64,000 nt of DNA, from positions 69,931 to 133,930 of the forward strand of contig CAZYYU010000002.1 of assembly GCA_964651735.1 (NCBI GenBank), read 5' to 3'. Origin of the DNA: an uncultured Gammaproteobacteria bacterium (GTDB lineage Bacteria; Pseudomonadota; Gammaproteobacteria; CAZYYU01). The first letter of the stretch is position 1, and each line of letters opens with the position of its first letter. This document shows, piece after piece, positions 1 to 64,000 of the stretch. The position numbers and the translations under genes are program-made. The notes below the pieces were generated by a model. The model saw only the letters and a program-made list of their open reading frames with translations. It did no database searches and was not told the DNA's origin.

Positions 1-1
1 T

Positions 2-2014
2 TCGGAATGTCTAGAGCTGCTTAAAGCTTACTTGAAAAAACGAAGGTTGGAAAAAAGCCAAGCTATCGGTTTGGATTTGACGGATCCTCAATTAGCAGAA
101 TTCCAAGTATATATTGATCGATATTTTGATCTTTCACCTGAAAACGATGAGGCAACTCTAAGCCTTCCTCAGAATTTACAATTACTTATCCTTCAAATGT
201 ATACATTAGCGATCAGAGCAGGAAATATAAATGTTTTGCGATTTCTTCATACTCATATAAAGCATGAAAAATACAAAGGCACACAATTTATTTCGACTCA
301 ATTACGTGACTGTTCTAGTGATTTTCTAAAGTCAGTCGTAGAGATGCTAGATAATGCAGGAGAAAATCTTAGTCAAGCGCCTGAGCTTCTCAGTGCAGTG
401 TATAGCCATTACAAAATTAACAGAAATTTAGATACGTTTAAGTATTTAAAGGAAAGAGGAGTTGATCTCAATCAAACTATTACTTATGGATATAGTCAAA
501 CGACTCTTGCTGACATTTCAAAATATAGTGATATTACCTTATATAACTTATTAACTGGTAAAGATAAGACAACAGATGCATCAACTATAACAGTGCCGCC
601 AAGCGTATTTGGAGGATCTTTCGCTGAGCCACCTAAAGCTTCTTCCACAAACTTATTTGGTGGATTTGGGCTATCACACAGAGGAGATAATACGAGTCAT
701 GATTTAGAAGAAGACAAAGAAGAAATCAGACGTGCTCAAGCAGAAAGAGAGAGACGCGCTAAAGAAGATGAAAACAAACGAGCTCAAGAAGAAAGAGCCA
801 GACGTGCAGAAGAAGAAATCAGACGTGCTCATGATGCATTTAGACTTTCTAAATTAGATAATTGCAAAAAAAATGGTATTGATTTAAACGTCTTAACATT
901 AAATAATTATCGAGAATTTATTGAGCAAAATCTCAATGATACAGACCAAGATCATTTCGCTTTATTTAATAATCTTTATATTGAGGTGTTGAGTAGAAAA
1001 GATATAGAAACATTAAGATTTCTTCACGCTAACATAATACCCTATAAATATAGAATGCACACATGGGTGCTTCCTGAATTACTCAAACTCCAAGATCCTC
1101 ACAATGGAAAATTTTTAAGGGATTGTATAAAGCTGTTTTTTGAAAATAAGGAAATTAATGACGCAAATCTGTTGTCATTAGTCTATGAATTTTACCTTAT
1201 AAATAATGATCTCCAAGCACTAACTTGGCTATTTGATAATGGTTTTGATATTACTGCATTTCCAATGACATACCAAGCTTTGCTTGCAAGAGCTCAAAAA
1301 GACGGTAAAAAGGAATTTGCTGATTTCATCTCTTCTAAAAATAAAACAGCGTTGAGCGAAAATGAATCTGAGGAAGATCCTAAGCCACCGCTTCCTAAAG
1401 ATCCAAATAAAGGTCATAGTAAAAAACATGATAGTGAAGACAAGGAAGAGGTTGTGCCAGCTGTTAATTTTTTCCCCATAATCAAAAAGCCACACTGGAC
1501 TGCTTTTGGTTTCATGCCTAAGGTTAAACCACCTCAAATCGCTGCTTTTGTATCTCAATTAGATCACAATCACGCGAAGTTAAATTTGTCGGATGCATCA
1601 GAAAACGTTCAAAATGCTTATGCCAATCTTGTTAAATATGGTGCCAAACTTTCTTTTGAGGCTTCAAAAATAAAGGAGAAAGATCAATCTAAAAAGAGTT
1701 CAATCGCTTTAAAATCAAAAATAACGGCATTGAATCATTTTATCAACATCATTTTAAGTCAATCTGACTTAAGCAGCGCCAAAGCCATTGAAAGCATCAG
1801 AAATGCCTATTTACACTTAGAGCGTCATGATGAAAATCGTGGTACTGGTTTATATATTGTTCATTCGATGATAAAAGGTTTGACCTTTGAAGATGAGGAT
1901 GGTAATGAGCAATATGTGATTTCTAAAGTCGGTGAATTAGCGGCACTTTTCATGCAAGCTATTGATGAGCCTGTGGCTGTAGAAGAAGATGAAATCAGCG
2001 AACTTAGAGTGTGA
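2..2014 (+). CDS. Large hypothetical protein, 5'-partial (frame is open to the window edge). Two duplicated ~100-aa modules are separated by an Arg/Glu coiled-coil. Effector-like.
   Basis: The frame of ORF 32..2014 has no stop back to nt 2, and the only in-window start is a TTG at 32. Modules '...NINVLRFLHTHIKHEKYK...FLKSVVEML...' and '...DIETLRFLHANIIPYKYR...FLRDCIKLF...' are paralogous. The tract EEIRRAQAERERRAKEDENKRAQEERARRAEEEIRRA lies between them. The C-terminus is Glu-rich. Confidence 0.6.
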   Translation, partial: SECLELLKAYLKKRRLEKSQAIGLDLTDPQLAEFQVYIDRYFDLSPENDEATLSLPQNLQLLILQMYTLAIRAGNINVLRFLHTHIKHEKYKGTQFISTQLRDCSSDFLKSVVEMLDNAGENLSQAPELLSAVYSHYKINRNLDTFKYLKERGVDLNQTITYGYSQTTLADISKYSDITLYNLLTGKDKTTDASTITVPPSVFGGSFAEPPKASSTNLFGGFGLSHRGDNTSHDLEEDKEEIRRAQAERERRAKEDENKRAQEERARRAEEEIRRAHDAFRLSKLDNCKKNGIDLNVLTLNNYREFIEQNLNDTDQDHFALFNNLYIEVLSRKDIETLRFLHANIIPYKYRMHTWVLPELLKLQDPHNGKFLRDCIKLFFENKEINDANLLSLVYEFYLINNDLQALTWLFDNGFDITAFPMTYQALLARAQKDGKKEFADFISSKNKTALSENESEEDPKPPLPKDPNKGHSKKHDSEDKEEVVPAVNFFPIIKKPHWTAFGFMPKVKPPQIAAFVSQLDHNHAKLNLSDASENVQNAYANLVKYGAKLSFEASKIKEKDQSKKSSIALKSKITALNHFINIILSQSDLSSAKAIESIRNAYLHLERHDENRGTGLYIVHSMIKGLTFEDEDGNEQYVISKVGELAALFMQAIDEPVAVEEDEISELRV

Positions 2015-2015
2015 G

Positions 2016-2906
2016 TCAGAAGGTCCACCCGAAATTTGCTAGCAATAGATAAGTGCTGCGAGTTTGATGACCAAATAAATGTTGCGAGGCTGGTAATCCT
2101 AAGCCCAGCTGAGCAACTATTTTTGGGGTGGAAAACCACAATGAAGGAGTCACATAGATGGTATTGCCTCCAGAATTTTCATCACGTACGCCTTTGATCC
2201 TATCTTTTTCAATATAAATACCATCCACTTCAATCATCCACGCCACTATACATTTGGAAGGAATGCCAAGAATATTTCTTCCAAATCCGCCTTGATATAA
2301 AAATTGATTGCCAAATTTTGTGCCCTGATTAGAGCTTGTGAATAAAACACCATAAGAACTAAAACCAAACCAATCTGTATACATACGATTTATGGTTGCA
2401 CCTAAAAAAATAGTTGGAGAGCCAAAACCTGTTGGAGGTTGTTTTTTAGTTGAACCTGTGGGAATAGTTGTATTAGCAAGTACTGTTGCTTCCTCCATAT
2501 ACTGCAAAGTGCTTTTAACATAAAAAGCATATTCAAATTGCAAAGAGAAATCCTCTAAACCCGAAGATCGCTGTTGATCTTTTTTATAACTTGCCGCAAC
2601 AGGCGTGTTAACAAAAATAGAAAATTGATCCGTCACTCCATATAATATGGCTGGAATAACATCAACAAAATAATTCTCCCCCTCACCAAACTTATCAACA
2701 AAAAGAAATACCTGAGTTTGGTTTTTGTTGATAATGTTTTCCCCAATACTGACTAATGGCCCAGGTTGCTGAGAAGTAGGCAAAGCATAATTACCCACAT
2801 TCGGAGGTACTTCATCTTTCGCCAAACTGTTCAAAGGCAAAATCAAAGCAACTAACAGAGGGGTCAAACCGAGCTTGTTTAAAAAATTTCTCATAAAATC
2901 AAACAA
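2016..2906 (-). CDS. Outer-membrane beta-barrel protein with a signal peptide; possibly MetA-pathway/phenol-degradation-like transporter family.
   Basis: N-terminal signal peptide (MRNFLNKLGLTPLLVALILPLNSLA). Alternating beta-strand-like composition rich in G/Y/F. C-terminal ...NFGWTF ends in an aromatic residue, as in OMPs. Start is TTG 2906 (GGAGG 4 nt upstream) or ATG 2894. The family name is a guess. Confidence 0.6.
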   Translation of the reverse strand: MFDFMRNFLNKLGLTPLLVALILPLNSLAKDEVPPNVGNYALPTSQQPGPLVSIGENIINKNQTQVFLFVDKFGEGENYFVDVIPAILYGVTDQFSIFVNTPVAASYKKDQQRSSGLEDFSLQFEYAFYVKSTLQYMEEATVLANTTIPTGSTKKQPPTGFGSPTIFLGATINRMYTDWFGFSSYGVLFTSSNQGTKFGNQFLYQGGFGRNILGIPSKCIVAWMIEVDGIYIEKDRIKGVRDENSGGNTIYVTPSLWFSTPKIVAQLGLGLPASQHLFGHQTRSTYLLLANFGWTF

Positions 2907-2973
2907 TTAGCCTCCTCATCTTGCGGTGTCAAACCAGGCTTCTCATTATTGCGCATCTTCCAGCATCTCCAAA
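2861..2973. repeat. Partial (left-arm) copy of a ~200-bp palindromic MITE-like repeat; overlaps the 5' end of the OMP gene.
   Basis: GGGTCAAACCGAGC..TTTAAAAAA..AAATCAA..TTAGCC..CATCTTGCGGTGTCAAACCA aligns with the left arms at 2974 and 4133. Confidence 0.75.
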
Positions 2974-3183
2974 GGGGTCAAACCGAGCCTCTTTAGAAAA
3001 AACCTCATTAAATCAACTACTTAGCCTTCCCATCTTGCGGTGTCAAACCACGCTTCTTTATATTGTGCATCTTATCAGATAAGATGCGTGGTTGAAGACG
3101 GCCTGATAAACGTCCTAAGCAATTGATTTAATTGAACTTATTGTAAAGAGGCTCGGTTAGACCCCCTCCTCTTGACCCCCTCC
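2974..3183. repeat. Full copy of the ~200-bp long-palindrome MITE-like repeat.
   Basis: Left arm GGGGTCAAACCGAGCC... and right arm ...GGCTCGGTTAGACCCCC are inverted complements. Central hairpin is GCATCTTATCAGATAAGATGC. The end is duplicated (GACCCCCTCC at 3160-3169 and 3174-3183). Confidence 0.8.
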
Positions 3184-3184
3184 A

Positions 3185-4072
3185 CTACACTCCTAAAGTT
3201 TGCATCAAATAGTCGTGCATATCCTTTTGAATATTAGAGAGTGATAGGCTTATATCCTCCAACATTTCATCAGAGATTTTTAACTCATCTTTATATTCTC
3301 TGAGAAGATTAAGAAAATAATTCACATCCATAGAATTCAGAAAATTATTATATTCATGTTCAGGAAATAAATGTTTGATGCTAATTTCAATTTGATCAGC
3401 ATTTGAACGGATAAATAATCTTTTCCCAAATTTCGGGTTTGCATTTACGCGGTCACAAAATTGCTTGATGGAAGCAGCGGATTCTCCATGAAGCTTGATT
3501 TGAGTACATCTGTAGGTCTCTCCAAAAATAGAAATTCCGCTAAATAAATTTTCTCCTTCACAAACATAGTCAATTTTTCGACATCCAGTTGCTACAGTTT
3601 TTAAATCAAGGTTAACTGATCGTTTCCAAGATCCGTAGTTTTTTGCAGGATTCCATTTATCAACCAAAGGAATAATTTGATCATTTACCACAGATTTCAT
3701 ACCCGCGCTAAATTCACCGAGATCTTTTTCAATAGCAGCAAGAAGGTTTTTATACCCTTTCTGACTGACCAATTTACCTATGGACAAGGGTAAAAGATTT
3801 CCAAAAGATAATCCTAAAGGCATTTCATCTGGTGTATTTCTCGGTTTTACCTGCAAAGTGGGAGCTACAACACGATTATAAAATCGAAGAGCAGCATTTC
3901 TATTTTTAAAAACTAAGCATAATTCCGGAAAAAAATGAGAAAAGACGCTAAAGTAAAGGCATTCTACTTCAGAGTGATCTTTTAATTGATAACGATAGTT
4001 ATAAATGTTTGAACCCTGTTCACTTCTCGAATGAACAGGAGATTTCTCTTCAACTCTGACCCATTTACTCAT
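3185..4072 (-). CDS. Hypothetical protein (295 aa); cargo gene bracketed by two same-orientation copies of the MITE-like repeat.
   Basis: Long ORF with an ATG start and a GAGGG Shine-Dalgarno (SD) sequence about 8 nt upstream. No recognisable motif. The stop codon lies 1 nt from the repeat end. Confidence 0.6.
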   Translation of the reverse strand: MSKWVRVEEKSPVHSRSEQGSNIYNYRYQLKDHSEVECLYFSVFSHFFPELCLVFKNRNAALRFYNRVVAPTLQVKPRNTPDEMPLGLSFGNLLPLSIGKLVSQKGYKNLLAAIEKDLGEFSAGMKSVVNDQIIPLVDKWNPAKNYGSWKRSVNLDLKTVATGCRKIDYVCEGENLFSGISIFGETYRCTQIKLHGESAASIKQFCDRVNANPKFGKRLFIRSNADQIEISIKHLFPEHEYNNFLNSMDVNYFLNLLREYKDELKISDEMLEDISLSLSNIQKDMHDYLMQTLGV

Positions 4073-4132
4073 AATAATACCCTCTAATTTTTATTTATAC
4101 CTAGATTTTGTCATTTTACATAAGGGTGATAT

Positions 4133-4332
4133 GGGGGTCAAACCGAGCCTGTTAAAAAAAATTTCCATTAAATCAACCAATTAGCCATCTCATCTTGCGG
4201 TGTCAAACCACGCTTCTTTATATAAACTGTCTTGCAAAATAAGAAGCCTTGTTGAAGACCGCAAGCTAAACGCTTTAACCAGTTGATTTAAATGAATTAA
4301 TTTTTAAGAAGCTCGGTTTGACCCCCTCCCCC
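4133..4332. repeat. Full copy of the ~200-bp long-palindrome MITE-like repeat.
   Basis: GGGGGTCAAACCGAGCC...CATCTTGCGGTGTCAAACCACGCTTCTTTATAT...GTTGAAGACCGCAAG...GCTCGGTTTGACCCCC. Same orientation as the copy at 2974-3183. Confidence 0.8.
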
Positions 4333-4346
4333 TTAAGCCGTATAAT
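4318..4346 (+). promoter_or_regulatory. Sigma70-type promoter for gatCAB; the -35 box lies inside the repeat terminus.
   Basis: TTGACC (4318-4323), an exact 17-nt spacer, then TATAAT (4341-4346). An AAGGA SD sits at 4366-4370 and the gatC ATG at 4377. Confidence 0.5.
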
Positions 4347-4376
4347 TCATAGTTTTACGAGCATTAAGGAATTACT

Positions 4377-4694
4377 ATGTCCATTACTGAAAAACAAGTT
4401 CGTGAAGTTGCTCACCTCGCCAGGCTTGGTGTGAGTGATGCTGAGGTACAAGAACACGTTGAAAGCTTAACCAAAATTCTGGACATCATTGAGCAGATGG
4501 CATCAATAAATACCCAAGGCGTGACAGCCATGTCTCACCCCATAGAGTCTTATCATGTGGACCACAAACAAGAAAAAGTTGAACTCCCCTTGCGAGAGGA
4601 TTCAATTACTGAAGTGAATGAACGTGAAGATTTCCAAAAAATTGCACCTTTGGCTAAACATGGTTTGTATTTAGTTCCACAAGTTATCGAATAA
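4377..4694 (+). CDS. gatC: Asp/Glu-tRNA(Asn/Gln) amidotransferase subunit C.
   Basis: ~100-aa protein with the typical GatC N-terminus ([17 protein letters not shown]), directly upstream of gatA and gatB. Confidence 0.95.
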
Positions 4695-4705
4695 TCGAGT
4701 ACAAT

Positions 4706-6160
4706 ATGCACACAAAATCACTGGCAGATTTATCTAAAAGTCTAGAAAAAAAAGAATTTTCTAGTCGTGAACTCACTGAACATTTTTTAAATAGAATTAA
4801 AAAATTTGATGAATCACTTAATTGTTTTATTACTGTAACTGCGGATCTGGCGCTTCAACAAGCAGATGCTGCAGATAAAAAACGCCAATCTGGAAATGCA
4901 ACTCCACTCACAGGAATTCCAATCGCTCAAAAAGACATTTTTTGCACTAAAGGAATAAAAACCTCTTGCGGCTCTAAAATGTTAGATAACTTTATCTCAC
5001 CTTATGATGCGACCTTGATTCAACATTACAACAATGCTGGAATGGTCATGTTGGGCAAAACCAATATGGATGAATTTGCCATGGGTTCATCTAACGAAAA
5101 TAGTTACTACGGCCCAGTTAAAAATCCCTGGGATCTTGAACGAGTAGCTGGTGGTTCCTCGGGAGGTTCTGCCGCGACAGTTGCATCACGACTTGCACCC
5201 GCAGCTACTGGTACTGACACCGGTGGTTCTATACGTCAGCCAGCAGCATTATGTGGAATTACCGGATTAAAACCTACCTATGGCCGCGTATCACGTTATG
5301 GAATGATTGCTTTTGCATCAAGTTTAGATCAAGGTGGTCCCTTTGCCCAAACAGCAGAAGATGTGGCAATGCTATTAAATCCTATCGCAAAATACGATCC
5401 TAAAGATTCCACAAGCATTAACACCCCTGCTCCAGATTATACCAAAACACTAAATGACTCTATTAAAGGACTTAAAATAGGATTACCTAAAGAATATTTT
5501 AGTGAAGGCTTAGACCCAAAAATGGCAGCTCTGATTAATTCAGCCATCGATGAATATAAAAAACTGGGTGTTGAATTTAAAGAAATTAGTTTAAAAAATT
5601 CTAATATGGCAATTCCTGCATATTATGTGGTTGCACCTGCAGAATGCTCATCAAATTTAGCGCGATTTGATGGCGTGCGTTATGGTTATCGCTGTGATGA
5701 GCCTAAAAATTTAGAGGATTTATATAAGCGTACTCGTCAAGAAGGCTTTGGTCATGAAGTAAAACGTCGAATCATGATTGGGACTTATGCACTATCAGCA
5801 GGTTATTTTGATGCTTATTATTTACAAGCACAAAAAATTCGCCAACTCATCAGTGATGATTTTCAAAAAGCCTTTAAAGAAGTGGATTTTATTTTAGGAC
5901 CCACTTCTCCCTGCACCGCTTTTAAAATTGGCGAAAAATCCAATGATCCAGTAAGCATGTATTTATCCGATATCTATACCATATCTGTTAATCTAGCAGG
6001 TTTGCCTGGATTATCGATGCCTACTGGTTTTATCGATAATTTACCCGTCGGATTACAACTGATTGGAAATTATTTTACAGAAAGCAAACTTTTAAATGTC
6101 GCTCACCAATATCAACAGGTGACTGATTGGCATCAACAAATGCCTGATAACTATCGGTAG
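4706..6160 (+). CDS. gatA: Asp/Glu-tRNA(Asn/Gln) amidotransferase subunit A.
   Basis: Amidase signature ([21 protein letters not shown]); correct length and operon position. Confidence 0.97.
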
Positions 6161-7600
6161 GTGAATAACATGGAATGGGAAACAGTAATTGGTCTTGAAG
6201 TACACGTACAATTAGCCACAAAAACAAAAATATTTTCAGGTGCGCCAACCGCTTATGGTGCAGAACCCAATACCCAAGCCTGCACGATTGATCTTGGCTA
6301 TCCTGGAGTCTTGCCCGTATTAAATAAAGAAGTGGTACGAATGGCAGTGATGTTAGGCCTAAGTTTAGAAGCTGAAATTTCACATCATTCTGTCTTTGCA
6401 CGAAAAAACTATTTTTATCCAGACCTTCCCAAAGGTTACCAAATTTCTCAATTCGAATATCCTATTGTTGGAAAAGGTCACCTAGATATACAAATAAATA
6501 ATACAGTAAAACGCGTTGGAATTACTCGTGCTCATTTAGAAGAAGATGCTGGAAAATCGTTGCATGAAGATTTTAAAGGGATGTCTGGCATAGATTTAAA
6601 TCGTGCAGGCACGCCCCTACTTGAAATTGTTTCAGAACCCGATCTGCGTTCCGCTGAAGAAGCCGTGGCTTATTTAAAAACCTTACACAGTTTAGTGCGT
6701 TATTTAGGTATCAGTGATGGAAATATGCAGGAAGGCTCCTTTCGCTGTGATGCAAATGTATCTGTACGAAAAAAAGGCTCGAAGGAATTTGGAACTCGGG
6801 CTGAAATCAAAAACGTGAATTCTTTCCGATTCGTAGAACGTGCAATTAATTATGAAGTGGAACGCCAAATTAATGTGATTGAAAATGGTGGAACTATCGT
6901 ACAAGAAACACGATTATACGACTCCGCAAAAAATGAAACCCGATCTATGCGTACAAAAGAAGCCGCCAACGATTACCGTTATTTTCCAGATCCCGATTTA
7001 TTGCCTTTAGAAATTGATGATGACTACATTACTACTCAAAAAAAGCGAATGCCAGAATTACCCTGGGAAAAGAAAAATCGTTTTATGGAACAATTCAATT
7101 TAAGCAGCTACGATGCTACAGTACTTTCAGCCACCAAAGAATCAGCAGAATATTTCGAAAATACCGTAAAAGCCAGCAAAGCAGAAGCAAAATTAGTCGC
7201 AAACTGGATCGCCGGAGATCTCGCCGCCCTACTCAATAAAAATAACCTCGATATTCAAAACTCTCCAGTAAGTTCTGAACAACTCGCACAAATGCTAGAT
7301 CGCATTACCGACAATACCATCTCGGGAAAAATCGCAAAAACCGTTTTTGAAGCCATGTGGAACCAAGAAGGCTCCGCTGATGAAATCATCGAAAAACAAG
7401 GCCTAAAACAAATCACTGATACTGGTGCTATCGATAAAATCATCGATGAAATCATCGCTGCAAATCCCGAACAAGTAAAAAACTATAAAGCAGGAAACGA
7501 AAAACTATTTGGATACTTTGTAGGACAAGCCATGAAAGCCACTCAAGGAAAAGCGAACCCTGCTCAAGTGAATGAGCTTCTAAAAAAGAAATTGTCATAA
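6161..7600 (+). CDS. gatB: Asp/Glu-tRNA(Asn/Gln) amidotransferase subunit B.
   Basis: [14 protein letters not shown]-terminus and the RCDANVS motif; abuts the gatA stop. Confidence 0.97.
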
Positions 7601-7601
7601 A

Positions 7602-8417
7602 TTAATCGATTGGAAACCCATCCGATTTTAATATTTTTAAAATTTCTGCTTTAGAAAAGCAAGATAGTTTAAGCTTAATATTGTCAAAATACGCTTCAAC
7701 AGTTCTTTGTGATATATTTAAGCAAGTCGCTATATCTTTTGTAGCCATCCTATTTAAAAAACAAAATATAACATCAAGCTCACGACTTGATAAGACGATA
7801 TCTTTATAGGGATCATTTTTAAAACGATATTTTCGAACCCGCATTTCAGACATTACAGAGTGAATATCTTTTTCGTTAATACAACTCCAACTTAAATCCG
7901 TATTTTTCTGATTTGTATTTTCAAGTAATATTTTATGGTCATAAGCCTTAGTAATTATGAGTTCTGCCCTATCTTGAAAATATAATATAAATTTTTTGAA
8001 AATCTCAGAATCATTCACAAAAAGATCTAGAAGATGTTGTTGTGTATAACTGCCCGAAAAGAAATAAAAATCCACAAAATCCTTGTAAGGTTTCACATAG
8101 GTTGCCCCATGAACACTGTCATAACGTTCTCGAGCAAGCTTAAAAACATCTAAAGGTGAGTCTGAAGGATAAAGTATAAACCCTTCTTTATAGGTAGAGA
8201 GTGACCTTGAAATAAATTGTCCATATAAAGCATTATTGAAATAATCGACCACCCAATTGGCATTATTCGAAATATAGATTTGAGTTGTGTCGGAAAATTT
8301 CCTCATAAAGGTAAATACCGTTATTCCCAAACGCTTTAAGGGAGATAGTATATGATCCAAATCAACTGCATGATTTAGAAAATAATGATCATGAGGGAGT
8401 ATAATCGAGTCTGCCAT
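7602..8417 (-). CDS. LuxR-family transcriptional regulator (C-terminal HTH, uncharacterised N-terminal ligand-type domain).
   Basis: C-terminal LSSRELDVIFCFLNRMATKDIATCLNISQRTVEAYFDNIKLKL matches the LuxR/FixJ HTH pattern. No receiver-domain Asp pocket is evident. Confidence 0.8.
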   Translation of the reverse strand: MADSIILPHDHYFLNHAVDLDHILSPLKRLGITVFTFMRKFSDTTQIYISNNANWVVDYFNNALYGQFISRSLSTYKEGFILYPSDSPLDVFKLARERYDSVHGATYVKPYKDFVDFYFFSGSYTQQHLLDLFVNDSEIFKKFILYFQDRAELIITKAYDHKILLENTNQKNTDLSWSCINEKDIHSVMSEMRVRKYRFKNDPYKDIVLSSRELDVIFCFLNRMATKDIATCLNISQRTVEAYFDNIKLKLSCFSKAEILKILKSDGFPID

Positions 8418-8526
8418 ATATTATCCGTAATTTATATAAATTATCGTAAAATATGTTATGTATCATAACAATAAAAATAGATCAAATAAAGATCTATATT
8501 TGATCCATCTTAACAATAGCAACTAA

Positions 8527-27769: not shown

Positions 27770-28950
27770 TGAATAAAGTGGATGTTTTAATTATTGGTGC
27801 TGGAGCCGCAGGTTTAATGTGCGCCATCGAAGCCGGGAAGCGTGCACGTAAAGTGCTTTTAATCGATCATGCGAATAAAGCAGGTAAAAAAATTCTCATG
27901 TCGGGAGGTGGTCGATGTAACTTTACGAATCTCGACATTCAAGCTCAACATTATATTTCTCAAAATCCGCATTTTTGCAAATCGGCTTTAAGCCGTTACA
28001 CACAATGGGATTTTATTCATTTAGTCAAAGACTACAAAATTCCCTTTCATGAAAAAACACATGGACAACTGTTTTGTGACAATAAATCCAAAGATATTCT
28101 TAATTTATTACTCAATGAATGTTCAAAAAACAAAGTTGATATTCGCTTAAATACAAGCGTTGATAAAATAATTAAACTTGATGAGGGAGGTTTTAAGCTC
28201 AAGACACATCAACAGAACATTCAATGCGAATCTTTAGTCATTGCGAGCGGTGGATTATCCATTCCAACCATGGGAGCAAGTCCCTTTGGTTATAAAGTTG
28301 CACAACAATTTAATATTCCGGTGTGGCCAACACGAGCTGGCTTGGTCCCTCTCACACTTCACACCGCTGATAAAGAAAAAATGACACCACTCTCTGGGGT
28401 TTCCGTCTATAGCCAAGTCAGTAATGACCGCATTTCTTTTACGGAAAATATCTTATTCACTCATAGAGGCTTAAGTGGTCCTGCTATTTTACAAATTTCC
28501 TCCTATTGGGAGCCCGGTGAAAGGATTAGGATTAATTTATTACCGAGGATGAACCTCGCTCAAACTATCAAAGATCATCAAAAAACAAATCCTAAACAAA
28601 GGCTTAAAACCCTATTAGCTCACTATCTGCCGAGTCGACTTGTTGATACTCTTTTAAATGTCTCCATGGCTGACACACCCATTAACCAATTATCAGCGCC
28701 TCAGCTTGAGCTTATTGCTGATGATATCCACCGCTGGACCCTTAAACCGAATAATACAGAGGGTTACCGAACTGCTGAAGTCACCCTCGGAGGTGTTGAT
28801 TGTCATGCAATTTCTTCTAAAACCATGGAAGTCACTCATACCCCAGGTTTATATTTTATTGGTGAAGTGTTAGATGTGACAGGTTGGCTAGGAGGATACA
28901 ATTTTCAATGGGCCTGGTCTTCAGGGTGGGCCGCCGGACAAGCTGTCTAG
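27769..28950 (+). CDS. NAD(P)/FAD-dependent oxidoreductase, HI0933/BaiN (YhiN) family.
   Basis: GAGAAGL dinucleotide fold, the GGGRCNFTN motif and a C-terminal GEVLDVTGWLGGYNFQWAW. Confidence 0.85.
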   Translation: MNKVDVLIIGAGAAGLMCAIEAGKRARKVLLIDHANKAGKKILMSGGGRCNFTNLDIQAQHYISQNPHFCKSALSRYTQWDFIHLVKDYKIPFHEKTHGQLFCDNKSKDILNLLLNECSKNKVDIRLNTSVDKIIKLDEGGFKLKTHQQNIQCESLVIASGGLSIPTMGASPFGYKVAQQFNIPVWPTRAGLVPLTLHTADKEKMTPLSGVSVYSQVSNDRISFTENILFTHRGLSGPAILQISSYWEPGERIRINLLPRMNLAQTIKDHQKTNPKQRLKTLLAHYLPSRLVDTLLNVSMADTPINQLSAPQLELIADDIHRWTLKPNNTEGYRTAEVTLGGVDCHAISSKTMEVTHTPGLYFIGEVLDVTGWLGGYNFQWAWSSGWAAGQAV

Positions 28951-29008
28951 CCTTGAAATATAAGGATGCACATGCTAACATGCGGCTTTTAACCTTAAGG
29001 AGAAACCA

Positions 29009-29344
29009 ATGAAAATTTCACGGACGCTAATTGCTGCTTTAGCTGCTTCAGCTTTAATTACAACTGGCGCATTTGCTCGTACACATCATCACCACCATCA
29101 TCATGCTTGCAAAACTCAAGTAACTAAGATCGATGCTAAAGATCCTAACGCTGAAAAAGCTTGTGAAGAAGCTGGCGGTAAAGTTGTTAAGCACAAACAC
29201 GGTCACAAAAACTGTGTGAAGAAAGAATGTGCTAAGAAAGAACATAAAGAAAATGCTAAAGAAGAAAATAAAGAAGAGAAAAAAGAAGAAAAGAAAGAAG
29301 AAGGCAGCAAAGAAGAAGGTGCTAAAGACCAATCTTCTCAATAG
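29009..29344 (+). CDS. Small secreted His7/Cys/Lys-Glu-rich protein.
   Basis: Signal peptide MKISRTLIAALAASALITTGAFA, then RTHHHHHHHAC, four further Cys and a KE-rich tail. GGAGA SD. An intrinsic terminator lies downstream. Confidence 0.75.
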   Translation: MKISRTLIAALAASALITTGAFARTHHHHHHHACKTQVTKIDAKDPNAEKACEEAGGKVVKHKHGHKNCVKKECAKKEHKENAKEENKEEKKEEKKEEGSKEEGAKDQSSQ

Positions 29345-29365
29345 TCCATTTGTTCATGTAAATCT

Positions 29366-29402
29366 CCACAGATTAGTAATGCTAGTCTGTGGGGAATTTT
29401 TT
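29366..29402 (+). terminator. Rho-independent terminator.
   Basis: Stem CCACAGATTAG / CTAGTCTGTGG (10 of 11 bp), loop TAATG, followed by GGAATTTTTT. Confidence 0.75.
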
Positions 29403-29415
29403 AAAGGATGAAATC

Positions 29416-29661
29416 ATGAAACTCTCAACCCTATTAATTGCGACTTCTGTTATTGTTATCTCAAATGCTTCTTTTGCTTCAATCAATCTCAATTCCAGCA
29501 AATCCAATGCTCCTGTAGCTACTCCTCCCACGACTGTAGCTGAAAAAGCTTGTATTGCAGGAGGCGGTAAGATTGAAACTGACAAAAATGGTAAGAAATT
29601 CTGTGTCAAGCAAACACCGGAAACTCCATCGAAACCAACCACGCTAAAACCAAGCAAATAA
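29416..29661 (+). CDS. Small secreted protein, paralogue of 29009..29344.
   Basis: ATG 29416 (MKLSTLLIATSVIVISNASFA signal peptide; AGGA SD) is preferred over the track start 29389. Shares EKAC-x3-GGK-x8/9-K-x-CVK with its neighbour. Confidence 0.7.
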   Translation: MKLSTLLIATSVIVISNASFASINLNSSKSNAPVATPPTTVAEKACIAGGGKIETDKNGKKFCVKQTPETPSKPTTLKPSK

Positions 29662-29758
29662 TAGCCTTCTAATCAGACACTAAGCCTATATCGTTATTGT
29701 TTTTGGAAGTTGAATCGCTTAGAATAAAAGCTCGGTCTAGTTTCAAAGGAGTAACGAT

Positions 29759-30226
29759 ATGCATTCCTATGATGAAAATACAGATCTATCTTCTATCATT
29801 CGTGCTTGTCTCAATCTCATTCAAAGCAAAAGACCTGATCTTAAGCGAACAAAAAGCCAAACCGTGGCAACTAGTGAACTTTGGTTTATCGAAGTTGATT
29901 TGAAAAAAATCACCTCTTTACCGGAATTTTTAAGCTGGGTAAAAGAACGATTCTCCCCCCAATTTAACCTTCATCGAAATGATAATAATAAACACGTGGC
30001 AAAAATGTTTAATGCCATTGCAGATGAAATTTTAAAACAAGTTCAACAATCTCAAAATGTTGATATAGAAAATCAACAACTTATTGCGAATTTATTAGGA
30101 AGAGCAGACTTGAAAAAAAGTCTTGAACGCACCTTAACACCTGTACTTACAGTTCCTCTTGATAATGATGAAATGGATAATGAGGAACACTGGAGTGATA
30201 CCTTACAATCATTAACGAAACAGTGA
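29759..30226 (+). CDS. Hypothetical protein (155 aa) with an acidic C-terminus.
   Basis: ORF with a GGAG SD. No recognisable motif. Lies 31 nt upstream of the next gene on the same strand. Confidence 0.55.
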   Translation: MHSYDENTDLSSIIRACLNLIQSKRPDLKRTKSQTVATSELWFIEVDLKKITSLPEFLSWVKERFSPQFNLHRNDNNKHVAKMFNAIADEILKQVQQSQNVDIENQQLIANLLGRADLKKSLERTLTPVLTVPLDNDEMDNEEHWSDTLQSLTKQ

Positions 30227-30257
30227 TAAATTTATTCCAAAGGTTTTATTATATAAA

Positions 30258-32615
30258 ATGAGCAACAAAATTGAAGAAAGCCAAGAAAAGAGCCCAGAAT
30301 CTTTATTACTCAAGCTGATTGATCTCATTCCTAAATTTTATCCAAATCGATATTATTTTAACCGAGGTACAGAAACCATCACAGAAGCCAATATCATTAT
30401 TGATGCACTATTAGACCTCGAATTAACTGAACCGCAGATTAAAGAATTGTTGAGGAAATTAACAACTGATGATGAACAAAAAAAATTATGTCAAATGACA
30501 TTGAGAGAAACTGAAGCATATATTATTGAAAAAATATATTTCAAAGAAAATCTGGAAACATTTTGGAATGCATATAACGATGATGAAATTGATGAAGAGG
30601 TATGTATTAGTCTCATCAGTGATGATCCTCATATACAAAAACAACAATTGCAAATTACACTCGGGATACTAGGTCCATACACTAAGGGTGGTAGAATAAT
30701 AGCTGAGCACCAGAACAAACGATTAAAACTTCAGGAAGCACTCATTCAAAAACTGAGTGAGGAAGAACAAAGGAATCCCTCAATCCTACCTTTTCTCTCC
30801 AGTGTTTTAAGAGAATTCGTTTTTCGTCCCTGTGATGGGGGGCAAATCCCCAGCCCTAATGCTAGTACAACGATTAAATTATTGATGGATGCTGGAGCAG
30901 ACCCCAATTTTGATCACCTAGATATTAACTATCAAAGTCCAGGTGAGGATTTTGTCAATTTCCATTTTGCAGGAATTACACTTCTTGAAGAAGTTTCTCA
31001 GCATAAAAACCTTAATGCCGAAACAATCATTGAAAACAAAAAAATGCAGCGTGAATTAGAAAAAAAGCCAGTCAAGATAGCAAATTCTCCCGAAATTTTA
31101 CTTTGTAATCTTGTACATCTTATTAATGGCATTAAAGAAGGAGGAGGAAGAGACCGCAAAGGTACCGCTGTACGAATGGTTAACGAACTGATAGAACATG
31201 GGTATCATGAAAAAAATTTGAATAAATTATTCGATTTCGTAAAACTAAACTATTTCAAAAAATATGATAAACGTGAAGATGATGATGAAATAAAAAAATC
31301 GCTCCCCAGTGCCTTTATGATGGCTGAAGATTTTATTCGTGATATAATGCGCGAAAAAAAGCTTCTTGAGGATTTTCAAAATGCTTTTGAAAGTGTTGAT
31401 GACGAAGATGATGACTGTGTGCATTATCTTAGTGATAATCCCGAAACGCTCAAGAAACAATTACAAATAGCGTTAGGAGTCTATACAAAACTACACACTC
31501 CATGGCATTTTACGAACAAAAGAATTAATCTTCAGAGAGAAATTATTGAGAGAATTCAAGATCAGGTATTTCTTAGTTGTGCTTTAAGAGATTTCGTCTT
31601 TCAATGCTGCTGTTTTGGACAAATACCCTGTCCTAATGCGCCTGAAACTGTGCAATTGTTAATAAATGCAGGAGCAGATCCAAACATTGATCACTTTGAG
31701 AGTTATTATGACTCTCCAGGAGCAAAAGCAACAGCATGGAATGATGGTTGCTCACTCTATGAGGAGGTGTCTCTCTTTTCCTTTGGCCCTATTTTTGCAG
31801 GCAGAGCCATTTGGGATGTTTTAACTCAAAGACCCAAGAAAAAAATCATCAATTCACCCGAGATTTTACTGTGTAATCTGATTAATACCGTATCTGGCTT
31901 TCTCAGTCAACCTGAAGATCCTTCGCGTAAAAACATAGAACGTGCTAAAAAAATATCAATAGAGCTGTTGACTACTGTAGAATCATTTGAAGATTTATAC
32001 CATTTATTTCAGAGAGTTAAAAATCAATATTATCAAGATATTGATAAATTAAATGACGATGACCCCAAAAAAATAAAATTCTTATCATCCTTTCGAGGTG
32101 CGGAAGCCCTAATTCTTGAATCCTTATATCAGTGTGAGCGGCATGATGAACATCGTTTATTACATATGATGAAAATTTCCCTCTTCTTTGCACCCCTAAT
32201 TTTACCACTGATTTTTACCGCCATCGTTGCTATTCTTTATGCAATAAAAACACATCATTCAAACTATTTAGTTAAAAAAACAGACCTCACTCTTGAGGAG
32301 TTCACTGGTAGATTTACTCATAAAGATAGAGTAGATATTCACCCAGCGGACAGTGACGAAGAAATCGTTGATAAAATTGAACACAGCTATGCCATGAAAT
32401 TACCTGTAAAATCCAAAGACGAAAATAAACAGCTACGAAAAGCCGTAGTCTTCAATCGAAAAATAATTAGCCCTGGCTCCTTAGATATTCCATACTTCAG
32501 ATTAGTAAATATCTTTAATGGAACCTCTGCAATTTCACCCAAGGAAGAAGGCAAATTAAAGACGGATGTGCGAATTTATGAAGTCAATATTGATGAGACT
32601 TCGCATAACCCCTAG
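30258..32615 (+). CDS. Modular repeat protein (785 aa): 2.5 tandem ~256-264-aa modules with ankyrin-like motifs and one C-terminal TM helix. Effector-like.
   Basis: Module starts are KSPESLLLKLIDLI (about 30291), NSPEILLCNLVHLI (31083) and NSPEILLCNLINTV (31851). Repeated REFVFRPCDGGQIPSPNASTTIKLLMDAGADPNFDH / RDFVFQCCCFGQIPCPNAPETVQLLINAGADPNIDH. TM helix is ISLFFAPLILPLIFTAIVAILYAI. Confidence 0.7.
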   Translation: MSNKIEESQEKSPESLLLKLIDLIPKFYPNRYYFNRGTETITEANIIIDALLDLELTEPQIKELLRKLTTDDEQKKLCQMTLRETEAYIIEKIYFKENLETFWNAYNDDEIDEEVCISLISDDPHIQKQQLQITLGILGPYTKGGRIIAEHQNKRLKLQEALIQKLSEEEQRNPSILPFLSSVLREFVFRPCDGGQIPSPNASTTIKLLMDAGADPNFDHLDINYQSPGEDFVNFHFAGITLLEEVSQHKNLNAETIIENKKMQRELEKKPVKIANSPEILLCNLVHLINGIKEGGGRDRKGTAVRMVNELIEHGYHEKNLNKLFDFVKLNYFKKYDKREDDDEIKKSLPSAFMMAEDFIRDIMREKKLLEDFQNAFESVDDEDDDCVHYLSDNPETLKKQLQIALGVYTKLHTPWHFTNKRINLQREIIERIQDQVFLSCALRDFVFQCCCFGQIPCPNAPETVQLLINAGADPNIDHFESYYDSPGAKATAWNDGCSLYEEVSLFSFGPIFAGRAIWDVLTQRPKKKIINSPEILLCNLINTVSGFLSQPEDPSRKNIERAKKISIELLTTVESFEDLYHLFQRVKNQYYQDIDKLNDDDPKKIKFLSSFRGAEALILESLYQCERHDEHRLLHMMKISLFFAPLILPLIFTAIVAILYAIKTHHSNYLVKKTDLTLEEFTGRFTHKDRVDIHPADSDEEIVDKIEHSYAMKLPVKSKDENKQLRKAVVFNRKIISPGSLDIPYFRLVNIFNGTSAISPKEEGKLKTDVRIYEVNIDETSHNP

Positions 32616-32643
32616 TAATAAAGTTCGAAAGTTAGCGTTTATC

Positions 32644-32739
32644 TTGTCATCCCAGTAGATACCGCGATCCTGTATTATTATATAATGACTTAAATCCCAT
32701 TATATAAAGAATGGATCCAGACCTCCGCCGAGATGACAA
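32644..32739. repeat. Degenerate copy of the GTCATCC...GGATGAC palindromic repeat family.
   Basis: TTGTCATCCCAGTAGATACCGCGATCC ... GGATCCAGACCTCCGCCGAGATGACAA inverted arms with an AT-rich centre. Confidence 0.6.
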
Positions 32740-32853
32740 TCATTGTTGTTGTATCCTTCACTAGTAAACCCTAATAAAACGATTGTTTTTTGATAATAAT
32801 AGCCTTAGAATCACCGCTTCATTCATATCTTTGATAGGACGCTCTTTATAACC

Positions 32854-33951
32854 ATGAAAAAACCCATCATACAAATTGAAAATCTTTCCAAAACCTTTGG
32901 AGATCATGAAGCCTTGAATAATATCAATCTGACGATCTTTGATGGAGAATTTTTGACCTTATTGGGTCCTTCGGGTTGTGGGAAGACTACGCTACTGCGT
33001 ATTTTAGCGGGCTTTGAAGCGCCTGATGCTGGAAAGATATTGCTGAATGGGGAGAATATTACACAAACTCCTCCCGAACATCGTCATGTGAATATGGTGT
33101 TTCAAAATTATGCTCTTTTTCCCCACATGAGTGTCTTTGAGAATGTGGCCTTTGGATTGAGATGTCAAAAAGTGCCTGAAAAAGAGATCGAAAAACGGGT
33201 CGCTGAAGTTTTAGATATCGTTCACTTAGGATCATTCGCAACACGCAAACCTGAAAATTTAAGTGGTGGTCAGCAACAACGAGTGGCCTTAGCTCGGGCA
33301 GTGGTCAACAGGCCCCTTGTACTTTTATTGGATGAACCATTCAGTGCACTGGATTACAGTTTACGAAAACGAATGCGTGTAGAGTTGCAACAATTACAAC
33401 GTGAATTAGGAATTACCTTTATTTTTGTCACACACGATCAAGAAGAGGCCTTATCGTTGTCGGACCGAATTGTTATTTTAAACCAAGGAAATATTGAGCA
33501 AGTAGATAGTGCTCGTCAAGTTTATGAAGAACCCAAAAATTTATTTGCAGCAAAATTTATTGGTGAAGCGAATATTTTTGATGTAGTTGTATTAAGCTCT
33601 GATGAAGACACTATGCATGTCAACATTGAAAATAAGCCTTTTAAGCTCATGAATAAATTGGACGCTAAAGCAGGTGATAAATTTCATGTCATCATTCGTC
33701 CTGAAGATTTACAAGTATGGGATGTCACTGAGGTCAATCAATATGAAGATAAATTGCCAGGAATCGTTGAACAAGTTATTTATAAAGGCAGTACAGTGGA
33801 TTTAATTATCCATTTGGATAGTGGCAAACAGTTATCGGCAAGTCAATTTTTCAATGAGGATGATCCAAACCTGAGTTATAACGTCGGTGAAAAAGTATGG
33901 GTTGAGTGGATGCTGGGATGGGAGGTCATCCGACCCTATGAACATGATTAA
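32854..33951 (+). CDS. potA: Spermidine/putrescine ABC transporter ATP-binding protein.
   Basis: Walker A GPSGCGKTT, signature LSGGQQQRVALARA, Walker B LLLLDEP, and a PotA-type C-terminal domain. Confidence 0.93.
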   Translation: MKKPIIQIENLSKTFGDHEALNNINLTIFDGEFLTLLGPSGCGKTTLLRILAGFEAPDAGKILLNGENITQTPPEHRHVNMVFQNYALFPHMSVFENVAFGLRCQKVPEKEIEKRVAEVLDIVHLGSFATRKPENLSGGQQQRVALARAVVNRPLVLLLDEPFSALDYSLRKRMRVELQQLQRELGITFIFVTHDQEEALSLSDRIVILNQGNIEQVDSARQVYEEPKNLFAAKFIGEANIFDVVVLSSDEDTMHVNIENKPFKLMNKLDAKAGDKFHVIIRPEDLQVWDVTEVNQYEDKLPGIVEQVIYKGSTVDLIIHLDSGKQLSASQFFNEDDPNLSYNVGEKVWVEWMLGWEVIRPYEHD

Positions 33952-34789
33952 TCGATTTAAATTTCTCAGTGTATCTATTTCCTGGTTTTGGTTATTGGTC
34001 TTTACCTTAATCCCATCAGGATTAATATTTATGAGTACACTTTCTTATCACCCCATTGAAATGTATACCATTAAATTTACTCTCTCTAATTTTAGAGATT
34101 TATTTAATCTCACCTACTTACATATATTTCTCCGATCGATTTTTGTTTCCTGTGTATCGACGATTTTATGTCTGGTGATTGCTTATCCATTCGCGTATAT
34201 CCTTTCACAAGCCCCTCAAAAGTTAAAAAATATTATGCTACTTCTGGTCATCATCCCTTTTTGGACCAGTTCTTTAATTCGTGCTTATGCGATCATGGCA
34301 TTATTAAAAGCTAAAGGTATTATCAACAGCTTCTTACTGAGTTTAGGTCTTATAGATCACCCCATTCAACTGCTCTATACCGATACAGCTCTATTTATAG
34401 GGCTGGTATACACCCTACTTCCTTTTATGATTCTACCTTTGTATGCCAATATGGAACGTCTGGATAAAACCATGATCGAAGCGGCCAGAGATTTAGGGGC
34501 AAATCGCATCAGAGTATTTACAAAAATTTTATTACCCATGACGATGCCCGGTATTTTATCGGGAATTATGTTGGTCTTCTTCCCCGCCATGACTTTATTT
34601 TACTTACCTGCGCTCTTAGGTGGGGCTAAAAGTATGTTATTGGGTAATTTAATTCAAAATCAATTTCTCACTGCGAATAACTGGCCTCAGGGATCTGCTA
34701 CGAGTATTGCATTGATTACAATTATGGTGTTGTGGTTGATGATTTATTGGAAATTTACTACTCGATCGGATCGGGAAGGCTTGTTATGA
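33938..34789 (+). CDS. potB: Spermidine/putrescine ABC transporter permease.
   Basis: Polytopic permease with the EAA loop EAARDLGANRIRVF. ATG 33938 (MNMINRF) overlaps the potA end; the track start 33887 is unlikely. Confidence 0.88.
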   Translation: MNMINRFKFLSVSISWFWLLVFTLIPSGLIFMSTLSYHPIEMYTIKFTLSNFRDLFNLTYLHIFLRSIFVSCVSTILCLVIAYPFAYILSQAPQKLKNIMLLLVIIPFWTSSLIRAYAIMALLKAKGIINSFLLSLGLIDHPIQLLYTDTALFIGLVYTLLPFMILPLYANMERLDKTMIEAARDLGANRIRVFTKILLPMTMPGILSGIMLVFFPAMTLFYLPALLGGAKSMLLGNLIQNQFLTANNWPQGSATSIALITIMVLWLMIYWKFTTRSDREGLL

Positions 34790-34809
34790 TGATATTAAGA
34801 TCTCCTCCT

Positions 34810-34846
34810 CTGTCACGTTGTGACAGCTCCCCCAGCAAGGGGGAGC
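34810..34846. repeat. Two tandem hairpins in the potB-potC spacer; the second (GCTCCCCC-N5-GGGGGAGC) contains the potC SD.
   Basis: CTGTCACGTTGTGACAG (34810-34826) and GCTCCCCCAGCAAGGGGGAGC (34826-34846). GGGAG lies 5 nt before the potC ATG at 34851. Confidence 0.7.
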
Positions 34847-34850
34847 AGAG

Positions 34851-35618
34851 ATGAAAAAAACGCTTAAATTATTGTATTGCTTTTTAATTTATGCGTTTTT
34901 ATATGCTCCCATTTTTGTAGTGATAGCTTATTCTTTCAATGATTCCCGTCGTTCATCACTATGGCATGGATTTACCTGGAAGTGGTACTCACAATTGATC
35001 AGTGATAAAGCCTTATTAGTGGTTGCTAGTCATTCATTGATCATCGCTGTAATCTCAGCAAGCATCGCAACCATGATGGGAACACTGATCGCAACCGCTT
35101 TACAACGCTATGATTTTATTGGAAAACGCAGCTTATATACCGTCAGTTTTATGATGGTAATTTCACCGGATATCGTCATGGCTATCGCATTATTAATGTT
35201 ATACAGCTTCTTTTTTATTCCTTTAGGGTTTCTGTCTTTAACGATTGCACATATTTCGTTCTGCTTGCCCTATGTCATTATTATTGTTTATTCTCGACTC
35301 AAAAGTTTAAATAAAAATTTATTTGAGGCTGCTAAAGATTTGGGTGCTACTGATAGCACTATTTTTATAAAGGTACTGGCACCATTGCTCTTACCAGCGC
35401 TTGTTGCGGGTTGGTTGATCAGCTTTACCCTCTCTCTGGATGATGTGATTATCAGTTATTTCGTCTCTGGACCGACTTACGATATTCTTCCATTGAAAAT
35501 TTATTCGATGGCCAAATTGGGAGTGAGTCCCGAACTCAATGCCTTATGTTCAGTAATATTTATCCTAACATTGTTTACTATTTTAATAGCACAGTTTTTT
35601 TCGAGGAAAAAGCAATGA
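34851..35618 (+). CDS. potC: Spermidine/putrescine ABC transporter permease.
   Basis: Permease with the EAA loop EAAKDLGATDSTIF; operon position. Confidence 0.9.
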   Translation: MKKTLKLLYCFLIYAFLYAPIFVVIAYSFNDSRRSSLWHGFTWKWYSQLISDKALLVVASHSLIIAVISASIATMMGTLIATALQRYDFIGKRSLYTVSFMMVISPDIVMAIALLMLYSFFFIPLGFLSLTIAHISFCLPYVIIIVYSRLKSLNKNLFEAAKDLGATDSTIFIKVLAPLLLPALVAGWLISFTLSLDDVIISYFVSGPTYDILPLKIYSMAKLGVSPELNALCSVIFILTLFTILIAQFFSRKKQ

Positions 35619-36643
35619 GAATCTTTTATTTACTTGCCTTTTTACTCTTTGCCCCCCTCAGTTTTGCAGTTAGTAATTCTCTCAATGTTTACACCTGGGC
35701 CGATTTTCTACCCCCCTATGTCATTCAACAATTTGAAAAAGAAACAGGAATAACTGTCTATGTGACTGAATATGAAAACAACGAAACATTATATGCCAAA
35801 TTAAAAATTGCAAAAAACCCCAATTATGATGTGGTATTTCCCAGCAGTTATTTTATGCCAAAACTCTTAAAAGCAAAATTGTTGCAAAAACTCGATAAAA
35901 AATCATTGCCCAATTTTAAACATTTGGATCCACAATTTACGAATCAAATATTCGATCCCAATAATATTTACAGCGTTCCTTATCTGTGGACAACGGTCGG
36001 CATTATCGTCAATAAACGTTATTTTGATCCTCATAAAATCACATATTGGAAAGATTTTTGGAAACCCGAATTTGAAAATAAAATTCTCTTGCTGGATGAA
36101 GCCAGAGATGTTTCCTCCTTGGCCTTATTTGTCTTAGGATATTCTCCCAATGATAAAGATCCAAAACATATCAAAGAGGCCTTTGACCTACTCATTAAAT
36201 TATTACCCAATGTTCGCTTATTTAATACGGCCACGATTCCTAATGTTTATATAGACGAAGACATCACTATTGGCATGGCCTGGAGTGGCGAAGCCTATCA
36301 TGGCATCCAAGAAAACCCTGATTTAGTGTATATTTACCCCCAAGAAGGCTTCCCTATCAGTTTAGATTGCATAGCTATTCCAGCCAATGCTCAAAACACC
36401 CAAAATGCCCTCACTTTCATTAATTTCCTACTTCGCCCTGATATAGCTGCTCAATTAACCATCCATACGGGTGGCGGAACCCCTAATTTGAGTGCTAGGA
36501 AGCTATTACCTCAGCAGATCCGTGAGAATCCGGTGATCAATCCCAGCACAGAAATTTTAAAACGCGCTAAATTTCAGCTAGACTTAGAAGAGGCAAATGT
36601 GATCTATGAAAAGTATTGGGAAAACCTGAAGGTTTCAGCCTGA
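35615..36643 (+). CDS. potD: Spermidine/putrescine-binding periplasmic protein.
   Basis: ATGA overlap with the potC stop. Signal peptide MRIFYLLAFLLFAPLSFA. PotD/PotF-like body (VYTWADFLPP, PSSYF, YLWTTVGI). Confidence 0.9.
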   Translation: MRIFYLLAFLLFAPLSFAVSNSLNVYTWADFLPPYVIQQFEKETGITVYVTEYENNETLYAKLKIAKNPNYDVVFPSSYFMPKLLKAKLLQKLDKKSLPNFKHLDPQFTNQIFDPNNIYSVPYLWTTVGIIVNKRYFDPHKITYWKDFWKPEFENKILLLDEARDVSSLALFVLGYSPNDKDPKHIKEAFDLLIKLLPNVRLFNTATIPNVYIDEDITIGMAWSGEAYHGIQENPDLVYIYPQEGFPISLDCIAIPANAQNTQNALTFINFLLRPDIAAQLTIHTGGGTPNLSARKLLPQQIRENPVINPSTEILKRAKFQLDLEEANVIYEKYWENLKVSA

Positions 36644-36666
36644 ACCATAACTATTGGAGACTATAA

Positions 36667-37674
36667 ATGGAATTTTTACTAAATTACGGATTATTTCTTG
36701 CAAAAGCCATCACCATCATTATTTCAATCATGATAATCGTAGGTTTTTTTGCATTGATATTGATCAAAGAAAAAGATCAAAAACATCGTTTGATTATTAA
36801 AAATATCAACAAAAAATATCGGGAATTTGCAGACACCCTCAATGATGAGATACTGAGTAAAAAGAAACTCAAAGAATACAGAAAAGAACAGAAATTACTC
36901 GAAAAAGAACGGGAAAAAGACGATAATCGTAAGCGATTATTTGTGTTAAATTTTAGTGGTGACATCCGTGCCACTGCCTGCAAAGTTCTTTGTAATGAAG
37001 TCTCGGCCATATTAACCATCGCGACTGAAAATGACGAAGTCTTAGTGCGATTGGAAAGTGGAGGTGGATTAGTTCATGCCTATGGATTAGGCGCTTCCAT
37101 ACTCCAACGTATTCGAGAGGCCAAAATTCCACTCACCGTTGCCGTTGATAAGGTTGCCGCCAGTGGTGGCTACATGATGGCTTGCGTTGCAGACAGAATC
37201 ATCGCAGCCCCCTTTGCAGTGCTTGGCTCAATTGGTGTCATCGTGGGTGTACCCAACATTAATCGCCTCATGAAAAAACATAATATCGAATATGAACAAG
37301 TGATGGCCGGAGAATATAAGCGTACATTAACTGTGTTGGGCGAAAACACTAAAAAAGACCGAGAAAAAGTCCAAGAAGATGTGGATAGAGTTCATATCCT
37401 CTTCAAAAACTTCGTTGCTCAACATCGCCCTGCCATTAATATCAATACCGTATCAACGGGAGAACATTGGCATGCTATAGAAGCGCAAAAAATGCATTTG
37501 GTCGATCAAATTTTGACCAGTGAAGATTATTTGATACAAGCCTCAAAACATTCTGATATATATGAGGTTAAAATTGCTGGAAAAAAACAATTAGTGGAAA
37601 AACTTTCATCTGGGGTCCATACTGTTATACATTCACTTTTCGATAGTATACGCAAGGAAGAGACACTGATGTAA
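36667..37674 (+). CDS. sohB: Inner-membrane peptidase SohB (S49 family).
   Basis: N-terminal TM helix, then the S49 core AASGGYMMACVADRIIAAPFAVLGSIGV. Confidence 0.88.
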   Translation: MEFLLNYGLFLAKAITIIISIMIIVGFFALILIKEKDQKHRLIIKNINKKYREFADTLNDEILSKKKLKEYRKEQKLLEKEREKDDNRKRLFVLNFSGDIRATACKVLCNEVSAILTIATENDEVLVRLESGGGLVHAYGLGASILQRIREAKIPLTVAVDKVAASGGYMMACVADRIIAAPFAVLGSIGVIVGVPNINRLMKKHNIEYEQVMAGEYKRTLTVLGENTKKDREKVQEDVDRVHILFKNFVAQHRPAININTVSTGEHWHAIEAQKMHLVDQILTSEDYLIQASKHSDIYEVKIAGKKQLVEKLSSGVHTVIHSLFDSIRKEETLM

Positions 37675-37687
37675 AGGAGGTCACACT

Positions 37688-38044
37688 ATGTCTAGCGCGA
37701 TCAATTGGGAGCAATGTGTAGAATTAGCCGGCGGCAAAGAAGAAGTTGCCAAAGAACTGTTGGAAATGTTCGTTAACGAACTACCTGATGTCAATGAAAA
37801 TTTACGTCAAGCATTCAAGGCCCAAAATCTTGCAAATTTAGAAGATATCGTGCATAAATTACATGGTGGAAGTTGCTATTGCGGCGTTCCCAACTTAAAA
37901 AAAGCAGCGGCAACCCTCGAAAAATATCTCAAAACGGAATGGCCTGAAGCAAACAGTCCAGAATTATCGAAACGGTATGCCACTTTGATCACCGCTATTA
38001 AAGAAGTCATTGAGGCATATGAACAAGAATTTGAAAAACTTTGA
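37688..38044 (+). CDS. Stand-alone Hpt (histidine phosphotransfer) domain protein.
   Basis: The HKLHGGSCYCG motif fits the Hpt HxxKG core, and the ~118-aa size suits a four-helix bundle. Confidence 0.7.
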   Translation: MSSAINWEQCVELAGGKEEVAKELLEMFVNELPDVNENLRQAFKAQNLANLEDIVHKLHGGSCYCGVPNLKKAAATLEKYLKTEWPEANSPELSKRYATLITAIKEVIEAYEQEFEKL

Positions 38045-38729
38045 TCAAAATGAAATAGCTAAGTTTGCCAACTTAGCTGAAAAATGGTGGGATTTACAAG
38101 GTGAATTTAAACCCTTACACGATATCAACCCACTACGTTTAAAATTCATCCAAGACCAAGTCGTCCTTAAAGGAAAAAACCTAATAGACATCGGTTGCGG
38201 CGGTGGAATTTTGTCTGAAAGTATGGCCATCGCAAATGCAATCGTCACTGGTGTAGATTTAGCCCAAGAAAGTATTGCTATCGCGATCGCACATGCAAAA
38301 AAAAATAATTTATCAATTAATTATTTATGCGAAGACATTGAAAAAATTGCAGAAAATAATCCCGAAAAATTCGATATACTCACTTGTATGGAATTACTAG
38401 AGCACGTACCAGACCCTGCAAAAATGGTGAAAACCTGTGCCTCATTAGTGAAACCCGGAGGGCATATTTTTTTCTCCACCATCAATCGAAATTGGAAATC
38501 CTATCTAAAAGCCATCGTTGGCGCAGAATATCTGCTACGAATTTTACCCATCGGCACACACGACTATACCAAACTCATCAAACCCAGCGAATTAGAATCC
38601 TGGTGTCGTGCAGCCAGTATTCACTGGAAAGAAATCCTAGGCCTCAACTATAATCCTCTCACTGACACCTTCAGTACAACACCGAATGTTGAGGTGAATT
38701 ATATGGTTTATGCTATTAAAGAAAATTAA
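38019..38729 (+). CDS. ubiG: Bifunctional 2-polyprenyl-6-hydroxyphenol / 3-demethylubiquinol O-methyltransferase.
   Basis: FDQNEIAKFANLAEKWWD N-terminus and the SAM motif DIGCGGGILSE. ATG 38019; overlaps the Hpt gene by 26 nt. Confidence 0.92.
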   Translation: MNKNLKNFDQNEIAKFANLAEKWWDLQGEFKPLHDINPLRLKFIQDQVVLKGKNLIDIGCGGGILSESMAIANAIVTGVDLAQESIAIAIAHAKKNNLSINYLCEDIEKIAENNPEKFDILTCMELLEHVPDPAKMVKTCASLVKPGGHIFFSTINRNWKSYLKAIVGAEYLLRILPIGTHDYTKLIKPSELESWCRAASIHWKEILGLNYNPLTDTFSTTPNVEVNYMVYAIKEN

Positions 38730-38758
38730 GGTATAATGGCCACTTCTAGGAGGGTTAA

Positions 38759-39424
38759 ATGCTACATCAAAACATCAACACCGTTTTATTCGATTTAGAC
38801 GGAACATTACTGGACAGCGCACCAGATTTAGCAAACGCCTTAAATAATACCCTAGCTAAATTAGGTAAACCCCCTATTCAACACAGTGCAATACGAGAAG
38901 TCGTTTCTTTAGGTGGAGAAGCCATGGTCAAATTGTGCTTTGGAATTACTCCTTCTCATAAGAATTATAAAAAAATTCATGGTGATTTTAGAGCAGATTA
39001 TGCAGAAAATATTTGTGTGGACACGGTAATGTTTCCAGGTATCGCAGAACTACTGACACATATAGAATCCAAAGGTTTTCAATGGGGAATAGTGACCGAC
39101 AAACCAGAATATCTCACATTAAAAGTTCTAAAAAAAATTGGATTGATCGATAGAGCAGCCTGTATCATTTCAGGTGACTCTATTCCTTTTCGCAAACCTT
39201 CTCCTGAGCCTCTCCTACATGCATGCAAATTAATCAATACAAAACCCGAAAATTGTATTTATATAGGTGATGCCGAACGCGATATTCAAGCAGCAAATAG
39301 CGCAAATATTTATTCTATTGCAGCTTTGTATGGCTATATTTCAAAAGATGTTGATCCAAAAAGTTGGCAAGCAAAATATTACATTAACCATCCTAAAGAA
39401 TTAATTCTAAATCACATTATATAA
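38759..39424 (+). CDS. gph: HAD-family phosphatase (phosphoglycolate phosphatase / MupP-like).
   Basis: FDLDGTLLDS motif I and a GDAERD motif. Conserved position downstream of ubiG. Confidence 0.8.
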   Translation: MLHQNINTVLFDLDGTLLDSAPDLANALNNTLAKLGKPPIQHSAIREVVSLGGEAMVKLCFGITPSHKNYKKIHGDFRADYAENICVDTVMFPGIAELLTHIESKGFQWGIVTDKPEYLTLKVLKKIGLIDRAACIISGDSIPFRKPSPEPLLHACKLINTKPENCIYIGDAERDIQAANSANIYSIAALYGYISKDVDPKSWQAKYYINHPKELILNHII

Positions 39425-39449
39425 ATTTGCCTGCAGTATTAAGAGAATC

Positions 39450-40250
39450 TCAAATGTCCAGTGAATGCAAAAAAGTTTGAACAACCTTTGCAAAACGCTC
39501 GGGCTGATCATGCGGAACTCCGTGACCTGCTTCTGGAATTTGTACGACTTCCAAGTGTTGATTGAGGCCTGCAATTTCAGCAGCTAGCGCAGGAGTAACT
39601 ACTGCACCATTATCACCAATAATGAGCAAACTCGGAATTTCAATCATCTTGATCAACTGCAAATAATCGGGATTTGGTGGCCTCAGAATATCGAAGGCCA
39701 GAATGCTAGTTTGAAATCTTGCTTGAGCAAATAATTCAATAACTTCCGATGATCGGCGACTCTGTCGACTACGAAGCTCAGCCAAATAATCTTCCCATGG
39801 TCGATTAAGAATTTGACGATGCTGATTTGCCACATCACTTTGGTAAACTTCGTGTTGTCGCTCTAAGCTCAGAAAGGTCGGATCAGCCAAGATAAGCCCA
39901 CGTAGACGCTTAGGGCTTTGACTGGCGACCACTGCTGCCGTCATACCTCCCATTGAATGCCCAAGCAGCACAGGATTCTTAAGTTTAAGCATATCGATTA
40001 GACCCACAACATCAGCTGAGAGATTCTCATAGCAGTAACCACTATCTGGGGTGCTAGAGTAACCATGACCTCGAGAATCCGGCATCACGATATCAAAATC
40101 CGCCTCCAGTGCCCTCGCCAAAGGGGTCCAACACGCGCCACTCGTCATAAGCCCATGCAGCAGAACAAGCGAAGGCTTATCACCACCCGTTCGAAGGTAG
40201 TTCAGCTCAACACCATTTACTTCACAACTTCCTCGTTTCCAAGCACTCAT
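39450..40250 (-). CDS. Alpha/beta-fold hydrolase.
   Basis: Nucleophile elbow GHSMGG, HG oxyanion motif LLHGL, C-terminal His. ATG 40250 with a GGAGGGGG SD is preferred over the track start 40277. Confidence 0.8.
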   Translation of the reverse strand: MSAWKRGSCEVNGVELNYLRTGGDKPSLVLLHGLMTSGACWTPLARALEADFDIVMPDSRGHGYSSTPDSGYCYENLSADVVGLIDMLKLKNPVLLGHSMGGMTAAVVASQSPKRLRGLILADPTFLSLERQHEVYQSDVANQHRQILNRPWEDYLAELRSRQSRRSSEVIELFAQARFQTSILAFDILRPPNPDYLQLIKMIEIPSLLIIGDNGAVVTPALAAEIAGLNQHLEVVQIPEAGHGVPHDQPERFAKVVQTFLHSLDI

Positions 40251-40508
40251 CACACCCCCTCCAAAGAATTTCTCCACAGTGTCGGGCTTAACTTCTTAGC
40301 CCAAAATGCCAAAATCGTTATAAGAATTTAATTAAATTATTCGTTATATTAAATTTTTTTTATCTATTTTCTCAAATCTACATTTAAATACCAAAAAAAT
40401 ATCTTCGATTTAATTTTATCTTAAGTTTATTTTGATTAAATCAAATTGCGTTGATCTTAGTTTATTTAACAATGCTTAGTACAGTGTTATTAAGCAAGGA
40501 GTTTAAAT

Positions 40509-41390
40509 ATGAGTACTGGTAATGCGATTGAATTAACACGTGATTTGATTCGATTAAATGCTGAGAAGGCTAAGCTAGATCAAGAAATTAAATCACTTTC
40601 ACTGTTAATCGATCAAAAAAAAGAATCTCTGCAACATAATCGTCACCTGCTTGAATTAGCTAAAGACAAACCGATGACAAATAATGAAAAAATTGCCTTT
40701 AATCGATATACAGATCGAGTAAATGAGGAAGCAAATGCTTTAGAAGGATTAATTACACGGAATACGGAATTGAATGTTAAGAAAGTTGAATTGATCGGAA
40801 AAATTGCGCTAACACAAACTGCCCTCAAACTAACTTTAGATGATCAGAAATATAAAATTAAAGATTCTAGTGTTCATCTGAATGACCCACTGAGAACGAC
40901 AGCGGATGCTATAGCAGATGAGTTTTATTCAAAACAACATAAGCAAATAGTCATCACTGACGGAGTGAGAAGGCCTGAAGATCAGGCTAGTGCGATGTAT
41001 ACCAAAATGAAATTAGGTGAAAATCCAGTCAGTCTTTACGCGAATAAAGACGCAGCTAAGGAAATTAAAAAGGCTTACGATGCACATAAAACGGAATCAA
41101 GTAGTGATGCAATCAAAGCAATTACTGCAGTCATCGAAGCACAAATTCATAAAGGTGTGTATATTTCTAAGCACCTTCGTGGCGCTGGCCTTGATATCAG
41201 GGACAAAGATTTATCGAAGACAGAAAAATCTACTTTAGAAACGATTATTCGGCAGTATAAAGAGCTTTCTTTACTGAAAGAAGGAAAACCACCTCACTTC
41301 CATGTAGAGGTGGCTGCAAATAAACTGAAAGTGGAGTCAGCCCCTGTGGACCAAAGCAAAGCAGAAAATAGTGGGCCTAAAATGAGATAA
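40509..41390 (+). CDS. Coiled-coil protein with a C-terminal LAS/M15-type zinc peptidase signature.
   Basis: The N-terminal ~110 aa have heptad-like coiled-coil character. C-terminal SKHLRGAGLD (H-x6-D, about nt 41166-41198) and PPHFHVEV (HxH, about nt 41290-41315). No signal peptide. AAGGAG SD. Confidence 0.65.
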   Translation: MSTGNAIELTRDLIRLNAEKAKLDQEIKSLSLLIDQKKESLQHNRHLLELAKDKPMTNNEKIAFNRYTDRVNEEANALEGLITRNTELNVKKVELIGKIALTQTALKLTLDDQKYKIKDSSVHLNDPLRTTADAIADEFYSKQHKQIVITDGVRRPEDQASAMYTKMKLGENPVSLYANKDAAKEIKKAYDAHKTESSSDAIKAITAVIEAQIHKGVYISKHLRGAGLDIRDKDLSKTEKSTLETIIRQYKELSLLKEGKPPHFHVEVAANKLKVESAPVDQSKAENSGPKMR

Positions 41391-41407
41391 TGAGAAAAGG
41401 ACCGTTG

Positions 41408-41431
41408 TCATCCCGGCGAAAGCCGGGATGA
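41408..41431. terminator. Hairpin between convergent genes; single-arm copy of the GTCATCCCGGCGAA(A/G)GCCGGGAT repeat, probably a bidirectional terminator.
   Basis: TCATCCCGGC-GAAA-GCCGGGATGA is a 10-bp GC-rich stem with a GNRA-like loop, located between the 41390 stop and the pepN stop at 41447. Confidence 0.55.
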
Positions 41432-41446
41432 TAGCAATTTAGTGTT

Positions 41447-44068
41447 TTAGCCTAATGCTTTTGATACCTTTTCATACACATCACTCGATAAAGTTTTAAC
41501 CGACGCCATGTGTTGAAGTTGTTTTCTCATCAAAGCTTGGCGATGGGCATCAAATTTGCGCCATCGAATTAAGGGATCTACCAAACGTGCCGCCACTTGC
41601 GGATTAAATTTATCGATGTTGAGTACTTGTTCACCGACAAAATGATACCCCGCCCCATCCGCTTGATGAAAATGCAGATAATTATTATTCGCAAAAGCCA
41701 CCAAGAGAGAATAAACCCGATTAGGATTTTTTATATCGAAAAAGGAATTATTCATCAGCAATTTTACTTTATCCAAGGTTTGAGGCAATGTTGATGTGGC
41801 TTGTATAGCAAACCATTTGTCCAATAATAATGGATTGTTTTTTCGACCCTCAAAAAATTCTTCATACATTTGTGAACGTTCAGCACACTCAATATCTTTT
41901 AAAGCAATTAACGCACCCATCACATCGGTTAAATTATTGGCAGTTAAAAACTGTTGATAACACATATCCCAAATATCAGAATCATCTAGTGCAGCCAAAT
42001 ACCACAAACAAATATTTTTCAAACTGCGCCGCCCCATCGATTCCGCATCTAATTTATACAATCCATTTTCCTGATTATCTTTATAAAACTCAGCGAAATG
42101 CTCTTGCAGTCGATTTGCCAAATCACGCTTTAAAACTTCACGCACATAATAAATAGCATCCACATCGGCAACGTCCATTAACTCAATTAAATACGCTGGA
42201 CTTGGCAGGGATATTATTTCAGTAATAAAAGATTTTTCTAAAGAGGGATTTTCCAACACACTGGCGTAGGCATTTGCAAATTCATAAGGAACGCTAATAT
42301 CATTCCCTTTCTGATGCTCGGCAATTAATTTAAACATTACTCGACAGGCATATTGCTGAGCCGCGTCCCATCGATTAAAACCATCACTATCATTTCCCAT
42401 CAAAAATATGAGCTCTTCATCAGAATAAGGATAGTGTAATTTCACCGGTGCTGAAAAATGTCGTAACAAAGAAGGAATTGGTTTGGTTTTGACTTTTTCA
42501 AAAGTAAAGGATTGTTTTTTTTCAGTAACATTCAAAACAGAAGGTCTTTTATTTTTTTCATCACCTGAAATAATGAGTGGAATATCATCTCCATTTTCAT
42601 TGACCAATCCCACTGTTAGCGGAATATGAAAAGGTTCTTTCTTAGATTGAGTGATATGCAAGCTAAAGGTTTTATCCTTTTCATTATATTCGCTGCTGAC
42701 ATCTACCACAGGTGTTCCTGCCTCATCATACCATCGTCGAAATTGTGTTAAATCCACGCCTCCCACTTCTTCCATTACATCCACAAAATCTTCGGTGGTG
42801 ACAGCTTTTCCATCAAATCGTTTAAAATATTCATTCATTGCTTGCTTAAATTTATTTTCACCAATAATCGTCTGAATCATGCGAATCACTTCAGATCCTT
42901 TATTGTAGACAGTCACCGTATAAAAATTATTAATTTCAATATAAGATTTGGGACGAATTGGATGAGACATTGGTCCTGCATCTTGTGCAAATTGTGAATT
43001 ACGAATCACCTGAACATCATTAATTCTTTTTACCGCCTGTGATGTCATATCTGCCGTGAAATTTTGATCCCTAAAAATAGTTAATCCTTCTTTTAAGGTA
43101 ATTTGAAACCAATCACGAACCGTAACTCGATTACCAGACCAATTATGAAAATATTCATGACCAATCACACTTTGAATGCCCACATAATCTGCGTCAGTCG
43201 CGGTATCTGGTCTTGCTAATATATATTTATCATTAAAAATATTTAAACCTTTGTTTTCCATTGCTCCCATATTGAAATCGCTAACAGCAACAATCATATA
43301 AATATTTAAATCATATTCACGATGATAAGTTTCCTCATCCCACTTCATTGCTCGTTTTAATGAATCCATAGCATGAGCTGCTTGATCTACATTGCCCTTC
43401 TCAACATAAATTTCCAGAGCAATTTCTCGATCTGACATTGTTATAAAAGAATCTTGTAAACACTCATAATCTCCAGCAACCAAGGCAAATAAATAACAAG
43501 GTTTTAAAGAAGGATCTTCCCATTTCACCCAATATCGCCCATCACCCAAATCTTTTTGATCAATTCTATTTCCATTTGACAATAAAACAGGATAGCGTTC
43601 TTTATCTGCTGTTATAGTGGTGGTAAATCGAGTTAATACATCGGGACGATCGGGAAAATATGTGATACGTCTAAAGCCTTGAGCCTCACACTGTGTACAA
43701 TAGTTGCCTCTTGAAGTGTATAAGCCCGTTAGTGCTTTATTTTCCTGGGGTTTAATACGAACACTGGTTTCTAGAATACATTGGTCAGGCAGCTCAAAAA
43801 TCGTTAATGTCTCGGCATTGACTTTATATTTGCCCTTAGGCAACTCATGGCCATCCAGATAAACACTGATCAATTCCATCTTCTCCCCGTTGAGCACTAA
43901 TGGGGACGTTTTGGCCCCAGTTTTAGAGGCTCGTTCTAGGTGCAATATTGTATTGACTATGGTATAATCATCTTTTAAATCGAAATGTAGATAAACATTA
44001 TTGATAACATAGTCTAGTGGTTTGTAGTCATCTAAATAGATCACTGTTGTGTTAGTAGCATTAGCCAT
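41447..44068 (-). CDS. pepN: Aminopeptidase N (M1 family).
   Basis: GAMENKGLNIF exopeptidase motif and the HEYFHNWSGNRVT zinc motif. ATG 44068 (MANATNTTVIYLDDYKP) with a GGAGTG SD is preferred over the track start 44155. Confidence 0.93.
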   Translation of the reverse strand: MANATNTTVIYLDDYKPLDYVINNVYLHFDLKDDYTIVNTILHLERASKTGAKTSPLVLNGEKMELISVYLDGHELPKGKYKVNAETLTIFELPDQCILETSVRIKPQENKALTGLYTSRGNYCTQCEAQGFRRITYFPDRPDVLTRFTTTITADKERYPVLLSNGNRIDQKDLGDGRYWVKWEDPSLKPCYLFALVAGDYECLQDSFITMSDREIALEIYVEKGNVDQAAHAMDSLKRAMKWDEETYHREYDLNIYMIVAVSDFNMGAMENKGLNIFNDKYILARPDTATDADYVGIQSVIGHEYFHNWSGNRVTVRDWFQITLKEGLTIFRDQNFTADMTSQAVKRINDVQVIRNSQFAQDAGPMSHPIRPKSYIEINNFYTVTVYNKGSEVIRMIQTIIGENKFKQAMNEYFKRFDGKAVTTEDFVDVMEEVGGVDLTQFRRWYDEAGTPVVDVSSEYNEKDKTFSLHITQSKKEPFHIPLTVGLVNENGDDIPLIISGDEKNKRPSVLNVTEKKQSFTFEKVKTKPIPSLLRHFSAPVKLHYPYSDEELIFLMGNDSDGFNRWDAAQQYACRVMFKLIAEHQKGNDISVPYEFANAYASVLENPSLEKSFITEIISLPSPAYLIELMDVADVDAIYYVREVLKRDLANRLQEHFAEFYKDNQENGLYKLDAESMGRRSLKNICLWYLAALDDSDIWDMCYQQFLTANNLTDVMGALIALKDIECAERSQMYEEFFEGRKNNPLLLDKWFAIQATSTLPQTLDKVKLLMNNSFFDIKNPNRVYSLLVAFANNNYLHFHQADGAGYHFVGEQVLNIDKFNPQVAARLVDPLIRWRKFDAHRQALMRKQLQHMASVKTLSSDVYEKVSKALG

Positions 44069-44149
44069 GGATAGCACTCCTACTTGTTTTGCTCCAAAAG
44101 AGCAGTATATGTAATTTTGTTTTGTCATGAAAGTATAACGAGGTGTTTT

Positions 44150-45490
44150 ATGCAAAATTCGGATGCGGTATCACGAACCTATGCTAGCGAACAATCTGTC
44201 GCTATATATTCAGGTGTTAACCTCAGAAAACATGTACTCCCTTGGATAATGTTTTCCATCGCAGCGATGTTTTATTGTTTTGCCTATTTCTTACGCGTTT
44301 CCCCTAGTATGATGGAAAATGAGCTGACCAGCCAATTTCATATTACAGCGACACAATTAGGAAACTTCAGCGCATTCTATTATTATGCATATACTCCATT
44401 ACAAATTCCTGTGGGTGTGATCGTCGATCGTTTTGGTTCTCGCATCGTTTTATCACTGGCAGCACTTTTAGCCTCAGCCGGTGTTTTTATGTTCGTCAGT
44501 ACAAATAACTTCCATATTGCATGCTTTAGCCGTTTTATGATGGGCTTCGGCGCAGCATTTGGATATATCACTGTTTTAAAAGTCGCTACTTATTGGTTAC
44601 CTTCCCGATTATTCGCAACTGCGGCAGGTCTCACTACCGCATTTGGTATGTCTGCAGCCATTTTAACCAATAACTACCTTGCAAAAGCCGTAAAATCCAT
44701 GGGATATAAACAATCCTTATTTTTCAGTGTGATTGCCGGTGTTGTATTGAGTGGTGTCATCTTCAGTCTTTTACGAAGCCGTCCAAAACCTGAACATTCT
44801 CACGGATTCGTATCCGAACACAAAACCACTTTTAAAGAGCTATTTTATAGTACGCTTCAACTCTTTAAGAACCCACAAATTTGGTACATTGGGCTTGTTG
44901 GGTGTTTATTATATCTACCTGCAACTGTATTTTTAGACCTGTGGGGTGTGCCCTATCTCGAAAGAGCTTATAAATTAAGCCATGTTGAAGCAGGCCTTGT
45001 AATATCAACGGTTTATATTGGATGGATCATCGGTGGACCCGTTATTGGCGCTATTTCTGATGGCATTAAATTACGTCGACTTCCTTTGCTCATTTCCTCA
45101 GTAATTTCCGCCATCATGATCGGCATTGTGTTTTATCTTCCCAATGTCCCCCTTTTCTGGGTTTATGTCTCCATGTTTATCTTAGGCGTCTCCTGTGGAT
45201 CACATCCCTTAGTATTCGCAATGGCTCGTGAAAACAGCTCACATCGTGTTTCTGGTACTGCTACAGCAGTAACCAATTGTTTGATCATGACCGGTGGTCT
45301 TGTTTTCCAACCTTTCGTTGGGTGGCTCATGGATATGCATTGGACAGGCCAATTGGCTAACGGTTTACGTGAATACTCTATCAGCGATTATAATTTTGCT
45401 TTAGCCATAGTTCCTATCGGTTTATTAGTGTCTATCGTGCTAACTCTACTGATACGTGAAACACACTGTTCAGTACCCGACCATAAATAA
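44150..45490 (+). CDS. MFS transporter.
   Basis: About 12 predicted TM segments and the DRFGSR loop motif. ATG 44150 with an AGGTG SD; the track start 44084 would overlap pepN. Confidence 0.8.
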   Translation: MQNSDAVSRTYASEQSVAIYSGVNLRKHVLPWIMFSIAAMFYCFAYFLRVSPSMMENELTSQFHITATQLGNFSAFYYYAYTPLQIPVGVIVDRFGSRIVLSLAALLASAGVFMFVSTNNFHIACFSRFMMGFGAAFGYITVLKVATYWLPSRLFATAAGLTTAFGMSAAILTNNYLAKAVKSMGYKQSLFFSVIAGVVLSGVIFSLLRSRPKPEHSHGFVSEHKTTFKELFYSTLQLFKNPQIWYIGLVGCLLYLPATVFLDLWGVPYLERAYKLSHVEAGLVISTVYIGWIIGGPVIGAISDGIKLRRLPLLISSVISAIMIGIVFYLPNVPLFWVYVSMFILGVSCGSHPLVFAMARENSSHRVSGTATAVTNCLIMTGGLVFQPFVGWLMDMHWTGQLANGLREYSISDYNFALAIVPIGLLVSIVLTLLIRETHCSVPDHK

Positions 45491-45496
45491 TTATTT

Positions 45497-45517
45497 CCTC
45501 CCCCTCCCAGGGGGAGG
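45497..45517. terminator. GC-rich hairpin between the convergent MFS and dnaQ genes.
   Basis: CCTCCCC-CTCCCAG-GGGGAGG is a 7-bp stem, related to the GCTCCCCC/GGGGGAGC hairpins at 34826 and 57920. Confidence 0.5.
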
Positions 45518-45520
45518 CCT

Positions 45521-46204
45521 TTAATCTTTAAAATAATCCCGATCCGCATTTAACTCATCAAGGGTAGCTGCAATAACCGGTATCCTCCCACTACGCTTTA
45601 CCTGCTTAAATGCTTCCACTTTTTGCCCCAAGGATTGTTGATGGATTACTTGTTCATTGAATAAACTTACTTGCTCACGTGTCATCGCACAATAAACATC
45701 CGCTAATAATTCAGAATCGAGTAGCGCGCCGTGCAAGGCACGATTACTGTTATCAACATTATATCTTCTGCAAAGTGCATCTAAACTATTTTTTTGACCA
45801 GGGTGTTTACGCCGTGCAAAACTGAGTGTGTCAAAAATCTGACAATAATGCGAAATATCCTGATATCCACAATTTGCCCGACGAATTTCATGATCCATAA
45901 AACTGGTATCGAAAGGTGCATTATGTATCACCAATTCACAACCTTTTAAATATTCGATTAAATCATGAATTATTTCTGCAAATTTTGGTTTATCACTCAG
46001 AAATTCAGCACTCAATCCATGCACTGCTAAGGCACCTGCATCAATATCACGTTCTGGATTTAGATATCGATGAAAATTATTTCCAGTGAGTCGACGATTG
46101 ATCATTTCAACGCAACCAACTTCAATAATTCTATGCCCTGCTTGAGGTGAAATTCCAGTTGTTTCTGTATCAAAAAAAACTTTTCTATCAATAACATTTT
46201 TCAT
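45521..46204 (-). CDS. dnaQ: DNA polymerase III epsilon subunit (3'-5' exonuclease).
   Basis: Exo motifs FDTETTG, HNAPFD and HGALLDSELLADVY. ATG 46204 lies 1 nt after the rnhA stop. Confidence 0.93.
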   Translation of the reverse strand: MKNVIDRKVFFDTETTGISPQAGHRIIEVGCVEMINRRLTGNNFHRYLNPERDIDAGALAVHGLSAEFLSDKPKFAEIIHDLIEYLKGCELVIHNAPFDTSFMDHEIRRANCGYQDISHYCQIFDTLSFARRKHPGQKNSLDALCRRYNVDNSNRALHGALLDSELLADVYCAMTREQVSLFNEQVIHQQSLGQKVEAFKQVKRSGRIPVIAATLDELNADRDYFKD

Positions 46205-46205
46205 T

Positions 46206-46646
46206 TCATTTTTTTCCCAGCATTTTATCAATCGCCTGATTCGCTAATTGATCTGCCCATTCATTTTCACGATGACCTGCGTGCCCTTTAATCCAATGCC
46301 AATTTATGATGTGCTTTTCACTTTCTTTTTCGAGTAATTCCCACAAATCTGAATTTTTAACAGGTTTTCTAGTACTATTTTTCCATCCATTTTTTTTCCA
46401 CTTCGGCAGCCAAAGTGTAATTCCATCTCGAACATATTTAGAATCGGTGGTCAAGTCCACCTCACATTTGCGCTTTAATGCTGCCAACGCTTCGATGGCA
46501 GCCTTTAATTCCATTCTGTTATTCGTGGTATGCTCTTCAGAGCCACTCAAGGTTTTTTCAACATTGCCTGCACGTAAGACCACACCCCAGCCACCTGGAC
46601 CTGGATTTCCCCGACAAGCACCGTCTGTGAATATTTCAACTCGCAT
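46206..46646 (-). CDS. rnhA: Ribonuclease HI.
   Basis: [19 protein letters not shown]-terminus and the TNNRMEL motif; 146 aa. Confidence 0.95.
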
Positions 46647-46673
46647 GTAAAGCCCTTTCTATTATCATCAAAA

Positions 46674-48074
46674 CTACCTAATCAGTTTGTAATTATCAAG
46701 TGCACGCTTTCTGGCAAAGCCATGTTCAATTATCCTTTTAGGATAATTTTTACCCAGCACAACACCTGCGTGTTGAAGAATCTTATCCGGGGCTGAACTC
46801 GGATCAGCAATATATTCAACAGGCACGTTTTTCAACTCTGGAATCCATTTTTTGATATATTCACCGTGTGGATCAAATTTATTGGCTTGTAAAATGGGGT
46901 TGAAAATACGGAAATAAGGTGCCGCATCAGAACCAGATCCTGCAACCCACTGCCAACTTGCCGCATTGTTAGCTAGATCAGCATCCAACAAATGATCCCA
47001 AAACCATGCCTCACCCTCAGTCCAATGAATCAATAAATCTTTAATGAGAAATGATGCGCTTAACATTCGCACACGATTATGCATCGTGCCGGTAGCTAAT
47101 AATTCTCGCATTCCTGCATCGATAATCGGATAACCTGTTTGGCCTTTCTGCCACTTATTCAAGAGAGTCTTATCATATTCCCACTTAAAATTGTCAAATT
47201 CTGGACGCAGATTTTGAGAGGGAAGATTTGGAAAATGATAGAGCAGATAATAAGAAAATTCTCGCCATCCCAATTGCGACAAAAAAGTATCCACTGAGTT
47301 TTGATTAATTTTATGGCTTGCAGAATAATCTTCAATACTGGACCACACTTGCATAGGCGATATTTCACCAAAATGTAAATGAGGTGATAAACGAGAGGTA
47401 GCGTATGCAGAAGGTATATCACGCAATGTTGAATAATCATTTAACCCTTCTGACAAAAATTCCCTCAGTTTTTCATGCGCCCCTTCTTCACCCGGCTGCC
47501 AATATTCTGAATAATCCACTTTATTGTCAATTTTAATTTTCTCAGACTGAAGTTTTATGGCATTGATTTTTTTTGGAACTGTATATAAAGCTCTAAGATG
47601 GATAATCCGACGACATTCACGCCAATAAGGTGTGTAAACCTTGTAATTTCCACCCGATTTATTTTTAAGCATCTCAGGATCTGTCAATAAATATCCCTCG
47701 CTTTCAATTACATCGACATTATCCTTTTCAAAAGCTAATTTTATTTTCTTGTCTCGTGCCATTAATGATGGCTCATATACTGTATTCCAATATATTTTTT
47801 TAGCACCAATGTCTTTTACTAGAGTCTTCAAAATAGTCTCTGGATTTCCATATTTAATTGTTAATGAGGCTCCTCTTTTTTTTAAATTATTTTCTAACAC
47901 AGACAAACTTTTCTTTATCCACCACTGCTGTGCTTCACCGGGCATCCATTGGTATGAAGTAGTTGTATCAAAAATATACACACAAAGAATTTGATCACTT
48001 TCTTTAATAGCCTGAGTCAATGCGACATTGTCTTCTATTCTTAAATCATAACGAAACCATACCAGAGAAATCAT
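46674..48074 (-). CDS. phrB: Deoxyribodipyrimidine photolyase / cryptochrome family.
   Basis: WFRYDLRIEDN, TGYPIIDAGMREL and WQWVAGSGSDAAPYFRIFNP. ATG 48074 (MISLVWF) is preferred. Confidence 0.9.
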   Translation of the reverse strand: MISLVWFRYDLRIEDNVALTQAIKESDQILCVYIFDTTTSYQWMPGEAQQWWIKKSLSVLENNLKKRGASLTIKYGNPETILKTLVKDIGAKKIYWNTVYEPSLMARDKKIKLAFEKDNVDVIESEGYLLTDPEMLKNKSGGNYKVYTPYWRECRRIIHLRALYTVPKKINAIKLQSEKIKIDNKVDYSEYWQPGEEGAHEKLREFLSEGLNDYSTLRDIPSAYATSRLSPHLHFGEISPMQVWSSIEDYSASHKINQNSVDTFLSQLGWREFSYYLLYHFPNLPSQNLRPEFDNFKWEYDKTLLNKWQKGQTGYPIIDAGMRELLATGTMHNRVRMLSASFLIKDLLIHWTEGEAWFWDHLLDADLANNAASWQWVAGSGSDAAPYFRIFNPILQANKFDPHGEYIKKWIPELKNVPVEYIADPSSAPDKILQHAGVVLGKNYPKRIIEHGFARKRALDNYKLIR

Positions 48075-48084
48075 AGTATCGCCT

Positions 48085-48831
48085 TTAACAAATGGGTTTT
48101 GCATATTTTTTATGCATCGCAAAGACTTTTTTTAGTCTAGGTATTATCGTAATCATTTTCTCAACTTTTTTACGCGCAACGATCATATAAACACCACCAA
48201 AGCTTGGCATCATTAATTGTCCAAATGGCTCCATAATCACACTATGTTCAATTTTTTCGGCTGAGGATGAGGGCCATCTAAAACAAAGTGTTTTTCGTTT
48301 TATTATTTCAAAGCCCTGAGTTTTGAGCAGATGAATAACTTGGGATTTACTTTTTAAGCGAGCATGACGATAAACCAAATCTTGAGTGTGACAAAGCTTT
48401 GCTATTCCCCACAAACTAAAGGGATTAACTCCAATAATGATCAAAGTTCCTTCAGGAATTAAAGTGTCATACACGGATTTAATCACCTGTGAGGGATATT
48501 TTAAATAATCAATAATATGAGGCATTAGCACTACATCTATACTCTCGGGAATAAAAGGTAAATGATAAGGATCTCCAATAACACTTGAGCCATCAAATCC
48601 TGGAGAATACTCACCAGTTAAACGAATGTGGTGATCAATCACACTACTTTCGATTAAGGAGTGCTTAACTGGCCCACCGATCTGAAGTAAATGATAACCG
48701 AATAATTTGGGCAAGACAGTTTCCAAAGCATCTCGTTCAGATTCTAATAAATAGAGACCATGTGGATTGAACGCCCACTGGTCCATTTTTGGTAATCTTT
48801 CCTCACGACTGACTTCAGTACTTCCGTTCAT
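48085..48831 (-). CDS. Class I SAM-dependent methyltransferase, YafS-like.
   Basis: LFGYHLLQIGG and DPYHLPFIPESIDVVLMPH resemble E. coli YafS as I recall it. It sits next to gloB, as yafS does in E. coli. Confidence 0.75.
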   Translation of the reverse strand: MNGSTEVSREERLPKMDQWAFNPHGLYLLESERDALETVLPKLFGYHLLQIGGPVKHSLIESSVIDHHIRLTGEYSPGFDGSSVIGDPYHLPFIPESIDVVLMPHIIDYLKYPSQVIKSVYDTLIPEGTLIIIGVNPFSLWGIAKLCHTQDLVYRHARLKSKSQVIHLLKTQGFEIIKRKTLCFRWPSSSAEKIEHSVIMEPFGQLMMPSFGGVYMIVARKKVEKMITIIPRLKKVFAMHKKYAKPIC

Positions 48832-48927
48832 ATAGCATCAAAGGCCCCGATCCATTAAACTTTAACTTCGCCCCAAATATTGTAACATCATGGGTAGCAG
48901 TATAGTTAACTTCAAGGAAGTAAAATT

Positions 48928-49662
48928 GTGGTCCACATTACACCCATTCGCGCTCTAAAGGACAACTATATTTGGAGTATTAAAGACCCAAAGACAGCTT
49001 ATTGTGTCATCGTTGACCCTGGTGAGGCTGATCCTGTACTGAATTACCTGAAGGATAATAAGCTCAATCTCGAGGCTATACTCATCACTCATCATCATTG
49101 GGATCACACTAATGGCGTAGGAGGAATTCTGGATAAACACCCTGTTCCAGTTTATTCCGCAGCCTCTGAGAATACTGTTGAGCTCAAAGCTACCAAATTA
49201 ACATTCGACCTAATGAGGATTCCAGGCCATACTTTAGATCATGTCGCCTTCTATACTCCTGGCCTAGTATTTTGTGGTGACACCCTTTTTACTGCCGGTT
49301 GTGGGAGAATTTTTGAAGGCACACCTGAGCAAATGTACTCCTCCCTCATGAAATTGGCTTCTCTTCCTGATGAGACCTTAGTGTATTGCGGTCACGAATA
49401 CACTGAATCGAACCTAAAATTTGCCATCACCCTTGAACCGAATAACATCGATATCTTGAAAAGACTAGAAAGTACGATTAGTCTACGCAAAAGAACATTG
49501 CCAACGGTTCCCGCATCAATCAGCTTGGAAAAGAAAACGAATCCTTTTTTAAGGGTGAATCATCCGAGTATAATTGAAGCCGCTGAAAGGCATGTACAAC
49601 GCCACCTTAAGTCACCCATTGAAGTGCTTGAAGTGATTAGAACATGGAAGGACCATTTTTAG
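48928..49662 (+). CDS. gloB: Hydroxyacylglutathione hydrolase (glyoxalase II).
   Basis: Metallo-beta-lactamase motif THHHWDH and the C-terminal NPFLR motif. GTG start. Confidence 0.92.
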   Translation: MVHITPIRALKDNYIWSIKDPKTAYCVIVDPGEADPVLNYLKDNKLNLEAILITHHHWDHTNGVGGILDKHPVPVYSAASENTVELKATKLTFDLMRIPGHTLDHVAFYTPGLVFCGDTLFTAGCGRIFEGTPEQMYSSLMKLASLPDETLVYCGHEYTESNLKFAITLEPNNIDILKRLESTISLRKRTLPTVPASISLEKKTNPFLRVNHPSIIEAAERHVQRHLKSPIEVLEVIRTWKDHF

Positions 49663-51027
49663 ATGATTAAAAAAATCACAGTATATGTCGCTTTGCTCCT
49701 CGCAATAACGACCGTCTTTGTGCAAGCTACCTACGCCGATTTCACTCGCCTAGAACCCTCAGAAATTTATCATCCAGAGGGTAATCTCATCTGGCCGGAA
49801 ATTCGTCAGCGTTTTGAAATTCCCTACAACGAACGCAGAACCGATATACAGGAACAAATTCGTTTTTATCAATCACATAAAAACTTTTTCTACACAGTGC
49901 TTGAAACTGCAGCTCCTTATTTATCCTATATTTTTGAGCAAACCCGAAGCCGCGATTTACCCGCAGAACTTGCACTAATCCCTCTGGTTGAAAGCGGGTT
50001 TAATGCCTTTGCCTATTCCAAAGCCGGCGCTGCAGGACTTTGGCAGCTTATGCCCGGAACAGCTTCTGTCTATGGCTTACGCATTGACTGGTATTATGAC
50101 GAACGTCGAGATCTTATTTCCTCCACACACGCTGCTCTGGATTATTTTGGGTATTTATATAATTTATTTGAGAATGATTGGGTATTAGCGGTTGCAGCCT
50201 ATGATTCTGGTGAGGGAACTATTTTAAACTCCTTAAAAAATAATTTAATTGAACACGAAAGCATTTCCTATTGGAATTTAAAATTACCAAAAGAAACAAG
50301 GGATTATCTTCCCAAACTCTTTGCAATTGTGAGCATCATTAAACACCCGCAACGTTATGGCATGGAATTGCCACCGGTAGTGTCTGCGCCCTATTTTAAA
50401 GTGGTGGAAATGGATAATGTTTCTCATGTGCCTCAAGTAGCAAAATTAGCTAAAATAAATTTAGAAACCTTGTATTATCTAAACCCAGGCTACCGTCGAT
50501 CTACCGCAGGTTCAAAAGGAAATCTTTCATTTTTGTTACCCATCGATAAAGCGGATTCCATCGAAACAAAAAATAAATTATCACCCACTAAAACCTTAGC
50601 CGACTGGCAAAAGGTGATGGTCAAAGCCTTTAGTAGTGCAAAGCTAAAAACTATTGCTGGCGATCACCAACTTGGTCCTCGCAAATATATTCACACCGTT
50701 AAAAAAACAGATTCCTTCGAAGATATTGCCAAAAAATATGAAGTTAAACCCATGGAAATTAAATTTTGGAATCAAATGAATGCTGATCGTGTTTTAAAAG
50801 AAGGTCAGCAATTAATTATTTGGTCAAAACTCAAGTTAAAACAACGTCAATTAGCTTATGAAAAATACCAAGTAAAAGAAGGAGATAACCTTAAGAATTT
50901 AGCTAAAATCTATAAAACCACAGTTAAGGCGATAAAAAAAGCTAATAATTTATCAAATAATAATATAGTTGCTGGCAAAACACTCAAAATCCCTACCTAC
51001 ATTATTACTGCAGAAAGTGGAGTTTAA
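49663..51027 (+). CDS. mltD: Membrane-bound lytic murein transglycosylase D (SLT domain plus LysM repeats).
   Basis: SLT core ESGFNAFAYSKAGAAGLWQLMPGTA and two C-terminal LysM-like units (HTVKKTDSFEDIAKKY..., YQVKEGDNLKNLAKIY...). Confidence 0.9.
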   Translation: MIKKITVYVALLLAITTVFVQATYADFTRLEPSEIYHPEGNLIWPEIRQRFEIPYNERRTDIQEQIRFYQSHKNFFYTVLETAAPYLSYIFEQTRSRDLPAELALIPLVESGFNAFAYSKAGAAGLWQLMPGTASVYGLRIDWYYDERRDLISSTHAALDYFGYLYNLFENDWVLAVAAYDSGEGTILNSLKNNLIEHESISYWNLKLPKETRDYLPKLFAIVSIIKHPQRYGMELPPVVSAPYFKVVEMDNVSHVPQVAKLAKINLETLYYLNPGYRRSTAGSKGNLSFLLPIDKADSIETKNKLSPTKTLADWQKVMVKAFSSAKLKTIAGDHQLGPRKYIHTVKKTDSFEDIAKKYEVKPMEIKFWNQMNADRVLKEGQQLIIWSKLKLKQRQLAYEKYQVKEGDNLKNLAKIYKTTVKAIKKANNLSNNNIVAGKTLKIPTYIITAESGV

Positions 51028-51123
51028 ATTGACTTTAATACCTAAAAATGTTATTTTATACACACTTTTACTGCATGGCTCTATATCCCAGCAGTTACTT
51101 TTAACTAACTAAGGATAGTATCT

Positions 51124-52680
51124 ATGAGCAAAAAAAATTCCATTCAAAGCCCCGAGCAAAATGCGCTTTTAGACGAATTATTATTCTTAGGTAAAGAAAC
51201 ATTAGAATCGGTCTGGGCAGAAGATGGAAAACTCCATGATTTCTTAAATCAACGTTATTTTATTCAACAAAACTTTGCCGATAATGCAAAGGATGAAACC
51301 AATATTAGTGATTTTGAAGCTGCACATGCATTAAAATTAGTTAAAAAACGGATTGAAGCTTTAGAAAATCCGAGTAAATTTTTCAAAGCGATGGTGAAAT
51401 GTCACTCTTTGATCGAGTCAAAATCCGATAGTGAAGATAGCCTCACACTTGGCTACCTTGCTGATGAAGACTATCCTGAACATTTTGCATGGGCGATCGA
51501 TATATTATTACGACATTTCTTTCGTGGACGAAAAAATAAACTGAATACCTTAATTGAACGTTTTAAAGATTCTGATAATCATCAACCTTTCAAGGAAATT
51601 TTGTTAAGAGACATTTCTCCATCTGACCTTGAACACTTACAAACTATTACTGAAGAACAAGATAATTTGCATCATAAACTGGTCAGTGAAAAAGAAACTA
51701 TCAGTGATTTTGATTTTCTGAATAATGCTTATGGGCTTGCTCATCTAAATGCCAGAGAAAATGATGCTGATTGTGCACAGATTCCTTACTATGATTACAA
51801 CGTTATTGTAAATTCTTATCTAGACTCAGAAGATGATGATGAATTAAAGCGAATTTATGCCAGACTTATTGCTTTTACTGATTATGAAGCGACCATAAAT
51901 TCTTTGACTCAACACAGCGCCTTTGACATTGCTTTGTTTGAGCATGAAACCGCATTAAAGCTAAGACTAAAAGTGCTTAAAAGTGCAGAGGAAGAGGAAG
52001 AGCCTTTTAATTCGCTAAATCTCATTGAAGAAAGTGCTATCAGCTCAACCTTGAAAAAAATCGCTGAGTATCGTTATTCCAATTCTCAAGAACAAAAATT
52101 GGCTGATACCTATGAAGATATCAATGATATTTTTACCAGTCTTCTTGAAGGTGAAATTAATGAAGTTGAATTTCAAGTTAATCTGGATAAACTGATCACC
52201 AAATATGAACCAGGCACAAGCTTTTGGACAAAAATTATCGCTTATATCAGCGCGATCGCTGACTATATTACTAATAAAGACAGAGAAACATTACCACGAT
52301 ATTGGCACTTAGATAAGCTTAAAGCCTATAAAGGTGAGTTTGGACAAAAATTTATTAATTATCTCAATAAACTTTCACACGATGCTAAAAAAGAATTTTT
52401 GTTGGAATATGCTTCCAAACTTGAACTGAAGCTTAACCCAAGCTCGAATCCTGCATCGCCTAACCATAGCAATAAATCTGACTCAAATGAAGATAAAGCT
52501 GATGATAAATCGGAGTCAGCTGATGAAGTTTCATCATCAGCGAGTTCACTAACCACTTCAAAAGCTTCATTCTGGTTTAAAAAATGCAGAGATTATACGG
52601 GCAATGAAGATATCAGTGAATTAATGAGAGAAGCAATGACAATCGAAAAAGCACTCGTTTCTCCCATTGTAGGTGCTTAA
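51124..52680 (+). CDS. Hypothetical acidic protein (518 aa); effector-like orphan.
   Basis: Long ORF with an AGGA SD. Acidic and Ser-rich C-terminal third. No recognisable catalytic motif. Confidence 0.6.
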   Translation: MSKKNSIQSPEQNALLDELLFLGKETLESVWAEDGKLHDFLNQRYFIQQNFADNAKDETNISDFEAAHALKLVKKRIEALENPSKFFKAMVKCHSLIESKSDSEDSLTLGYLADEDYPEHFAWAIDILLRHFFRGRKNKLNTLIERFKDSDNHQPFKEILLRDISPSDLEHLQTITEEQDNLHHKLVSEKETISDFDFLNNAYGLAHLNARENDADCAQIPYYDYNVIVNSYLDSEDDDELKRIYARLIAFTDYEATINSLTQHSAFDIALFEHETALKLRLKVLKSAEEEEEPFNSLNLIEESAISSTLKKIAEYRYSNSQEQKLADTYEDINDIFTSLLEGEINEVEFQVNLDKLITKYEPGTSFWTKIIAYISAIADYITNKDRETLPRYWHLDKLKAYKGEFGQKFINYLNKLSHDAKKEFLLEYASKLELKLNPSSNPASPNHSNKSDSNEDKADDKSESADEVSSSASSLTTSKASFWFKKCRDYTGNEDISELMREAMTIEKALVSPIVGA

Positions 52681-52692
52681 TCTGGAATTTCA

Positions 52693-53571
52693 ATGACAGC
52701 TAAAATTTTAAATGGTAATGCACTCGCGGGAGAAATTCGCGCAAATATTGCCACTCACATTTCAGAGAAGATGAAAAATAATGTTCCTCCTCCAGGTCTT
52801 GCCGTCATTCAAGTTGGTGATCATGCCCCCTCAAAAATTTATATTGAAAAAAAACAACAAGCCTGTAAAGAAGTAGGAATTTCTTCAATACTTCATCACT
52901 TGGATAATGATACTAGCGAAGATGAACTACTGGATTTAATTGAAACACTGAATGCTGATCCAAGTATTCATGGCATTTTAGTTCAACTTCCTCTGCCCCC
53001 TCAGATGAATAATGCGGTTGTTCTAGACTATATTGATCCCTTAAAAGATGTGGATGGATTTCATCCATACAACGTAGGCTGTCTTGCTCAACGCCGCCCT
53101 TTCCTAAGACCCTGCACACCCTTTGGCATTATGAAGCTCTTAGAATCCACAGGTGAACAAATCCGGGGAAAACATGCCGTTATCGTCGGTGCATCAAATA
53201 TCGTTGGTCGCCCAATGGCCCTAGAATTACTACTCGCTGGAGCAACCATCACCGTTGCCCACCGACATACCACCGACCTTGTCAAATGCCTTAGCATGGC
53301 AGATATATTAATCGTCGCCATCGGAAATCCTGGAATTATCGAAACCAGCTGGATACCACAAGGTGCCATTGTCATCGACGTAGGCATCACCCGCTTAGAC
53401 GACGGAAGCATCACCGGCGACATCGATTTCGCCACTGCCAAAGAAAAAGCCAGCTGGATTACCCCAGTACCAGGCGGTGTTGGCCCAATGACTGTGGCTA
53501 GTCTTTTGATGAATACTGTAATTGCTTGGGAACAAATGATTATTCCAGCCTTAGATCATGACGTATATTAA
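52693..53571 (+). CDS. folD: Bifunctional methylenetetrahydrofolate dehydrogenase/cyclohydrolase.
   Basis: HGILVQLPLP, DVDGFHPYNVG and PVPGGVGPMT motifs. Confidence 0.96.
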   Translation: MTAKILNGNALAGEIRANIATHISEKMKNNVPPPGLAVIQVGDHAPSKIYIEKKQQACKEVGISSILHHLDNDTSEDELLDLIETLNADPSIHGILVQLPLPPQMNNAVVLDYIDPLKDVDGFHPYNVGCLAQRRPFLRPCTPFGIMKLLESTGEQIRGKHAVIVGASNIVGRPMALELLLAGATITVAHRHTTDLVKCLSMADILIVAIGNPGIIETSWIPQGAIVIDVGITRLDDGSITGDIDFATAKEKASWITPVPGGVGPMTVASLLMNTVIAWEQMIIPALDHDVY

Positions 53572-53710
53572 CTAGATCAAACATATCTCAGCAAATTTTT
53601 ATAACAGTGTTCTACAAAATATTTAAATTCATCGATTATGATTATTTAACTATTCTTTAGACACGGGGTCACTTTAAAATCAGTACGAGCGTATTAAAGT
53701 TGGAACTTTA

Positions 53711-54259
53711 TTAATTATGACTGCTAGCCTGATTCGAAGAGGACTCGAAAATAGGCCCACTTAAATTCATGCTAAGCTCAGACTTTATACTTAAATAAAT
53801 CTCATCGGCATGTTCTGAGTTTTGATCAAGTTCAACTGCCATTTTTGCATAGGCCAGTGCAACATCCCATGATGAAGATGGTACAAATTTTGTAGTTATT
53901 TCAGCTTTACGAGTTAATGCAGTTGATATTAATCGACGTTCATTGATGGTTAAATCATCTGTTTCAAAGCCAGCGAACGAATTTATAACTTGATCAAAAT
54001 TAGTTTCTGATTCTTTATATTTACCCTGATTAAATTTTTCGAGGCCTTTTTCTAATATTTTTACAAGATTTTCATGGAATAATTGACGCGAATTTTGTGT
54101 ATTGTATTTCAATTCATCAAAAAGATGAACTTGCTCAAATAATTCTGATCTGACAGGTAATATCATAGTGGATTTAAAGCGTAGACCCGATCTTTTGAAA
54201 AATCTAAACGGTAAACTTTCGATTGGATAAGAGCTTAAAACTTTAAGAGATTTTTTCAT
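53711..54259 (-). CDS. Hypothetical protein (182 aa).
   Basis: ORF with a GAGGAA SD overlapping the stop of the upstream ORF. No recognised motif. Confidence 0.5.
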   Translation of the reverse strand: MKKSLKVLSSYPIESLPFRFFKRSGLRFKSTMILPVRSELFEQVHLFDELKYNTQNSRQLFHENLVKILEKGLEKFNQGKYKESETNFDQVINSFAGFETDDLTINERRLISTALTRKAEITTKFVPSSSWDVALAYAKMAVELDQNSEHADEIYLSIKSELSMNLSGPIFESSSNQASSHN

Positions 54260-54269
54260 AAAATATTCC

Positions 54270-54548
54270 TCATGTTAATTTGACCGTAGAGCTAGTTTCT
54301 TCGCGAAGCTTTATAGCGTATTCTTTGCCCAGCAAAAAGGCAAAGCGTGTCAATCTTGAGTCTGTTAATTTTTTTTGTAAGTTTTCTTTAAATATTAGGT
54401 CAGGTTTAGAAGCATTCATTATAGCATCATTCGCACAAGTTTGTGGTGATTTATTTTTTCTCTTTGTAGCATCATCTGTTAATAGCTTATAAATCGTTTG
54501 ACCACAAGCTGCATCCTCTAAATTAAAATATGTGGGATTCAATTTCAT
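54270..54548 (-). CDS. Hypothetical protein; probably the 3' fragment of a disrupted gene.
   Basis: Same reading frame as 54693..55154. The 144 nt between the two contain no stop. Confidence 0.4.
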   Translation of the reverse strand: MKLNPTYFNLEDAACGQTIYKLLTDDATKRKNKSPQTCANDAIMNASKPDLIFKENLQKKLTDSRLTRFAFLLGKEYAIKLREETSSTVKLT

Positions 54549-54692
54549 CTGTTCGAATCGTTTATAATATTCCTTGCTATCAAATGTTAATTTATCAAGG
54601 GAAATAAACCAAAAATATTCTGAGGCACATTTTTTCTCAGCATTGTTTATACGAGTTTTAGACCAAAATAATTGAGACTCTAAAATTTCTGT

Positions 54693-55154
54693 TTAGCTTT
54701 CAAGTGTATTGAGAGTTTGATTCCCATAGCGATCAAACTTTTGCACTTTACTCACCAGACTGTCTTCTAGAATTACAAGTGAATTATCAACGACTCTAAC
54801 TATCCAAGAAATAACATGGCCTAACAGATGTGGAGTTATTTTATCAAATTTTGCATAATCATCATAATCTATAACGCATTGATTAACTTTCAGAAGTAAC
54901 AAATCCTTACCTTTCATCGAATTCGGTATTGCACTCGCTAAATCACACATACTTGCCTTATGATAAGACATTTTATCAGGATATTTTTCTTCATCATTTG
55001 AAGTTGGTAGAATTATTGAACATACTGCATGTGAACTATCTGTCACAATATGCTCTGTGCTTTTAATACTTAATGGCCTTTTACTAAACCAAAGAGAAGA
55101 GATCCTATTCCTTCCGAATGTAAAGTTGACAGTGTCTCGCAGAGTCTTTCTCAT
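54693..55154 (-). CDS. Hypothetical protein; probably the 5' fragment of a disrupted gene.
   Basis: The ORF ends at TAA 54693-54695, and the frame stays open downstream to 54270. Confidence 0.5.
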   Translation of the reverse strand: MRKTLRDTVNFTFGRNRISSLWFSKRPLSIKSTEHIVTDSSHAVCSIILPTSNDEEKYPDKMSYHKASMCDLASAIPNSMKGKDLLLLKVNQCVIDYDDYAKFDKITPHLLGHVISWIVRVVDNSLVILEDSLVSKVQKFDRYGNQTLNTLES

Positions 55155-55429
55155 ATATCACCTTAATATAGCGAAAAAGTCAAAACTTTTTTAATATAAA
55201 TTATTACTTTTTAGTATCCTACTATACAATATTAGTTTTGTAAAGAGTTTCACAACCCGTATGAGAAAAGCATTAATTTCTCAGCTAGACAATGTTAGAA
55301 TGATCACTTCCTCGTAAAATTTTGGTTGCTATAGCTATATCCACCATTCAATTGATCTCGACTATTCTGAACGGATTGTAGATCTTCATTGAGTGAGATC
55401 TCAATTATTAAACCAGCCAAGATTATTGA

Positions 55430-64000: not shown

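Follow-up and report, generated by a model that had tools for sequence, protein, structure and literature searches.

TIRtron-like palindromic repeats in an uncultured gammaproteobacterium, very probably spread in trans by a single Y1 transposase

In a 64,000-nt stretch of DNA from an uncultured Gammaproteobacteria bacterium (hereafter the window), an orphan gene stands between two copies of an intergenic palindrome of about 200 nt, which raises the question of what kind of element this palindrome is, how it spreads and whether it carries the gene. A preliminary description had reported two full copies and one partial copy of a MITE-like or structured-RNA repeat around a cargo gene. Direct reading and repeat mapping confirmed that the repeat is real, and its characteristic motifs are far more frequent than chance allows: GGGGTCAAAC occurs 61 times and GGTGTCAAAC 54 times, against 1.9 and 3.1 expected in 2.2 Mb. 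All three copies in the window have one orientation (+), as had been stated for the full copies, but their boundaries needed revision. Full copy 1, an arm dimer, covers 2974..3166 (nhmmer, 175 bits; alignments), with the left arm at 2974-3059, a loop at ~3060-3079 and the right arm at 3080-3166; it belongs to an asymmetric subfamily with GTTGAAGACGGC instead of GTTTGACACCGC as the right inner box. Full copy 2, likewise an arm dimer, covers 4133..4326 (187 bits) and occupies the intergenic region from which the orphan gene and gatC diverge. The ends originally given, 3183 and 4332, did not stand, the former because it takes in a 14-nt micro-duplication of terminus plus flank, GACCCCCTCC TCTT GACCCCCTCC, at 3160..3183 (+), which the same description had rightly noticed and which is a member of a recurrent class. 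The two full copies are about 80-83% identical, and their longest stretch without a mismatch is 33 nt. The third copy is indeed a single arm, of the left-arm type, at 2860..2959 (GGGGTCAAACCGAGC ... GCGGTGTCAAACCAGGCTTCT; nhmmer model positions 2-101, 83 bits; arm alignment); it starts with GGGGTC at 2860 rather than 2861 and ends at about 2945-2959, not at 2973. The termini and inner pairings quoted at first are present, except that the second inner string mixes letters of two copies. The orphan ORF (3185..4072, minus strand, 295 aa), as placed in the ORF list, is separated by 1 nt from the duplicated terminus on one side and by 60 nt from copy 2 on the other, in line with the earlier description, and has its own Shine-Dalgarno sequence GAGGG and a promoter-like site. 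Outside the element and downstream of copy 2, the ORF list places at 4377..7600 (+) an operon that we take to be gatC-gatA-gatB from a reading of the translations rather than a family search, and which serves here as context only.

The copy alignments showed that a full copy consists of two 86-nt arms joined head to head, with the terminus GGGGTCAA and the outer ends GGGGTCAAACC...GGTTTGACCCC. Every arm contains two direct GGKGTCAAAC boxes (four per dimer), which are almost invariant across copies, while a (G)TAG upstream is found at some copies only and is not conserved. Column identity rises from ~0.28 outside the copies to 0.93 at their ends; the boundaries are sharp and the flanks unrelated. 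No target-site duplication was seen: none of the 24 full copies compared has a direct repeat of 3 nt or longer, and 2-nt matches are at chance level. The imperfect end-to-end palindrome claimed earlier was borne out, since the 86-nt arms of copy 2 are 73% complementary and this copy as single-stranded DNA folds into a single long hairpin (-44.4 kcal/mol, z = -9.0; 0/200 shuffles as good). Single arms, in contrast, do not fold alone (z about 0) and have no hairpin of their own. Between copies, the identity of left arms reaches 0.99 and that of right arms 0.98, whereas the left and right arms of one copy (0.71) do not exceed the background of 0.72; therefore, the dimer is copied as a unit. Furthermore, micro-duplications of terminus and flank like that beside copy 1 were found at 7 of 64 termini genome-wide, where shuffled flanks would lead one to expect 0.4 and random intergenic DNA ~2. 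The copy alignment gave no sign that the flanks arose by fold-back, in which case the right flank would be the left one in reverse complement.

A profile search of the whole assembly with nhmmer identified 44 loci on 8 contigs, comprising 28 full and 16 partial copies, a number to be read as a lower bound in this fragmented and mixed assembly. The partial copies are mostly single arms, and several three-arm groups also occur. Nearly all occurrences of the two motifs above fall inside these 44 copies, indicating that the motif census is essentially complete. All 44 loci are intergenic and lie within the 38%-GC contigs; they occupy tandem (24), convergent (11) and divergent (9) regions, in both orientations relative to the flanking genes. 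With regard to strand preference, the orientation of a copy is well defined only in the asymmetric subfamily, and score margins are mostly below 20 bits. The copies are strongly clustered, with 22 pairs within 5 kb versus 3.3 expected (0/5000 permutations), and for 14 of 23 copies the closest relative lies at most 10 kb away; elsewhere, the repeats are separated by long multi-gene stretches. Pairwise identity has a median of 0.72 and reaches 0.965 in the youngest pair; a few copies that lie in unrelated flanks are nearly identical (0.93-0.965), and several decayed ones (46-68 bits) were found at 156-165 kb of contig C2. The family is old, and its mobility may belong to the past rather than the present. 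With 44 loci on 8 contigs, sharp ends and unrelated flanks, the repeat is a discrete, dispersed family of non-autonomous elements rather than a local segmental duplication, in agreement with the first reading.

The family was also sought in other genomes. It was absent from 40 class-level genomes and from the viral contigs searched, and scans of GTDB species and JGI metagenomes each returned one chance match, located inside a coding repeat and inside an aminotransferase gene, respectively. Among the relatives searched, none was close enough for an empty-site comparison; the six orthologues of the OMP-like gene that adjoins the single arm (46-59% identity) are all away from gatCAB (0/6 beside it), synteny being lost. 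A tRNA-Leu looked for near the copy at C2:269045 was not there.

The earlier statement on the absence of a transposase is true of the window, but the genome does contain one. The sole PF01797 match in the assembly, on a contig other than that of the window, is a Y1 (HUH) transposase gene (C10:42950-43933, 327 aa). Its product matches Y1_Tnp of Pfam with 58.7 bits and, at residues 221-278, Bac_DnaA_C with 37.4 bits (cut-off 31.5), and it passes the NCBIfam entry REP_Tyr_transpos ("REP-associated tyrosine transposase") with 82.2 bits against a cut-off of 80. H60-V-H62 and Y119 (in YIHNNP) are invariant among nine homologues. The AlphaFold model (pLDDT 75.7) was matched by Foldseek to ISDra2, IS200, IS608 and the TnpA-REP structure 4ER8 with probability 1.0, and it superposes on DnaA DNA-binding domains (3PVP, TM 0.84-0.85, rmsd 1.8-1.9 Å; 1J1V, TM 0.77). 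The gene is flanked exactly by one left arm and one right arm of the family in inverted orientation (C10:42764-42867 and 43882-43985), is the only coding unit bounded in this way and is surrounded by 12 of the family's loci. In an independent metagenome, SRR9924836, a 76%-identical homologue is bordered on either side by these same arms, and homologues at 59%, 45%, 41%, 41% and 36-38% identity are enclosed by inverted repeats 28-87 nt long, of which several begin with GTGTCAA and some have two-box arms.

Taken together, the palindromes very probably represent a TIRtron, that is, a REPIN-like non-autonomous family spread in trans by a single TIRYT (TnpA-REP subclass 2.1). Elements of this kind have been described before, and the family here is a further member. 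In this explanation, dimers of the 86-nt TIR arm would be spread by the single Y1 (HUH) transposase of the genome, which, by analogy with the IS200/IS605 and TnpA-REP enzymes, would nick and rejoin single-stranded DNA at the arm termini; its C-terminal DnaA domain-IV HTH may recognise the iterated GGKGTCAAAC boxes, and new copies would tend to insert no more than a few kb away from the donor. The similarity of neighbouring copies could, however, be due partly to gene conversion rather than local hopping. A more specific version of this mechanism is possible but doubtful: the HTH would have been retargeted to 9-10-bp GKGTCAA(A)C boxes, the element ends would be read as a double-strand box array, the minimal substrate would be the 200-nt dimer, spreading chiefly in cis to sites a few kb at most from its donor, and the duplications of terminus and flank would be the footprint of nicking, short extension and re-ligation. 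If so, the ends would be read in the manner of DnaA at oriC or of the Tn7/Mu transposases, unlike the hairpin-plus-guide mode of IS200/IS605 and RAYT enzymes.

The closest known counterpart resembles this family in several respects. TIRYTs, which correspond to TnpA-REP subclass 2.1, combine a Y1/HUH transposase with a C-terminal HTH extension (Bac_DnaA_C, HTH_23 or HTH_28 by the subclass criterion); Bac_DnaA_C is assigned to this subclass, and a role of the DnaA-like domain in reading TIRs is doubted and left as a question (Quentin, Siguier, Chandler and Fichant 2018, PMC6006769). As here, the transposase gene has long terminal inverted repeats on its two sides, which start with GGGG(T)(C)A, in place of REP hairpins, and the TIRs form a moderately abundant dispersed family. 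According to Di Nocera, De Gregorio and Rocco (2013, PMC3733652), TIR families occur as singles, dimers and groups, as the copies here do, and some but not all TIRs share GGGGWSAS; GGGGTCAA fits seven of these eight positions, the last being A rather than S. The host in our case is an uncultured bacterium, and the family is further characterised by the 86-nt two-box arm, the dimer copied as a unit, the lack of target-site duplication, the spread around the transposase gene and the recurrent micro-duplication, features which PMC3733652 and PMC6006769 may also cover.

Other systems share part of this picture. The REPIN-RAYT system (Bertels and Rainey 2011, PMC3116915; E. coli TnpA-REP, PDB 4ER8) likewise has a single-copy Y1 transposase flanked by its repeat and a non-autonomous, hairpin-forming inverted dimer that is copied as a unit, with singlets and with extragenic, clustered copies, and the protein found here passes the NCBIfam RAYT equivalog cut-off. 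However, REPs are 20-25-nt GTAG-tagged hairpins, whereas the arms here are 86 nt long and unstructured alone, and the protein has the extra DnaA-like HTH. Typical REPIN populations also have a higher copy number than the 44 loci counted. The IS200/IS605 family (IS608, ISDra2) and its miniature derivatives (PATEs) agree with the present system in the fold of the catalytic domain (Foldseek probability 1.0) and in inserting without a target-site duplication, but IS200/IS605 elements are multi-copy insertion sequences with asymmetric subterminal hairpins, a guide sequence and a transposase of ~130-150 aa, in contrast to the long symmetric inverted repeats and single-copy gene described here. Because single arms have no hairpin of their own, the hairpin-and-guide recognition of IS200/IS605 cannot simply be assumed. 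Finally, QMITE1 and QMITE2 of Coxiella burnetii (Wachter et al. 2018, PMC5896051) are also small intergenic palindromes, present in about 50 copies in a Legionellales genome, overlapping gene ends and carrying sigma-70-like promoters; QMITE1 differs in its length of 300-400 bp and its 2-3-nt direct repeats, and QMITE2 in its 7-11-nt direct repeats, its GTAG REP core and its use as a target by IS1111, and no sequence match was found between the QMITEs and this repeat.

Among the alternatives, one would leave the history of the family intact and deny its present activity. The arms and dimers may have spread long ago, with the transposase now a domesticated single-copy gene and the repeats neutral or host-used intergenic DNA, none of which moves. 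The low median identity between copies, the decayed copies on C2 and the single-copy state of the transposase gene agree with such a past, and RAYTs are described in the literature as vertically inherited, domesticated genes. We nevertheless regard this as unlikely, given that near-identical copies lie in unrelated flanks, that the catalytic residues are intact and that the almost invariant arm boxes suggest continuing constraint. A classical MITE, that is, an internally deleted derivative of a DDE-type IS moved by that IS and only coincidentally associated with the Y1 gene, is extremely improbable. It would suit a non-coding, intergenic element of ~200 nt with terminal inverted repeats, but 24 of 24 copies lack a target-site duplication, the sole gene between a left and a right arm encodes a Y1 transposase, this association recurs in independent homologues at 36-76% identity, and the element differs from the Coxiella QMITEs with their direct repeats or GTAG REP; these findings, with the cognate Y1/HUH enzyme, identify it instead as a repeat of TIRYT/RAYT type. 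Of the single genes and gene pairs enclosed by neighbouring copies that were scanned, none had a match to a transposase family. A Tn3-family terminus, whose inverted repeats we presumed the element's end to resemble, was rejected owing to the lack of a 5-bp or any other target-site duplication and to the Y1 gene between the arms.

Two further explanations would take mobility away from the palindrome itself or extend it to the enclosed gene. The repeat could have been kept by host selection for structure, either as the hairpin of an sRNA, terminator or mRNA stabiliser or as an array of sites bound by a nucleoid protein. This reading finds some backing in the strong hairpin potential of the dimer, in the highly conserved boxes and in the enrichment of a downstream -10 box at the termini (17/66 vs 8.8%, p = 4e-5). 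It is nonetheless very unlikely, and the structured-RNA family suggested earlier found no support: the sole Rfam match is the plant miRNA family MIR7996 (26.8 bits vs a cut-off of 119, E 0.079), terminator-like T-runs are missing, covariation is almost nil (-0.24 kcal/mol; compensatory double change in only 3 of 27 consensus pairs), arms of the same copy are no more complementary than random pairs, copies occur in every intergenic context and in both orientations, and the arm-transposase-arm unit would be left unexplained. It is highly improbable that the two direct copies and the orphan form a mobile or excisable module comparable to an integron cassette or a composite transposon. Such a module would make sense of the outer ends of the pair (2974 and 4326), which mimic the arm-gene-arm unit of the transposase (1.35 kb vs 1.22 kb), and of the 33-nt identical run common to the two copies. 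Against it, the orphan occurs only once and has no paralogue anywhere, the genes bracketed by other pairs are unrelated, bracketing is expected from clustering and no integrase was seen among the bracketed genes.

For the orphan gene itself, neither Pfam nor NCBIfam gave a family and no homologue was credible; it is probably a real lineage-specific gene. At least five other repeat pairs bracket one or two unrelated genes (for example TfoX with a 2-thiouracil desulfurase, PhzF, and orphans), which lie on either strand and some of which belong to known housekeeping-type families. We noticed no integrase among them. Because the copies are strongly clustered, the other bracketed genes are unrelated and the orphan has no second copy, the bracketing of single genes is incidental and the orphan is a bystander of clustering, contrary to the original view of a cargo gene. 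For the same locus, a composite element carrying the orphan was discarded as no second orphan copy exists, and an integron-like cassette array, prompted by the ~1-kb spacing and common orientation, was discarded as the bracketed genes are unrelated, on both strands and partly of housekeeping type. Deletion of the gene by recombination between the two window copies, through their 33-nt identical run, would be possible in principle.

Besides their probable mobile origin, the TIRtron-like copies in the window appear to have been co-opted locally. As predicted from sequence, copy 2 has at each end an outward-facing -35 hexamer that would serve the gene next to it. The best-scoring promoter-like site at the locus (4318..4346, plus strand; 11/12 matches) combines TTGACC of the right terminus with a 17-nt spacer and the -10 box TATAAT at 4341-4346, ~30 nt upstream of the gatC ATG at 4377; the second-best (4113..4141, minus strand; 10/12 matches) combines TTGACC of the left terminus with a 17-nt spacer and the -10 box TAAAAT at 4113-4118, ~40 nt upstream of the orphan ATG at 4072. 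In addition, an OMP-like gene (2016-2906, minus strand) appears to draw its ribosome-binding site from the single arm, together with its start codon and ~12 initial codons; the SD-like AGGAGG and the TTG/ATG start of this gene were located within the arm by reverse-complement reading and comparison with orthologue N-termini.

Overall, these results provide a clean small example of a TIRYT/TIRtron system, with one transposase gene, 44 copies and an 86-nt two-box arm, and they remove the suggestion that the orphan is mobile cargo. For genome annotation, it matters that the repeats break contigs, donate predicted -35 boxes, one of them for the essential gatCAB operon, and once apparently contribute the start codon of a gene. 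Moreover, the iterated boxes, which are common to several homologues, bear on whether the DnaA-like domain reads the terminal repeats.

Direct reading and repeat mapping bore out the preliminary description of palindromic copies in a common orientation, with an open reading frame (3185-4072, minus strand) between the two full ones, although the coordinates needed slight correction. A single arm starts at 2860 (2860-2959), full copy 1 spans 2974-3166, after which terminus and flank are duplicated (14 nt) up to 3183, and full copy 2 spans 4133-4326. The proposed fold also held: as single-stranded DNA, copy 2 forms one long hairpin (-44.4 kcal/mol, z = -9.0). The repeat had further been taken for a member of a family, and an iterated nhmmer search of the whole assembly indeed recovered 44 loci, comprising 28 full and 16 partial copies, the latter mostly single arms. 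All 44 occupy intergenic DNA, often sitting 0-15 nt from a stop codon. Because 60 of 61 GGGGTCAAAC sites and 52 of 54 GGTGTCAAAC sites fall inside known copies (composition predicts 2-3), this census is essentially complete. The 5.26-Mb assembly, of which the window is C2:69931-133930, mixes two organisms by GC content, with ~2.2 Mb in 29 contigs at ~38% GC, including the organism of the window, and ~3.0 Mb in 381 contigs at ~64% GC; all 44 loci lie on low-GC contigs. Figures on the taxonomic placement and completeness of this 'genome' call for caution.

All arms could be aligned without gaps over 86 nt. Their consensus reads GGGGTCAAACCGAGCC, an A-rich tract, AAATCAA and then CTTGCGGTGTCAAACAAGGCTTCTT, so that each arm carries two direct GGKGTCAAAC boxes and each dimer four. 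The loop between the arms is variable (20-45 nt), and the right inner box is GTTGAAGACGGC in one subfamily, to which both full copies of the window belong. Column identity, ~0.28 in the flanks, climbs to 0.93 at the terminus before dropping again directly after GACCCC; alignment of the copies showed that flanks are unrelated even between the most similar ones, and target-site duplications of at least 3 nt were found in 0 of 24 copies. Compensatory change is limited to 3 of 27 consensus pairs; it is the boxes, not the base-pairing, that are conserved. Elsewhere on the window's contig, five decayed copies (45-68 bits) cluster at C2:156440-164772 with variant termini such as GAGTTTCAAACTGAAC; they may represent relics or an older subfamily.

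Searching all six frames of the entire assembly with PF01797 gave a single match, at 42950-43933 of another contig (C10), and this transposase gene is flanked precisely by a left arm (42764-42867) and a right arm (43882-43985). The 327-aa protein matches Y1_Tnp (58.7 bits) and Bac_DnaA_C (37.4 bits; cut-off 31.5) in Pfam as well as the NCBIfam model "REP-associated tyrosine transposase" (82.2 bits; cut-off 80), and its residues H60, H62 and Y119 are invariant across nine homologues. Its AlphaFold model (pLDDT 75.7) matched ISDra2, IS200, IS608 and TnpA-REP structures at probability 1.0, while the C-terminal part resembles DnaA DNA-binding domains (3PVP, TM 0.84-0.85, rmsd 1.8-1.9 Å; 1J1V, TM 0.77). 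We infer that the repeat family is mobile and that the HTH of the transposase binds DNA. Just upstream of the left arm, at C10:42685-42765 (L032:6686-6766 in the record of this region), is an 81-nt perfect-stem hairpin, GATGGTGTCAAATCTTGA...TCAAGATTTGACACCATC (-23.5 kcal/mol, z -8.75), which is distinct from the arm and consists of the inner box only, as though it were a mini-element of two inner boxes.

The Y1 plus DnaA_C architecture is common (3249 matches at E <= 1e-5, some named RayT by JGI). The closest homologue (76% identity), from an independent Logan assembly, is flanked on either side by the same arms, within which its 1.2-kb contig ends. A 59% homologue keeps a two-box right arm, and a 45% homologue has two-box arms with further arm copies nearby. 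At 36-41% identity, the homologues are bounded by inverted repeats 28-87 nt long, and GTGTCAA opens several of these. One 36% homologue (JGI 3300050571) has 87-nt arms of 96.6% identity, the downstream one twice (9815-9901, 10974-11060 and 11108-11194 of its record, L041), each with two ACTCAAC boxes. Its predicted recognition-helix region reads SETMYH, whereas homologues with GTCAA boxes have SR-x-x-H; these differences hint that protein and box may co-vary. On metagenomic contig ERZ25039546 (record L035), two Y1-DnaA_C paralogues lie 5 kb from each other (10001-10981 and 16075-17034); one of them has two-box arms, and the arm recurs at 15012-15062 and 15180-15255.

Left and right arms of the same copy are not closest kin (identity 0.71; mean of all arm pairs 0.72), while left arms resemble left arms of other copies and right arms right arms, up to 0.99, so that the dimer is copied as a unit. 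Copies also cluster strongly, with 22 neighbouring pairs within 5 kb versus 3.3 expected (0 of 5000 permutations), and they are densest around the transposase gene, where 12 loci lie. The closest relative lies within 10 kb for 14 of 23 full copies, and near pairs are more alike than far ones (mean identity 0.78 versus 0.72, p = 4e-4). Clustering and likeness together suggest that copies spread locally or that neighbouring copies undergo gene conversion. A duplication of terminus and flank with a period of 14-26 nt occurs at 7 of 64 termini (0.4-2 expected). The tandemly repeated unit comprises the terminal ~8 nt of the element plus 6-10 nt of unique flank (C10:39920, C10:46817, C2:175427, window 3160-3183 and others), one example, TGACCCCCTTGTAATTCA, being an exact twofold repeat. 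We know of no transposition step that yields such a duplication.

The open reading frame between the window copies had been regarded as enclosed cargo, a reading that was not supported, since the clustering of copies predicts such bracketing and nothing indicates that this orphan moves. One or two genes are likewise enclosed by no fewer than five further pairs of copies; these genes, among them two orphans, TfoX_N with 2-thiouracil desulfurase, and PhzF, are mutually unrelated. The orphan (295 aa) matched no Pfam or NCBIfam family; a word-indexed search gave no homologues and a full HMMER scan only marginal matches. Class-level relatives do not preserve the gene order around this locus. Deletion of the orphan by recombination is conceivable, because copies 1 and 2 share an identical run of 33 nt, their longest.

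The two promoter-like sites that score best at the locus take their -35 boxes from the termini of copy 2, one toward gatC of the gatCAB operon (4318-4346, plus strand, TTGACC-17-TATAAT) and the other toward the orphan (4113-4141, minus strand, TTGACC-17-TAAAAT). Copy 2 gives these divergent genes outward -35 hexamers, each separated by 17 nt from a good -10 box, and transcription would start from these sites. Genome-wide, TANNNT lies 16-18 nt from 17 of 66 termini versus a background of 8.8% (p = 4e-5). The single arm at 2860-2959 supplies the OMP-like gene 2016-2906 (minus strand) with its SD-like AGGAGG, start codon and first ~12 codons (MRNFLNKLGLTP), which form the n-region of the signal peptide; orthologues in six class-level genomes (46-59% identity) have unrelated signal peptides. 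Beside it, 32-2014 (plus strand) encodes a protein of 660 aa that is internally duplicated, contains a charged linker resembling a coiled coil and gives a weak ankyrin match; it is a candidate eukaryote-like effector.

Quentin et al. 2018 (PMC6006769) assign Y1 proteins with Bac_DnaA_C to TnpA-REP subclass 2.1 and identify them with the TIRYTs that Di Nocera et al. described. "TIRtrons" are Y1 genes with long flanking TIRs, many sharing GGGGWSAS; some genomes carry the TIRs as moderately abundant families whose members are single, dimeric or grouped (Di Nocera et al. 2013, PMC3733652). The present family falls outside the REP definition because its single arms alone do not fold (z about 0), while the system behaves like REPIN-RAYT. 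With a Y1 gene between long inverted arms and the arms dispersed as a family, this arm-transposase system fits the description of a TIRtron; its terminus reads GGGGTCAA.
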